Shown here: positions 1 to 64,000 of the stretch, one piece after another
Layout: each line of letters begins with the position of its first letter
How positions within the stretch are numbered: position 1 is the first letter of the stretch
Source of the DNA: Silicimonas sp.
GTDB taxonomy: Bacteria; Pseudomonadota; Alphaproteobacteria; Rhodobacterales; Rhodobacteraceae
Reading direction: 5' to 3'
Assembly: GCA_025800205.1 (NCBI GenBank)
Contig: JAOXSD010000174.1
Span: 9,544-73,543 of the forward strand
Length of the DNA stretch: 64,000 bases
Program-made: the position numbers and the translations under genes
The notes under the pieces: model-generated
Seen by the model: the letters and a program-made list of their open reading frames with translations, nothing else
Databases searched by the model: none
What the model was told of the DNA's origin: nothing

Positions 1-200
1 GCCGTGCCCGCTTCGGCTTCGGCGCCCCCCTGGGCGGCGCTGGCAATGGCATGCAATCCGCTCAGAAGCCCGTTCAGCCAATGGCGTTGGGCCGGATCAA
101 AAGGCGCATCCTCGGCGATGAAACTCGCCGGTTGGCGGCCATGGGTCTGGCCAATGGCCGTGGCGAGGTTTTCAAGGATTTTCGGGTCCTGAGCGGTCAT
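1..200 (-). CDS. 5' part of a CDS that runs off the window start. The N-terminus resembles the flavoprotein (CysJ-like) partner of sulfite reductase
   Basis: Reverse-strand ATG at 198-200, 23 nt after the stop of the 224..1963 gene. Reads MTAQDPKILENLATAIGQTHGRQPASFIAEDAPFDPAQRHWLNGLLSGLHAIASAAQGG and stays open to position 1. Absent from the ORF track because it is truncated. Confidence 0.4.
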   Translation of the reverse strand, partial: MTAQDPKILENLATAIGQTHGRQPASFIAEDAPFDPAQRHWLNGLLSGLHAIASAAQGGAEAEAGT

Positions 201-223
201 GGTCTCGGTCCGTTTCTCTGGGG

Positions 224-1963
224 TCAGGCGGCGGCGGCAAGGGCGGGGGGCAGGAGGTTTTGCAGGGCGTCGTCATCCAGTCCGCGACAAAAGGTCAGGA
301 AGCTCTCGCCCGGTTGTCGTCGCGCCAGATACTGCCCCACCATATGTTCGAGGGTCGCGTTCACGTCATCGCTGGGAACCGGGCCGCAGAGCGGTCGGGC
401 CAACCCCTGATCCTGATCCGACCCGCCTCCGACCAGGATGTTGTAGCCCTCGCCCCCGCCAGGCGCGGTGGTTCCGATCAGCCCGATGTCGCCGATGTAA
501 TGCTGGGCGCAGGAATTGGGGCAGCCGGTGAGATGGATATTGATCGGCTGATCCAGGGTGAAGCGCGCCTCCAGGTGGCGCACGAGGGCGAGGGCGTCCC
601 GTTTCGTGTAGGCCAGCCCCAGTTTGCAGGCCCATTTGCCGGTGCAGGCCACGGCGCCTGCGGCAAAGGCGGTGGCGGAGGTGCCGAGGCCGAGCGCGCC
701 GAGTTCTTTCTGGACCGTGCCAAGCTCCGCATCCGGCACGCCCAGGATCAACGGGTTCTGCCAGACCGTCAGGCGGATATCATTGCCGCCAAATTCCCGC
801 GCGATCCGGCCCAGACCCTCCATCTGTTCGGCGCTCATCCGGCCCAGTTCCAGCGCGACGCCAATATAGTTGAGCCCCCGCTTCGATTGCGGGTGGATGC
901 CGATATGCCCCTGCCGGTCGATCGGATGGCGCGGCGTTTCGATCCCGGCGGGCAGGGTCGTGAAGGTGACACCGGTGCCGAAATCGTCGAGCACCTCCGC
1001 CGCCTGCGCGCAGAACCAATCGGCGCCCTTGTCATCGAGCAGATACTTCAGCCGCGCCTTGCCGCGATTGGTGCGATTGCCATGTTCGACAAAGACCCGC
1101 AGCATCGCTTCGGCCACATCGACCGCCTGATCGGGGCGGCAGGCCAGCCTGGTGTCGCGGGCGAAATCCTTGTGCCCGGTGATCCCGCCCAGGGCGATGC
1201 GGCACCATAGCCCCGGTTCGATCCCCTGATCGTTTTCAGGCACTTCCACGGCCTGGAAGGCGATGTCATTGGTGTCGGAGACACAGGAGATCGTGCCGCC
1301 GCCGTCGAAGGAAATGTTGAACTTGCGCGGAATGCCCTGCAATTCGCGGGTGCGCAAAATCCGCAGGCTCAGGCGCTGCACATGGGGTTTGAAGTCGATC
1401 AGTTCGGCCGCATCAACGCCCGAGAGCGGGGAACAGGTGAGGTTGCGGGCGGAATCCGCGCCGGTGCCCTGAGCGGTGAGGCCCACATCCTGCAGTGCTT
1501 CGATGATCGGAATGACATGGCCGGGCTGGATCTCGCGCAATTGCAGGCTGCCCCGTGTCGTCACGTGGGAATAGCCGCCTGCGTGATCGGTGGCGATCCG
1601 GGCGAGCCGCTCCATCTGATCGCCGCGCAGAATATTGGCCGGGCAGCGCAGGCGCATCATGTAGCCGGGGCTGGCCGGTTCCACATTGAAGAAGCCGAGA
1701 TGGCGCAGCAGAAACTGATCCAGACCCTCTGCAAGGTGACCCTCGGCCTCCCATTGTTCCACCTGGCGCCACATGTCGAGCGGGTGGCGCTCATGTTTCG
1801 CGACTTCTTCCTTGCAGAGATCTTCCAGCGGCACGCCATGAACGGTTTCGGGGGCGCTGGCTCCGCCCCCCGGCTGGAAGACACGGTCGAGGTTGAGGCG
1901 GGTGAGCGCGCCGATAAGGTATTCCTGCTGTTCGGGTGTGAAGCCGGGGGTGGTGTCGGACAT
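224..1963 (-). CDS. Nitrite/sulfite reductase hemoprotein (siroheme plus 4Fe-4S, NirA/CysI family), 579 aa
   Basis: Full-length ORF with both cluster/siroheme Cys motifs: ACTGKWAC and TGCPNSCAQHYIGDIGL. Duplicated NIR_SIR ferredoxin-like architecture. Confidence 0.85.
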   Translation of the reverse strand: MSDTTPGFTPEQQEYLIGALTRLNLDRVFQPGGGASAPETVHGVPLEDLCKEEVAKHERHPLDMWRQVEQWEAEGHLAEGLDQFLLRHLGFFNVEPASPGYMMRLRCPANILRGDQMERLARIATDHAGGYSHVTTRGSLQLREIQPGHVIPIIEALQDVGLTAQGTGADSARNLTCSPLSGVDAAELIDFKPHVQRLSLRILRTRELQGIPRKFNISFDGGGTISCVSDTNDIAFQAVEVPENDQGIEPGLWCRIALGGITGHKDFARDTRLACRPDQAVDVAEAMLRVFVEHGNRTNRGKARLKYLLDDKGADWFCAQAAEVLDDFGTGVTFTTLPAGIETPRHPIDRQGHIGIHPQSKRGLNYIGVALELGRMSAEQMEGLGRIAREFGGNDIRLTVWQNPLILGVPDAELGTVQKELGALGLGTSATAFAAGAVACTGKWACKLGLAYTKRDALALVRHLEARFTLDQPINIHLTGCPNSCAQHYIGDIGLIGTTAPGGGEGYNILVGGGSDQDQGLARPLCGPVPSDDVNATLEHMVGQYLARRQPGESFLTFCRGLDDDALQNLLPPALAAAA

Positions 1964-2395
1964 CTGGCGTCTCCTGGGAAACCGGCACGGGGCGCAGTCT
2001 GTTTGTCTTGGGTGCCGTGGGATACACGGGGCGAGATGGGATGAGACACAATGGCTGAAATACCGAACGTGTCGCTCAGGTCAGGCCCCGTTGCCGCTTT
2101 GCGTTCTGGCGAAATGCCGGGCCGGGCGCCATTGCCGGGCCGAAACGCATAGCCAAAGGTTAAAGGTGAGCCCGGTCTTCGAGACAAGCCTCGGGCCGCG
2201 CCGGGTTGGTCCGATGCCGCCCGACCCGACGGAATCGGTGAATTTTTGAGCAGTCGCGCTGCGAGAAGTGGCGAGGAAAGGATCGGCGGTGATCCGGCTT
2301 CGCCCGCCGCGCGAAGGCTCCCGCGCAGAATCGGTCGGAGCGAACGGTGATTTCCGGGGTTTGACGCCCCGTCAAAGAGGGTCTAGAGAGAACCA

Positions 2396-2478
2396 GACTG
2401 TTGGGGTGCTCGAACGAGCTGAGATGCGCAAGCGAACCCATTGAACCTGAACCGGTTAGCACCGGCGGAGGGAACAGC
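2396..2478 (+). promoter_or_regulatory. TPP (THI-box) riboswitch leading the thi operon
   Basis: Near-consensus THI element: ctgttGGGGTGCtcgaacgaGCTGAGAtgcgcaagcgaACCCattgAACCTGAaCCGGtTAgcACCGGCGgAGGGAAcag. The P1 arms are ctgtt/aacag. It sits about 65 nt upstream of the thiD ATG, and a cctcc anti-SD-like element lies just before the gggggat SD. Confidence 0.9.
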
Positions 2479-2543
2479 TTTGAGGCGCGTCTTGTCTCGC
2501 TTTTCCCGAACCCGGCTTGACCGAACCTCCTGGGGGGATCGCG

Positions 2544-3320
2544 ATGGCGATTGCATTGACGATAGCGGGCTCGGATTCGGGCGGTGGCGCGGGGATCCAG
2601 GCGGATCTGAAGGCGTTTTCCGCCATGGGCGTCTATGGCGCCTCGGTGATCACAGCGGTGACCGCTCAGAACACCTGCGCGGTGACAGCGGTGCATCCGA
2701 TCCCCGACGATGTGGTCGCAGCCCAGATCGACGCGGTGCTGAGCGATATTGCCGTTGATGCGATCAAGATCGGCATGCTGGGGGCGCCCGGGCTGATCGA
2801 AACCGTGGCACGCGCGCTTGACGGTTTCAAAGGGCCGGTGGTGCTCGATCCCGTCATGGTGGCGAAATCCGGCGACACTTTGCTGCAGGACAGTGCCATC
2901 GGCGCGTTGAAAACCCATCTGCTGCCGCGGGCCGATCTGCTGACGCCCAACCTGCCCGAAGCCGCCAAGCTTGTGGGCGAAGGCGAAGTGCTGGATCAGG
3001 TCGACGCGCTGCTGGCGCTCGGACCGAAAGCGGTGCTGATGAAGGGCGGCCATGCCGAGGGCGACATCTGTTCCGACTGGCTCTCGACACATGACATGTC
3101 CCTGCAACTGGAGGCGCGCCGGGTGCCCACGCGCAACACCCATGGCACCGGCTGCAGCTATTCTTCTGCCATTGCGGCGGGGTTGGCCAAGGGCTGGTCG
3201 CTCGAACATGCGACCCAGGTGGCCCATGGCTGGCTCCATCAGGCGATCCTGCGGGCTGATGAATTGAACGTCGGTGCCGGGCACGGGCCGGTGCATCACT
3301 TCCACGGGGTGTGGGGATGA
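2544..3320 (+). CDS. thiD: Hydroxymethylpyrimidine/phosphomethylpyrimidine kinase ThiD
   Basis: MAIALTIAGSDSGGGAGIQADLKAF is the ThiD signature. The ATG at 2544 follows a G-rich SD, whereas the ORF-track start at 2517 is a TTG with no SD. Confidence 0.9.
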   Translation: MAIALTIAGSDSGGGAGIQADLKAFSAMGVYGASVITAVTAQNTCAVTAVHPIPDDVVAAQIDAVLSDIAVDAIKIGMLGAPGLIETVARALDGFKGPVVLDPVMVAKSGDTLLQDSAIGALKTHLLPRADLLTPNLPEAAKLVGEGEVLDQVDALLALGPKAVLMKGGHAEGDICSDWLSTHDMSLQLEARRVPTRNTHGTGCSYSSAIAAGLAKGWSLEHATQVAHGWLHQAILRADELNVGAGHGPVHHFHGVWG

Positions 3321-4300
3321 GTGACATCACCATCCTGGGCGGCGGCGTGGCCGGGCTTGCCATGGCGGCGGAATTGTCCGGGCGGGGTGCGGCGGTCACG
3401 GTGGTCGATCCGGCGGGGCCGGTGGGCGCCCATGCCTGCAGCTGGTGGGCGGGCGGCATGCTGGCGCCGGAATGCGAAGGCGTGCTGACCGAACCGGAGG
3501 TGGTCCGCCAGGGCCGCAAGGCGGCGGAATGGTGGGCCGGGCAGGGCGCCGAGGTCGTGCGCAACGGCACGCTGGTGGTGGCCCTGGGGCGCGATCAGCG
3601 CGAGTTGGCGAGTTTCGCGCGCCGGGCCGAAGGGGTCGCCTCGCTTGACCGGGACGGTCTGAAGGCGCTCGAACCCCATCTGGCGGAACATTTCGACCGC
3701 GCGCTTTTCATTGAAAGCGAGGCGCATCTGGACCCGCGCGCGAGCCTCACCGGTTTGCAGGCGCGGCTTGAAGGCAGGGGCGTGCGCTTTGTCACCGAAC
3801 CCTCGCCAAGCGGACAGGTCATCGATTGCCGTGGTCTTGCCGCGCGTGACGCGCTGCCGGATCTGCGCGGCGTGAAAGGTGAGATGCTGGTGGTGCGCTG
3901 CCCCGACGTGACGCTGTCGCGTCCGGTGCGTCTGCTGCATCCGCGCTTTCCGCTCTATATCGTGCCGCGCCCCGATCACGTTTTCATGCTGGGCGCGACC
4001 CAGATCGAAAGCGGCGAGCGGGGACGCGCCAGCCTGCGCTCGGTGATGGAACTGATGAATGCGGCCTATGCGCTGCACCCCGCCTTTGGCGAGGCGGAGC
4101 TTCTGGAAATCGGCGTCGATGCGCGCCCGGCCTTTCCCGACAACCAGCCGCGTTTGCGTCAGGGTGCCGACCGGCTCTATGCCAACGGATTGTTTCGGCA
4201 TGGATTTTTGCTGGCGCCGACCCTGGCGCGCATGGCGGCGGATTGGCTTTTGGACAACAGGACACCGGAGGTTTGGTTTGAAGATCATTGTGAACGGTGA
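3317..4300 (+). CDS. thiO: Glycine oxidase ThiO (FAD-dependent)
   Basis: N-terminal FAD fold ITILGGGVAGLAMAAEL. Lies between thiD and thiS. The ATG at 3317 forms an ATGA overlap with the thiD stop; the track start at 3311 is a GTG. Confidence 0.85.
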   Translation: MSDITILGGGVAGLAMAAELSGRGAAVTVVDPAGPVGAHACSWWAGGMLAPECEGVLTEPEVVRQGRKAAEWWAGQGAEVVRNGTLVVALGRDQRELASFARRAEGVASLDRDGLKALEPHLAEHFDRALFIESEAHLDPRASLTGLQARLEGRGVRFVTEPSPSGQVIDCRGLAARDALPDLRGVKGEMLVVRCPDVTLSRPVRLLHPRFPLYIVPRPDHVFMLGATQIESGERGRASLRSVMELMNAAYALHPAFGEAELLEIGVDARPAFPDNQPRLRQGADRLYANGLFRHGFLLAPTLARMAADWLLDNRTPEVWFEDHCER

Positions 4301-4475
4301 AGCCATCGAGAGCGCGGCTGCGACCCTTGCCGCGCTTCTGGCAGAGATCGGAAAAGCCGACGCCAAGGTGGCAACGGCGGTGAACGAGGCCTTTGTGCCG
4401 GCGGCATTGCGGGCCGATCATGCGCTCAATGAGGGCGACCGGGTCGAGATCGTCGCACCCCGGCAGGGAGGCTGA
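4278..4475 (+). CDS. thiS: Sulfur-carrier protein ThiS (66 aa, C-terminal GG)
   Basis: (M)[11 protein letters not shown]...[15 protein letters not shown] stop. TTG start at 4278, in frame within the 4059..4475 track ORF. The length and the ...GG end are typical of ThiS. Confidence 0.8.
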
Positions 4476-4476
4476 G

Positions 4477-5247
4477 ATGCCGGTTTTCTATGGTCGCGAA
4501 ATTGCCTCCCGTCTGATGCTGGGCACGGCGCAATACCCGTCGCCGGCGGTGCTGGCCGAGGCGTTCCGCCGCTCGGGGGCGGGGATCGCCACGGTTTCGG
4601 TCCGGCGGGAAGCGGGCGGCGACCGAGCGGGGCAGGATTTCTGGGAATTGATCCGGGATCTGGACGTGGCGCTTCTGCCCAACACCGCCGGCTGCCATTC
4701 GGTGCGCGAGGCGGTGACCACGGCGCAGATGGCGCGCGAATTGTTCGACACCAACTGGATCAAGCTGGAGGTCATCGGCCATGGCGACACGCTCCAGCCC
4801 GACCCGTTCGGTCTGGTTGAGGCGGCGCAAGCGCTGACCGAAGATGGTTTCGAGGTCTTCCCCTATTGCACCGAGGATCTGGTGCTCTGTTCCCGTCTGG
4901 TCGAGGTCGGTTGCCAGGTGCTGATGCCCTGGGGCGCGCCGATCGGAACCGGGCTGGGGTTGAACAACCTTTACGGTCTACGCAGCCTGCGCGCCCATTT
5001 TCCCGACCTGCCGCTGGTGGTGGATGCGGGGCTCGGCCTGCCCAGCCAGGCAGCGCAAGCCATCGAACTGGGCTACGACGCCGTGCTTCTGAACACCGCG
5101 GTCGCCAAGGCCGGCGATCCGGCGGCAATGGCCGAGGGTTTTGCCCGCGCGGTGGAGGCCGGCGCGCTGGCCCATGGCGCCGATCCGATGGAGCCGCGCG
5201 ACATGGCGGCCCCCTCCACCCCTGTTCTCGGGATGCCGTTCAAATGA
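4477..5247 (+). CDS. thiG: Thiazole synthase ThiG
   Basis: [23 protein letters not shown]...IKLEVIGH...NTAVA. The ATG at 4477 comes one nt after the thiS stop. The track ORF start at 4393 is an upstream extension overlapping thiS. Confidence 0.9.
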
Positions 5248-5840
5248 GCCTGCCGCGTTTCTATCCGATTTTCGACGATGTCGCCTGGTTGCACCGGATG
5301 CTGCCGCTCGGCGTCAAGCTTGTGCAACTCCGGATCAAGGACCAACCGGAAGACGTGCTGCGCGCTCAACTGATGGAGGCCCGCGATCTCTGCGGGTCCT
5401 ATGGGGCGGCGCTGGTGGTGAATGATTATTGGGAACTGGCCATCGAATTGGGATGTGACTGGCTGCATCTGGGTCAGGAGGATCTCGACGAGGCCGATCT
5501 GCCCGCGATCCGCGCGGCGGGGCTTAAGCTTGGCCTTTCCACACACGACGATGCCGAACTTGATCGCGCCTTGGCGCTGACACCCGATTACATCGCGCTT
5601 GGCCCGGTTTATCCGACGATCCTCAAAAAGATGAAATGGCATCAACAGGGGGTCGAGAAGCTGACCGAGTGGAAGGCGCGGGCGGGCGATGTGCCGCTTG
5701 TTGCCATCGGGGGCATGTCGGTGGAACGCGCGCCGGGAGCTTTTGCGGCGGGCGCCGATGTGGTTTCGGCGGTCACCGACATCACGCTCAATGACGATCC
5801 GGAGGCGCGGGTGCGCGCCTGGCTGGAGACCTGCGGATGA
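5244..5840 (+). CDS. thiE: Thiamine-phosphate synthase ThiE
   Basis: [33 protein letters not shown]...GLSTHD...IALGPVYPT...VAIGG. ATGA overlap with the thiG stop. The upstream part of track ORF 4866..5840 is a shadow. Confidence 0.9.
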
Positions 5841-6799
5841 GCCGCTATGCGCGCCAGAATGCGGTGCCGGGTTTCGGCCCGGAAGCGCAGGCGCGCGTCA
5901 AGGCGGCCCGGGTTCTGGTGATCGGTGCCGGCGGGTTGGCCGCGCCGGTCTTGCAGTATCTGGTTGGCGCGGGTGTCGGGCGGATCCATCTGGTGGACGC
6001 GGACCGGGTGAGCCTCAGCAATCTGCACCGCCAGACGCTGTTTCGGGAAGCGGATCTGAACCGGCCCAAGGTGGCGGCGGCGGCGGAGCGGATGGCCGCG
6101 CTCAACAGCGAGGTGGAGATTGTTGCGGAACAGATCCGGTTTGACCCCTCCAATGGCAAGCAATTGATTGAAAAGGCGGATCTGGTTCTCGATTGTGCCG
6201 ACAGTTTTGCGGCAAGCTATATCGCCTCCGATATTTGCCTGGCCCAGAACGCCCCCCTGATCAGCGCCAGCGTGGTCGGGGTGGAGGGGTATTGCGGCGG
6301 CTTCTGCCAGGGCGCGCCGGGCCTGCGCGCCGTCTTTCCCGACCTGCCCGAGCGGCTCGGATCCTGCGACGCCGACGGGGTTCTGGGTCCGAGCGTGGGC
6401 GTGGTGGGCAGTCTGCAGGCGCAGATGGCGCTGGCGGTTCTGAGCGGTGATGAGAGCCCGCTCGGCCAACTTGTCACCTATGATGCCGCGACCTTGCGCT
6501 TTGGCGGTTTCCGTTTCGACGGCGCCCCCGATCCAGCCCCCAACCCGGCCTTCATCGCGCCCGGTGATCTTGCGCCCGACGACTTTCTGGTCGACCTGCG
6601 CGACGCCGATGAGCCGGGCCCCGCGCTGCCCGGCGCCTTCCGTCACAATGCGGCGGATTTCGGCCCCGAGGGGCCGACGCCCAACCCCAACCAACGGGCC
6701 GTTTTTGCCTGCCGCTCCGGCCTCCGGGCCTGGCAGGCCGCCACCCGACTTTCAGAGACTTGGGCGGGAGACATCACACTTCTCGCCCTCGGAGATTAA
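5837..6799 (+). CDS. thiF: ThiF/MoeB-type adenylyltransferase with a C-terminal rhodanese-like domain
   Basis: E1-like nucleotide fold [41 protein letters not shown]. The C-terminal part ends with the rhodanese active-site loop [17 protein letters not shown] overlap with thiE. Confidence 0.85.
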
Positions 6800-6809
6800 G
6801 GAGACTCCA

Positions 6810-7745
6810 ATGAAACACCTGCTTGCCGCCGCTGCGGCCCTGATCGCCACCCCGGCCGTTGCCAAGGATCAGATGACGCTTCTGCTCGACTGGTTCGTGA
6901 ACCCCGACCACGGGCCGATCATCGTCGCCCAGGAGAAGGGCTATTTTGCCGACCAAGACCTCGAGGTCGAGATCATCCCGCCGGCAGACCCGTCCGCGCC
7001 GCCGAAACTGGTGGCCGCCGGTCAGGGCGATCTGGCGGTCAGCTACCAGCCGTCGCAGCATCTTCATGTGGCCGAGGGTCTGCCGCTGATGCGGGTCGGC
7101 ACGCTTGTGGCGACGCCGCTCAACTGCCTGCTGGTGCTGAAAGACGGCCCGATCAAGGAGATCGGCGATCTCAAGGGCGGCAAGATCGGCTTTTCGGTCG
7201 CAGGGGTCGAAGAAGCGGTGCTCACTGCCATGCTGGGCCGTCACGGGGTGACGCTGGACGATGTGGAGATGGTCAATGTGAACTTCTCGCTCTCGCCGTC
7301 GCTGATGTCCGGCCAGGTCGATGCGGTGATCGGCGCCTATCGCAATTTCGAACTGAACCAGATGGAAATCGAAGGGGTCGAAGGCCAGTGTTTCTACGTG
7401 GAAGAAGAGGGCGTGCCGACCTATGACGAGCTGATCTATGTGGCCAATCCGGATCGGATGGACAAGGATCAGGTCCGCCGCTTCCTGCGCGCCACCGAAC
7501 TGGCGACCCAGTATATCGTCAACAATCCGGAGGCGAGCTGGGAGATCTTCAAGGGCTATGCGGCCGAGTTGGATGATGAGTTGAACGCCAAGGCCTGGGT
7601 CGACACCCTGCCGCGCTTTGCCCTGCGCCCCGAAGCGCTGGATGAGGGCCGCTATACGCGGTTTGAACAGTTCCTGGCAGACAGCGGTCTGGTCGAGGGC
7701 ACGCGCCCGGTGTCGAAACTCGCCGTGGATCTGGGCGCCGAATGA
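6810..7745 (+). CDS. Periplasmic substrate-binding protein, NMT1/THI5 family (ThiY-like pyrimidine-precursor binding protein)
   Basis: Signal peptide MKHLLAAAAALIATPAVA, then KDQMTLLLDWFVNPDHGPIIVAQEKGYF. aaggag SD upstream of the ATG at 6810. The track ORF start at 6447 is an in-frame extension over thiF. Confidence 0.8.
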   Translation: MKHLLAAAAALIATPAVAKDQMTLLLDWFVNPDHGPIIVAQEKGYFADQDLEVEIIPPADPSAPPKLVAAGQGDLAVSYQPSQHLHVAEGLPLMRVGTLVATPLNCLLVLKDGPIKEIGDLKGGKIGFSVAGVEEAVLTAMLGRHGVTLDDVEMVNVNFSLSPSLMSGQVDAVIGAYRNFELNQMEIEGVEGQCFYVEEEGVPTYDELIYVANPDRMDKDQVRRFLRATELATQYIVNNPEASWEIFKGYAAELDDELNAKAWVDTLPRFALRPEALDEGRYTRFEQFLADSGLVEGTRPVSKLAVDLGAE

Positions 7746-8413
7746 GCTTCGGGACAACATTTGACGCGTGGCGCGCGGCGGCCGGTCCCGATTGGGCGGC
7801 CTATACGCGCCACGCTTTCGTGCGCGGTCTGGGCGATGGCTCCCTGCCGCGCAAAGCCTTCCTGCACTATCTCAAGCAGGATTATGTCTTCCTGATCCAC
7901 TTCGCTCGCGCCTGGGCGCTGGCGGTGACCAAGGCCGAAACGGTGGAGGAAATGCGTCTTGCCGCCGGGACGGTCAACGGGTTGATCAACGAAGAAATCG
8001 CTTTGCATATCGAGACTTGCGCGGCGGCGGGCATTGATGAAGCAACCCTTTTCGCCACCGAGGAACGGCAGGAAAACCTGGCCTATACCCGTTATGTTCT
8101 GGATGCCGGCCATTCGGGGGATCTGCTGGATCTGTTGGCCGCCCTCGCGCCTTGCGTGATGGGATATGGTGAGATCGGCGCCCATCTGGCGGCAGCGAAA
8201 ACCTCCGAAACCTACGATGAGTGGATCGGCACCTATGCCGGTGACGGCTATCAGCAGGTCTGTCGCGATGTGGGGGCGCTGATCGATGGCGCGGTGGCGC
8301 GCCGTCTGGGCGAGACCCCCGAGGCCAGCCCCCGTTGGGCGGCGCTGGCGGCCCGGTTCCGCAAGGCCACCCAGCTTGAGGTCGGCTTCTGGGATATGGG
8401 GCTGACCCCGTGA
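7742..8413 (+). CDS. tenA: Aminopyrimidine aminohydrolase / thiaminase II TenA (Cys-containing type)
   Basis: TenA/heme-oxygenase-like fold: FVRGLGDGSLPRKAFLHYLKQDYVFLIHFARA. Has the candidate catalytic Cys in LAALAPCVMGYGEIG. ATGA overlap with the upstream gene. Confidence 0.85.
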   Translation: MSFGTTFDAWRAAAGPDWAAYTRHAFVRGLGDGSLPRKAFLHYLKQDYVFLIHFARAWALAVTKAETVEEMRLAAGTVNGLINEEIALHIETCAAAGIDEATLFATEERQENLAYTRYVLDAGHSGDLLDLLAALAPCVMGYGEIGAHLAAAKTSETYDEWIGTYAGDGYQQVCRDVGALIDGAVARRLGETPEASPRWAALAARFRKATQLEVGFWDMGLTP

Positions 8414-9132
8414 TGCGGGCGCCCGCGCTCCATTTGTCCGGCACGGCGCGGATCGGCGATCAACCGATCTTTGCCGGGCTGGATCTGCAGGTGGGCGCGG
8501 GCCAGTGGACCTGTCTTCTGGGTGCCAGCGGTGTGGGCAAATCCACTGTGTTGCGGCTGTTCGCCGGTCTGACCGAGGGTCTCGTGCTGGAAGGTCAGTG
8601 CGGCGCTTCCGATGGCTCGCTTGCGGGGCAGGTGGCGCTGATGGCGCAGGACGATCTGCTGCTGCCCTGGCTGCCTCTGGTCGACAATGTGCTGATTGGC
8701 GCACGGCTGCGTGGGGACCGCCCGGATCGCGCAGCCGCGCTCGATGTTCTGCGTCGGGTCGGGCTCGCGGATCATGCGGACAAGCATCCATCCGAATTGT
8801 CCGGGGGGCAGCGGCAGCGGGGTGCGTTGGCGCGCACCTTGATGGAAGACCGGCCCATCGTGTTGCTGGATGAACCCTTCTCCGCACTCGATGCGCTGAC
8901 CCGCGCCCAGATGCAGGATCTGGCCGCCGAAGTCCTTGCCGACCGCACTGTTTTGCTGGTCACCCATGATCCAGGCGAGGCGGCCCGGCTTGGTCAGCGG
9001 ATCGTGATCATGACCCATGGCGGCCTCGAGGAGGTCGCCACCCCCGATACCCCGATCCCGCGCCCGATGGAGGCGCCCGACGTTCTGCAGGCCCAGGCGG
9101 CGCTGCTGACCCAATTGAGGAGGCTGGCATGA
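8410..9132 (+). CDS. ABC transporter ATP-binding protein (NitT/TauT-type, thi-linked)
   Basis: Walker A GASGVGKST, signature LSGGQRQR, Walker B VLLDEPFSALD. Start overlaps the tenA stop. Confidence 0.9.
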   Translation: MMRAPALHLSGTARIGDQPIFAGLDLQVGAGQWTCLLGASGVGKSTVLRLFAGLTEGLVLEGQCGASDGSLAGQVALMAQDDLLLPWLPLVDNVLIGARLRGDRPDRAAALDVLRRVGLADHADKHPSELSGGQRQRGALARTLMEDRPIVLLDEPFSALDALTRAQMQDLAAEVLADRTVLLVTHDPGEAARLGQRIVIMTHGGLEEVATPDTPIPRPMEAPDVLQAQAALLTQLRRLA

Positions 9133-9782
9133 GCGCCACCGAAGAGCTTAAGTCCCGGAATGCAACTGCCTGGGAGGCGGCGACCCGACATGCTTTCACC
9201 GATGCGCTGGCCGATGGCAGCCTCGCGCGTGACAAGATGGCCGGGTATCTTCAGCAGGATTACCTGTTTGTCGAAGGCTTCGTGCGGCTTCTGGCCTCTG
9301 CCGTGGCCCATGCGCCGCGCCTTGCGGATGCGGTGCCGGGCGCCCAGTTCCTGGGCCTGATCTGCGGACCGGAGAACACATATTTCCTGCGCGCGCTCGA
9401 CGCGCTCGAGGTGCCCGAAGCCGAAGACGCCGCCCGGGAAACCCGTGCCTTTCAGGAGCTGATGGACGAGGCGCGCCGCTCGGGCCGCTATGAAATCATG
9501 CTGGCGGTGCTGGTTGTGGCCGAATGGGTCTATCTCGAATGGGCGCAACCCTTTGAGCGCCGCGCAGACGATCTGCCGTTCTGGCTGGGAGAATGGATCA
9601 CCCTTCATTCCGGACCCGGGTTCGAGGGCGTGGTGGCCTATCTGCGCGGCCAGTTGGATACGGTCTGGACGGGGCTGGACGAGGCGGGCCGGACCGACGT
9701 CGCCGCCATTTTTGCCCGCGCGGTGATTCTGGAACAGGCGTTTTTCGATGCCGCCTGGGCCGGGTTCCCGGTGGCGCGATGA
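9129..9782 (+). CDS. TenA-family protein, second copy, lacking the conserved Cys
   Basis: FTDALADGSLARDKMAGYLQQDYLFVEGFVRLL aligns with TenA. The position of the TenA Cys reads LAVLVVAEWVYLEWA (Ala). Overlaps both neighbours. Confidence 0.75.
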   Translation: MSATEELKSRNATAWEAATRHAFTDALADGSLARDKMAGYLQQDYLFVEGFVRLLASAVAHAPRLADAVPGAQFLGLICGPENTYFLRALDALEVPEAEDAARETRAFQELMDEARRSGRYEIMLAVLVVAEWVYLEWAQPFERRADDLPFWLGEWITLHSGPGFEGVVAYLRGQLDTVWTGLDEAGRTDVAAIFARAVILEQAFFDAAWAGFPVAR

Positions 9783-10519
9783 AAGCCTGGCAGGCCGGTC
9801 TGGCCTCGGCTCTGGCCGGGATCGCGGTGTGGCAGGCAGTGGTCAGCCTCACCGGCCTGCCCCGTTTCATTCTGCCGCCACCCGCATTGGTGGCGGAAAC
9901 GATCTGGGACAATCGGGCGCTTCTGGCCCATCATGCGGGCATCACCTTTGCCGAGGTGCTGATCGGGCTCGCCCTCGGGGCCATTCTCGGCGGGCTTTCC
10001 GCCATCGGCCTTGCAGCCTCGCCGCTCGCCCGTGTCCTGGTGCGCCCGATGCTGGTCTTTTCCCAGGCCATTCCGGTCTTTGCCCTGGCCCCGATCCTGA
10101 CCCTCTGGCTTGGATTCGGCCTTGGATCAAAGATCGCCATGGCCTTGATTATCATATATTTTCCCGTCACCTCATCGTTCTTTGATGCGTTGATGCGCAC
10201 CGATCGCGACTGGCTGGGTCTGGCCCGCGTCATGGGGGCGACACCGGCCCGGATCATGTGGCACATCCGTATTCCCGCCGCTCTTCCCGGTTTTGCTTCA
10301 GGCCTGCGCCTCGCTGCAGTTTATGCGCCCATCGGCGCGATCATCGGCGAATGGGTCGGTGCGTCCCAGGGGCTAGGCTACCTGATGTTGCTCGCCAACG
10401 GTCGCGCCAAGACCGACCTGATGTTTGCGGCCCTGATCACGCTCGCGGTGTTGACGCTTTTGCTCCATGCCGCGGTCAACAAGGCCTGCGAAAAGACCCT
10501 GGATCGGCCGAGCGGCTGA
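9779..10519 (+). CDS. ABC transporter permease (thi-linked)
   Basis: MKAWQAGLASALAGIAVWQAVV... is multi-TM with a BPD-transport-type loop. The ATG at 9779 overlaps the stop of the upstream gene. The track start at 9593 is an extension. Confidence 0.85.
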   Translation: MKAWQAGLASALAGIAVWQAVVSLTGLPRFILPPPALVAETIWDNRALLAHHAGITFAEVLIGLALGAILGGLSAIGLAASPLARVLVRPMLVFSQAIPVFALAPILTLWLGFGLGSKIAMALIIIYFPVTSSFFDALMRTDRDWLGLARVMGATPARIMWHIRIPAALPGFASGLRLAAVYAPIGAIIGEWVGASQGLGYLMLLANGRAKTDLMFAALITLAVLTLLLHAAVNKACEKTLDRPSG

Positions 10520-10572
10520 GCCATGCGCTCGCGATCAGGGGATCCGGCCGGACAGAGCGTCACCGCCGGTGT

Positions 10573-11025
10573 TCAGCGCCGCAGCGCTGGCAGAAGGTGG
10601 ACTGCGAATTTCAACTGGCTGGCAAGGTAGCCATTGGCTTTGGGAAGGCCGTCCGTCGCATCCGCCCGGCGCAGATTGTAGAACATGTGAAACGACGGTT
10701 CCGGAAGGCCTTCGTGTTCGATGATCCAGCGCGAGGGGATCAGCATCAGCCGGGGTAGGCCGGGGATATTGGCCTTTTCGAGGATCGGTGCGGCGCAGCT
10801 GTCGCAATGGCCGCGACGCAACAATGGCGGTTGCTTGTAGGCCTTGTAGGAGACGGATCCGGTCGAGCACTCCCGAAAGTCACGCGCGCGAAACACGGTG
10901 AAATCGGCGAAATCCCGATTGTGGTAGGATTTGCAGATCTCGCAATGACAATAGGCACGTAGCAAAGGCCGCGCAGTTTCGAACCGGATTTCACCGCAGG
11001 TGCATTGGCCGTTCAGCTGTGTCAT
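10573..11025 (-). CDS. GFA-family (glutathione-dependent formaldehyde-activating / CENP-V-like) zinc protein
   Basis: Cys motifs CTCGEIRF, CHCEICKS and CDSCAAPI, spaced as in the GFA family. 150 aa. Confidence 0.75.
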   Translation of the reverse strand: MTQLNGQCTCGEIRFETARPLLRAYCHCEICKSYHNRDFADFTVFRARDFRECSTGSVSYKAYKQPPLLRRGHCDSCAAPILEKANIPGLPRLMLIPSRWIIEHEGLPEPSFHMFYNLRRADATDGLPKANGYLASQLKFAVHLLPALRR

Positions 11026-11184
11026 GTAAATGTCTCGTTACCATCCCGAAACGCCCCTCTGCCTGTCGGCCCTCGCCGCCGCAAGTGCCGCGATCCGCGA
11101 CGTTACGTCACACGGTATGGTTGTATGAGACAGTCGGTCTCAGTCAGATTGGCCCACCGGACCCGGTGCTGCGTCTGGCCCGGA

Positions 11185-12732
11185 TCAGAGATCGATTAGC
11201 ACCTGGCGTGCGGTCTCCAGATAGGCTGTCTGTGTTTCCGGTTTCATCCGGTCCCAGGTGCGATAAATCTGCCCGAGACGCGGATTGCCGCCCAGCCTGT
11301 CCCGGTTGCGCACCAGAAAATCCCAGTAAAGCGGGTTGAACGGGCAGGCGCCTTTGCCTGTTTTCTTCTGCACGTCAAAGGCACATCTGCCGCAATGATC
11401 GGACATCTTGTTGATGTAATTGCCGCTGGCCGCATAGGGTTTGGAGCCGAGGATGCCGCCATCGGCAAACTGGCTCATGCCGATCACATTGGGCGCTTCG
11501 ACCCATTCGAATGCATCGGCATAGACCGCCAGATACCATTCATGTACCTCGGCAGGGGCGACACCGGCCAGCATGGCGAAATTTCCGGTGACCATCAGCC
11601 GCTGGATGTGGTGGGCATAGGCCTCGTCCCGGGTTTGGCCGATGGCGGCGGCCAGACAGGCCATTCCGGTGTCCCCGGTCCAGTAGAACTCCGGCAGCGG
11701 GCGCGTGGCCTCGAGGTGGTTCATCTCGGTCAGGCCGGGCATGAAACGCCAGTAGATCCCCCGCACATATTCCCGCCATCCGATGATCTGGCGGATATAG
11801 CCCTCCGCCGCATTGAGCGGAGTGTGGCCGTCCAGATATGCGCGTTCGACCCTTTGGCACACTTCCAGCGGGTTCAGGAGGCCCGCGTTCATGTAGTGGG
11901 ACAGAACCGAGTGATAGAGGAAGTTCTCGCCCTCCAGCATCGCGTCCTGATAATCGCCGAAGCCGGGGAGCGCCTCGGTTGCGAAATGCTCCAGCGCGAC
12001 AAGGGCATCCTTGCGGGTGACGGCGAACCAGAAGGGGCGCAGGCGGCCGAAGTGGTCGCCAAACCGGTCGGCCACCAGATCGAGCACCGCCTCGGTCGTG
12101 GCATCCGGCGCGACCTGAAGGGGGCGCGGCATGAACAGATCGCCGCGCGCCGGTTTGCGGTTCTCCTGATCGAAATTCCACTGGCCACCCTCCGGGGCGT
12201 CGCCCTGCATCAAAAGCCCGGTCTTGCGCCGCATCTCGCGATAGAAATATTCCATCCGCAGGGCCTTGCGCCCCTCCGCCCAGGCTTCGAACATCCCGTG
12301 ACTGGCCAGAAACCGGTCGTCTTCGAGCATCTCGATGGCCACGCCTTCGGCCTCGGCCCAATCGCGGATCGCGGCCCTCAGCCGGTATTCCCCGGGCTCG
12401 GTCACCAGCAGGCTGTCGCAGCCGCAGGCCGCCATGGCCCGTGCAATCTCGCCCGGAATGGTGCCGCTGTTGCCCGGCGCGTCCAGCGTCACGTAACGCA
12501 GGTTCCAGCCCTCGCCGCGCAGGTCTTCGGCAAAGTGCCGCATGGCTGACAGGATAAAGGCGATCTTCTTCTGATGGTGGCGCACATAGGTCGCCTCACC
12601 GGCCACTTCGGCCATCAGGATCACGTCACGCCCCGGGTCGGCGGCTTTCAGGGCCGCCAGATCGGGGCTGAGCTGATCGCCCAGAATCAGAACCAGCCGG
12701 CGGGTGGCAAGGGATGGGGAGGTGTCGGTCAT
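11185..12732 (-). CDS. cryB: Fe-S bacterial cryptochrome/photolyase family protein (CryB / PhrB (6-4) photolyase type)
   Basis: 515 aa. RRLVLILGDQLSPD N-terminus and HHIQRLMVTGNF FAD-domain motif. Four Cys in the FeS-BCP pattern: C in GMACLAAAIGQ, plus CGRC-x12-C in DHCGRCAFDVQKKTGKGACPFN. Confidence 0.85.
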   Translation of the reverse strand: MTDTSPSLATRRLVLILGDQLSPDLAALKAADPGRDVILMAEVAGEATYVRHHQKKIAFILSAMRHFAEDLRGEGWNLRYVTLDAPGNSGTIPGEIARAMAACGCDSLLVTEPGEYRLRAAIRDWAEAEGVAIEMLEDDRFLASHGMFEAWAEGRKALRMEYFYREMRRKTGLLMQGDAPEGGQWNFDQENRKPARGDLFMPRPLQVAPDATTEAVLDLVADRFGDHFGRLRPFWFAVTRKDALVALEHFATEALPGFGDYQDAMLEGENFLYHSVLSHYMNAGLLNPLEVCQRVERAYLDGHTPLNAAEGYIRQIIGWREYVRGIYWRFMPGLTEMNHLEATRPLPEFYWTGDTGMACLAAAIGQTRDEAYAHHIQRLMVTGNFAMLAGVAPAEVHEWYLAVYADAFEWVEAPNVIGMSQFADGGILGSKPYAASGNYINKMSDHCGRCAFDVQKKTGKGACPFNPLYWDFLVRNRDRLGGNPRLGQIYRTWDRMKPETQTAYLETARQVLIDL

Positions 12733-12779
12733 GGAGCGGAGCTAGGGCGAAACGGCCCCGCGCCCAGCCCGGTTTCGGA

Positions 12780-13442
12780 TCAGGACAGGCGCGCCCGTCT
12801 GGCCTGCAAATCCTCCGGGTCGGTTTGCAAAAGGCGCGCGGCTTGTTCCGGATCACCGCCCGATTGCAGAAGGGCCGCGTCGATGCAGGCTGTTTCGATG
12901 TCGCGGGCGGCCTGGCGCAGGATCTCGTCCAGGGAGGCGTGCCCCAGTTGCGCGGCGAACGGGGCCATGGGATCAGGCATGCCACCGGCCCGCTCCGCCA
13001 ATGCCCGTTCCAGCCGCAGCTGCTCGGTCGCATATTGCCGCTCGACGGAGACCATCGGCCCCAGATCGCGGGCCAGCACGAGATGTTTCGCCTGGCCCTC
13101 GTTCACGAAGCGAAAGAACTTCAACAGGAGAGGCAGGCTCTCACCGGGGCCCGTGCGCAAATTGAGATGGCGCCAGCGGCCGTCCGACCCGGCCTGCGCC
13201 GCATTGTCCGACAGCAGCAATGGCAGCTTTCCGGCACTCTCCGAAAGAACTAGATCCTCCAGCCGCTGGCCGATCCAATTCGAGACCGCAGCCGGGTCCA
13301 GTTGCGATGTCACATGGAGCCCGAGAATGCGCCCGTCATCGGAGAGATTGAGGGTCAGGTCGGAACATTGCCGGATCACCAGGGCGGATTGCGGCAGGGT
13401 CAGCGATGTCAGCCCCTCATCTCCGATCCACCGACTGGTCAT
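12780..13442 (-). CDS. Truncated PpsR-like regulator (N-terminal PAS domain, Q-linker and C-terminal Fis-type HTH-like tail; central PAS1/PAS2 absent), 220 aa
   Basis: Aligns by eye with the window's own PpsR. NWIGQRLEDLVLSES matches QWYGEDFRSTLTVES. LVLARDLGPMVSVERQYATEQLRLERAL matches LLLGRDLRPVAALQQQLIESQRALERDY. LDEILRQAARDIETACIDAALLQSGGDPEQAARLL matches LKDIVAETTDEVEKICIKTAVDMTGNNRVAAAEML. The ATG at 13440-13442 is one nt from the stop of the upstream gene. The track start at 13571 would overlap that gene by 128 nt. Confidence 0.7.
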   Translation of the reverse strand: MTSRWIGDEGLTSLTLPQSALVIRQCSDLTLNLSDDGRILGLHVTSQLDPAAVSNWIGQRLEDLVLSESAGKLPLLLSDNAAQAGSDGRWRHLNLRTGPGESLPLLLKFFRFVNEGQAKHLVLARDLGPMVSVERQYATEQLRLERALAERAGGMPDPMAPFAAQLGHASLDEILRQAARDIETACIDAALLQSGGDPEQAARLLQTDPEDLQARRARLS

Positions 13443-13443
13443 C

Positions 13444-14214
13444 TCACAACCGCTTTTCTGCAGGCAGCGGGTCTTGTCGTTGCCGCAAATGGCGCGAGGC
13501 AGCGCCGGCATCGAGAAAAATCCGGTCGGCGCCCAGGAAGGCGTATTGCTCCAGCGGCGCGGTAAAGGCACCGCCGCCCAGAAGCACTTCCAGTTTCGAA
13601 TTCACGCTTTCCATGCGGGCATCCAGGATGAAATCGGCCATTCCAAGCAGGTTCCTATCATATCCCACGGAAATGCCCAATGCACAGGTCGCCGCAGTGG
13701 AGACCTCCTGCAGAACATCACGCGGATCCTGTCCGGTGATCATGGTCACATCCCAGCCTTCGGCGGTAAGCCGGTCGGCCAGCATTTGCGGTCCCAGCAG
13801 GTGATCCTCTTCGGCTGGCACGAACAATACGAAATTGCCGCAACCCCGCGCTCTGCCCGGTGCCGATCCGTCCAGTGTCGCGCTCAGCCGTCGCAGCAGG
13901 CCAAAGGCCTGGGCCACTTCGCTCGGAGAATGACGTCGTGTCTGGAGCGAGACCTGCAGGGTTTCGACAGAGCGCAACAACAGTGCCCTGCGCGCCACCG
14001 GGGTTCTGAGATCCTCGATCTGCGCGCGCGCGACCGCCATGTCGGAGCGCAGGGCCGCATTGAGAAAGTCGAGCTGTGCATCAAGCGAGACTTGCCTGGG
14101 TGCTCTGGCCTGATTTGCGTTGCTCAAGGCTGTTGCCAGGCTCGCGCGCTGAAGCATCAGCCCCTTGATCAGCCAGCCCTCGGTCTCGTTGCAGATTGAT
14201 GTCGCGCCGTCCAT
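13444..14214 (-). CDS. B12-binding-domain protein, AerR/PpaA-like (or AppA-SCHIC-like), second copy, 256 aa
   Basis: Helical N-terminal half, then a Rossmann-type cobalamin-binding domain with an ExHxxG motif: FVLFVPAEEDHLLGPQMLADRLTAEGWDV. The window's PpaA has VAVILRDCEQHTLGPIILANKLRLAGHTA. Shares RNL...LGG further on. Lies 63 nt downstream of the bchO stop. Confidence 0.7.
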   Translation of the reverse strand: MDGATSICNETEGWLIKGLMLQRASLATALSNANQARAPRQVSLDAQLDFLNAALRSDMAVARAQIEDLRTPVARRALLLRSVETLQVSLQTRRHSPSEVAQAFGLLRRLSATLDGSAPGRARGCGNFVLFVPAEEDHLLGPQMLADRLTAEGWDVTMITGQDPRDVLQEVSTAATCALGISVGYDRNLLGMADFILDARMESVNSKLEVLLGGGAFTAPLEQYAFLGADRIFLDAGAASRHLRQRQDPLPAEKRL

Positions 14215-14277
14215 CCCGTACCGAAGCTCCGTTCCATCCGTCTCGACAAAAAAAGCTTAGATGGGAATCTGGGTTCG

Positions 14278-15141
14278 TCAAGTCTGGCGTGATCCGGCAA
14301 GAAAGGCCCGCAGCGGGGTGGCGACGGTTTGCGGGGCTTCCTCCTGGGCCAGGTGACCCAGATCCGGCAGGACAATCAGGCGCGCCTGCGGGAGCCGGTC
14401 GGCGGCCTTGCGTCCGACCTCCGGCGGGACGGTTCGATCCCGTTCACCGACCAGCACCAGCGCCGACGCCTTCACCGCGGGCAGCGCGCGCAGAAGCGGC
14501 TTGAGATCCCAGGCGGCCATCATGGCCAGGGTGGCCGCCACGTGATCCCGGTCTTGCAAAAGGTGCAGGTAGCGCTGTTCCATGTCGGGCGTGATCTGTG
14601 ATCCGGTGGCGCGCAGCAATCTGCGGACCGTGCCCTTTCGTCCGGCCATGGTGCTGAACAGATCGGCTGTGAACGGCGCGCGGACCAGCCCGCGGGCAAG
14701 GGCGGGGAAGAGCCAGCCCGCCAGGCCTTCGAACCCGCTCAACGCCGGATTGATCAGGACGACGGCGGCGTTCCGTCCCCGCCGGCTCATCTCAAGCGCA
14801 ATTGCGGCCCCCGCTGAATGGCCGACGAGACCTGCAACGGGCCATCCTCCCGCTGTCAGCAAGGCGTCCAGATCTTCCGCCATGGCCGCCAGCCCGAACC
14901 GCCCCGGCCGTCCGGCCCGGGTGAAGCCCTGACCGGTCAGATCCGGAATGATCAGTGTGAACTCGTCTTTCAGGACATCCGCCAACCCGTGCCAGCTTTG
15001 CCCCGCGCCTCCCGCGCCGTGAAGCATCACCAGCCCTGGGCCGCGCCCCAGAACCTGCACATGCCAGCGGTGGCCTGCGGCCTCGATCTGGCGGCTGGCC
15101 TCGGCATGGGGCCAACCATGGGCCTGGGGCGGCCATTTCAC
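14278..15141 (-). CDS. bchO: BchO, alpha/beta-hydrolase-fold protein of the bchIDO operon
   Basis: (V)KWPPQAHGWPH...WHVQVLGRGPGLVMLHGAGGAGQSWHGL...LVGHSAGAAIAL. GTG start at 15139-15141 forms a GTGA overlap with the bchD stop. The 427-aa track ORF is an upstream extension over bchD. Confidence 0.85.
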   Translation of the reverse strand: MKWPPQAHGWPHAEASRQIEAAGHRWHVQVLGRGPGLVMLHGAGGAGQSWHGLADVLKDEFTLIIPDLTGQGFTRAGRPGRFGLAAMAEDLDALLTAGGWPVAGLVGHSAGAAIALEMSRRGRNAAVVLINPALSGFEGLAGWLFPALARGLVRAPFTADLFSTMAGRKGTVRRLLRATGSQITPDMEQRYLHLLQDRDHVAATLAMMAAWDLKPLLRALPAVKASALVLVGERDRTVPPEVGRKAADRLPQARLIVLPDLGHLAQEEAPQTVATPLRAFLAGSRQT

Positions 15142-16769
15142 ACCGCCCCCTCCAGCGCACGGGCAATCGCCCCGCTCATCCGGCGCGCATCCGCATGGGG
15201 CAGGGGCAGATAGGTGGCGGCCAGTGCGTCGGCAAGGCCGGGCAGGGTGGCTGAGGGGCGCGCGCCGGTGTCGATCACCATCGCGCTGACACGGTCGTCG
15301 GCCATCTGCCGGGCCACCCGGCTTGCATCCCCCATGGCATTGGCCCGGTTGCCGCTGCCATCGAGGGCCACATTGGCGCGGCCATCGGTCAACAGGATCA
15401 GCGCCGGGCTCATGCCGCGCCGCCGGGCGGCCTGTGCCTCGGCCCGCGCCGCCACCAGGCCCGCGGCCAGCGGTGTGCCGCCACCACCGGGGAGTGCGGT
15501 CAACCGCTTGCGGGTCTGGATCAGCGACCGGGTCGGGGGAAGCAACAGCGACGCTTCGCATCGGCGAAAGCCGATCAGGGCCACGTGGTCGCGCCGGGCA
15601 TAGGCCTGACCCAACAGGATCTCCACCGCGCCTTTCGCCTCCGCAAGCCGCGCCATGGCGGCCGATCCGGAGGCATCCACTGCAAAGATCAAAAGCCGGT
15701 CGGACCGGTGTTCAAACCGTCTGATCCGGAAATCCGAGGGTCGCAGCGCCAGCGCCATACCCTTCGGGCGCGGGCGCAACCCCTGCCAGGGCGCGGCGGC
15801 CCGCAGGGTGGCGATCACATCGAGCCGGGCGCCGCTGGTCAGCCGTCCGTTTTGTGCAGCAAGCGGTCGCCCGCGCCGGTTGTGGGCCTGTCTCGCCCCG
15901 CTGCCGGTGGTGGTCTGCGCCGCCCGTTGCCGCTGTCCCGCTTGCAACTGCGCCAGCAGATCCGCAGGCAGCGCCGCCTGCGCCGCGTCGATCAGCAATT
16001 CCTCGGGCGGTGAAGCGGTGTTCTGCGGTACGGGGGAATGGCTTTCTTCGGTCTCCGGCGGCGGCGCCTCGGGGGCCGGTGCCGTCCTTGCCCGATGGGC
16101 AAGGACCAGGGCGGCTGCACAGGTCAGATCCTCGGTCGCAACCCGCTCGCGACCGGCTTGCCCCGCCAGATGCCGCGCCGCCCTTGCGGCCATGAGCACG
16201 GGGCGCAGGGACGCAATCCCGAGACCGGATGCCGCTGCAGCGAGGTCCGTGATCTGTTCAGGGGTCAGCTCTGCTGGCGGGTCAGGTGCCCAGGTGCCGA
16301 CCTCGCCACTCTCGCGATGGGAGAGCCCGTCGAGATCGAGAAAGAACGCCAGCCGTTCGGTCAGCCCATGGGGCGGCAGTTCCTCGCAACTGGCCCCCTC
16401 GTCGAGCGCCACCACCCCATGCAGCCCCGCGTCGATCAGCCCGGTCAACCGGGCCGCAAATCCCGGCGTTGCGCGCTCCGCCATGGACAAGGCAAGCACA
16501 TCGGCGCGGGTGGCGATGCCGCCGGTTTCAACCAAACGTCCGGTGGCCAGCATCGCGGTCAGATCGCGCCCGCCGAACAGCGCCTCATCGCTCACATGGG
16601 GATGGATGTCGCCCAGCCGCAGATCAAGCGCGCGAAGGACCGCGATCACGCCCTGGCGCACCGGCCCGTGCCGGGCCCGGATCCAGATCCCTCCGAATCC
16701 TGCGGGATCGGCGGCAAACAGGCGCAGGACCAGCGCCACCCGGTCCCAGCCTTCGGGCGCCGCATTCAT
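15138..16769 (-). CDS. bchD: Mg-chelatase subunit D
   Basis: 543 aa. AAA-like N-terminal half, Pro/acidic linker (APAPEAPPPETEES) and a C-terminal VWA domain with the MIDAS motif FAVDASGS. Overlaps the bchI stop. Confidence 0.9.
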   Translation of the reverse strand: MNAAPEGWDRVALVLRLFAADPAGFGGIWIRARHGPVRQGVIAVLRALDLRLGDIHPHVSDEALFGGRDLTAMLATGRLVETGGIATRADVLALSMAERATPGFAARLTGLIDAGLHGVVALDEGASCEELPPHGLTERLAFFLDLDGLSHRESGEVGTWAPDPPAELTPEQITDLAAAASGLGIASLRPVLMAARAARHLAGQAGRERVATEDLTCAAALVLAHRARTAPAPEAPPPETEESHSPVPQNTASPPEELLIDAAQAALPADLLAQLQAGQRQRAAQTTTGSGARQAHNRRGRPLAAQNGRLTSGARLDVIATLRAAAPWQGLRPRPKGMALALRPSDFRIRRFEHRSDRLLIFAVDASGSAAMARLAEAKGAVEILLGQAYARRDHVALIGFRRCEASLLLPPTRSLIQTRKRLTALPGGGGTPLAAGLVAARAEAQAARRRGMSPALILLTDGRANVALDGSGNRANAMGDASRVARQMADDRVSAMVIDTGARPSATLPGLADALAATYLPLPHADARRMSGAIARALEGAV

Positions 16770-17767
16770 TGCAATTCGGCCACCGCGCGTTCCACCCGCA
16801 CGGTCGAACCGACCTCATCCAGGGGATCGCGCCGCAGCCGGTGACCGAGGCAGAGAGGCGCCACCGCGCGGATCTGGGCAAGCCCGACGGCATCCGCGCC
16901 CTCGAAGGCTGCGAGCGCGCGCGCCGCCCGCAACAGCGTCAACTCCCCGCGCAACCCGTCCGAGCCAAGAGCGCTGCACAGGGTCGCGCAATGGGTCAGG
17001 GCCGCCCGGTCGGCACTGGTGTCGCCAAGGGCGGCGCGCGCGGCCAGAATGCGGTTGCGCAGCCGTGTGTCGGCCGCGCGCCAGCGCTTCATGAAGGCCC
17101 GGTGATCGCGCTCATAGGCCTCCCGGCGCAGGATCACCTCGACCCGTTCCTCGATTGTGTCCGGGGAGCGCACTTCGACGGAAAGTCCAAACCGATCAAG
17201 AAGTTGTGGGCGCAGTTCCCCTTCTTCGGGATTGCCGGATCCGACCAGAACGAACCGCGCGGGATGGCGGATCGACAGGCCTTCGCGCTCCACGAGATTT
17301 TCGCCCGATTGCGCCACATCCAGCAGCAGGTCGACCAGATGATCTTCCAGCAGATTGACCTCGTCGATGTAAAGGTAGCCCCGGTTCGCCCGCGCCAGCA
17401 ATCCCGGCTCGAAGGCCTTTTCGCCGCGGGTCAACGCCCGTTCGATATCGAGCGCGCCCAGCACCCGGTCTTCGGTCGCTCCCAGCGGCAGATCAACCAC
17501 CGGGGTCGGGCGGGTGATCCTCCCTTGGTCCTCGATTTCCGCCCAGTCGGGGCAGTCTTCGGGACGGGCGGAATTCACCGGACAGCCCGCCACCTGTTCA
17601 ATCGGCGGCAGCAGGGCGGCAAGGGCGCGCACGGCGGTGGATTTGCCCGTGCCCCGGTCGCCAAAGACCAGAACACCGCCGATGCCGGGGTCGATGGCGG
17701 TCAGGATCATCGCGTGTTTCATCGCCTTCTGGCCGACGATGGCGGAAAAGGGAAAGGGTTGGCTCAT
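16766..17767 (-). CDS. bchI: Mg-chelatase ATPase subunit I
   Basis: MSQPFPFSAIVGQKAMKHAMILTAIDPGIGGVLVFGDRGTGKST. The ATG at 17767 forms an ATGA overlap with the crtA stop. The track start at 17812 is an extension into crtA. Confidence 0.92.
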   Translation of the reverse strand: MSQPFPFSAIVGQKAMKHAMILTAIDPGIGGVLVFGDRGTGKSTAVRALAALLPPIEQVAGCPVNSARPEDCPDWAEIEDQGRITRPTPVVDLPLGATEDRVLGALDIERALTRGEKAFEPGLLARANRGYLYIDEVNLLEDHLVDLLLDVAQSGENLVEREGLSIRHPARFVLVGSGNPEEGELRPQLLDRFGLSVEVRSPDTIEERVEVILRREAYERDHRAFMKRWRAADTRLRNRILAARAALGDTSADRAALTHCATLCSALGSDGLRGELTLLRAARALAAFEGADAVGLAQIRAVAPLCLGHRLRRDPLDEVGSTVRVERAVAELQ

Positions 17768-18417
17768 GGCGCTGCGCCTTCTGCAAGAACCGACATTGGC
17801 TGGCCGTCCCACCGGGGGCCTGCCTCGAGAATGTTGAACCGGGCGTATAGCTCTTCGCGGAACCAGCGCCCTTTGCGCACCGCCCGGATCGCTTGTGCAT
17901 GGGGGCCGTCTTGGCGGGCAAAAGCTGTGAGGCTTTCGGTGTCGGGCCAGATCGAAAAGGTGACCTGATGGAGCCAGGGCACTTCACCGATGCCGATCTT
18001 GAACATGACATTGGGGTCTGCGCCGATCCGGCGCGACACATCGGGCACCCGGCGCCAGAACCGGGCGAGGATCCGCGGTTTGAGCGTGGCGCGGGTGAGC
18101 ACGGCGACCGGTCCGCCGGTGGGGGCTTGGCTTGGGGTGAAGGGCGATGCCCCGGCCCAGGCACCGCGCGCGCCCGTGGGGGCAAGCAGCACGGTCCAGC
18201 TGTCGTCGGCCCGGGCCCGCCAGCGTTGGAACACGGGCGTCTCCGCCAGTCTGCGCCGCGCGGTCTCCGCATCGGGCCAGGTGGCGAGAATCGCCCAGAC
18301 CTTGGTGTTGGGCAATGGCGTAAACCCTTCGCCGGTGCCCGAGCCGCAGAGTTTCCAGAACCCGATATCGGGCAGAGCCGACAGGGCAGGACGGGCCGTT
18401 GCCATCTGCCCCAGCAC
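17764..18417 (-). CDS. crtA: Spheroidene monooxygenase CrtA (true start probably upstream of the first ATG; see findings)
   Basis: LGQMATARPALSALPDIGFWKLCGSGTGEGFTP... is typical CrtA. The frame stays open upstream and encodes IQTVSLSLFRFTPLSARLWV, which looks like genuine CrtA N-terminus, up to about 18474. Confidence 0.85.
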   Translation of the reverse strand: MLGQMATARPALSALPDIGFWKLCGSGTGEGFTPLPNTKVWAILATWPDAETARRRLAETPVFQRWRARADDSWTVLLAPTGARGAWAGASPFTPSQAPTGGPVAVLTRATLKPRILARFWRRVPDVSRRIGADPNVMFKIGIGEVPWLHQVTFSIWPDTESLTAFARQDGPHAQAIRAVRKGRWFREELYARFNILEAGPRWDGQPMSVLAEGAAP

Positions 18418-18518
18418 CCAGAGCCGGGCGCTGAGCGGGGTGAAACGGAACAGGCTGAGGCTGACGGTCTGAATCGCGGCGCTCCTTTCGACCCCATCAA
18501 ATCATTTGACATCACAGT

Positions 18519-18536
18519 TGTAAACTAAACTGGACA
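18519..18536. promoter_or_regulatory. PpsR/CrtJ-type operator palindrome in the divergent crtA / crtI promoter region
   Basis: Perfect TGT-N12-ACA: TGTaaactaaactggACA, 16 nt upstream of the crtI ATG. Confidence 0.7.
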
Positions 18537-18552
18537 GATGTAGCGTGACTTC

Positions 18553-20103
18553 ATGACAGATCCCGATCCCTCAACCGCGCCGGACCATGCCGTGGTGATT
18601 GGCGCGGGCCTTGGTGGGCTGGCTGCGGCCATGCGGCTTGGCGCGCGCGGCTATCGGGTGACGGTGGTCGACCGGCTCGACAGCCCCGGCGGGCGCGCGT
18701 CGGCGATCCGGTTGGGGGGGCACCGTTTCGATCTGGGGCCGACCATTGTCACCGTGCCCCAGGTTTTCCGGGCGCTCTGGGCCGCCTGCGGGCGCGATTT
18801 CGACCACGAGGTGGATCTGCGCGCGCTCAACCCGTTCTATGAAATCCGCTGGCCCGATGGCAGCCGGTTCCGCGCCGAAGGCGACACCCAGGCCATGCTT
18901 GCCGAGGTCACCCGGTTGTCGCCCGATGATGGCGAGGGCTTTCTCAAGCTCCTGACCGAGGCCGAGACGCGCTATGATTTCGGCTTTGAGACTCTGGGGC
19001 GCAAACCGATGAACCGGCTTTGGGATCTCATCAAGGTGCTGCCGACCTTTGCCCGTCTGCGCGCCGATCGTTCGATCTACACCCATGTGGCGCGCCGGGT
19101 CCGTGACCCGCGACTGCGCATGGCGCTCAGCTTCCATCCGCTTTTCATCGGCGGGGATCCGACAAGAGTGACCTCGATCTATGCGCTGGTGGGCCATCTG
19201 GAAAAGGCCTTTGGCGTGCATTACGCCATGGGCGGGGTGGAGGCGATCGCCAGGGCCATGGTGCGGGTCATCGAGGATCAGGGCGGCGCGCTGCGCTTTG
19301 GTGCGGAGGCCGATGAAATCCTGATCGACCGGGGGCGCACCCATGGGGTGCGACTGACCGGCGGGGAGGAGATCCCCGCCTGTCTCGTCGTCTCCAATGC
19401 GGATGCGGGCCACACCTATTCGCGCCTGCTGCGCCACCATCCCAAACGTCGCTGGAGCAATCGCCGCCTGCGCCGCGCGCGCTGGTCCATGGGACTTTTC
19501 GTCTGGTATTTCGGCACCAAGGACAGCGCCGGTCACTGGCCTGATGTGGGTCATCACACGATCCTCAACGGCCCCCGTTATCGCGGTCTTCTGCGCGACA
19601 TGTTCCGCAAAGGGCGGCTGGCGGATGACATGTCGCTTTACCTCCATCGACCCAGTGTCACCGACCCCGGCGTTGCACCGGCGGGCGGGGACACATTTTA
19701 TGTGCTTTCGCCAGTGCCCCATCTGGGTTGGCGCGACCCGGTCAATTGGCACATGGAGGCCGAACCCTATCGCGCCCGGATTGCGGAAACACTGGAAGCC
19801 AGCCTGTTGCCGGGTCTTTCTGAAAAACTCACCGAGAACCTTACCTTCACGCCGGAGACCTTCCGCGACCGCTATCTCAGCCCCTTCGGCAGCGGGTTTT
19901 CGCTGGAGCCGCGCATCCTGCAATCGGCCTGGTTCCGGCCGCACAATGTGTCCGAGGAATGCGCGGGGCTCTATCTTGTCGGCGCGGGCACCCATCCGGG
20001 GGCGGGCCTTCCGGGCGTGATCTCCGCCGCCGAAGTGCTCGACCAGCTTGTGCCCGACCCGCAATGTCCCCGCGCGGCCCCGGTGTTGAGGGCGGCGGAA
20101 TGA
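18553..20103 (+). CDS. crtI: Phytoene desaturase CrtI
   Basis: 516 aa. FAD fold AVVIGAGLGGLAAAMRLGARGYRVTVVDR. C-terminal GLYLVGAGTHPGAGLPGV. Confidence 0.93.
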   Translation: MTDPDPSTAPDHAVVIGAGLGGLAAAMRLGARGYRVTVVDRLDSPGGRASAIRLGGHRFDLGPTIVTVPQVFRALWAACGRDFDHEVDLRALNPFYEIRWPDGSRFRAEGDTQAMLAEVTRLSPDDGEGFLKLLTEAETRYDFGFETLGRKPMNRLWDLIKVLPTFARLRADRSIYTHVARRVRDPRLRMALSFHPLFIGGDPTRVTSIYALVGHLEKAFGVHYAMGGVEAIARAMVRVIEDQGGALRFGAEADEILIDRGRTHGVRLTGGEEIPACLVVSNADAGHTYSRLLRHHPKRRWSNRRLRRARWSMGLFVWYFGTKDSAGHWPDVGHHTILNGPRYRGLLRDMFRKGRLADDMSLYLHRPSVTDPGVAPAGGDTFYVLSPVPHLGWRDPVNWHMEAEPYRARIAETLEASLLPGLSEKLTENLTFTPETFRDRYLSPFGSGFSLEPRILQSAWFRPHNVSEECAGLYLVGAGTHPGAGLPGVISAAEVLDQLVPDPQCPRAAPVLRAAE

Positions 20104-21131
20104 CTGCGCGGTCGGACATGGAGGCCTGCCGGGCGATGATCCGCACCGGCTCGCGATCCTTTCACACCGCCTCGAAACTTCTGCCGCAGCGGCTGCGCGA
20201 TCCGGCGCTGGCGCTTTATGCCTTTTGCCGTTTGGCGGATGATGCGGTTGACGAACATGACGACAAGGCGGGTGCGGTGGTGCGTCTGAATGCGCGGCTT
20301 GAGCGGGCCTATGCGGGCTGTCCCCGGAACAGCCCGGCCGACCGGGCCTTCGCTGAAATGGTGGCCGCCTTCGACATGCCGCGGGCGCTGCCTGATGCGC
20401 TTCTCGAAGGGCTCGCCTGGGATGCGCAGGCGCGCCGCTACGCGACATTGTCCGATCTGCGCGCCTATTCCGCCCGGGTGGCCTCTGCGGTGGGTGTCAT
20501 GATGTGTGTGCTGATGGGGGTGCGCGACCGTGATGCGCTCGCGCGGGCCGCCGATCTCGGCGTCGCCATGCAGCTCACCAATATTGCCCGCGACGTGGGA
20601 GAGGATGCGCGCGCCGGGCGGCTTTACTTGCCGCTTGATTGGTGGGCCGAGGCCGGTCTCGACCCCGAAAGCTTTCTGGCCGCCCCGCGCGCCACCCCGC
20701 CCCTGCGCCGCATGGTGGCCCGGCTTCTGGCGGAGGCCGACCAGCTTTATCTTCAGGCCGATGCGGGCATTGCCGCCCTGCCGCTCAGCGCCCGTCCGGG
20801 TATATTTGCCGCCCGCCACGCCTATGCCGGGATCGGCGGACGCATCCGGGCACGGGATCATGACAGCATCACCGGGCGCGCGATCACCACAGGGGGGCAA
20901 AAGCTCGGATGGCTGGCCCTCGCGCTGCTTCGAACCGGTGTGGTTTCGCTGATGCCCCATTCCGCCACGTTGCATCGAAAACCGCTTGAGGAAACCGCCT
21001 TTCTGGTCGAAGCTGCCGCCAAAGCCGAAGGTCGGCCCGGCCGGGTCGCGGCGCGGTCGAACGCGCTGATCGCGATCCTCACCCAGCTTGAACAGACTGA
21101 CCGGGAGCGACAGGCAACACGGATGTTCTAG
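20100..21131 (+). CDS. crtB: Phytoene synthase CrtB
   Basis: MTARSDMEACRAMIRTGSRSFHTASKLLP...YAFCRLADDAVD...NIARDVGEDARAGRLYLP. ATGA overlap with the crtI stop. Confidence 0.92.
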   Translation: MTARSDMEACRAMIRTGSRSFHTASKLLPQRLRDPALALYAFCRLADDAVDEHDDKAGAVVRLNARLERAYAGCPRNSPADRAFAEMVAAFDMPRALPDALLEGLAWDAQARRYATLSDLRAYSARVASAVGVMMCVLMGVRDRDALARAADLGVAMQLTNIARDVGEDARAGRLYLPLDWWAEAGLDPESFLAAPRATPPLRRMVARLLAEADQLYLQADAGIAALPLSARPGIFAARHAYAGIGGRIRARDHDSITGRAITTGGQKLGWLALALLRTGVVSLMPHSATLHRKPLEETAFLVEAAAKAEGRPGRVAARSNALIAILTQLEQTDRERQATRMF

Positions 21132-21133
21132 CC

Positions 21134-21601
21134 ATGGATTGGCCCCTTTTCGCAACTTTCCTCGCCGCCTGCATGGCCGCGGCCACCACCGGCGCCATGT
21201 TCGCGCCGGGCGCTTGGTATGCGGCGCTGAAAAAGCCGGGCTGGACCCCGCCCAACTGGCTCTTCCCGCTGGCCTGGACCGTGCTTTACATCGCCATGTC
21301 CTGGGCCGCCGCCCGGGTCGCGCCGCTACCGGGCAGTGCCCAGGCGATGGCCCTCTGGGCGTTGCAGATCGCGCTCAACACGCTCTGGACGCCGATCTTT
21401 TTCGGGTTGCGTCGCATGGGCGCGGGGCTGGTGGTGGTCGCCCTCCTCTGGGTCGCGGTCTGTGCCACGCTTCTGAGTTTCTGGGCCCTTGATTCGCTCG
21501 CGGGCCTGCTGTTCGTGCCTTATCTGCTCTGGGTCACCATCGCCACGGCGCTCAACTTCTCGGTCTGGCGCCTCAACACCGGGCCTCAGCCCGCGGCCTG
21601 A
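21134..21601 (+). CDS. tspO: Tryptophan-rich sensory protein TspO (CrtK)
   Basis: 155 aa, 5 TM. WYAALKKPGWTPPNWLFPLAWTVLYIAM...LWTPIFFG...FVPYLLWVTIATALN. Confidence 0.9.
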   Translation: MDWPLFATFLAACMAAATTGAMFAPGAWYAALKKPGWTPPNWLFPLAWTVLYIAMSWAAARVAPLPGSAQAMALWALQIALNTLWTPIFFGLRRMGAGLVVVALLWVAVCATLLSFWALDSLAGLLFVPYLLWVTIATALNFSVWRLNTGPQPAA

Positions 21602-22515
21602 TCGTCAAAGCGCCAGCCGCGCCGCCGGGGGACCCGAAGCGCGATCATCGGCTTCAGCCAGGGTTGCCGGAACCGACGCAGATCCAGCGCCTCATGGACA
21701 CCGCGCGCGGGCGCGCCATCCAACTGGGTCTCCACCAGCGCCCGGCAATAGAACGGCGCATCCAGCATCGGTTTGACCTGGTGTGGCCGACTGTCCGCAT
21801 CGCCCCGGGTTTCCCGCCGGAGCGCCCAGAGCGAGCGGGCCATGGGCCGTTTCGGAGGTGGCGCCTCCTCCCGGATCCCACCATCCGCGCCGAAGCGCAG
21901 GGCAAGCGCGCTCTCCGAGCCGTCCAGCCGGGTTGCGTCATAAAGCGCCAGCACCCCATCGCGGGTCGGATAGCGCGCCCAGGTCCAGTAGGAAAAATCC
22001 TGCTCCAGCGCCCGGCTGCCGAAATTCGCGTCGAAATACCCGTGACCCGACCATTTCAGGCCGCGGTTCAGATCCACCTCGATCCGGGCGACCGGCGCAA
22101 AGGGCCGCCAGATGTGGCTGCCGGTCTCGGTCAGCCGCCATTCCACGTCGCTGATCGCCACCGGGTGCAGAGTGATCCGGCCCGTCACCCGGCCGGGCAG
22201 GGGCGGGGCGGCCCATTCGGTCACATCGATCTCCAGCCGGTCGCCACGCCATGCCATCCGGCTCGGCCCCAGTGTCAGCGCATCAGAATCCTGGCGCAGC
22301 GCAGCCCGTCCCCGATCGGTCATGGTGAACCGGCCGCCGGGGCCATAGGTGGCCACATTCATGCAGACGTGATCCTGCGGTGCCCGTCGCCCGGACCAGC
22401 GATACCAGGGCGAAAAGACCGAGCCTATGAAGGCGATGACCGAGACGGCATGGCGCCCGCAATCGGAGACCCCGTCGACATACCACCAGGCGTAGCCGTT
22501 GGGTGGAACCTCCAG
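21586..22515 (-). CDS. crtC: Hydroxyneurosporene synthase (acyclic carotenoid 1,2-hydratase) CrtC; start codon uncertain
   Basis: RPRFDLEVPPNGYAWWYVDGVSDCGRHAVSVIAFIGSVFSPWY is the conserved CrtC N-terminal region. I found no ATG/GTG/TTG in frame between about 22725 and 22440. 22515 is a CTG placeholder. The stop at 21586 overlaps the tspO 3' end. Confidence 0.75.
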   Translation of the reverse strand: MEVPPNGYAWWYVDGVSDCGRHAVSVIAFIGSVFSPWYRWSGRRAPQDHVCMNVATYGPGGRFTMTDRGRAALRQDSDALTLGPSRMAWRGDRLEIDVTEWAAPPLPGRVTGRITLHPVAISDVEWRLTETGSHIWRPFAPVARIEVDLNRGLKWSGHGYFDANFGSRALEQDFSYWTWARYPTRDGVLALYDATRLDGSESALALRFGADGGIREEAPPPKRPMARSLWALRRETRGDADSRPHQVKPMLDAPFYCRALVETQLDGAPARGVHEALDLRRFRQPWLKPMIALRVPRRRGWRFDDQAAG

Positions 22516-24002
22516 GTCAAACCGAGGTCGCGTGCGATCGCCTCGGCCGCATGCCGGCCGGAGAGCGCCGCCATCGGCAGCCCCGCTCCGGGATGTGCTC
22601 CGCCGCCCGCCAGGTAGAGCCCCCGGATCCGGCTCCGCGCCCGGGGGCGTTTGAACGCCGCCGTCAGCCCCGCCGGGCTCTGGCCGTAGATCGCCCCCAG
22701 GCTTGCCGGGAACATCCGGGCGAACTGGCGCGGGCCTGTCAGCTCCGCCTGGCTGGGTGCCGGGTCCATCTTTGCGCCAAAGCCGCACAGCGCCCTCGTG
22801 ATACGTGTCAGACATTCCGGATCGCCCCTCTCGTCGCCCTCCGCCGCAAGTGGCGGTGCATTTTCAATGATTTCAAAGCGTTCTACTGTTCCGGCCTGTG
22901 GGGTTGCCGCCGCCCCCCGATCCTGGGCGCAGAGGTAGAGCGTCGCGTCACGCGGCATTTGCCCACCTGCGATCGGTCCGAACTCGTCCCTCGGGTCGCG
23001 CGCGAAAAACACGTTATGATGGGCCAGCTCCGGACCCGTCCACCGCGCCGCGCAGGCCAGCACATGGGCAGAGAGTGACCGGCGCTCCACCGCGCCTGCC
23101 CGCACCGCCCGGCAGACGCCAGCGCCCAGCCGACCGGAACTCAAGGCGCGAGGGTCGCCGTTGAACACCACCACATCCGCACCGATCCGCGTGCCGTCGG
23201 AAAGCCGCACGGCGGTTGCGCGGGCATCCTCGGTCTCGATGTCCGCCACCGCCGTTCCGAACCGCGTCACGATCCCTTGTCGCACCGCCAGACCCGCCAA
23301 CGCTTCGGCCAGCCGGTGCATGCCGCCCGTCACACGCCAAATCCCGGCCTCCTCGGCCCGCCAGATCAGGGCCAAGAGCGCAGGCGCGGCGTGCGGCGTG
23401 GCGCCCACATAGGTGGCATAGCGCCCGAAGAGCTGGCGCAGCCTCGGGTCGGTGAAACGCGTGGTGAGCATCTGCTCCAGGCTCTGGTGAGGTGCCATGT
23501 CGCGGATCAGTTGCGGTGCACGCAGGATCTTCGCGACCACTCCCGCGCGGCTCGGGCGGGCAGCTTCCATCATGGGTGCACGGAAGGCCTCGAACAATCG
23601 CGCGGCGCCGGCGCGAAACTTCTCGAACTCCCGCGCGGCTTTGGATCCGGCAAATGTTTCGATCGCCCGGGCGGAGCGGTCAGGGTCGGAATACAGGTCA
23701 AGCCGCCCCCCTTGGGGCCAGAAATGGCGCGCCAGAATCGGTTCTTCCTCAAGCCGCAGGTGGCGGTCCATCCGCTCGCCTGACAAGCCAAAGAGCGCCC
23801 GAAAGACCGGCAACATCGTCAGCACTGTCGGCCCCGCATCCACCGGACCGGCCGCACTAGGACAGGCGCGGATCTTGCCGCCGGGATGGGTCATCGCCTC
23901 GATGACGGTGACGTTGAGCCCGAGCGCCCGCAGATAAAGCGCGGCCGACAATCCGCCCATGCCCGCGCCGATCACAACGGCCTCTGTTTTGGTCCGGTCC
24001 AT
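22425..24002 (-). CDS. crtD: Methoxyneurosporene / hydroxyneurosporene desaturase CrtD
   Basis: MDRTKTEAVVIGAGMGGLSAALYLRALGLNVTVIE FAD fold. C-terminal GLYLAGGGAHPGAGLPMA. The ATG at 24002 lies downstream of the operator sites; the track start at 24041 would lie inside them. Confidence 0.9.
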   Translation of the reverse strand: MDRTKTEAVVIGAGMGGLSAALYLRALGLNVTVIEAMTHPGGKIRACPSAAGPVDAGPTVLTMLPVFRALFGLSGERMDRHLRLEEEPILARHFWPQGGRLDLYSDPDRSARAIETFAGSKAAREFEKFRAGAARLFEAFRAPMMEAARPSRAGVVAKILRAPQLIRDMAPHQSLEQMLTTRFTDPRLRQLFGRYATYVGATPHAAPALLALIWRAEEAGIWRVTGGMHRLAEALAGLAVRQGIVTRFGTAVADIETEDARATAVRLSDGTRIGADVVVFNGDPRALSSGRLGAGVCRAVRAGAVERRSLSAHVLACAARWTGPELAHHNVFFARDPRDEFGPIAGGQMPRDATLYLCAQDRGAAATPQAGTVERFEIIENAPPLAAEGDERGDPECLTRITRALCGFGAKMDPAPSQAELTGPRQFARMFPASLGAIYGQSPAGLTAAFKRPRARSRIRGLYLAGGGAHPGAGLPMAALSGRHAAEAIARDLGLTWRFHPTATPGGMSTGSPIAGAMPSRSSPS

Positions 24003-24030
24003 GGGCAATTCTTGACTCCTGCTCACAGAA

Positions 24031-24071
24031 TGTCCATTCATAATTACATTTGGTGTATTTCACACATTACA
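24031..24071. promoter_or_regulatory. Tandem PpsR/CrtJ-type operators in the divergent crtD / crtE promoter region
   Basis: Two perfect TGT-N12-ACA palindromes 5 nt apart: TGTccattcataattACA (24031-24048) and TGTatttcacacattACA (24054-24071). Confidence 0.8.
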
Positions 24072-24087
24072 CTCGGGGAGGATTGCC

Positions 24088-24960
24088 GTGACCCAAATGG
24101 ATCGATTGGAAGCGCGGATCGAACGGGCCTTGGAAAAGGCGGACGGGCGCCCGGCGCCGGGCAAACTGGCGGCGGCCTTGCGCTATGCGGTGCAACCAGG
24201 CGGCGCGCGGATCCGGCCCACGGTGCTCCTCCAAGTGGCGGCCGCCTGCGGGGATCCGGATCCGAAGGCAGCCCTTTCCGCGGCGGCTGCCCTCGAGTTG
24301 ATCCATTGCGCCAGCCTGGCCCATGACGATTTGCCCGCCTTCGACAATGCGGATCTTCGGCGCGGCAAGCCAAGCCTCCATCGGGCCAGTTCCGAGCCAC
24401 TGGCGATCCTTGCAGGCGACAGTCTCATCATCTCCGCATTCGACGCCCTGGCCGAGGTCGCGGCGCCCGCCAAGGCGCTGGCCCTGATCCGCTGCCTTGC
24501 CCGTCACACCGGTATGCCCTGCGGCATCTGCGCCGGACAGGGTTGGGAAAGCGAGGGGGAGATCGACCTCGCGGCCTATCACCAGTCGAAGACCGGTGCG
24601 CTGTTTACTGCGGCCACCGAAATGGGCGCGCTCGCGGCCGATCAGGACCCCGCGCCCTGGCGTGATCTGGGCGCGATGATCGGCGCCGCTTTTCAGGTTG
24701 CCGATGATCTGCGAGACGCCTTGGGCGACACTGACGAGTTGGGAAAACCGGTGGGGCAGGACGCGCGTCTTGGGCGGCCCAATGCGGTCGAAGCACTTGG
24801 GGTGGCCGGTGCACAGGCGCGGCTTGCCGACATTCTGGCAGGCGCCATTGCCTCGATTCCGGCCTGCCCAGGGGAGGCCGCGCTTGCCCGCATGGTGCGC
24901 GCCACGGCAGAGCGTCTGACCCCGGTTGCGGGCGCCAGTCGCCAGGTGCCTGGTGAGTGA
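24088..24960 (+). CDS. crtE: Geranylgeranyl diphosphate synthase CrtE
   Basis: Polyprenyl synthase Asp-rich motifs: [23 protein letters not shown] and [12 protein letters not shown] start at 24088, 6 nt after a ggggagga SD. Confidence 0.9.
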
Positions 24961-26053
24961 ATTGACAAACGCCGCGCCGGTTCGGCGCGGATGGCGAAGT
25001 CGCGCACAGGCCCTGCTAGCGCGCCCGGGATTTCAAGCCTGGGCGGCGCGATTCCCCTTGACACGAAGGCTTGCACGCCGCGATGGGGCGGAGCTTTTCG
25101 ATCTTGTTGCGGGTTTTGTCCATTCTCAGGCACTGGCCGCGCTGCTCGGCCTCGGGGTCATTGATCGGCTCGCTTTCGGGGCTTGTGATCCGGCCTCGCT
25201 TGCCAGGGATCTGGATTGCGATCCAAGCCGGCTGCAGGTGCTTTGCCGGGCGGGTGTGGCTCTGGGTCTGTTGCGGAGGGATCGGCATGGGCGTTTGTCG
25301 CTCACCCGAAAGGGTGCCGTTCTGCCCCATGTGCCGGGATTGCGCGGCATGATCGAGCATCACCGGGTGCTCTATCGTGATCTTGCCGATCCGGAGCCAT
25401 TTTTTCGCGCGCCTTGCGAGACGGAACTCGCTCATTTCTGGCCCTATGTCTTTGGCGCGCAACAGGCCGAGGATCCCGAGGCGCCGCGCCGCTATTCCAC
25501 ACTCATGTCCGACAGTCAGGCGCTGATCGCGCAGGAGACACTCGCGCTCTCGCCCTTGCGCGGGGTGCGGCATCTGATGGACCTGGGTGGCGGACAGGGT
25601 GTGTTTCTCCGCCATGCTGCGGCCCAGCAGCCGGGCCTGAAATGCACGCTCTTCGATCTGCCCCAAGTGGTCGCTGGGGCCGTGGATTTGCCGCCGGACA
25701 CCCGCGTTCTGGCAGGGTCGTTTAGTGACGATCCACTGCCGCGAGATGCGGATGCGATCAGTCTGATCAGAGTGCTTTATGATCATGATGACGAGACCAT
25801 TGCAGCACTTCTGGCCCGGGTCCATGACGCGCTTCCCGAAGGCGGGCGCGTGTTGATTTCCGAGCCGATGCTGACGGGTGGCCGCGCGACCGATGTCTAT
25901 TTCGCGATCTACACGCTTGCCATGGGAACCGGGCGGACACGGTCGCCTGCGGAGATCTGCGGACTTCTCGAGCGGGCCGGATTTTCCGAGCTAAGGGTCG
26001 GAAGAACCCGAAGAAAATTCATCACGGAAGTCATAACCGCCCGGCGCAAGTGA
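24926..26053 (+). CDS. crtF: Demethylspheroidene O-methyltransferase CrtF
   Basis: O-methyltransferase with the SAM motif [11 protein letters not shown]. Follows crtE as in Rhodobacter. The track start is a TTG at 24926; an in-frame GTG at 24953 is an alternative. Overlaps the crtE 3' end. Confidence 0.85.
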
Positions 26054-26070
26054 TCTGCTCATTTAGGTAA

Positions 26071-26114
26071 TGTCTATTTTAGTTGACAGTTTGATATGTG
26101 CTAATAGACTTACA
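26071..26114. promoter_or_regulatory. Tandem PpsR/CrtJ-type operators at the bchC promoter
   Basis: TGTctattttagttgACA (26071-26088) and TGTgctaatagacttACA (26097-26114), 8 nt apart, in an unusually AT-rich stretch just after the crtF stop. Confidence 0.8.
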
Positions 26115-26153
26115 TTCAGGCCATTCGACCGAGTCTGGCCGGGGAGGACGAAA

Positions 26154-27095
26154 GTGCAAACACAGGCCGTCATATTAAACGGACCGCGGGACATGGGGCT
26201 CGAAACCCTGTCACTGAATGCACCAGACGTCGGTGATCTGGTGGTTGATGTGCGGTACTCCGGTATTTCCAGCGGCACCGAGAAACTGCTCTGGACCGGC
26301 GCGATGCCGCCTTTTCCCGGCATGGGATATCCGCTCGTGCCCGGCTATGAAACCGCCGGCCGGGTGGTGGAGGCGCAGAACTCCACGGGTTTTCGTCCGG
26401 GCGACTGGGTCTTCGTTCCCGGTGCGTCCTGTTTCAAGGACGCCCATTGTCTGTTCGGCGGAGCCGCCAATCATCTTGTCACCTGCGCCGATCGTGTTGT
26501 CCGGATCGATGCCGGGCTCGGTGCCGAGAGCACGCTTCTCGCCCTCGCGGCGACCGCGCGCCACGCGCTTGCGGGGCTGGGTCATGCGTTGCCCGAACTG
26601 ATCATCGGCCACGGGGTGCTGGGTCGCCTTCTGGCCCGGCTGACCCTCGCCGCCGGTGCACCTGCGCCGGTTGTCTGGGACATCGCCGCCGAACGGAGAG
26701 GCGGGGCATCCGGCTATAGCGTGCTCCATCCCGACGATGATCCCCGGCACGATTACCGGGTGATCTGCGATGCCTCCGGTCAGGCGGATCTGCTCAACAC
26801 GATGATCACGAGGCTGGCCAAAGGGGGCGAGATCATTCTGGCCGGTTTCTATGCCCAGCCTGTCAGCTTCGCGTTCCCCCCTGCCTTCCTCAAGGAAATG
26901 CGTCTGCGTGTGGCGGCGGAATGGACCGCCGATGACATGCGCGCCACCCGCGACCTGATCGAAAGCGGCGCCCTGTCGCTTGAAGGCCTGGTCACCCATC
27001 ACGCCAGGGCTGCGGATGCCGCCCACGCCTATGAACGGGCGTTCTCCGATCAGGAGTGCCTGAAAATGATCCTCGACTGGGGAGGCCACGCATGA
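26154..27095 (+). CDS. bchC: 3-hydroxyethyl bacteriochlorophyllide a dehydrogenase BchC
   Basis: (V)[20 protein letters not shown]...[30 protein letters not shown] is zinc-ADH-like. GTG at 26154 after a ggggagga SD. The track start at 26070 falls inside the operator sites. Confidence 0.88.
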
Positions 27096-28096
27096 GCCTG
27101 GATGAAACACCCGATGTGAAAACCTATGACGCCAAGCTGCGCGACGAGGCCGCCGCGCCCGATCTGGTGATCCCTCAGGAGGCGCCCACGTCGAAGACCC
27201 AGATTATCGCAATCTATGGCAAGGGCGGGATCGGCAAGAGCTTCACGCTGGCCAATCTCAGCCACATGATGGCGGAGCAGGGCAAGCGGGTGCTGCTCAT
27301 TGGCTGCGATCCGAAATCCGACACCACCTCGCTTCTGTTCGGCGGCAAGGCCTGCCCGACGATTATCGAGACCTCGACCGCCAAGGGGCTGTCGGGGGAG
27401 CCGGTGCAGATCGGTGATGTTTGTTTCAAACGCGGCGGTGTCTTTGCCATGGAACTGGGCGGGCCCGAAGTGGGGCGCGGCTGTGGCGGACGTGGGATCA
27501 TCCATGGGTTCGAACTTCTGGAAAAACTCGGCTTCCATGATTGGGATTTCGATTACGTGCTTCTCGACTTCCTCGGCGATGTGGTCTGCGGCGGTTTCGG
27601 TCTGCCCATTGCCCGCGACATGGCGCAGAAGGTGATCGTGGTGGCCTCGAACGATCTGCAATCGCTCTATGTGGCCAACAACGTCTGTTCGGCAGTGCAG
27701 TATTTCCGCAAGATGGGCGGCAATGTGGGCGTCGCCGGCATGGTCATCAACAAGGATGACGGCGCGGGGCAGGCGCAGGCCTTTGCGCAATCGGTGGATA
27801 TTCCGGTGCTGGCCGCCATCCCCGCCGATGATGATTTGCGTAGGAAATCAGCCGCTTACGAGATTGTCGGCACCGATGCCTGCCAATGGGGAGGGCTGTT
27901 TGCCGAACTGGCCGAAAACGTCGGCCTTGCTCCGCCGGTGCACCCCTCGCCCCTCACACAGGACGAACTGATCGCGCTGTTCGATGGCAAGGAAACCGGC
28001 GCCGACATCGTTCTGGAACCGGCGACCGATGCGGATATGCGCGGCAAGGCCGCCGCTCCGCGTGAGAGCCTCGAAGTCATTTACGACGAGATCTGA
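27092..28096 (+). CDS. bchX: Chlorophyllide a reductase iron protein BchX
   Basis: NifH-like: [52 protein letters not shown] overlap with the bchC stop. Confidence 0.93.
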
Positions 28097-29592
28097 TGGC
28101 CCGGGACGCAGAACATATCGAAGCCCAGGGCTGCCATTCCGGCGCGACGATGGAGGAAGCCGCGCGCAAGGCGGGCCAGTCGGACCTGCTTGACCAATTC
28201 GCTGCCGACTATCCCACCGGCCCCCATGACAAGCCGCAATCCATGTGTCCCGCCTTTGGCTCGCTCCGGGTTGGTCTGCGCATGCGCCGGGTCGCCACCG
28301 TGTTGTCGGGCTCGGCCTGCTGTGTCTATGGCCTCAGCTTCGTGTCGCACTTCTATGGCGCCCGCCGCTCGGTCGGCTATGTGCCGTTCAACTCGGAAAC
28401 CCTGGTCACAGGCAAGCTGTTCGAAGACATCCGCGAGGCGGTCCATGATCTCGCCGATCCGGATCGCTATGACGCGGTGGTGGTGACGAACCTTTGTGTG
28501 CCCACCGCCTCGGGCGTGCCGTTGCGGCTCTTGCCCGATGAGATCAACGGGGTGCGCATCATCGGGATCGATGTGCCCGGTTTCGGCGTGCCCACCCATG
28601 CGGAAGCCAAGGATGTCCTGGCGGGCGCCATGCTTGCCTATGCCCGCGCGGAAGCCGAGGCGGGCCCCGTGGCGCGCCCCGAGGCAGGCACATCCGACCG
28701 GCCCGGCGTCGCACTTCTGGGCGAGATGTTCCCGGCGGATCCGATGATGATCGGCGCGATGCTGGCGCCCTTGGAACTGGCCTGCGGTCCGGTGATCCCG
28801 GCACGGGAATGGCGCGAGCTTTATGCCGCTCTTGATTGTGGCGCGGTGGCGGCGATCCACCCGTTCTACACCTCGGCGATCCGCGAATTTCAGGCCGCTG
28901 GCCGCCCGGTGATCGGCTCGGCCCCTGTCGGCCATGACGGCACTGCCGCCTGGCTGGCCGCCATCGGCGAGACCTTCGGCGTTTCTGCGGAAAAGGTCGC
29001 CGCGGCGCAAAACGCCTTCCTGCCCGCGATCAAGGGCGCGCTGGCCCAGGCCCCGATCAAGGGCCGGATCACCCTGTCAGGCTATGAAGGCAGCGAATTG
29101 CTGGTCGCCCGTCTGCTGATCGAAAGCGGGGCCGATCTGCCCTACGTCGGCACCGCCTGTCCGCGCACGCCCTGGTCCGAAGCCGATGCGGCCTGGCTGG
29201 AAGCCCGTGGCTCCAAGGTGCAATTCCGCGCCTCGCTCGAAGACGATCTTGCGGCGATGGAGGCGCTGCGCCCGGACCTTGCCATCGGCACAACGCCGGT
29301 GGTCCAGAAGGCCAAGGAGTTGGGTCTGCCCGCGCTCTATTTCACCAATCTGATTTCCGCCCGCCCGCTGATGGGCCCGGCAGGTGCCGGATCTCTGGCC
29401 GAGGTGATCAACACCGCGATTGCCGGCAAGGACCGGATGTCGAAGATGCGCGCCTTTTTCGAGGATGTCGGGGCCGGAGATACGGCCGGCGTCTGGGAGG
29501 GCGACCCGAACCTGCGGCCCGATTTCCGCGCCATCCAGCGCAAAAAGCGCGAAAAGGCCGAACGGGCGGCCAAAGCGGCGGAGATGATCTGA
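28096..29592 (+). CDS. bchY: Chlorophyllide a reductase subunit BchY
   Basis: 498 aa, NifD/K-like. [31 protein letters not shown]. The start shares its A with the bchX stop. Confidence 0.92.
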
Positions 29593-31082
29593 TGCTGATC
29601 CAGGATCACGATCGTGCGGGCGGCTATTGGGGGGCGGTTTACACCTTCACCGCAATCAAGGGCTTGCAGGTGGTGATCGACGGGCCGGTGGGCTGCGAAA
29701 ACCTGCCGGTGACTTCGGTCCTGCATTACACCGATGCCCTGCCGCCCCATGAATTGCCCATCGTCGTCACCGGGCTGGGCGAAGAGGAATTGGGCCGCGA
29801 CGGCACTGAAGGCGCGATGAAACGGGCGTGGAAGACGCTCGATCCCGACCTGCCTGCGGTGGTGGTGACCGGTTCGATTGCCGAGATGATCGGCGGTGGC
29901 GTGACCCCGCAAGGCACGAATATCCAAAGGTTTTTGCCGCGCACCATTGATGAGGATCAATGGGAAAGCGCCGACCGGGCCATGACCTGGCTGTTCACGG
30001 AGTTTGGCATGACCAAGGGGCGGATGCCCCGGGAAAAGAAGCGCGAGGCGGGGGCGAAACCGCGCGTGAACATCCTTGGTCCGATGTATGGCACGTTCAA
30101 TATGCCATCGGATCTGGCCGAGATCCGGCGTCTGGTCGAAGGGATCGGGGCCGAGGTCAATATGGTGATGCCGCTGGGGGCTCATCTGGCCGAGATGCGC
30201 AACCTGGTGAATGCGAATGTGAATATCTGCATGTATCGCGAGTTCGGCCGCTCCCTTTGTGAGGTGCTGAACAAACCCTATCTGCAGGCGCCCATCGGGC
30301 TCGACAGTACGACGAAATTCCTGCGCAAACTTGGCGCGCTTCTGGATCTGGACCCTGAGCCTTTCATTGCGCGGGAAAAGAACAGCACGCTCAAGCCGCT
30401 CTGGGATCTCTGGCGCTCCGTCACCCAGGATTTCTTCGGCACCGCCCGCTTCGCCATCGTGGCCAACGAAACCTATGTGCGCGGGCTGCGCAATTTTCTC
30501 GAAACCGATCTTGGCTTTGACTGCGCCTTTGCCACGGCGCGCGTCGCCGGGCGGAAGACCGACAATGACGCGGTGCGCCGCGATCTGGAGACGACCCGAC
30601 CGCTGGTGGTTTTCGGCTCGGTCAACGAAAAGATCTACCTCGCGGAACAGAAGGCCGGGCACGGTCCGCAGGCGGCCTTCATTCCCGCCTCCTTTCCGGG
30701 TGCTGCGATCCGGCGTGCCACGGGCACGCCTTTCATGGGCTATGCCGGCGCCACCTATGTGCTGCAGGAGGTGTGCAACGGGCTCTTCGATGCCCTGTTC
30801 CACATCCTGCCACTCGCGGCCGACATGGATGCCGCCGACGCCACACCCGCACGGTTGCGCAAGGATATGCCCTGGGATCCCGAGGCGCGCGCGCTGCTTG
30901 ACAGGATCGTCGCCGAACATCCGGTGCTGACCCGGATCTCCGCCTCGAAATCCCTCCGCGACGCCGCCGAACGCCAGGCGCTTGATGCCGGCGAAAGCCA
31001 CGTCGCGCTGGAAACCATTGCCGCCCTGCAGCCGCAGGTCGCGCGCCCCCTGCCGGACAGAAGGAGAGCTGACCATGAGTGA
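29592..31082 (+). CDS. bchZ: Chlorophyllide a reductase subunit BchZ
   Basis: [39 protein letters not shown]. 496 aa. The start overlaps the bchY stop. Confidence 0.92.
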
Positions 31083-31308
31083 TCACACATCCGATTTTTC
31101 CAGCGGAACTGCGCGCCGACCAGGCGGGCTGGTCTGGGAATACCGCTTCTACTTCGTCACGATCTTCCTCTGCGCGCTTCCCTTTGCGCTTGGCGGGGTG
31201 ATCCTGACACGGCTCGGCCTTGTGCGCCCCGGTCTCCGCCACGGCGGTGTGATCAAACGCGCACTTTCCGAAGCCCATGCCATTACGCCGATGATCTTCA
31301 TGCGATGA
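31075..31308 (+). CDS. pufQ: PufQ (77 aa, single TM)
   Basis: [48 protein letters not shown]... ATG after an aaggagag SD. Overlaps the bchZ stop by 8 nt. Position between bchZ and pufB as in Rhodobacter. Confidence 0.8.
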
Positions 31309-31327
31309 AGCACGCGGCACATCAGAT

Positions 31328-31379
31328 CGGACGGGTTTCGGCCCGGTTCGAGCTCCGGTCGGGCCCCTTCGCCCGTCCG
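31328..31379 (+). promoter_or_regulatory. GC-rich stem-loop in the pufQ-pufB leader (puf mRNA processing/stability element)
   Basis: Inverted repeat cggacggg (31328-31335) / cccgtccg (31372-31379) enclosing further GC pairs. A second small hairpin gccgcg-ggga-tcgcggc follows at about 31386-31402. Confidence 0.5.
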
Positions 31380-31431
31380 GAACCCGGCCGCGGGGATCGC
31401 GGCGTCAGCTTGACCATCCGGAGGATACGTT

Positions 31432-31581
31432 ATGGCTGATAAAACGGACCTGTCATTCACAGGTCTCACAGACGAACAGGCGCAGGAACTGCACAACGTC
31501 TATATGAGTGGCCTTTGGCTTTTCGTGGCCGTCGCGGCCGTGGCTCATCTGGCGGTGCTGATCTGGCGTCCGTGGTTCTGA
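31432..31581 (+). CDS. pufB: Light-harvesting 1 (B875) beta polypeptide PufB, 49 aa
   Basis: Read directly from the DNA because it is below the ORF-track cutoff: [49 protein letters not shown] stop. ggagga SD 7 nt upstream. Conserved BChl-ligand His in AVAHLAV. Confidence 0.93.
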
Positions 31582-31597
31582 GGAGGGCGTCCGCATG

Positions 31598-31765
31598 ATG
31601 AGCAAGTTCTACAAGATCTGGCTGGTCTTCGACCCGCGTCGCGTTTTCGTGGCGCAGGGCGTCTTCCTGTTCCTGCTGGCAGCGATGATCCATCTCGTTC
31701 TGCTTAGCACGGATCGCTACAACTGGTTCGACGTGGCCACCGAGAAATACGGTGCGCCTGAATAG
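31598..31765 (+). CDS. pufA: Light-harvesting 1 (B875) alpha polypeptide PufA, 55 aa (56 if the adjacent ATG at 31595 is used)
   Basis: Read directly from the DNA: M(M)[54 protein letters not shown] stop. gaggaggg SD upstream. Conserved His in AAMIHLVLL. Confidence 0.93.
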
Positions 31766-31785
31766 AGCCGGTTCACAACCAGGAT

Positions 31786-31847
31786 TGCGGGGGGGTCCGC
31801 CCTCCCGCAGTCAACCCAATTTTGGCTGTTCGCGGGCCCGCAGACAG
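31786..31847 (+). promoter_or_regulatory. Intercistronic pufA-pufL stem-loops (mRNA decay barrier / partial terminator)
   Basis: Hairpin 1 is tgcggggggg-tccg-ccctcccgca (31786-31809, one mismatch). Hairpin 2 is ctgttcgcggg/cccgcagacag (31826-31847). The location matches the known pufBA-stabilising structures of Rhodobacter. Confidence 0.6.
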
Positions 31848-31879
31848 GGGCGCGACAGGTTCTGAGCGGAGATTAACCC

Positions 31880-32710
31880 ATGGCATTGCTCACCTTCGAA
31901 AAGAAGTATCGGGTGCCCGGCGGCACTTTGGTCGGAGGCGATCTGTTCGACTTCTGGGTCGGGCCCTTTTTCGTCGGTTTCTTCGGTGTCACCACCATCT
32001 TTTTTGCTGGGCTGGGCACCATTCTGATCTTCTATGGGGCGGTGCTTCAGGGCACCTGGAACCCCTGGCTGATTTCCATCGATCCGCCGCCCCTTGAATA
32101 CGGGCTGGGGCCCGCGCCCCTGCGCGAGGGCGGGCTGTGGCAGATCATCACGATCTGTGCCCATGGCGCCTTCATCAGTTGGCTGCTGCGCGAGGTCGAG
32201 ATCGCCCGAAAGCTGGGCATGGGGCTGCATGTGCCCTTCGCTTTCGGCTTTGCCATCCTGGCCTATACGACTCTCGTGGTGATCCGGCCGGTCCTGATGG
32301 GCGCCTGGGGGCATGCCTTTCCCTATGGCATCTGGACCCATCTCGATTGGGTGTCGAACACCGGCTATACCTACGGCAATTTCCATTACAATCCCGCCCA
32401 TATGGTGGCGGTCACCTTCTTTTTCACCACCTGTCTGGCGCTGGCGCTCCATGGCTCGCTGATCCTGTCGGCGGCCAATCCCAACAAGGGGCTGGAGATG
32501 CGCGCGCCGGATCACGAAGACACGTTCTTCCGGGATTTCATCGGCTATTCCATCGGCCCCCTGGGCATTCACCGGCTCGGGCTTCTCTTGGCGCTGAACG
32601 CGGGGTTCTGGTCGGCGGTCTGCATCGTGATCTCGGGCACGGTCTGGTTCGGCGAATGGGTCGTGTGGTGGGATTGGTGGCTGAACCTGCCGATCTGGGC
32701 GGATCTCTGA
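31880..32710 (+). CDS. pufL: Photosynthetic reaction centre L subunit
   Basis: [36 protein letters not shown]..., 276 aa, 5 TM. Confidence 0.95.
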
Positions 32711-32723
32711 GCGGAGCGGAACA

Positions 32724-33647
32724 ATGGCGGAATATCAGAATATTTTCACACAGGTTCAGGTCCGCGGCTCGGCGGAAATGGGCATGGTCGAAGACGCCGA
32801 TCTCAAGGAACGCGGCCAGGGCGCGCGGTTCTCGAACCTGATCGGTTTCCTTGGCAATGCCCAGATCGGGCCCTTCTATCTGGGCCCCTGGGGGCTGCTG
32901 TCCCTGATGTCGGGGCTGACCTGGTTCTTCATGGTCGGGATCGCGTTCTGGGTGCAGGCCGGTTTCAGCCCGGGCGTTTTCATCCGCGATCTGTTCTGGC
33001 TTTCGCTTGACCCGCCGGGGCCGGAATACGGTCTAGGCTGGGCGCCGCTCTGGGAGGGCGGGCTCTGGCTGATCTCCTCCTTCTTCCTGCTGGTGGCGGT
33101 GATCTCCTGGTGGATCCGTTCCTGGGTGCTGGCCGAACAATTGGGCATGGGCAAGCATGTCTGCTACGCCTTCGCCTCTGCCATCTGGCTGTTCCTGGTC
33201 CTGGGCCTGATCCGCCCGGTGCTGATGGGAAGCTGGTCCGAGGCGGTGCCCTATGGCGTCTTCACCCATCTCGACTGGACCAACCTCTTTTCGCTGACCT
33301 ATGGCAACCTGTTCTACAACCCGTTCCACGCGCTTTCGATCGCCTTCCTCTATGGCTCGGCTCTGCTCTTTGCCATGCATGGCGCGACGATCCTGGCGGT
33401 GGCGCGCTTTGGCGGTGATCGGGAGCTGGAGCAGATCGCCGACCGGGGTACCGCCTCGGAACGGGCCGGGCTCTTCTGGCGCTGGACCATGGGGTTCAAC
33501 GCCACGATGGAGGGCATTCACCGCTGGGCCTGGTGGTTTGCGGTTCTGACCACGCTGACCGGCGGGATCGGCATTCTGCTGACCGGAACGGTGGTCGACA
33601 ATTGGTATGTCTGGGCCCAGGACCACGGCTATGCGCCGCCCGATTGA
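32724..33647 (+). CDS. pufM: Photosynthetic reaction centre M subunit
   Basis: [15 protein letters not shown]...[13 protein letters not shown]...HGATILAV, 307 aa. Confidence 0.95.
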
Positions 33648-33686
33648 GCCCTGCAGCAAAATGAGACGTGACGAAGGAGGCGACAG

Positions 33687-33902
33687 ATGACCGACAAGAC
33701 CGATTGGTGGCTGAAGGAAGAAAAGCCCGGCCTTTACATGTGGATCTTCACCAAGATGACATTGGGGGCTGCCTATGGCGCCCTGCTTCTGGCCGCGATC
33801 ATCTTTTTCATTCTGGCGCTGAAGGCGCTGTCGGGGCTTTTGCCCGAGGATCCCTATGCGAGCCTTGATCTGGGTCGGGCCCTGATCGCCCGGCTGGTCT
33901 GA
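33687..33902 (+). CDS. pufX: PufX, intrinsic membrane protein of the RC-LH1 core
   Basis: 71 aa, directly after pufM. One TM with a GxxxG ([18 protein letters not shown]). MxDKT start and ...ARLV end resemble Rhodobacter PufX. No pufC follows pufM. Confidence 0.7.
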
Positions 33903-33912
33903 GGGCGGGGCG

Positions 33913-35832
33913 ATGGCGGCACCGGAGACACCGACGCTCGACCGGGTGGCGGGCCCGGCGGATCTGAAATCGCTCGACGACCAGGGGCTTGTGCGTCTGG
34001 CGGGCGAATTGCGCGAGGAGGTGATCGACGCGGTGTCGCAGACCGGCGGCCATCTGGGCTCGTCCCTTGGGGTGGTGGAGCTGAGCGTGGCGCTTCATGC
34101 GGTGTTCAATGCGCCCATGGACAAGATCATCTGGGATGTGGGGCATCAATGTTACCCGCACAAGATCCTGACCGGACGCCGGGACCGGATCCGCACGCTT
34201 CGCCAGAAGGACGGCCTGTCGGGTTTTACCAAACGCTCGGAAAGCGCTTTCGATCCGTTCGGCGCCGCCCACAGCTCGACCTCCATCTCAGCCGCCCTCG
34301 GCTTTGCGGTGGCCCGCGACATGGGGCAGGCCACGGGCGAGGCGATCGCGGTGATCGGCGACGGCGCAATCTCGGCCGGGATGGCCTATGAGGCGCTGAA
34401 CAATGCCGGCGATCAGAAGCGGCGGCTGATCGTGATCCTCAATGACAACGACATGTCGATTGCCCCCCCGGTCGGGGCGCTCTCCCATTACCTTTCGGCC
34501 CTGAACGGGGACACGCCGCTGCACTCGCTCAAGCAATTGGCGGAAGGGTTCGAGGCGGGCCTGCCCGGACCGATCCGCGACAGCGCCCGGCGCGCCCGGC
34601 AATTGGTGCGCGGCGCCGTGCGCCCGGGCGGCACGATTTTCGAGGAGCTGGGGTTCGACTATATCGGCCCGATTGATGGTCATTCCGTTCCTGATCTGCT
34701 GGCGATCCTGCGCGCGGTGCGCACCCGGGCCACGGGACCGGTGCTGATCCATCTGCGCACGGTGAAGGGCAAGGGCTATGCGCCTGCGGAAGCGGCGGCC
34801 GACAAATATCACGGGGTGGCGAAATTCGATGTGGCCTCGGGCGCGCAACGCAAAGCCAAGCCCAACGCACCCAGCTACACCTCGGTCTTCGGTCAGGCCC
34901 TGACCGAGGCCGCGCGCCGCGACCCTGCGGTGGTGGCGGTGACCGCGGCCATGCCCGCAGGCACCGGGGTCAACCAGATGGCAGAGGCCTTTCCCGCGCG
35001 GGTCTTCGACGTGGGCATTGCCGAACAGCATGCGGTCACCTTTGCTGCCGGCATGGCAGCAGGCGGGTTGAAACCCTTCTGCGCGATCTATTCCACCTTC
35101 CTGCAGCGGGCCTATGACCAGATCGTCCATGACGTCGCCCTGCAGAACCTGCCGGTGCGTTTTGCCATCGACCGGGCGGGTCTCGTGGGGGCCGACGGGG
35201 CAACCCATGCGGGCGCCTTCGATCTGGCCTATCTCGGCAACCTGCCCGGTTTTACCATCATGGCCGCCGCCGACGAGGCCGAACTGACCCATATGGTCGC
35301 CACCGCCGCCGCTTTTGACGAGGGCCCGATTGCCCTGCGCTACCCCCGTGGGGCGGGCGAGGGCGTGACCCTGCCCGAGTGCGGCACGCCTCTTGAGATT
35401 GGCCGGGGCCGGGTGATCAGCGAAGGCGATCAGGTGGCGATCCTGTCACTGGGCGCCCATCTTGCCCCCTGCCTGGAGGCAGCCGCACAATTGCGAAGCG
35501 ACGGGGTGTCGGTGACGGTGGCGGATGCGCGGTTTGCCAAGCCTCTCGATCAGGACCTGATCCGGCAACTGGCCCGCCATCATCCCCTGTTGATCACCGT
35601 CGAACAGGGCGCAGCCGGCGGGTTCGGCGCCCATGTGGCGCAGTTTCTTGCGCGCGAAGCGCTGCTCGACGGGCCGCTCAAATTCCGGATGATGGGGCTG
35701 CCCGACCGCTTCATCGATCAGGCAAGCCCCGAGGATATGTATGCCGCCGCCGGGCTGACGGCCGCCGACATCCGCATGAAGGTGGTTGAAGCGCTGGTGC
35801 CGGATCGCAAGGTCACGCCCCTGCGCGCCTGA
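33913..35832 (+). CDS. dxs: 1-deoxy-D-xylulose-5-phosphate synthase
   Basis: 639 aa. [18 protein letters not shown], the TPP motif [19 protein letters not shown] and a transketolase-like C-terminal half. Confidence 0.95.
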
Positions 35833-35840
35833 TCGCGCCC

Positions 35841-37022
35841 TCAGACGTAGGCTTCGGGCACCAATCCGGTGAGATGGGCGAGGTTTTTCACCCCGATCTT
35901 GAGATGGGCCAGCGGGCGAGCGCGCACCAGCTCCTTGTTCATATAGGCCTCGAAGGTGAGCCGCTGCACATCCACATCATGGCACAGCGAAACGAAGCGT
36001 TCGCGCCGCGCGTCGGATTTGTAATAGGCATCCTGCATGGCGCGCAGCACCCGGAAAACGGTCTTGTGATCCTTCATGAACGCCCTGCGCGCCCGGGCCA
36101 GATCGTCGCGTCGCCCGGAGACCAACGCCGCCTCCACCGCTTCGGCCGCCACCCGGCCGGCAACCATCGCATAGAAGATCCCTTCGCCCGATGACGGGGC
36201 CACCACACCGGCCGCATCGCCTGCGAGGAGCACGTCATGGCCGTTGTCCCAACGCCCCAGCGGGGCCAGCGGGATCGGCGCGCCTTCCCGGCGCAGGGTT
36301 TCGCATTCCGCAAGCCCGCTGGCGCGACGCAGATCTGCGGTCGCCGTCTTGAGGTCTACCCCGTCAAACCCGGTGCCCATGCCGACCGAAGCCTCGGCGC
36401 CATGGGGAAAGACCCAGCCGTAGAAATCCGGGCTGATCCGCCCGTCATAGATCACGTCGCAGCGGTTCGGGTCATAGGCCGGGGTGGCGGGCGGTGCGGC
36501 GATGATCTCGTGATAGGCCATCACATAGGGAATGTCGACGGCGCCCGCGATTTCCTGGCGCGCCACCGCAGACCGCGCCCCGTCGGCGCCGATCACATAG
36601 CGGGTGGCAAGACGTGTCTCTTGGCCTGTGGGTTTGTCGCGATAGATCACCTCGGTTCCCGCCGCCGAGCGTTCAATCCTGAGAAAGGTGCCGGTGGCCC
36701 GTTCAGCGCCGGCCAGGGCAGCCCGATTGCGCAGGAAGACGTCGAAATCCTTGCGATCCACCATGCCGACGAAGCCGTTTTCGATGGGAATATCCACCGA
36801 ACGGCCGGTGGGAGACACCATGCGCGCAGTGGTGATCCGGGCGCGTAACTGGCTGTCGGGAATGTCAAAATCCCGGATCAGCCGTGGCGGGACCGCGCCG
36901 CCGCAGGGTTTGATCCGGCCCGCCCGGTCCAGAAGCACCACCCGCCGTCCGGCGCGCGCCAGATCCGCCGCCGCCGTCGCGCCCGCCGGGCCACCGCCCA
37001 CCACCACCGCATCAAAGATCAT
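35841..37022 (-). CDS. bchP: Geranylgeranyl-bacteriochlorophyll reductase BchP
   Basis: MIFDAVVVGGGPAGATAAADLARAGRRVVLLDR FAD fold, 393 aa. The ATG at 37022 forms an ATGA overlap with the upstream MFS gene. The track start at 37238 is an extension. Confidence 0.9.
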   Translation of the reverse strand: MIFDAVVVGGGPAGATAAADLARAGRRVVLLDRAGRIKPCGGAVPPRLIRDFDIPDSQLRARITTARMVSPTGRSVDIPIENGFVGMVDRKDFDVFLRNRAALAGAERATGTFLRIERSAAGTEVIYRDKPTGQETRLATRYVIGADGARSAVARQEIAGAVDIPYVMAYHEIIAAPPATPAYDPNRCDVIYDGRISPDFYGWVFPHGAEASVGMGTGFDGVDLKTATADLRRASGLAECETLRREGAPIPLAPLGRWDNGHDVLLAGDAAGVVAPSSGEGIFYAMVAGRVAAEAVEAALVSGRRDDLARARRAFMKDHKTVFRVLRAMQDAYYKSDARRERFVSLCHDVDVQRLTFEAYMNKELVRARPLAHLKIGVKNLAHLTGLVPEAYV

Positions 37023-38314
37023 GGCATCTCTCCTTGCACATCGCCCAGGCGGCCTTGTTTCCGGCGGACCGAAATCGTGCCCGTCGCCATGATCATGGCA
37101 GCCAGAAACAAGAGGGCCTCGAACAGGAAAACCGTTCCGAAAGCTGTGGCATCGGGCAGATAGAGCCGGGCGAGATCCACCAGAGCCGCGCCCAGAAGCC
37201 CGCCAAAGCCCGCCGCGATCGCCTGGGCCGCGCCCCACAGACCCATCCGCGTGCCTTCCCGATCCGCCCGCCCTTCGCCGGCCAATTGCATCATCGATCC
37301 GATGGCGGCCACCGCGAACATCCCGTTGAAAAACCCAAGCGCGATCACCGCCGGTGTCAGAAGCGGCAGGCCGGTCTGTCCCAGGGCCGAGATTGCCGCG
37401 AGCGCCAGGGCGGAGCCGAGACAGCCGAGCATCACCCAGCTGCGCAACTGACCCAGGCCAAGGCCGGTGGCCAGAAGACCGACGGTGAGCATGCCCAGAA
37501 ACACGCCGCCGTTCTGTGCGCCGGACAATTGGGTCGACTGGCCAAGGGAGTAGTCGAAGACCAGCCCGGCATAGGGCTCCAGAATCAACTCCTGCATGAA
37601 ATAGGCAGTCATCGCGAGAAAGACGAACAGGGTGAAGCGCCGGGCGCGCGGCTCGCTCCAGACCTTCGCAAGACCTTCGAGGAAGGGGGCGGCGGCCGGC
37701 GCGTCCTTTCTGCGCACGCTGACCCGCGCCTCGATCCCCCAGACCGCCAGCGCGCTGAGAAAAAGGGCGCCGTAGGAGACGCAGGCGACGATGATCAGGA
37801 GGCGGGTCGGCGAATAGGGGTCAAGCAGTGCACCGGTGGTGCCTGCGGTCACCGCGATGCCGAAGATCATCATCAGCCAGGTGATCGTGGCGGCCGCCGC
37901 GCGGCGTCGGGGTGCTGTGGCACTGGCCAGAAGGGCCAGCAGCGAGGTGCCGGCCGCGCCAACGCCGAGGCCGATCAGGCTGTAAGCCAGGATTGACAGA
38001 ATCAGGCCTGTGCCGAAATGCATGGCGAACACCGGGATCGCCGCCGCGGCGATCACCGCGCCGAGCGCGAGGGTGGCCATGCCCGCCAGGATCCAGAAGG
38101 TTCGCCCGTTTCCGGTGTCCGCCCGGTAACCCCAATTGGGCCGGGTGATCTGAATTGCATAATGCAGCGCGACGAGAAAACCGGGCAGGATTGCAGGCAG
38201 AACCAGTTCGACCACCATCACCCGGTTGAGGGTTGAAGTCATCAGAACCACGATCGCGCCAAGGGCCATCTGGACCAGTCCAAGCCGGATGATGGCGCCC
38301 CAGGACAGGGTCAT
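37019..38314 (-). CDS. PucC/LhaA-family (BCD) MFS protein of the bchG-bchP operon (orf428 equivalent)
   Basis: MTLSWGAIIRLGLVQMALGAIVVLMTSTLNRVMVVEL is paralogous to the window's LhaA (LRLSLFQVSVGMAMVMLLGTLNRVMIVEL). 12-TM-like. ATGA overlap with the bchG stop. Confidence 0.85.
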   Translation of the reverse strand: MTLSWGAIIRLGLVQMALGAIVVLMTSTLNRVMVVELVLPAILPGFLVALHYAIQITRPNWGYRADTGNGRTFWILAGMATLALGAVIAAAAIPVFAMHFGTGLILSILAYSLIGLGVGAAGTSLLALLASATAPRRRAAAATITWLMMIFGIAVTAGTTGALLDPYSPTRLLIIVACVSYGALFLSALAVWGIEARVSVRRKDAPAAAPFLEGLAKVWSEPRARRFTLFVFLAMTAYFMQELILEPYAGLVFDYSLGQSTQLSGAQNGGVFLGMLTVGLLATGLGLGQLRSWVMLGCLGSALALAAISALGQTGLPLLTPAVIALGFFNGMFAVAAIGSMMQLAGEGRADREGTRMGLWGAAQAIAAGFGGLLGAALVDLARLYLPDATAFGTVFLFEALLFLAAMIMATGTISVRRKQGRLGDVQGEMP

Positions 38315-39210
38315 GGCAACCCCCGCAAGGCGAGGGCGGACACCATCATGCCAAGGACATAAAGCGTCACGCCCACCTGATTGTACCACGGCGCAAACGC
38401 CTTCGGGTCGCGCAACAGCCGGGACATGGCGAGGATCTGCAGCGCCACCAGCCCGAGCACGATCAGCCCGTGACTCCAGGCGCCCCAGATCAGCAGCATG
38501 GGGATCACCAGACATTGGGCAAGCACCATGGTGATGCAGGCGATCTTGGCGGCGACCTCGGGGCCTTCGCGCACGGGAAGGGAGTGGATGCCGGTTGCCC
38601 GATCCCCTTCGAGAGCCTTGAAATCATTGAGAGTCATGATGCCGTGGGCGCCGAGCGCATAGAGGAGGGCCACCAGCACGATTTCGAAGCGCGGCGCGCC
38701 TGCGGACAGAACTGCTGCACCGGTGAACCAGGGCAGCGCCTCGTAGCAAAGCGCCACCAGACCGGGTCCGATCCAACCCGAGCGTTTGAGCCGCAAAGGC
38801 TCTGCCGAATAGGCCCAGGCGGCAAGGACCGCAAGGCTGGTTGCACCAGCCCCCCAGGGGCCAAGCCCGAGCCCGAGAACAAGGGCAAGGGCGCTCATTG
38901 TCAGCGCGACCCAAAGTCCCCAGCGCCCCGGCACCCGGCCCGAGGGGATCGGCCGGTCTGGCTCGTTGATCGCATCCACATGGCGGTCGCACCAATCATT
39001 GGCCGCCTGACTCATGCCGCAGACCACCGGTCCTGCCAGCAAAAGGCCCAGCACCACCAACCCCGGAGCGTCCGCAAACGAGGCCTGCACTGAAACCAGC
39101 CCGCAAAGATAGGCCCACATGGGCGGAAACCAGGTGATTGGTTTGATCAATCGCAGGAGCGCGGCGGGGTCCGGCCAATGTCGAGAATGTATGTCCCAAG
39201 TGACAGCCAT
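38311..39210 (-). CDS. bchG: Bacteriochlorophyll a synthase BchG (UbiA prenyltransferase family); start uncertain (39210, 39231 or 39246)
   Basis: LLRLIKPITWFPPMWAYLCGLVS...NDWCDRHVDAINEPDRPIPSG (UbiA Asp-rich motif). Confidence 0.88.
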   Translation of the reverse strand: MAVTWDIHSRHWPDPAALLRLIKPITWFPPMWAYLCGLVSVQASFADAPGLVVLGLLLAGPVVCGMSQAANDWCDRHVDAINEPDRPIPSGRVPGRWGLWVALTMSALALVLGLGLGPWGAGATSLAVLAAWAYSAEPLRLKRSGWIGPGLVALCYEALPWFTGAAVLSAGAPRFEIVLVALLYALGAHGIMTLNDFKALEGDRATGIHSLPVREGPEVAAKIACITMVLAQCLVIPMLLIWGAWSHGLIVLGLVALQILAMSRLLRDPKAFAPWYNQVGVTLYVLGMMVSALALRGLP

Positions 39211-39230
39211 AAAGTCAATATGACATGACA
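39188..39230. promoter_or_regulatory. PpsR/CrtJ-type operator pair at the bchG 5' end
   Basis: Perfect TGTatgtcccaagtgACA at 39188-39205. A one-mismatch copy, AGTcaatatgacatgACA, at 39213-39230, 7 nt away. This spacing resembles the crtD/E and bchC tandem sites. Confidence 0.55.
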
Positions 39231-39295
39231 TATTTGATTCAGGCAAGTAATCCTTTGGATCCTGAGCACCCGCGCGCCGATTTGCGAGCCAAGAT

Positions 39296-39331
39296 CCGGA
39301 CCCGCGCCAATCCGGCGCGGGCCGTTTTTTC
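39296..39331 (+). terminator. Intrinsic-terminator-like hairpin between the pseudoazurin gene and bchG (T-tract on the + strand, A-tract on the gene strand)
   Basis: Stem cccgcgcc (39301-39308) / ggcgcggg (39314-39321), loop aatcc, then ccgTTTTTTcc on the + strand. On the minus strand the same hairpin is preceded by AAAAAA and followed only by tccggatctt. Confidence 0.45.
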
Positions 39332-39353
39332 CATTGTTACGGGAAGGGCGCGA

Positions 39354-39851
39354 TCAGCTCGTTTCCTCGGCCAGCATCGCATCGGCGCGGGCGAAGATAT
39401 CTTCATAGCGCTTCTTTTCCTTGCCGCGATAGCGACCGCCCTTGATGTCTTCGAAATTGTCCGAGACATCGCCCACCAACAGCAGCCCGACCATGCCGGC
39501 GGTGCGATGCGGAGTGCAGAAAAAGGCATAGGCGCCGGGCGTGTCGAGCACGACCTCCACATCCTTGCTGATCTTGCCCTTCCAGAGCGTGGCGCCCTCG
39601 GGCGCGCCCTTGGCGGCACAGGTGGAGTTGTGGCCCTTGTCGGTGGCCACAAAGCGGATCGTGTCGCCGACCTTGGCGCGCACCAGATCAGGATAGAACA
39701 CCTGACGTTCCTTGCTGTTTTCGGGATGCTTGTTCAGCATCTGGATCTCGATCACCTGCGGATCGTCGCTGGCGGACAGGGCGGCCGGCGTCAGAGTGGC
39801 GGCGGCAGCGGCGCCGAGGAACACCAGATGATCGCGTCGCGTGTGTTGCAT
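39354..39851 (-). CDS. Pseudoazurin (type-1 blue copper protein) with a twin-arginine-like signal peptide
   Basis: VIEIQMLNKHPENSKERQVFYPDLVRAKVGDTIRFVATDKGHNS...PGAYAFFCTPHRTAGMVGLLLVGD. Carries the His/Cys/His/Met copper ligand set and the C-terminal helical extension typical of pseudoazurin. N-terminus MQHTRRDHLVFLGAAAAATLTPAALSA. Confidence 0.85.
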   Translation of the reverse strand: MQHTRRDHLVFLGAAAAATLTPAALSASDDPQVIEIQMLNKHPENSKERQVFYPDLVRAKVGDTIRFVATDKGHNSTCAAKGAPEGATLWKGKISKDVEVVLDTPGAYAFFCTPHRTAGMVGLLLVGDVSDNFEDIKGGRYRGKEKKRYEDIFARADAMLAEETS

Positions 39852-39945
39852 GGTCTTCTTTCTCCCTTTTCAAAAACAACCGGGCAATCTGCCCTTTCCG
39901 GCCCATGACCTATGGCGTCCGGCGCCAAAGACAATTCACATCCCC

Positions 39946-41166
39946 TCACGCCACCATCCGCGACAGGGCGCAGTGCGACCACAGCGCGTCGAGCGCTTCG
40001 ATCAGATGGGCGATGTCGGCATCGCTGTGGAGCGGCGATGGCGTGATGCGCAGCCGCTCTTCGCCCTTCGGCACGGTGGGGTAATTGATCGGCTGCACAT
40101 AAATCCCCCATTGCTCCATCAGCATGTCACTGATCATCCGGCATTTCACCGGGTTGCCGATCATCACCGGGATGATGTGGCTGGGGTTGTCCATATGCGG
40201 GATGCCGCGGGCATCGAGGGCGGCGCGGATCGTGGCGACCCGTTCCTTTTGGCGCGCCCTCTCGATCTGGCTGGTCTTCAGATGGCGGATCGAGGCACAG
40301 GCGGCTGCCGCAATCGCCGGCGGCAGGGCGGTGGTGAAGATGAAGCCGCTGGCAAAGGAGCGGACGAAATCGCACAACGCAGCGGACCCGGTGATATAGC
40401 CGCCCATGCAGCCATAGGCCTTGCCGAGCGTGCCTTCGATCAGCGTCACCCGGTCCATCACGCCCTCGCGTTCCGCCACGCCGCCGCCGCGCGGGCCATA
40501 CATGCCCACCGCATGCACCTCATCAAGATAGGTCATGGCGCCAAAGCGCTCGGCCACGTCGCAGATCTCGGCAATGGGCGCGATATCGCCATCCATGGAA
40601 TAGACGCTTTCAAAGGCGACAATCTTCGGCCGGTCGGGATCGATCGCGGAAAGCTTGCGTGCCAGATCCTCCACGTCGTTATGGGACCAGATCACCTTTT
40701 CGGCCCGCGAATGGCGGATGCCCTCGATCATCGAAGCGTGGTTGAGCGCATCCGACAGGATCACCGCATTGGGCAGCCGCGCGCCCAGGGTCGACAGCGC
40801 GGCCCAGTTCGACACATAGCCGGAGGTGAAGAGAAGGGCCGCTTCCTTGCCGTGAAGATCGGCCAGTTCGCGTTCCAGCAGCAGGTGGTGATGGTTGGTG
40901 CCCGAGATATTGCGGGTGCCGCCCGCGCCGGTGCCGCAGGCCTCCACCGTACGGGTCATGGCCGCGATCACATCGGGGTGCTGCCCCATGCCGAGGTAAT
41001 CGTTGGAACACCAGACGGTGACGTCGCGGGTGCCGCCTTCGAAGTGATTGGTGGCGCGAGGGAAAGCGCCGCACTGGCGTTCGAGATCGGCGAAGATGCG
41101 GTAATTGCCCTCGTCGCGCAACCGCTCGAGCGCGTCGGTAAAGAGCGTGTCATATTCCATTGGCAT
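39946..41166 (-). CDS. hemA: 5-aminolevulinate synthase
   Basis: [17 protein letters not shown]...[14 protein letters not shown]...HASMIEGI...ESVYSMDGD...GTLGKA (PLP Lys). 406 aa. The start overlaps the puhE 3' end. Confidence 0.93.
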
Positions 41167-41959
41167 CCTCCTTGAAGGGCTTTGGCCGCGCCGGACGCCC
41201 GCCTGCGGGCAGCATCCAGCGCCAGAGTTTGTCGTCGGGCAGGGGCAGGATCATCAGCAGATGTTCCAGCAGCGCCAGGCCGGCGAGGGTGGCGAGCAGA
41301 ACGTGGCGCGGCGCGGCGCTTTCGGCCCCGCGCAGTGCAGCGGCCAGCATCGCCCAGAGCAACAGCGCAAGCGACAGAGGCATCAGCCAGGTCATGGGCC
41401 GGATGCGGAAATGGCTGGGCAGATGGGCGAGCGGGCGCGGCAGCAGGTCACCATGGACCCGGGGCACGCCGAAAAAAAGATTGAGTTTGGCGGAGATGCG
41501 CGCGGCGAAAAGCAATGAGAAGATCAAAAGGCCGGTGGAGTTGGCCGCCCCGTCGCTCAGGTGAAAGATCGCCAGCAGGGCAAGAACCAGCGCGGCCTCG
41601 TGGTAGGCGACGGTGCCGAAGCCGCTCCAGAACCGCGCCCAGCCGGAAAGCCCCGGCGGGCAAGGCAGCGGGGCGGGTCCGGTGATTGCTCCGGTGAGAA
41701 AGGCCAGTTCGATCCAGCCCCAGATTGCCAGGGCGCCGAAGAAGCCCAGATAGTCGCCCAGGGCACCCGGATCGGAAAGCGAAAGCGTCAGGGCCAGCGC
41801 GCCCGCACCCAGCACCGGCAGGCTCATCAGGCAAAGCATCCGCTGTGCTCCCGGCCCGCCCCGGTCGGCCAAAGCCACCGCACGCAGGATGACCCCGGTG
41901 GAGGCCCACCAGGCGGCGGCCGCCACCAGAAGCGCGACCCAGGGAGCGCCCGGGCTCAT
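41150..41959 (-). CDS. puhE: Photosynthetic complex assembly protein PuhE (DUF3623)
   Basis: 269-aa polytopic membrane protein downstream of acs[13 protein letters not shown]... Conserved PGC position acsF-puhE-hemA. Confidence 0.8.
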
Positions 41960-41996
41960 GACCCGCGCGCCCGCGCCAGACGGAACGCCGCGCCGG

Positions 41997-43121
41997 TCAA
42001 TAGGCCGGTTCCAACCGCACCGAGGCCGGCACCTCGTTGCGGAGCGCGGGGATTGTCAGAAGTGCGACGAAGGCCCGCCCGGCGCGCGCCGCCGCCCAGA
42101 CCGCGCGCAGACGTCCGGTGATGCCGCCTGCCTTACGGGCTGCATCAAGATCGACATTGGCGCGTCTCATCGCTTCCAGTCGCGGCTGCCATTTCGGATG
42201 ATCGATATCGAGGGTGATCGGAAAGATCTGGCGCGAGATTTCCGAGGTCTTGGCAAACACTTCCTGCCCGTACCAGGCGGGATCGACGCCGAGGGCGGCG
42301 TGAAAGGCGGGGCGCTGATGATCGCGCACCCACATGGTGGAATAGACGGCGGTGAGGAAGAACTTGATCCAGAAGACGTTCCGCCCCCGGGTCAGATGGG
42401 GGTTGGCCTTCATCAGAAGGGCGAAGGCCTCGCCGTGGCTGAACTCATCGTTGCACCATTCGCGGAACCATTTGAAAATCGGATGGAAACGATATTCGGG
42501 ATGCGCCTCAAGATGGCGGAAGATCGTGATGTAGCGCGCATAGCCGATCTTCTCGGAGAGATAGGTGGCGTAGTAGATGAACTTCGGCTTGAAGTAGGTG
42601 TATTTCTTCGCCTTGGTCAGAAAGCCCAGATTGACCGAAATGCCGGCCTCGCGCAGGGCGTCATTGATGAACCCCGCATGCCGGGCTTCATCGCGCGACA
42701 TGAATTTGAACAATTCGCAGATGTCCGGATTGGTGCCGCGCCGCTTCATTTCCTTGTAAAGCACACAGCCCGAAAATTCGGCGGTGCAGGATGAGATCAG
42801 AAAATCGATGAACTCCGCGCGCAGGCCGGGCTCCATCCCGTCCCAGTCGATCTGCTCCCAGTCTTCGGTCTTCTTGAAATGGCCCCGGTTCGGATCGGCA
42901 CGCATCTGATCGAGAAGAGCATCCCAATCGGCGCGCACGGGGTCCACATTCAGCGCATCCATTTCGTCGAAATCGGTGGTGTAGAAACGCGGGGTCAGCA
43001 GGGTGTTCTGCATCGCCACTTCGGTCGCGCTTTCACTGTCATGCACCGCCTGGGCGGCCTGGATGGCCAGACCTTCCTCGGCGGTTTCCGCATCAGCGCT
43101 GTGTTTGGCATGCATGTTCAT
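41997..43121 (-). CDS. acsF: Aerobic Mg-protoporphyrin IX monomethyl ester oxidative cyclase AcsF
   Basis: Di-iron ExxH motifs: CTAEFSGCVLYKE, SRDEARHAGF and NDEFSHGEAF. ATG at 43121 after a ggagg SD, forming an ATGA overlap with orf98. Confidence 0.92.
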   Translation of the reverse strand: MNMHAKHSADAETAEEGLAIQAAQAVHDSESATEVAMQNTLLTPRFYTTDFDEMDALNVDPVRADWDALLDQMRADPNRGHFKKTEDWEQIDWDGMEPGLRAEFIDFLISSCTAEFSGCVLYKEMKRRGTNPDICELFKFMSRDEARHAGFINDALREAGISVNLGFLTKAKKYTYFKPKFIYYATYLSEKIGYARYITIFRHLEAHPEYRFHPIFKWFREWCNDEFSHGEAFALLMKANPHLTRGRNVFWIKFFLTAVYSTMWVRDHQRPAFHAALGVDPAWYGQEVFAKTSEISRQIFPITLDIDHPKWQPRLEAMRRANVDLDAARKAGGITGRLRAVWAAARAGRAFVALLTIPALRNEVPASVRLEPAY

Positions 43122-43414
43122 GGGGTGACCTCCTCGGAAAAGGAAAATTCGCAAAGTTCCATGTATTCCAGATTGCCGGTGAGCCGGGTCCAGAGGGATT
43201 CAAGCCGCGACGCCCGGGTGATGGTCGCCATCCGCGCCTCGCGGATCACCGCGCCGAACGGCGCGAGGACGGGCGGGCCATGGACCAGCACTTCGTCGCC
43301 CGGATGGATCACCGCACCATTGTCGAGCCGCACATGGGCGCTCAATTCCTCGAACCGGTGGCTGATTTCGACCGTGCAGGGTGCGGTTTCGGTGCTGCGG
43401 GTAAATAGACCCAT
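43118..43414 (-). CDS. Conserved-position hypothetical protein (98 aa) between puhC and acsF
   Basis: Intact ORF MGLFTRSTETAPCTVEISHRFEELSAHVRLDNGAVIHPGDEVLVHGPP... The start is 1 nt from the puhC stop, and its stop overlaps the acsF ATG. No TM segment or recognisable motif. Confidence 0.6.
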   Translation of the reverse strand: MGLFTRSTETAPCTVEISHRFEELSAHVRLDNGAVIHPGDEVLVHGPPVLAPFGAVIREARMATITRASRLESLWTRLTGNLEYMELCEFSFSEEVTP

Positions 43415-43415
43415 T

Positions 43416-43895
43416 CTAGCCTCCTTTGGGTTGCGTGATCAGGGCGCGCCAGCGGGCTGCGCCTTCGTCTCCGAACATGGTCAGCTCGATCGCCCAGCCA
43501 GTGGCGGGATCGGCAAGCTGCAGCCGGTCGTTGGCATACTGGCGCAGCAGCACCGGCGGGTTGTCCGTCACCCCGTGGCGGCGGCGTTCAAAGGCGAGCC
43601 CGGAGCGCACGACGGTGAGAAATCCGCCGGACTCCGTTTCCAGAAGCATGCGGCCCTCCGGACTGCGCACGGTAATCTGCGCGCCGTCGCCTGCAAGCAC
43701 CAGGGCACGTTCGCTCATCAGGGCGGCCACTTTCGGCTGACCCAGCTTGGGACGCTCGGTGAGCACCGCGAAACTGACCAGGCCAAGGGTGAAGATCACC
43801 AGGGCAGCCATGGCCTGCAAAAGCCGAACCGGGATCAGCTCGCGGCTTTCGCGCCGTGCGGCATGGCGGGTTTCGGCGTCGACGATCAGTCTCAT
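43416..43895 (-). CDS. puhC: Photosynthetic complex assembly protein PuhC
   Basis: MRLIVDAETRHAARRESRELIPVRLLQAMAALVIFTLGLVSFAVL..., one TM plus a periplasmic domain, 159 aa. ATGA overlap with the puhB stop. The 343-aa track ORF is an extension across puhB. Confidence 0.8.
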   Translation of the reverse strand: MRLIVDAETRHAARRESRELIPVRLLQAMAALVIFTLGLVSFAVLTERPKLGQPKVAALMSERALVLAGDGAQITVRSPEGRMLLETESGGFLTVVRSGLAFERRRHGVTDNPPVLLRQYANDRLQLADPATGWAIELTMFGDEGAARWRALITQPKGG

Positions 43896-44521
43896 GCGGG
43901 CACCTCCTGTCGCTGCGGCGCGACCGAGACCTGTGGCTGGTGCAGCCGGGTTTCCGCCGCTTCTGCCAACAGGCGCGCCACAACCTCGGCCTCGGGAATG
44001 CAGCGCAGCGCCGGTTGCGGCTGGCGGAAATGCCAGGGTCGCAGATGGGGCCAGAGCATGGCGCGCGAGATCCGCGTCTCGGTCACCGGCGTCAGCGCAA
44101 TCGTGCCGCTGCCGTCGCGCCGGGTGATCAGATTGGCCGCGGCCAGACGTGCAAAGGGCAGGTTGAGCGTCAGGTTGAGCGCCGCGCCGATCCGCATCAC
44201 CACCCGGGCGCTGGTGATCGTGTAAAGCGTCGCGCGGGCTTGCAGCCAGGCCAGACCAAGCACCAGGCCGCAGGCCAGCGCCCCCAGCAAAAGGGGCGGC
44301 ACCCCGGTGCCAAGCGCCTCGGCAAGGGGCCGGTCCGTCGCACTGACAGCGATACGCCAGAGGGCCAGCACCAGAAAATAACCGCAGATCCAGCCCAGCC
44401 CCATGGCTTCGATCGCCAGCCGCCAAAGGCGAGGTCGCCCCTGCCACAGGATCACCTCGCCCGCGGGCAGGGTCTCGGCCAGGCCCGGCACCGGTTCGGT
44501 GTGGAAATCAGGATGCGCCAT
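43892..44521 (-). CDS. puhB: Photosynthetic complex assembly protein PuhB
   Basis: 209 aa. EPVPGLAETLPAGEVILWQGRPRLWRLAIEAMGL..., TM segments. Position directly after puhA. Confidence 0.8.
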   Translation of the reverse strand: MAHPDFHTEPVPGLAETLPAGEVILWQGRPRLWRLAIEAMGLGWICGYFLVLALWRIAVSATDRPLAEALGTGVPPLLLGALACGLVLGLAWLQARATLYTITSARVVMRIGAALNLTLNLPFARLAAANLITRRDGSGTIALTPVTETRISRAMLWPHLRPWHFRQPQPALRCIPEAEVVARLLAEAAETRLHQPQVSVAPQRQEVPA

Positions 44522-44545
44522 GGTGCTGTCCCCCGTGTTGCCAGC

Positions 44546-45292
44546 TCAGGAATAAAGCGTGCCGCCGGCGTACCAGGCGGAGATCTTTTCCTCGTCGAGG
44601 AGCGTCAGCTGCCCCGCATGTCCCGGCTGCGGCACGCCGTCAAAGCGCGTGGAATGGAGCGAGGCGACCTGTACCCATTTCGGCTTGATCCGCGCCATCG
44701 GCATCGGCACCAGCCGCGTGCCGCGGCCGTGTTCGGGCTCCAGCGTCACCTCCAGATAACGGATCAGCGCCTCGGGCTTGTCGACCCAGAGATCGGTCAC
44801 ATGGCCGATCACCTGATCATCCTTCGACAGCACCGGCAGCCCCATGGGATCGCGCCCGGCAGAGACGCGGAATTCCGGTGCGCTGGTCATCGGCACGATC
44901 TTGATCTGTCCGTGGCCGTCAAGCTCCGGCACATCCCGGCGCGGCGCCCAGGACGCGGGGCCGACCCCATCCGCCATCGGATCGCCGGTGGGCAGGAACG
45001 GATAGCCATTGGCGCCATTGCTGCGGGCCAGCGCCAGATCGTCCCGGTCGCCGCGCGCGCCCGACGGAACCGTCAGGCTGCCGCGCCCGTCGCGCAACAG
45101 GAAGGTCTTGTCCTTGGGCAGCGGAAAGGGCCCCTGGTTCGCGGCCGGGTTGCCCTCCTCGTCCTCGAGAGGGAAGCCCTCGCGCATGTTCTCGGTCTGC
45201 AGGTAGAAGATCAGCCCGGCGAAAAAGATCCAGAAGGCCCAGATCGCCGCGCTGGCCAGGTCAAAGTTTCCGAAAAATTCCACACCAACCAT
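44546..45292 (-). CDS. puhA: Photosynthetic reaction centre H subunit
   Basis: MVGVEFFGNFDLASAAIWAFWIFFAGLIFYLQTENMREGFPLE..., with a PRC-barrel C-terminal domain. 248 aa. Confidence 0.93.
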   Translation of the reverse strand: MVGVEFFGNFDLASAAIWAFWIFFAGLIFYLQTENMREGFPLEDEEGNPAANQGPFPLPKDKTFLLRDGRGSLTVPSGARGDRDDLALARSNGANGYPFLPTGDPMADGVGPASWAPRRDVPELDGHGQIKIVPMTSAPEFRVSAGRDPMGLPVLSKDDQVIGHVTDLWVDKPEALIRYLEVTLEPEHGRGTRLVPMPMARIKPKWVQVASLHSTRFDGVPQPGHAGQLTLLDEEKISAWYAGGTLYS

Positions 45293-45307
45293 TTTGATGT
45301 CCTCCGA

Positions 45308-46746
45308 TCAGCTGGGAAACTCGGCCAGGCCGAGTTTTTGGGTCTGCCCGCCGGGCTTGGTCCGAGGCATTTCGGACCGGCGCACCAACGGTGCAAGCAG
45401 AATGAGTGTAAGGAAAAGAAATGCTATTTCCGTATGATAGACAAAGGCGTAGCCAATGCTCGGGGTGTCGAGTGCAGCACCCAGCAGGCCTGCCTCGGCG
45501 ATCCGGGTGACCAGATCCTTCAGGGCGCCGCCCAACAGGATCGCCAGGCCGGCCGCGCCGGCCTGCGCCGCCCCCCAGGCACCAAGTGCGAGGCCTTGGC
45601 CGGCACGTGCGCCGGTGGGCAGGTTCATCGCCGAGATCAGCAGTGCCACGGCAAAAAGCCCGCCGCCCAGGCCGATGGCAGCGGTGCCCGCAAAGAACAG
45701 AAGCGGGGCCTGCATGGGCGCCGAGAGCACCAGCGCGGAAAAGGCGCCGGTGCCGATCAGGATGCCGCGCGCGGCCAGCCGCACCGGATCCTGCCCCCGC
45801 CCCAGCCCATGGGCGGAAAGGGCAAAACCTGCCAGCGCCCCCAGCGCCCAAAGCGCGGTCAACCGGGTGGTGCTGGCCACCGAAAGGCCGAGGATCTCGC
45901 CACCATAGGGCTCAAGCAGAATGTCCTGCATGTTGAACGCCAGCGTGCCGACAAAGACCGCGGCCAGCAGTCGGCCCGCCGTGCCGCCGCCGGTGTAATC
46001 CGCCCAGGCGTCGCGGAACCGGGGCCGGGCTGCGTTGCGCGCGGTCTGCGATTGGGGCTGCAGGGGTTCCTGTTTCCACAGTGCCAGCAGGTTCAGGAGC
46101 AGGGTCGCAAGTGCTGCGCCCTGAACCACGCGGATCAATTGCAATTGCGAGAAATCCCGCAACAGGTTGCCGATGATCAGGGCCGAGACACCCATGCCAA
46201 GCAGGAACATAACGTAAAGAAGCGCCACCACCCGGGGCCGGGTCTCCACCGGCGCGCGATCGGCCGCAAGGGCGAGCCCCGCGGTCTGGGTCATGTGCAG
46301 GCCTAGGCCGGTTGCGATGAAGGCGATGGCGGCCAGCATTTCGCCGGCCCAGGCCGGGCCGAGGGTCTGGTCGCCCCCCAGCACGATCAGCGCAAAGGGC
46401 ATCACCGCAAGGCCGCCCATCTGCCAGAGCGAGCCGAACCACAGATAGGGCACACGTTTCCAGCCCAAGGCGCTGCGATAGGCATCGGAGCGAAACCCGA
46501 GAAGTGGGCGCAGGGGGGCAACCAGCACCGGCAGGCCCAGCATGATCGCCACGATCACCACCGGCACCGAAAGTTCAACGATCATCACCCGGTTGAGCGT
46601 GCCCAGAAGCATCACCATCGCCATGCCGACCGAGACCTGAAACAGCGACAGGCGCAGAAGCTGGCCCAGCGGCAGCGCTTCGGATGCAGCATCCGAGAAG
46701 GGCAGCAGGCCGCGCCCGAGGGACTTGATCTGCGCCCGGGTCACGA

Positions 46747-46750
<4 letters not shown>
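45308..46750 (-). CDS. lhaA: LH1 assembly MFS protein LhaA (PucC family)
   Basis: 480 aa, polytopic. LRLSLFQVSVGMAMVMLLGTLNRVMIVEL. Between bchM and puhA. ATGA overlap with the bchM stop. Confidence 0.88.
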
Positions 46751-48347
<1,597 letters not shown>

Positions 48348-51300
48348 TCACTCGGCCGCGATCCCCTCCAGCCGATCCTCGATTTCCTCCGCCGCGCCCT
48401 GCAGGGCGGCGAGCGTTTCCGCATCCGGTTGCCAATAGGACCGGTCATGCGCCTCAAGCAGGCGGTTGGTCATGCGCATGCTCGCTTCCGGGTTGAGACG
48501 GGCCAGCCGCTGGCGCATTGCCTCATCCAGCACGAAGGTTTCCGAAATCCGCTGGTAGACCCAGGGATCAACCTGACCGGTGGTGGCCGACCAGCCCAGG
48601 GTGTTGGTCACATGGGCCTCGATATGGCGCACGCCCTCGCGGCCATGTTCCAGAAGACCTTCGTAGAATTTCGGGTTGAGACTGCGTGACCGGGTTTCCA
48701 GGGCGATCTGATCCTTCAGCTTGCGGATCTTGCCGTCGCCCCGGGTCTGATCCGAGATATAGACCGCCGCCTCATCGCCCCGGGCGCGCCGGATTGCCCG
48801 GCTGACCCCGCCCAGCGTGTCGAAGTAGTGATCCACCGTGGTCACGCCCAGTTCGACGCTTTCGAGATTCTGATAGGCCAGTTCCACATCGGCCAGGGTA
48901 TGGGCGAGCAGATCCGCCTGATGGGCAGGCTTGCCATCGCGCCCGTAGGCGAAGCTCTTGCGCGCCTCGAAGGCGTCCGCCAGTTCATCTTCATCGGCAA
49001 AGCTGGACGCATCGACCAGCAGGTTCACATTGGAGCCATAGGCGCCTTCGGCATTGGAAAAGACCCTCAGCGCCGCCGTTTCCAGATCGCAGCCGGTCTT
49101 TTCGGCATAGGCGCGGGCATGGGCGCGGATGAAATTCATCTCCTCAGGCTCATCCGCGCTGGCGGCGCGCCAGGCGGCTTCGGCCAGCAGGCGGATCTGC
49201 AGGGGCAGGAGATCGCGGAAGATGCCGGAGACGGTCATCACCACATCGATGCGCGGCCGTCCCAGAGTTTCGAGCGGGATCAATTCGGCCCCGCACAACC
49301 GCCCATAGCGGTCGAACCGGGGGGCGGCGCCAATCAGCGCCAGCGCCTGGGCGATCGGGCTGCCGTCGGACTTGATATTGTCGGATCCCCAAAGCACCAG
49401 CGCGATGGCGCGCGGCAGACTTGCGTGGGTTGCCAGCAGCCGTTCGGCCTGCGCCCGTCCTTCGGCAAGCGCAAAGGCGGTCGGCATGCGGAAGGGATCG
49501 AAAGCGTGAATATTGCGCCCGGTGGGCAGGATATGGGGCGCCCGGATCAGGTCGCCGCCGGGCACCGGGGGCACGAAATGACCACCAAGCGCGCGCATCA
49601 AGGCGGGCAGTTCGTCATTCTCGGCCAGCTGCCGGTCCATGGCGGCGCGCGCATCTGCGTCAAGATCGCTCATCACATCGAGCAGGGCCGCGCGTTTTTC
49701 CGATGTCATCCGCCGGCCCACCACATGGAGCCCGTCGGGGATCAGCGCCGCCTCGGTTTCCAGCAGTTTGAGCCAGAGATCACCAGGCGCGATGCCGCCC
49801 AGATCCACCGCCTCGGCCTGATCCGCGATCAAGGCTTCAAGGTCCTGGCGCGCGCGTCCAGGCTCTGCTTTGCGCCAGCGCGCCAATGTGTCCTTGAGCT
49901 CTGCCAGTCCTTTATATAGCCCGGCCTGAGCCGTGGGCGGGGTCAGATGCGACACGGTGATCGCATTGGCGCGCCGCTTGGCGAGGCTCGCTTCAGAGGG
50001 GTTGTTGGCCGCATAAAGATAGATGTTCGGCAGGGCGCCGATCAGCCGGTCGGGCCAGCAACTCCCCGACAGCCCCACCTGTTTGCCGGGCATGAATTCC
50101 AGCGCCCCGTGCATACCAAAATGCAAAAGCACATCCGCCTCGAAACTCTCGCGCAGCCAGCGATAAAAGGCGGCAAAGGCATGGGTCGGCGCAAAGCCCT
50201 TCTCGAAGAGAAGCCGCATCGGGTCGCCCTCATAGCCGAAGACCGGCTGGACGCCGACAAAGACCGATCCGAAGTGCCGTCCCAGCACGAAGACATGGCG
50301 CCCGTCGGTCTGGTGGCGGCCCGGCGCGGGCCCCCATTGCGCCTCGATCTCCGCCAGCCAGGGGGTGTCGGCCACCAGATGATCGGCAGGAATTTTCGCC
50401 GCCACATGGGCCGGTTGGCCGTGATCCTCGGCGTTGCCGCCCAGCAGTGCCTCCCGAAGCGCCGCCGCGTCCTCGGGCAGATCCACCTTGTAGCCTTCGC
50501 GCTTCATGCGCTGCAAGAGATTGAAAAGGCTTTCAAACACATCCAGATGGGCGGCCGTTCCCACGGCGCCTGCATTGGGTGGAAACCCGTAAAGCACGAT
50601 GGCCGCCTTGCGGTTCTCGGGGCGCGAGCGTCGCAGACGGGCCAGCCGGTCGGTCTTTTCAACCAACGTCGCGACCCGTTCATCGATCGGATAAAGGGCG
50701 CGGTCCTCTGCCCCGCTGCGCCGTCCGGCAAAGACCGTCGGATTGGTGGCGCCGTCGATTTCTGGCAGGGCGATCAGCATGGTGGTTTCCACCGGGCCCA
50801 GCCCGGCTTGCGCCTCCGACCAGGCCTCGGCACTCTGGAATTCGAGCGGATGAGCCGCGAGGTAGGGCACATCAAGCCCTTGCAACAGTTCGACCGCAGC
50901 CCCGCTGTCATTATAGGCTGGCCCACCCACCAACGAGAATCCGGTGAGCGAGACAAGCGCGTCAATCCGGCCGTTGAAATAGCGCTCCACCGCCGGGCGC
51001 GCATCAAGCCCGCCGGCAAAGGCGGGCAGCACCCGCAGACCGCGCGCCTCCAGCCCCCGGATCACCGCGTCATAATGGGCGCAATCATCGGCCAGCACAT
51101 AGGAGCGCAAAAGCAACAGCCCCACGGTCGCGCGCGCGCCTTTGCCATCGGCCAACGCGCCTGCATCTTCCGTGATCCGCCCGGGCAGATCGGGATGATA
51201 GAGCCCCACTTCGGGATATTCGATGGGCAGCGCGGCATCTGCGCCCTGCCAATCCTTCCGGCACCCATAGCGTGAGACCAGATAGCGGATCATCTGCTCC

Positions 51301-51840
51301 ACATTGTCGTCGGAGCCGCCCAGCCAATATTGCATGCACAGAAACCAGGCGCGCAAATCCTGCGCCTTGCCCGGCAGAAACCGCAGGATCTTCGGAATGC
51401 GGCGCAGCATTTTCATCTTTGAACGCGCCGGATCGCTGGTGGATTTGATCCCGCCGCGCAGCTTTTTCAGAAAGCCCAGAACACCAGAGCTCGGATGCGC
51501 CATATCCAGATCGCCGAGCCGGGTCAGCCGGACAATCGCATCCTCCGAAATCACTCCCACCATTGCATCGCAGGCCTCTCGGCGCGCCTCAAGCGCGGGC
51601 AGGATCGCGCGGATATGTTCGTCCAGAAACAAAAGCACCGTGAGGATGATATCGGCCCGGGCCACATCTGCCTTGGCCGCCTCAAGCGATGCGGGGCATT
51701 CGGCCCATTCCGCACTGGCATGCACCACCATTTCGAGCCCGGGGAAATCCCGCGCCAAACGGCGCGAAGCCCGGTCCACCGGCCCCGCCGCATGGGCGTC
51801 GAGCGTGAGGATCACCACACGGTAGGGCGATATGGCGGAC

Positions 51841-51851
<11 letters not shown>
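48348..51851 (-). CDS. bchH: Mg-chelatase large subunit BchH
   Basis: About 1167 aa, CobN/BchH family. The ATG at 51851 ([24 protein letters not shown]) overlaps the bchB 3' end by 11 nt. The track start at 51983 is an extension into bchB. Confidence 0.93.
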
Positions 51852-55156
<3,305 letters not shown>

Positions 55157-55250
55157 CTGCTCATGTTTACATAAACGCTGGACACCCGTTCAAAAAAATT
55201 GACAACGGTAACCGTATTGTCGACGTTACAAATGTACGGGGGGAGCCGTT

Positions 55251-56108
55251 GTGGCCCCGGCGGGGCCAGACATCCTCGGTGCTGTGACAGACCAGCGCGA
55301 GAGACAGATCATGACCGAAGCCTCATATTTCAAAGGCGCGGATAACGACGGGGTTCCGTCCCTATTGTGGGAAACGGTTGCCCGCGAGGCCCTTGAGGCC
55401 GTCGCCTCCAAGCCGCCGCCCGCGACCGGCGAAAAAGCCGATCCGGTCTTTGACCCGGCCTGGGTGCGCGAGATTGCCGATGCGGCCCATGACCCGCAAC
55501 TCACCCGGATCGGGCGGATCATCGATGGCTTGCTGGAACATGGCGTCGCTCCGCTGGCGATCATCGAGACCTATTGCGCCGAGGCCGCGCGCCTGCTGGG
55601 TGAGGATTGGCATTTCGACAGGCTCAGCTTTGCGCAGGTTTCCATTGGCACCGCGCGGTTGCAGGGGGTGGTGCGGGCGCTTTACGCCTCGCTTCCCCCT
55701 CAGGCGCTGGATCACGGCGCCCAGGTTGCGGTGATCCTGCGGGATTGCGAACAGCACACCCTGGGCCCGATCATCCTTGCCAACAAGCTGCGACTGGCCG
55801 GCCACACCGCCTGGCTGGCAGCTGGTTTCAGCGATGAGGAGATCCTCGAGCGCCTGAGCCGCCAAAGATTTGACATGGTTCTGTGCTCGGTCTCCCAGGA
55901 GCGAAATCTTGCAAATCTCGACAGCTTCCTGCAGACCGTGCGGGACCGCTGCGACAACCGGCTGGACATCGCGCTTGGCGGCAGTTTTCTCGACCGCTGC
56001 GGATCTCAGGCGGCAAGTGATACAGGAGCCGACATGGTGACGTCCGACATTCAGTTGATCCTGGACCGCCTGGCCGACCGAAGCACGAAGGCGCGGACCG
56101 CCACATGA
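55251..56108 (+). CDS. ppaA: Cobalamin-binding antirepressor PpaA / AerR
   Basis: B12-binding domain with an ExHxxG motif (VAVILRDCEQHTLGPIILANKLRLAGH). Lies immediately upstream of ppsR and divergent from bchF. GTG start at 55251; an ATG at 55311 (MTEASYF) is an alternative. Confidence 0.85.
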   Translation: MAPAGPDILGAVTDQRERQIMTEASYFKGADNDGVPSLLWETVAREALEAVASKPPPATGEKADPVFDPAWVREIADAAHDPQLTRIGRIIDGLLEHGVAPLAIIETYCAEAARLLGEDWHFDRLSFAQVSIGTARLQGVVRALYASLPPQALDHGAQVAVILRDCEQHTLGPIILANKLRLAGHTAWLAAGFSDEEILERLSRQRFDMVLCSVSQERNLANLDSFLQTVRDRCDNRLDIALGGSFLDRCGSQAASDTGADMVTSDIQLILDRLADRSTKARTAT

Positions 56109-56133
56109 GCAGGACAACAAGCGAGGGCGATGA

Positions 56134-57543
56134 ATGACCCAGCGAGGAACGGAATTCTGGACCGGCGGCGCGGTGCCGATCATCGGGCCCGAGGTGCTGA
56201 TCAGCATTGTCGGCAGCGCCTCTGATGTGGCGGTGGTGGTGAACCCCGAAGACGCCATCGTCTCGGTCATGGTCAATCCCAACGCCCATGGTCTGGAGGC
56301 CTTTGACCAGTGGTATGGCGAGGATTTCCGCAGCACGCTGACCGTCGAGAGCCTTGCCAAATTCGAGGAACGCGCCGCCCTATTGCGCGGCGGCGGCGAC
56401 AGCCGGGCGGCGCTTGAGCTGAACCACACCTTCCCGGGTGGCAGCGATGCGCCCATGCAATATTGGGTGTTTCGCATCGGCAGCGATCCGACGCTTCTGC
56501 TGTTGGGCCGTGATCTGCGCCCGGTGGCTGCCCTTCAGCAACAGCTGATCGAAAGCCAGCGCGCCCTTGAACGCGATTATGAAATTCAGCGCGAGGCGGA
56601 AACCCGACTTCGGGTGGCGCTCGAATCCGCCGATCAGGCAATGATCTTTGCTTCGCTCACCAGCGGCCGGATCCGCATGGTCAATCAGCGCGCCTGTGAC
56701 CTGTTGGGGGTGAAGCGCGATCTGGTGGTCGACAGCGCGCTCAGCAGCCATTTTACCGGCCTGCCGGGCGAGATCATCGACCGGTTGGTCCATGCCGGGT
56801 CCGAGGATCTGGGCAAGCCGGTCGAACTGACGGTCAAGCGCAACGCTCAGGCGGTGCTGGCCGCGCCAATCCTTTATCGCGCCTCAGGCGAGAAGATGCT
56901 GCTCTGCCGGCTCAACTTGCCCGATCAAAACCCCATGCGCCGCGATGGGCTTGGCGACCTCCTGACCGGCCATTATCAGAACATGAGCGACGGCATGCTC
57001 TTCGTGAATGGCTCGGGCACGATCAAGACCGCCAATGACGCGTTCCTGAGCCTCTGCCTGGCGCCCGATCTGAACCGGGTCACCAGTCGGCCATTGGCGG
57101 ATTTTCTTGAGCGCGGGACCCTGGATGTGCGGCTCGCCCTGGAGAATGCCGCACGCAACGGAGAAATACAGGGTTTTGCCACACGTCTTCGCACAGAGCA
57201 CGGCGAAACTCTGGCCGTGGAGCTGTTTGTCACGGCGGTGGATACGGGCGAGGGGGAGATGTATGCGGTCACCTTCCGCGACATGGCCCGCCGGGCGACC
57301 ACCACTCCGGGCGCTTCGGACGGCAGGGATCGCAAGGCGCAGAACGTGGCGGATCTGGTGGGCAGCACGCCCCTGAAGGACATCGTGGCCGAAACCACCG
57401 ACGAGGTGGAAAAGATCTGCATCAAGACGGCGGTGGACATGACCGGAAACAACCGGGTGGCCGCTGCCGAGATGCTCGGCCTCAGCCGCCAGAGCCTTTA
57501 TGTGAAACTGCGCAAATTCGGACTGCTCAAGAAGGACGGTTGA
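56134..57543 (+). CDS. ppsR: Photosynthesis gene repressor PpsR / CrtJ
   Basis: 469 aa. N-domain, Q-linker (QQQLIESQRALERDYEIQREAE), two PAS domains and a C-terminal Fis-type HTH (GNNRVAAAEMLGLSRQSLYVKLRKFGLL). Confidence 0.92.
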   Translation: MTQRGTEFWTGGAVPIIGPEVLISIVGSASDVAVVVNPEDAIVSVMVNPNAHGLEAFDQWYGEDFRSTLTVESLAKFEERAALLRGGGDSRAALELNHTFPGGSDAPMQYWVFRIGSDPTLLLLGRDLRPVAALQQQLIESQRALERDYEIQREAETRLRVALESADQAMIFASLTSGRIRMVNQRACDLLGVKRDLVVDSALSSHFTGLPGEIIDRLVHAGSEDLGKPVELTVKRNAQAVLAAPILYRASGEKMLLCRLNLPDQNPMRRDGLGDLLTGHYQNMSDGMLFVNGSGTIKTANDAFLSLCLAPDLNRVTSRPLADFLERGTLDVRLALENAARNGEIQGFATRLRTEHGETLAVELFVTAVDTGEGEMYAVTFRDMARRATTTPGASDGRDRKAQNVADLVGSTPLKDIVAETTDEVEKICIKTAVDMTGNNRVAAAEMLGLSRQSLYVKLRKFGLLKKDG

Positions 57544-57691
57544 CCCCGACCGGACGCCGCTCCGCGAAATTGCCCTTTCAAACGCCCTCCGGCAGCGCGT
57601 GGGTCAGGTTTCCGTGAGCGGCTCAAACACCGGTGGACTTCTCCGGCACAGAACTTATGGTCTGACCATATTGGATTGGGGAGGAGTGGAG

Positions 57692-58678
57692 ATGAAGCAG
57701 CGCAGGGTTGGCAAGACCGGGCTTTCAATTGACGTTTTGGGTCTCGGCGGCGCGCCATTGGGCGGAAACTTCGTTGATTTGGACAATCGGGAGGCGGCAG
57801 AGCTGATTTCAGCGGCGCGAAAGGCTGGAATGTCCTATTTCGACACCGCGCCCTGGTACGGTTTTGGTCGGTCCGAACGGGTGATGGGCGATATGCTGCG
57901 TGGCAGTGAGTACATCCTGTCGGACAAGGTGGGGCGACTTCTGAAACCCGGCGCGGTGCCGAACCCGGGCGATTTCGGAATGATCGATCCGCTGCCGTTC
58001 AACGTGGTCTATGATTATTCCTATGACGGGATCATGCGTGCCTACGAGGACAATCTGCAGCGTCTCGGCCTTGAGCGGATCGACATTCTGCTGGTCCATG
58101 ACATTGGCAAGATGACCCATGGCGACGCCAATGGGGCGCATTTCAGGGATCTTGAAACGGGCGGCTATCGCGCGCTTGATGAACTGCGCGCCTCGGGTCA
58201 GGTCAAGGCCATTGGTCTTGGCGTGAATGAAAACGCGGTCTGCGAGGCGGCACTGGGGATCGGGCAATGGGACGTGTTCCTGCTGGCCGGGCGCTACACG
58301 CTTCTCGAACAGACACCGCTGGAAACGCTTTTCCCGGCCTGCGCAAAGGCAGGCACGACGGTCATCTGTGGTGGACCGTTCAACTCGGGCATCCTGGTCG
58401 GACGGGAGATGTGGAACTATGCAAAAGCACCCGAGGACGTGGTGGCAAAGGCGCGCGCCCTGGGCGATGTGGCCGCCGCCCATGATGTGCCGCTGGCCGC
58501 CGCCGCGCTGCAGTTCCCGCTGGCCCATGAGATCATGACCAGTGTCATTCCAGGGCCTCGGAATGCGGGCGAACTGGCGCAGATCCTCGACTGGTTCGAA
58601 GCACCGATCCCGGCCGAATTCTGGGCCGATCTGCAGAACAAGGGCCTGCTTGCAGAAGGGGCCCCGGTGCCGGAGTAA
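57692..58678 (+). CDS. Aldo/keto reductase family oxidoreductase
   Basis: MKQRRVGKTGLSIDVLGLGGAPLGG...YFDTAPWYGFGRSE...IDILLVHD. ATG at 57692 after a ggggaggag SD. The track start at 57599 is an extension. Confidence 0.85.
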   Translation: MKQRRVGKTGLSIDVLGLGGAPLGGNFVDLDNREAAELISAARKAGMSYFDTAPWYGFGRSERVMGDMLRGSEYILSDKVGRLLKPGAVPNPGDFGMIDPLPFNVVYDYSYDGIMRAYEDNLQRLGLERIDILLVHDIGKMTHGDANGAHFRDLETGGYRALDELRASGQVKAIGLGVNENAVCEAALGIGQWDVFLLAGRYTLLEQTPLETLFPACAKAGTTVICGGPFNSGILVGREMWNYAKAPEDVVAKARALGDVAAAHDVPLAAAALQFPLAHEIMTSVIPGPRNAGELAQILDWFEAPIPAEFWADLQNKGLLAEGAPVPE

Positions 58679-58802
58679 ACGCCCGCCGTCTGAGCAAATT
58701 CAAATGGTTGACCCCGAAGCGCGGGCCGGATCCACGATCTGGCTTGCCCTTGGCTGCGTTCCCGCGCAGGCTCGGGGAAAGACGCCTGGACGGGAGAATT
58801 CG

Positions 58803-59774
58803 ATGAGCGATCACGGCTATGAAGCAGGCAGGCTGAACCTGCCTTTCGTGGGCATTTCCACCTTTGCGAAATCACCCTATGTGGCCGATTGGGATGCGAT
58901 CGACGCCGATGTGGCGGTGCTGGGCGCGCCGTTTGATTTCGGCACCCAGTGGCGGGCGGGCGCGCGGTTCGGGCCGCGGGCGGTGCGCGAGGCGTCGACC
59001 TTGTTCAGCTTTGGTCACGCAGGCGCCTATGATCACGAGGATGATGCGACCTATCTGGACGCCTCGGTGCGGATGGTGGATCTGGGCGATGCGGATATCA
59101 TTCATACCAAGACCGAAGAGAGCCACGCGAATATCGCTCTGGGCGTGCGGAAATGCCTGGAGGCAGGCGCGTTGCCGGTGGTGATCGGGGGCGATCATTC
59201 GGTGAATATTCCCTGCATCACCGCCTTTGCGGAGGATTGCGCGAAGAACGGGCCGATCCATGTGGTGCAGATTGATGCGCATCTGGATTTTGTCGATGAA
59301 AGGCATGGGGTTACCGCCGGGCACGGCAATCCGATGCGGCGCGCGATCGAGAAGGAATATGTCAGCGGCATGACCCAGCTGGGCATTCGCAATGTGTCCT
59401 CCACGGCGAAGGAAGGCTATGAGGATGCGCGGGCGCGCGGCTCGGATATTCTGTCGGTGCGGCAGGTGCGCAAGCTGGGGACGGACGGCGTGCTGGCGCG
59501 CATTCCCGAAGGGGTTCGGACCTACGTCACCATTGATATTGATGCCTTTTGTCCGTCGATTGCCGCGGGCACCGGAACGCCGAGCCATGGCGGGTTTCTC
59601 TATTACGACGTGCTGGAAATCCTGCAGGGGCTGGCGCGGCGCAATGATGTGGTGGGCATTGATCTGGTGGAAGTGGCACCGGCCTATGATCCGAGCGAGA
59701 GCACGCAGATTCTGGCGGCCCAGCTTTTGATGAACTTCATCGGTTTCATCTTTCACGCGCGGGCCGGGGCCTGA
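58803..59774 (+). CDS. Arginase-family ureohydrolase (agmatinase / guanidino-acid hydrolase type)
   Basis: AVLGAPFDFGTQWRAGARFGPRAVREAS...IGGDHSV...VQIDAHLDF...VTIDIDAFCPS...DLVEVAP. Full Mn-ligand motif set. The ATG at 58803 is in frame within track ORF 58542..59774. Confidence 0.85.
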   Translation: MSDHGYEAGRLNLPFVGISTFAKSPYVADWDAIDADVAVLGAPFDFGTQWRAGARFGPRAVREASTLFSFGHAGAYDHEDDATYLDASVRMVDLGDADIIHTKTEESHANIALGVRKCLEAGALPVVIGGDHSVNIPCITAFAEDCAKNGPIHVVQIDAHLDFVDERHGVTAGHGNPMRRAIEKEYVSGMTQLGIRNVSSTAKEGYEDARARGSDILSVRQVRKLGTDGVLARIPEGVRTYVTIDIDAFCPSIAAGTGTPSHGGFLYYDVLEILQGLARRNDVVGIDLVEVAPAYDPSESTQILAAQLLMNFIGFIFHARAGA

Positions 59775-59793
59775 GCCCCGACCCGGGTTTGCG

Positions 59794-59826
59794 TATTTTT
59801 AAAGGGTGAAAGCCCTTTCGGTTTTG
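59794..59826. terminator. Bidirectional intrinsic terminator between the convergent ureohydrolase and creatinase genes
   Basis: tatttttAAAGGGtgaaagCCCTTTcggtttt. A 6-bp stem (extendable through the flanking T/A runs) with T-runs on both strands. Confidence 0.5.
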
Positions 59827-59830
59827 GGGA

Positions 59831-61036
59831 TCAGCCGATCACGTTGTGCTCGGGGCCATAGGGGTATTTGGTGATGTTCTCGACCCCGTCTTCGCTGATC
59901 ACCAGAATGTCGTGTTCCCGGTAACCGCCGGCACCGGCCGTGCCTTCGGGCACCCAGATCATCGGCTCCATCGAGACGACCATGCCCGGTTCCAGCATTG
60001 TGTCGATGTCTTCGCGCAGTTCCAGCCCCGCTTCGCGGCCATAGTAATGGGAGAGCACGCCAAAGGAATGGCCATAGCCGAAGGAGCGGTATTGCAGGAG
60101 GCCTTCGGCTTCGAAGAAGCGGTTGATCTCGGCGCAGATGCCCGAGCAGGTGGCGCCTTCCTTGATCAGGCTGATGCCGAGTTCGTGGGCGGCGACATTG
60201 GCCTGCCAGAGTTTGAGCGACGCCGCATCGACCTCTTCGACGAACAGCGTGCGTTCGAGGGCGGTGTAATAACCGGAGATCATCGGAAAGGTATTCAAGG
60301 AAAGGATGTCGCCCTTTTCCAGCACCCGTTTGGTGACCGGGTTGTGCGCCCCGTCGGTGTTCAGCCCGGACTGGAACCAGACCCAGGTGTCGCGGTATTC
60401 GGCATCGGGATAGGCGCGTGCGATTTCGGCCTCCATCGCGTCGCGGCCGGCCATGGCCACTTCGATCTCGGTGGCCCCTGCGCGGATCGCATCGCGGATG
60501 GCAAAGCCGCCCACATCCGCCGTATGGGCCCCCCCCTTGATCAGCGCGATCTCTTCGGCGGATTTGATCATCCGCAGGCGCATCGTGTCGGGGGCGATGT
60601 CGAGGAGTTCGGGGCTGTCGAGGAAATCGAGCGCGAGGTCGCGTTGCGCGAGGGTCAGGTGATCGCCTTCGATGCCGATGCGGCCCGGCTTGCCTGCGAG
60701 GTGTTTCACCGCGCGCCAGTAATTGTTGCGCTGCCAGTCGGTGTAGATGACGTTCTCGTCGACCGAACGCCGCCAGGGCTGGCCCGCGTCGATATTGGCC
60801 GAAACGGTGGTGCAGGCGTCCTGGGTGACGACGCAGCCATAGGGGCGGCCGAAGGCACAATAGAGAAAGCCCGAGTAATAGGCGATGTTGTGCATCGAGG
60901 TGAGCAGCACCACGGGAATGTCGCGCGACGCCATCACCGCGCGCAGGGCGCTCAGGCGGCGGTCGTACTCGGCGCGGGAAAAGGGCAGGGGCGCCTTTTC
61001 GCCGTTATGGGAGGTGAAGAACTCCGGTCGGTTCAT
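59831..61036 (-). CDS. Creatinase (creatine amidinohydrolase, M24 family)
   Basis: 401 aa, collinear with my recollection of the Pseudomonas creatinase sequence: NIAYYSGFLYCAFGRPYGCVVT, SANIDAGQPWRRS, WFQSGLNTDGAHNPVT, GYYTALERTLF, FGYGHSFGVLSHYYGREAGLELREDIDT, GAGGYREHDILV. Confidence 0.88.
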   Translation of the reverse strand: MNRPEFFTSHNGEKAPLPFSRAEYDRRLSALRAVMASRDIPVVLLTSMHNIAYYSGFLYCAFGRPYGCVVTQDACTTVSANIDAGQPWRRSVDENVIYTDWQRNNYWRAVKHLAGKPGRIGIEGDHLTLAQRDLALDFLDSPELLDIAPDTMRLRMIKSAEEIALIKGGAHTADVGGFAIRDAIRAGATEIEVAMAGRDAMEAEIARAYPDAEYRDTWVWFQSGLNTDGAHNPVTKRVLEKGDILSLNTFPMISGYYTALERTLFVEEVDAASLKLWQANVAAHELGISLIKEGATCSGICAEINRFFEAEGLLQYRSFGYGHSFGVLSHYYGREAGLELREDIDTMLEPGMVVSMEPMIWVPEGTAGAGGYREHDILVISEDGVENITKYPYGPEHNVIG

Positions 61037-61159
61037 GTCCGTTCTCTTTCAACGAGGCCGGACGGCACGCCCAGCCGCATCCCGGCGTACAGGACAGGGT
61101 GGGTTGGGGCCGGGGCGGATCCGCGACGCCATCGCGGGCCCCGGCTGGTTTGTGGGTCG

Positions 61160-62371
61160 TCAGGCGGGCGACATGCCGCGCAGCCGTTCGGACCGGCGCC
61201 TGAGTAGCTCGACCGTGGTCAGGAGCGCAATCGAGATAACGACAAGAATTGTCGCAACCGCGAGGATCGTCGGGCTGATCTGTTCGCGCAGGCCGGTGAA
61301 CATCTGCCAAGGCAGGGTTTTCTGGCTGGCGGAGCCGACGAAGAGCACGACGACGACTTCATCGAAAGAGGTGATGAAGGCGAAGAGCCCGCCGGAGATC
61401 ACCCCGGGCAGGATAAGCGGCATCTGGACGCGGAAGAAGGTGGTCACCGGGTCGGCACCCATATTGGCAGCGGCGCGGGTCAGCGAGCGGTCGAAGCCCA
61501 CCAGCGTTGCGGTGACGGTGATGATCACGAAGGGCACGCCGAGCACCGCATGGGCGAGCACGACCTTGATGTAGCCGACGAAGTTCTTGTTCATCCCCAG
61601 CGTGCCTTCAAGGAAGTTGCCGATCGAGGAGTAGAAGAAGAACATGCCGGTGGCCGAGATGATCAGTGGCACGATCATCGGCGAGATCAGCATCGCCATG
61701 ATGGCGCGGCGGCCGGGGACGTGGCTTTGCGACAGGCCGATGGCGGCCAGCGTACCGAGCGAGACCGAGATCACCGTGGCGATGGGGGCGATGATCAGCG
61801 AGTTCTTGAAGCTGCGCTGCCATTCGTTGTTGGTGAAGAAATCCCGGTAGTGTTTCAGGCTGTAGCCTTCGGGATCGAAGCGCAGCATTTCCGGCGTGAA
61901 GGTGAAGAAATCCTGTGCGTTGAACGACAGCGGCAGGACCACGAGGATCGGCGTGATCAGGAAGGTGAAGATCGCCCCGCAGATCACCCGGAAGGCATAG
62001 TGCCAAAGCACCTGACCGCTGGTGAGATAGGGTTGCAGCCGGGCGCGGTAGCGGCCTTCGTACATCCAGTAGATGAACCAGCCGTAGAACCAGCCGGCAA
62101 GAAGGCCGAGGACGAAGCCGGGGATGCCTGCAAAGAAAAGGCCGAGCACGGCGACCAGCGCGAGCGTGATCCAGCGACCCATCTTTTCGTTGTCGAGGAA
62201 CTGGGTCAGCACATAGGCGAGGGCGGCGACCAGCGCGCCGCCGATGATGATGCCGAGGAGGCCGGAGCCGTTGGCGGTGCCGACAAAAAGCCCCAGAACC
62301 GCACCCGAACCGGCCACGGTGGGCAGGACGAGCGACAGGGGTTTGCGCGAAATCGGAGTGAGTGCAGCCAT
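61160..62371 (-). CDS. ABC transporter permease (spermidine/putrescine PotC-like core with an extra N-terminal membrane region)
   Basis: 403 aa, polytopic. The C-terminal half has the BPD-transport EAA-like loop (DRSLTRAAANMGADPVTTFFRVQMPL). Confidence 0.8.
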   Translation of the reverse strand: MAALTPISRKPLSLVLPTVAGSGAVLGLFVGTANGSGLLGIIIGGALVAALAYVLTQFLDNEKMGRWITLALVAVLGLFFAGIPGFVLGLLAGWFYGWFIYWMYEGRYRARLQPYLTSGQVLWHYAFRVICGAIFTFLITPILVVLPLSFNAQDFFTFTPEMLRFDPEGYSLKHYRDFFTNNEWQRSFKNSLIIAPIATVISVSLGTLAAIGLSQSHVPGRRAIMAMLISPMIVPLIISATGMFFFYSSIGNFLEGTLGMNKNFVGYIKVVLAHAVLGVPFVIITVTATLVGFDRSLTRAAANMGADPVTTFFRVQMPLILPGVISGGLFAFITSFDEVVVVLFVGSASQKTLPWQMFTGLREQISPTILAVATILVVISIALLTTVELLRRRSERLRGMSPA

Positions 62372-62376
62372 GTTTC

Positions 62377-63654
62377 TTACCCCAGCTTCACGTTGTCGAT
62401 GCCGACGATCTTGTCGTAGGCCCAGTAGAGGATCAGCACCACCGCGAGAAGGATCGTGCCGAGTGCGGCGGCGAGACCCCAGTTGAGGCTCGACGAGATG
62501 TGATAGGCGATCCGGTTCGAGATGAAGACACCTTTGGTGCCGCCGACGATCTCGGGCGTGATGTAGTACCCGATGGCCAGGATGAAGACGAGGATCGAGC
62601 CTGCGCCGATGCCGGGAATGCTCTGCGGGAAATAGACCCGCCAGAAGGCGGTCCAGTTCGTCGCCCCCAGAGATTTGGCGGCGCGCAGGTAATAGGGCGG
62701 GATGGTCTGCATCACCGAATACATCGGCAGGATCATGAAGGGCAGCAGGATATGGGTCATCGCGATGATCGTGCCGATCTGGTTGTTGATGATGACAAGC
62801 CGTGCGGCGTCATCGACCAGGCCGAGCCAGACCAGCGTTTCGTTGATCACGCCTTGCTGTTGCAGCATGACTTTCCAGGCCGAGGTGCGCACGAGAAGCG
62901 AGGTCCAGAACGGCAGGAGGACGAGGATCATCAGGAGGTTCGAGGTGCGCATCGGCAGGTTGGCCAGGATCCAGGCGACCGGGTAGCCGAGGATGATGCA
63001 GGAGAGCGTGATGATCAGCGACATCTGCAGGGTGCGACCAAAAAGCGTGAGCAGGATCTGCTTGCTTTCGGGTTGCGACGCGGCGCCTTCGGGGGTGCGC
63101 TGCATGTCGACGGCGTTGAGGAAATACCCGTTGGTGATGGCGACCGAATGGGTCTTGATGACGGCCCAGGTGCGCGCTTCACCCCAGCCGTCGTGAATGT
63201 CGATCAGCTTGTCCTTGAAGGGGGCGTCGGCCACGGGATCGAGTTTCTTGATCTTGCGTCCCGACTTGCGGAACATCGAGGACATGCCGGTTTCTTCATA
63301 GTTCAGGCGGGTGCCGAGGCGGGTGTGGGTCTTGGCGTCGACGGCGATGATCATGTCGCGGGCGAAGGCGGCATAGACCTCTTCGCCGGGCAGTTCGCCC
63401 GATGTTTCATCCCAGCTTGCGAGTGCCGCGACGGTTTCGGGCAATGTCTCCTGCACGATGCCGTTTTCCACCGAGCGGAACAGCATCGAGGCGATGGGGA
63501 TCAGGAAGGACAAAAGGACGAAGATCAGCAGCGGTGCGATCAGCATCAGGGCGCGGGTTTTCTCGCGGCGCAGACTGCGCGCGAGGCTCTGTTTCAGCGG
63601 CGTTCCATCCGCTGCCAGCATGGGCCCGTCCTGGGTCGCCGTTGCATCTGCCAT
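62377..63654 (-). CDS. ABC transporter permease (PotB-like with a large periplasmic insertion)
   Basis: 425 aa. EAA-like loop YYLRAAKSLGATNWTAFWRVYFPQSIPG. Adjacent to the second permease. Confidence 0.8.
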   Translation of the reverse strand: MADATATQDGPMLAADGTPLKQSLARSLRREKTRALMLIAPLLIFVLLSFLIPIASMLFRSVENGIVQETLPETVAALASWDETSGELPGEEVYAAFARDMIIAVDAKTHTRLGTRLNYEETGMSSMFRKSGRKIKKLDPVADAPFKDKLIDIHDGWGEARTWAVIKTHSVAITNGYFLNAVDMQRTPEGAASQPESKQILLTLFGRTLQMSLIITLSCIILGYPVAWILANLPMRTSNLLMILVLLPFWTSLLVRTSAWKVMLQQQGVINETLVWLGLVDDAARLVIINNQIGTIIAMTHILLPFMILPMYSVMQTIPPYYLRAAKSLGATNWTAFWRVYFPQSIPGIGAGSILVFILAIGYYITPEIVGGTKGVFISNRIAYHISSSLNWGLAAALGTILLAVVLILYWAYDKIVGIDNVKLG

Positions 63655-63725
63655 GTTCTGTCCCTCTCACCCTGTACCCCGGGCCTGAGGCGGCCCGGGG
63701 CGTTTTCTTTATCTAAGCCAGCGGC

Positions 63726-64000
63726 TTATTGAGCCAGCCAGGCCTGGAATTTCGCGTCGATGTCGTCGCGGTAATCGGCCCAGAACTCGAAGTTATAGAG
63801 GAAGGTCCGCTTGGAGTTCTCCGGATCGGTCGGCATGTGGGGGGCCATGTCGATGCCAAGTTCGGCATGCTGACCCACCAGCGGCGCCGAAGAGGCACGG
63901 GCCGGGCCGTAGGAGATGTACTTGGCCTGATCGGCCAGACGCTGGGTGTCGGTGGCGAAGTAGATATAGTCCAGCGCGCGCTTCTGACGCTCTTCGCTCA
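63726..64000 (-). CDS. 3' end of a periplasmic solute-binding protein gene (polyamine/opine-type, family 1); 5' part lies outside the window
   Basis: Hand translation of the reverse strand: ...SEERQKRALDYIYFATDTQRLADQAKYISYGPARASSAPLVG...FLYNFEFWADYRDDIDAKFQAWLAQ stop (TAA at 63726-63728). Open to the window end. The track ORF 63713..63898 is in another frame. Confidence 0.6.
   Translation of the reverse strand, partial: SEERQKRALDYIYFATDTQRLADQAKYISYGPARASSAPLVGQHAELGIDMAPHMPTDPENSKRTFLYNFEFWADYRDDIDAKFQAWLAQ

What the first reader, a model, noticed from the sequence alone, without database searches (positions are those of the whole stretch)
39354..39851. A pseudoazurin is embedded in the photosynthesis superoperon, where I recall cycA lying in R. 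sphaeroides
A textbook pseudoazurin lies between hemA and bchG, co-directional with the 19-kb bchF...puhA...acsF-puhE-hemA...bchG-bchP gene string. It has the copper ligands His (KGHN) and Cys-x2-His-x4-Met (CTPHRTAGM) and the C-terminal helical tail. From memory, in R. sphaeroides the gene beyond the acsF-puhE end of the cluster is cycA, encoding cytochrome c2, the periplasmic donor to the reaction centre. No soluble cytochrome gene and no pufC are present in this window. A blue copper protein re-reduces the reaction centre in Chloroflexus (auracyanin), but I do not know this to be established for purple bacteria. A cluster-encoded pseudoazurin is thus a candidate alternative or oxygen-adapted electron carrier between bc1 and the reaction centre. 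Its signal peptide carries an RR pair (TRRDHLVFLG), which is unusual because pseudoazurins are normally Sec substrates exported without cofactor.
Basis: partly seen in the sequence, partly recalled or inferred. Interest (0 to 1): 0.6.

Follow-up and report, generated by a model that had tools for sequence, protein, structure and literature searches.

The report
Copper protein in cytochrome c2's slot
A secreted blue-copper protein gene sits exactly where related photosynthesis gene clusters carry the cytochrome c2 gene, and this bacterium has no soluble cytochrome c2, so copper probably replaces haem iron in returning electrons to the light-driven reaction centre.

Summary
ORF 39354-39851 (-) encodes a 165-aa pseudoazurin-fold protein with all four type-1 copper ligands. 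It is the last gene of the bchFNBHLM-lhaA-puhABC-acsF-puhE-hemA string.

It is not quite a textbook pseudoazurin. It belongs to a distinct subfamily with an invariant N-terminal [S/T]RR motif, a 3-residue loop insertion and a longer C-terminal helix.

In 30 of 34 sampled Rhodobacterales clusters without this gene, a cytochrome c2 gene starts just after hemA (puhE in one). In 5 of 5 sampled clusters with the cupredoxin, it starts at that same offset. About 40 species-level genomes, mostly marine metagenome-assembled, share the arrangement, roughly 3% of sampled phototrophic Rhodobacterales. Eighteen of those 40, including this window's closest relatives, have no recognisable soluble c2.

This genome (94% complete) also gave no hit for PufC, HiPIP, NirK, NirS or NosZ. 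It does have bc1.

Best reading (about 0.6): a copper substitute for cytochrome c2, carrying electrons from bc1 to the reaction centre and probably to the oxidases. Main rival: a membrane-anchored cytochrome c, present in every c2-less genome tested, re-reduces the reaction centre instead.

No experiment exists. The literature holds one passing mention. This scan found the same arrangement before on other DNA (e1-3938376, e1-4126321).

The parts
39354..39851 (-). Pseudoazurin-subfamily cupredoxin gene (165 aa precursor)
   Evidence: ORF. Pfam Copper-bind E 6.9e-13. TIGR02375 108.8 bits against a cut-off of 109.85. 3TU6 E 3.9e-31. AF2 model with Foldseek TM 0.91-0.93 to pseudoazurins.
39768..39851 (-). 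Signal peptide region (residues 1-28) with the T4-R5-R6 twin-arginine motif. Likely cleavage after A-L-S-A27.
   Evidence: R5 and R6 are invariant in alignment A2. RR is present in 68 of 68 relatives with a called start. pLDDT is below 55 over residues 1-30. Pfam TAT_signal does not fire, so Tat export is inferred from the motif only. The cleavage site is my reading of the sequence.
39492..39632 (-). Type-1 copper ligand codons: H74 (39630-39632), C112 (39516-39518), H115 (39507-39509), M120 (39492-39494)
   Evidence: Codons read. The four columns are invariant across the subfamily and classical pseudoazurins.
39852..39945 (-). 94-nt hemA-cupredoxin spacer. It holds a weak hairpin plus T-run (39894-39882) and a GGGAGA ribosome-binding site.
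   Evidence: Spacers in 41 related clusters are on the same strand, with a median of 145 nt.
39299..39326 (-). Strong G+C hairpin just after the cupredoxin stop codon. Likely 3' end of the transcription unit.
   Evidence: 8 of 8 GC stem at 39301-39321. The 114-nt region folds at -51.1 kcal/mol, z -3.2. The T-run lies on the plus-strand side, so termination of the minus-strand transcript is inferred.
39188..39230 (.). PpsR-type operator pair (TGT-N12-ACA, plus a one-mismatch copy) at the start of bchG. It marks a separate promoter downstream of the cupredoxin.
Evidence: Perfect site at 39188-39205. The second copy was read.
39946..41166 (-). hemA (5-aminolevulinate synthase), the gene immediately upstream
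   Evidence: TIGR01821 E 5.7e-203.
41150..41959 (-). puhE
   Evidence: TIGR03055 E 3.3e-62. PF12291.
41997..43154 (-). acsF (aerobic Mg-protoporphyrin monomethyl ester cyclase)
   Evidence: TIGR02029 E 7e-155.
43892..55144 (-). bchF-N-B-H-L-M, lhaA, puhA and puhB: the upstream part of the same-strand gene string
   Evidence: NCBIfam hits for each gene except lhaA. The lhaA assignment is by position and by the PUCC family hit on its counterparts in L001 and L002. PpsR-type sites at 55066 and 55139 lie at the head of the string.
31880..33902 (+). pufL, pufM and a PufX-like single-helix ORF (33687-33902), followed by dxs. There is no pufC, so the reaction centre lacks a tetrahaem subunit and would be the proposed direct partner.
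   Evidence: Photo_RC hits. ORFs. dxs TIGR00204. No PF02276 hit in the genome, and the same model scored positives in 14 of 40 other genomes.

Best explanation
The gene encodes a periplasmic type-1 copper electron carrier of the pseudoazurin fold. It has taken over the place, and most likely the job, of cytochrome c2 in this bacterium's photosynthesis gene cluster.

Shown:
- An intact cupredoxin gene with all four copper ligands.
- A signal peptide with a conserved twin-arginine motif.
- A position as the last gene of the bchF...puhA...acsF-puhE-hemA string, at the exact offset where other Rhodobacterales clusters carry cycA.
- No hit for soluble c2, HiPIP, PufC, NirK, NirS or NosZ in this 94%-complete genome.
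- bc1 is present.

Inferred:
- The precursor is exported, probably by the Tat pathway.
- It binds one copper through H74, C112, H115 and M120.
- It accepts an electron from cytochrome c1 of the bc1 complex and diffuses in the periplasm.
- It docks directly on the periplasmic face of the PufC-less PufLM reaction centre and re-reduces the photo-oxidised special pair, which closes cyclic electron flow.
- Like c2, it probably also feeds the cbb3 and aa3 oxidases.
- Because it ends the puh-acsF-hemA transcription unit, it would be made together with the reaction centre.
- Using copper instead of haem may spare iron in marine surface water. This last point is speculation.
For: 1. Family. Ligands, fold and sequence family are established.

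2. Slot identity.
- Brinkmann 2018 lists acsF-puhE-hemA-cycA as canonical.
- In 30 of 34 sampled clusters without the cupredoxin, c2 fills the slot. In 29 it starts 1292-1554 nt after puhE's end, just after hemA. In one cluster without hemA it follows puhE directly.
- In 5 of 5 sampled clusters with the cupredoxin, it starts 1337-1432 nt after puhE. c2 is displaced downstream in 2 of these and not found within about 6 kb in 3.

3. Recurrence. Of 80 loci found with the subfamily profile, 34 show acsF-puhE-hemA-cupredoxin. Six more have hemA upstream, 4 of them on truncated contigs. Ten of these 40 also keep a c2 gene within 2 kb.

4. Loss of the haem carrier.
- 18 of the 40 genomes have no c2-type hit better than about E 1e-15.
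- These include the window's nearest relatives (G040, G042, G043, G047, G049-G052) and three genomes at least 99% complete.
- The window's own genome has none and no HiPIP.

5. Classical partners not found. There is no hit for NirK, NirS or NosZ.

6. Evolutionary direction.
- Rooted on classical pseudoazurins, copies in a lipB-cupredoxin-cycA context branch first. All 8 of those genomes lack reaction-centre genes.
- The cluster-linked copies fill a derived group.
- So a cupredoxin/c2 pair predates recruitment to the cluster.

7. Precedents.
- Auracyanin and cytochrome c551 are alternative carriers to the Roseiflexus reaction centre (PMC10873879).
- From my own knowledge: pseudoazurin and cytochrome c550 are interchangeable donors in Paracoccus, and plastocyanin and cytochrome c6 in cyanobacteria.
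Against: - No functional data exist.
- Every one of the 18 c2-less genomes tested carries an orthologue (49-72% identity) of this genome's membrane-anchored cytochrome c (C35). In Rhodobacter capsulatus a protein of that kind can feed the reaction centre without c2 (the R. capsulatus point is from my own knowledge).
- 22 of the 40 cluster-cupredoxin genomes still have c2, so it is not a strict replacement.
- A close orthologue (66% identity) persists in a genome with no reaction-centre genes (L023). A derived clade sits next to PQQ genes and a PQQ sugar dehydrogenase. So the family is not tied to photosynthesis alone.
- A weak terminator-like hairpin lies between hemA and the gene.
- Net charge varies from -20 to +3 among cluster-linked copies, which gives no clear docking signature.
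- The genome is a 94%-complete MAG, so absences are not certain. Related genomes are not independent samples.
Confidence: 0.6

Rival explanations
1. The cupredoxin is a general respiratory carrier from bc1 to the cbb3 and aa3 oxidases. It sits in the cluster only because it was once paired with cycA. The reaction centre is re-reduced by the membrane-anchored cytochrome c (C35 in this genome) or another cytochrome.
For: - An anchored c2-like cytochrome is present in this genome and in all 18 c2-less cluster-cupredoxin genomes tested.
- The basal context, lipB-cupredoxin-cycA, occurs only in non-phototrophs.
- An orthologue is retained in a genome without reaction-centre genes.
- ccoP is present.
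Against: - The gene is kept at the exact cycA offset, on the same strand behind hemA, in about 40 genomes.
- Phototrophs have repeatedly lost the soluble haem carrier while keeping the cupredoxin.
- Anchored cytochromes of this kind are near-universal in the order, and in R. sphaeroides the anchored form does not support photosynthesis (my own knowledge). Presence alone therefore says little.
Confidence: 0.25
2. It is the electron acceptor of a periplasmic dehydrogenase, for example the PQQ-dependent sugar dehydrogenase, and is unrelated to the photosynthetic chain.
For: - A monophyletic clade of 19 rows (support 100/99), 18 of them PQQ-linked and nested among the cluster-linked ones, lies in pqqCDE-cupredoxin-sugar dehydrogenase arrays.
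- This genome has an orthologue of that dehydrogenase on C162.
Against: - In this genome the dehydrogenase gene is preceded by its own small cytochrome c, not by a cupredoxin, and lies on another contig.
- The PQQ clade is derived. Three genomes carry both a PQQ-linked and a cluster-linked copy, so these are paralogues with separate roles.
Confidence: 0.06
3. It has the classical pseudoazurin role, as donor to nitrite reductase or nitrous oxide reductase during denitrification.
For: Family resemblance to pseudoazurins of denitrifiers.
Against: - No NirK, NirS or NosZ was found in the 94%-complete genome.
- The subfamily is set apart from classical pseudoazurins by tree, signal peptide, insertion and tail.
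Confidence: 0.03
4. It is a hitch-hiking or decaying insertion with no current function.
For: In an even sample only about 3% of phototrophic Rhodobacterales have it in the cluster.
Against: - The reading frame is intact.
- Ligands and 30 columns are invariant across relatives at 47-75% identity.
- It has a good ribosome-binding site.
- Synteny is conserved across many genera.
Confidence: 0.03

Closest known systems
Cytochrome c2 (CycA) of Rhodobacteraceae photosynthesis gene clusters (Rhodobacter, Dinoroseobacter)
   Same: - Same genomic slot, directly after (acsF-)puhE-hemA on the same strand.
- Small secreted single-electron carrier.
- Expected partners are bc1, the reaction centre and the oxidases.
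   Different: - Unrelated fold and cofactor: a copper beta-sandwich rather than a haem c protein.
- Twin-arginine rather than Sec-type signal.
- Function at the reaction centre is not demonstrated.
Classical pseudoazurins (TIGR02375; PDB 3TU6, 1BQK, 1PAZ, 1ADW)
   Same: - Fold, the four copper ligands with C-x2-H-x4-M spacing, and two C-terminal helices.
- 46-50% identity to 3TU6 over the mature part.
   Different: - Scores just under the equivalog cut-off.
- Invariant [S/T]RR signal rather than a Sec-type signal.
- 3-residue insertion in the first loop (HPExxKE) and a longer last helix.
- Forms a separate clade.
- No nitrite or nitrous oxide reductase was found in the genome.
Pseudoazurin and cytochrome c550 as alternative donors in Paracoccus denitrificans (my own knowledge: Pearson et al. 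2003)
   Same: - Same order of bacteria.
- A pseudoazurin and a c2-type cytochrome serve the same acceptors. Here the two genes are even adjacent in many genomes.
   Different: - There the acceptor is cytochrome cd1 nitrite reductase, not a photosynthetic reaction centre.
- The Paracoccus protein is of the classical, Sec-type kind.
Auracyanin of Chloroflexus and Roseiflexus
   Same: A cupredoxin that carries electrons to a type-II reaction centre. In Roseiflexus it works beside an alternative cytochrome c551 (PMC10873879).
   Different: - Different cupredoxin family, and membrane-tethered.
- The donor complex is alternative complex III, not bc1.
- The reaction centre there has a tetrahaem subunit. 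The one here has none.
Plastocyanin and cytochrome c6 switch of cyanobacteria and algae (my own knowledge)
   Same: Copper and haem carriers are interchangeable between the cytochrome complex and a photosystem. The choice is linked to metal supply.
   Different: - Oxygenic photosystem I, not a purple-bacterial reaction centre.
- No metal-dependent regulation has been shown here.

Membership tests
Pseudoazurin (cupredoxin; NCBIfam TIGR02375) | Type-1 copper ligands His, Cys, His, Met with C-x2-H-x4-M spacing | tested here: met
   H74, C112, H115 and M120 are invariant in alignment A1, which includes classical members.
Pseudoazurin (cupredoxin; NCBIfam TIGR02375) | Cupredoxin beta-sandwich followed by two C-terminal helices | tested here: met
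   AF2 model pLDDT 88.1 with helices 133-137 and 143-164. Foldseek TM 0.91-0.93 and rmsd 1.1-1.5 A to solved pseudoazurins.
Pseudoazurin (cupredoxin; NCBIfam TIGR02375) | Score above the curated equivalog cut-off | tested here: not met
   108.8 bits against a cut-off of 109.85, so narrowly below. The Pfam Copper-bind cut-off is passed.
Pseudoazurin (cupredoxin; NCBIfam TIGR02375) | Genomic association with copper or cd1 nitrite reductase, or other denitrification enzymes | tested here: not met
   No hit for TIGR02376, PF02239 or TIGR04244 in the 93.9%-complete genome.
Tat (twin-arginine) exported proteins | N-terminal S/T-R-R-x-F-L-K motif before a hydrophobic stretch | tested here: inconclusive
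   The window has T-R-R-D-H-L-V. RR is invariant in 68 of 68 relatives and [S/T]RR in 66, and both are absent from classical pseudoazurins. Pfam TAT_signal gives no hit at E up to 10, and no Tat model appeared in NCBIfam.
Tat (twin-arginine) exported proteins | Export depends on TatABC | not testable with these tools
   Needs an RR-to-KK variant or a tat mutant.
Soluble donors to purple-bacterial reaction centres (functional class of cytochrome c2) | Gene carried in the photosynthesis gene cluster at the puhE-hemA end, co-directional | tested here: met
   Window, 40 related loci, and the same offset as cycA in 30 of 34 other clusters. Published order in PMC6052148.
Soluble donors to purple-bacterial reaction centres (functional class of cytochrome c2) | No other soluble donor available (c2, HiPIP) | tested here: met
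   No soluble c2 and no HiPIP. An anchored cytochrome c and a small class-I cytochrome c do exist. The genome is 93.9% complete.
Soluble donors to purple-bacterial reaction centres (functional class of cytochrome c2) | Midpoint potential between cytochrome c1 and the special pair, and fast reduction of the photo-oxidised special pair | not testable with these tools
   Needs the purified protein, with flash spectroscopy and redox titration.
Soluble donors to purple-bacterial reaction centres (functional class of cytochrome c2) | Co-expression with puf and puh genes | not tested
Only indirect signs exist: same strand, a 94-nt spacer, a hairpin after the gene, and a PpsR operator starting the next unit.

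The most novel reading that the evidence does not exclude
In a set of marine aerobic phototrophic Rhodobacterales, a Tat-exported pseudoazurin is the sole soluble carrier between bc1 and a purple-bacterial (type-II, PufC-less) reaction centre, having replaced cytochrome c2 outright. This would be the first copper donor known for a proteobacterial reaction centre. It may be an iron-sparing adaptation of ocean phototrophs.
Probability: 0.45. Interest if true: 0.75.

Novelty: new variant of a known kind. Interest (0 to 1): 0.62.

Why it matters
Textbook donors to purple-bacterial reaction centres are all iron proteins: cytochromes c2, c8 and cy, and HiPIP. A reviewed list of carriers to the tetrahaem subunit names c2, HiPIP and auracyanin only (PMC10214105).

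A copper carrier encoded in the cluster itself, in lineages that have lost c2, would add a new class of donor. It would parallel the plastocyanin/c6 and auracyanin/c551 pairs. It would also link light harvesting by abundant marine aerobic phototrophs, including relatives of Planktomarina, to copper rather than iron supply.

It is directly testable, because cultured carriers exist: Kangsaoukella pontilimi, Roseovarius tibetensis, Roseovarius ramblicola and Rhodovulum sp. 12E13. A Rhodobacter sphaeroides cycA mutant also gives a ready complementation host.

The conserved twin-arginine signal on a single-domain cupredoxin is a second point of interest, for how the copper gets in.

Tried and rejected
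- Plasmid collection: a tblastn search found only classical pseudoazurins, at most 50% identity and about 75% coverage. It gave no plasmid-borne cluster with this subfamily.
- Literature: six searches pairing pseudoazurin or other copper-protein terms with photosynthesis-cluster and Roseobacter-group terms. They gave only one passing mention, a pseudoazurin gene inserted in the cluster of Erythrobacter sp. JL475 (PMC4919336). I could not check whether that gene belongs to this subfamily.
- Pfam TAT_signal on five N-termini: no hit. Tat export therefore rests on the motif alone.
- Net charge and pI of mature proteins by context class: no consistent signature. The window's protein is neutral.
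- Sigma-70 promoter scan around the gene: nothing found. Operon structure remains inferred.
- The look-up of sequencing runs: closed, so no expression evidence.
- Denitrification role: rejected, because the partner enzymes were not found.
- Partner role for AcsF or HemA: considered and rejected. Those enzymes act on the cytoplasmic side, while the cupredoxin has an export signal (inference).
All cluster-linked copies fall in one 65-row group that also holds the PQQ clade.
Full report
THE GENE

ORF 39354..39851 on the minus strand encodes 165 residues and starts at ATG, 5-10 nt behind a GGGAGA ribosome-binding site. It matches Pfam Copper-bind at E 6.9e-13. On NCBIfam's pseudoazurin equivalog TIGR02375 it scores 108.8 bits, just under the 109.85 cut-off.

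All four columns are invariant in an alignment of 33 relatives that includes classical pseudoazurins.

By sequence, the best solved relative is the Sinorhizobium meliloti pseudoazurin 3TU6, E 3.9e-31. An AlphaFold2 model built on 26 subfamily sequences has mean pLDDT 88.1. It shows a disordered N-terminus (residues 1-30), a beta-sandwich, and helices at 133-137 and 143-164. Its Foldseek matches are all pseudoazurins at TM 0.91-0.93 and rmsd 1.1-1.5 A, with plastocyanins far behind. The fold assignment is secure.

A DISTINCT SUBFAMILY

A search of 5.8 billion proteins returned about 105 full-length relatives of 160-180 aa at 45-73% identity. Nearly all come from marine Rhodobacterales or unclassified Pseudomonadota MAGs. 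They are separated by a gap in score and coverage from classical pseudoazurins of 143-147 aa, which score about E 1e-25 with 75% coverage.

The alignment shows three features that classical members lack:
- an N-terminal [S/T]-R-R motif, with R5 and R6 invariant
- a three-residue insertion in the first loop (HPExxKE)
- a longer C-terminal helix

Among 80 genomic loci, 68 of the 68 copies with a called start have RR within the first 15 residues, and 66 have [S/T]RR. Classical members start with a plain Sec-type signal. Pfam's TAT_signal model does not fire on these N-termini. Tat export is therefore a motif-based inference, which I put at about 0.7.

CONTEXT IN THE WINDOW

All of the following genes lie on the minus strand with short or overlapping junctions:
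- bchF (54623-55144), bchN, bchB, bchH, bchL, bchM
- lhaA, puhA, puhB
- acsF (41997-43154), puhE (41150-41959), hemA (39946-41166)
- the cupredoxin

Signals around the gene:
- PpsR-type TGT-N12-ACA sites lie at the head of this string, at 55066 and 55139.
- A 94-nt spacer separates hemA from the cupredoxin. It holds a weak 5-bp hairpin followed by a T-run.
- Just after the cupredoxin stop there is a strong all-GC hairpin at 39301-39321. The region folds at -51.1 kcal/mol, z -3.2.

The simplest reading is that the cupredoxin ends the puh-acsF-hemA unit and that bchG starts a new one.

The puf operon is also in the window: pufL and pufM at 31880-33647 on the plus strand. It is followed by a 71-aa single-helix ORF in the position of pufX, and then by dxs. 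There is no pufC. The CytoC_RC model finds nothing in the genome. That model does work, since it hit 14 of 40 related genomes. The reaction centre therefore lacks a tetrahaem subunit, as in Rhodobacter, and a soluble donor would dock directly on PufL/PufM.

THE SLOT IS THE cycA SLOT

Brinkmann et al. 2018 list the canonical Rhodobacteraceae cluster as ...acsF (Dshi_3544), puhE (3545), hemA (3546), cycA cytochrome c2 (3547). The paper does not contain the words copper or azurin (PMC6052148).

I tested this directly. In an even sample of 400 Rhodobacterales genomes, 161 have puhE. I fetched 5-6 kb downstream of puhE from 38 of them, plus the cupredoxin neighbourhood on a different contig in one more phototroph. 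Results:
- Of 34 clusters without the cupredoxin, 30 have a c2-type gene in the slot. In 29 it starts 1292-1554 nt after the end of puhE, just after hemA. One cluster lacks hemA and has c2 directly after puhE.
- In all 5 clusters with the cupredoxin, the cupredoxin starts 1337-1432 nt after puhE.
- In those 5, c2 follows it in 2 and is not found within about 6 kb in 3.

HOW WIDESPREAD

A profile scan of one genome per prokaryotic species found 316 relatives, of which the best 80 loci were kept. Their contexts:
- 34 show acsF-puhE-hemA-cupredoxin.
- 6 more have hemA upstream. Four of these are on contigs cut just beyond hemA.
- 10 of these 40 also have a soluble c2 gene within 2 kb of the cupredoxin.
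- 19 lie in pqqCDE-cupredoxin-PQQ sugar dehydrogenase arrays.
- 8 lie in lipB-cupredoxin-(c2) arrays.
- 5 are in Hyphomicrobiales.
- The remaining 8 are single cases or lie on short contigs.

Named carriers include Planktomarina MAGs (the window's nearest relatives, 73-75% identity), Roseovarius tibetensis, Roseovarius ramblicola, Kangsaoukella pontilimi, Rhodovulum sp. 12E13 and the complete genome MIT070201.

In the even, high-quality sample the subfamily is uncommon, present in 20 of 400 genomes at E <= 1e-28. It is cluster-linked in 5 of 161 phototrophs, about 3%. It is a minority variant, found mostly in uncultured marine lineages.

EVOLUTION

On a maximum-likelihood tree of 88 sequences:
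- Classical pseudoazurins form the outgroup, with support 100/99.
- Next comes a paralogue clade that includes a second copy in this genome (C115).
- Then come lipB-linked copies and a Hyphomicrobiales clade.
- Last is a 65-row group holding all 40 cluster-linked copies. Nested within it, as sister to the Roseovarius cluster-linked copies, is a clade of 19 rows (support 100/99), 18 of them PQQ-linked.

Reaction-centre genes are found in 0 of 8 lipB-type genomes, 0 of 5 Hyphomicrobiales genomes and 18 of 19 PQQ-type genomes. Three genomes carry both a PQQ-linked and a cluster-linked copy.

The most economical story is as follows. A cupredoxin/c2 gene pair served respiration in non-phototrophs. 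The cupredoxin was then recruited next to cycA in the cluster, and in some lineages c2 was later lost. The tree does not tell whether recruitment happened once or several times.

IS c2 REALLY GONE?

With three c2 queries taken from neighbouring loci, the window's genome gives only weak hits, E 1e-8 to 1e-15. These fall on a membrane-anchored cytochrome c (C35:29091-29657), an anchored two-domain cytochrome (C103) and a WD40-cytochrome fusion (C297). HiPIP was not found. bc1 is present and so is ccoP.

Across the 40 cluster-cupredoxin genomes, 22 have a c2-type hit at E <= 1e-20 and 18 do not. The 18 include the window's whole neighbourhood on the tree (G040, G042, G043, G047, G049-G052). They also include three genomes rated at least 99% complete (G052=G336, G063=G248, G075=G149).

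Loss is concentrated in lineages without PufC: 15 of 26 PufC-less genomes lack c2, against 3 of 14 PufC-bearing genomes. MAG incompleteness alone cannot explain eight related genomes all lacking the gene.

WHAT IT IS NOT

NirK, NirS and NosZ were not found, so the classical denitrification role has no partner here. The PQQ dehydrogenase orthologue in this genome lies on another contig and is preceded by its own small cytochrome c.

BEST EXPLANATION AND ITS LIMITS

I conclude, at about 0.6, that this is a periplasmic copper carrier doing the work of cytochrome c2. It would pass electrons from bc1 to the PufC-less reaction centre and probably to the oxidases, and be made with the reaction centre as the last gene of the puh-acsF-hemA unit.

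Every functional step is inferred. The main rival, at about 0.25, is that the membrane-anchored cytochrome c re-reduces the reaction centre and the cupredoxin serves respiration only. An orthologue of that cytochrome is present in all 18 c2-less genomes tested.

Further cautions:
- 22 of 40 carriers keep c2.
- A 66%-identical orthologue survives, with its downstream neighbours, in a genome with no reaction-centre genes (L023).
- Net charge gives no docking signature.

These fit a carrier with several partners, as c2 itself is. They rule out a strictly photosynthesis-specific protein.

COMPARISON WITH WHAT IS KNOWN

- Slot and likely role match CycA. Fold and cofactor match pseudoazurin.
- The nearest functional precedent in the same order is the interchangeable pseudoazurin and cytochrome c550 of Paracoccus (my own knowledge).
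- The nearest photosynthetic precedents are auracyanin beside cytochrome c551 in Roseiflexus (PMC10873879) and plastocyanin/c6.
- A review of RC-LH1 complexes names c2, HiPIP and auracyanin as carriers to the tetrahaem subunit (PMC10214105).
- No paper found assigns a cupredoxin to a proteobacterial reaction centre. The only related text is a one-line note of a pseudoazurin gene inserted in the cluster of Erythrobacter sp. JL475 (PMC4919336).

I class this as a new variant of a known kind. This scan has met the same arrangement on other DNA. Notes e1-4126321 and e1-3938376 describe it, and the follow-up to the latter reached the same 'pseudoazurin in the cytochrome c2 slot' reading. My analysis was done independently on this window and agrees.

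Noticed in passing
window 33687-33902 (+): A 71-aa ORF with one hydrophobic helix lies between pufM and dxs, the position of pufX in Rhodobacter. It suggests a PufX-type RC-LH1 core in this organism.
   Followed up: partly
own genome C115:15836-16348 (-), locus L004 1384-1881: A second pseudoazurin paralogue (43% identity) with an RRR signal and a 'VKGDGM' insertion. It belongs to a separate clade with P0100 and P0102. It lies next to an enolase-superfamily-like gene, and its role is unknown.
   Followed up: partly
loci L018-L027, L031, L035, L036, L059, L068, L078, L082, L097, L124 (for example L022 10512-11264, minus strand): A conserved 230-250 aa protein with a signal peptide and a C-terminal membrane helix, and no Pfam family. 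It is encoded convergently right after the cupredoxin in 19 of the 80 profile-scan loci, plus L124 from the order sample. It is absent from this window and from its genome (tblastn, E 1e-4).
   Followed up: partly
loci L029-L077 (PQQ type); own genome C162:21485-23348: A derived cupredoxin clade sits in pqqC-D-E-cupredoxin-PQQ sugar dehydrogenase arrays, almost only in phototrophs (18 of 19). In this genome the orthologous dehydrogenase is instead preceded by a small cytochrome c. This is a second apparent copper/haem carrier swap.
   Followed up: partly
loci L028, L037, L047, L063, L064, L084, L085, L088: A lipB-cupredoxin array, with a cytochrome c2-like gene following in 7 of the 8, in Rhodobacterales that lack reaction-centre genes. 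This is the basal context of the subfamily.
   Followed up: partly
locus L023 6700-13000: A 66%-identical orthologue, together with the unknown convergent gene and the downstream FAA-hydrolase gene (as in L021). Upstream there are P450 and flavin monooxygenase genes instead of the photosynthesis cluster, in a genome with no reaction-centre genes. This looks like retention after loss of the cluster.
   Followed up: partly
own genome C297:1047-2369 (+): A WD40-repeat protein fused to a C-terminal c2-like cytochrome c domain.
   Followed up: no
window 24031-24071, 26071-26114, 55066-55156: Pairs of perfect TGT-N12-ACA (PpsR-type) sites. The whole window holds 12 perfect sites against 4.35 expected by chance.
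   Followed up: no
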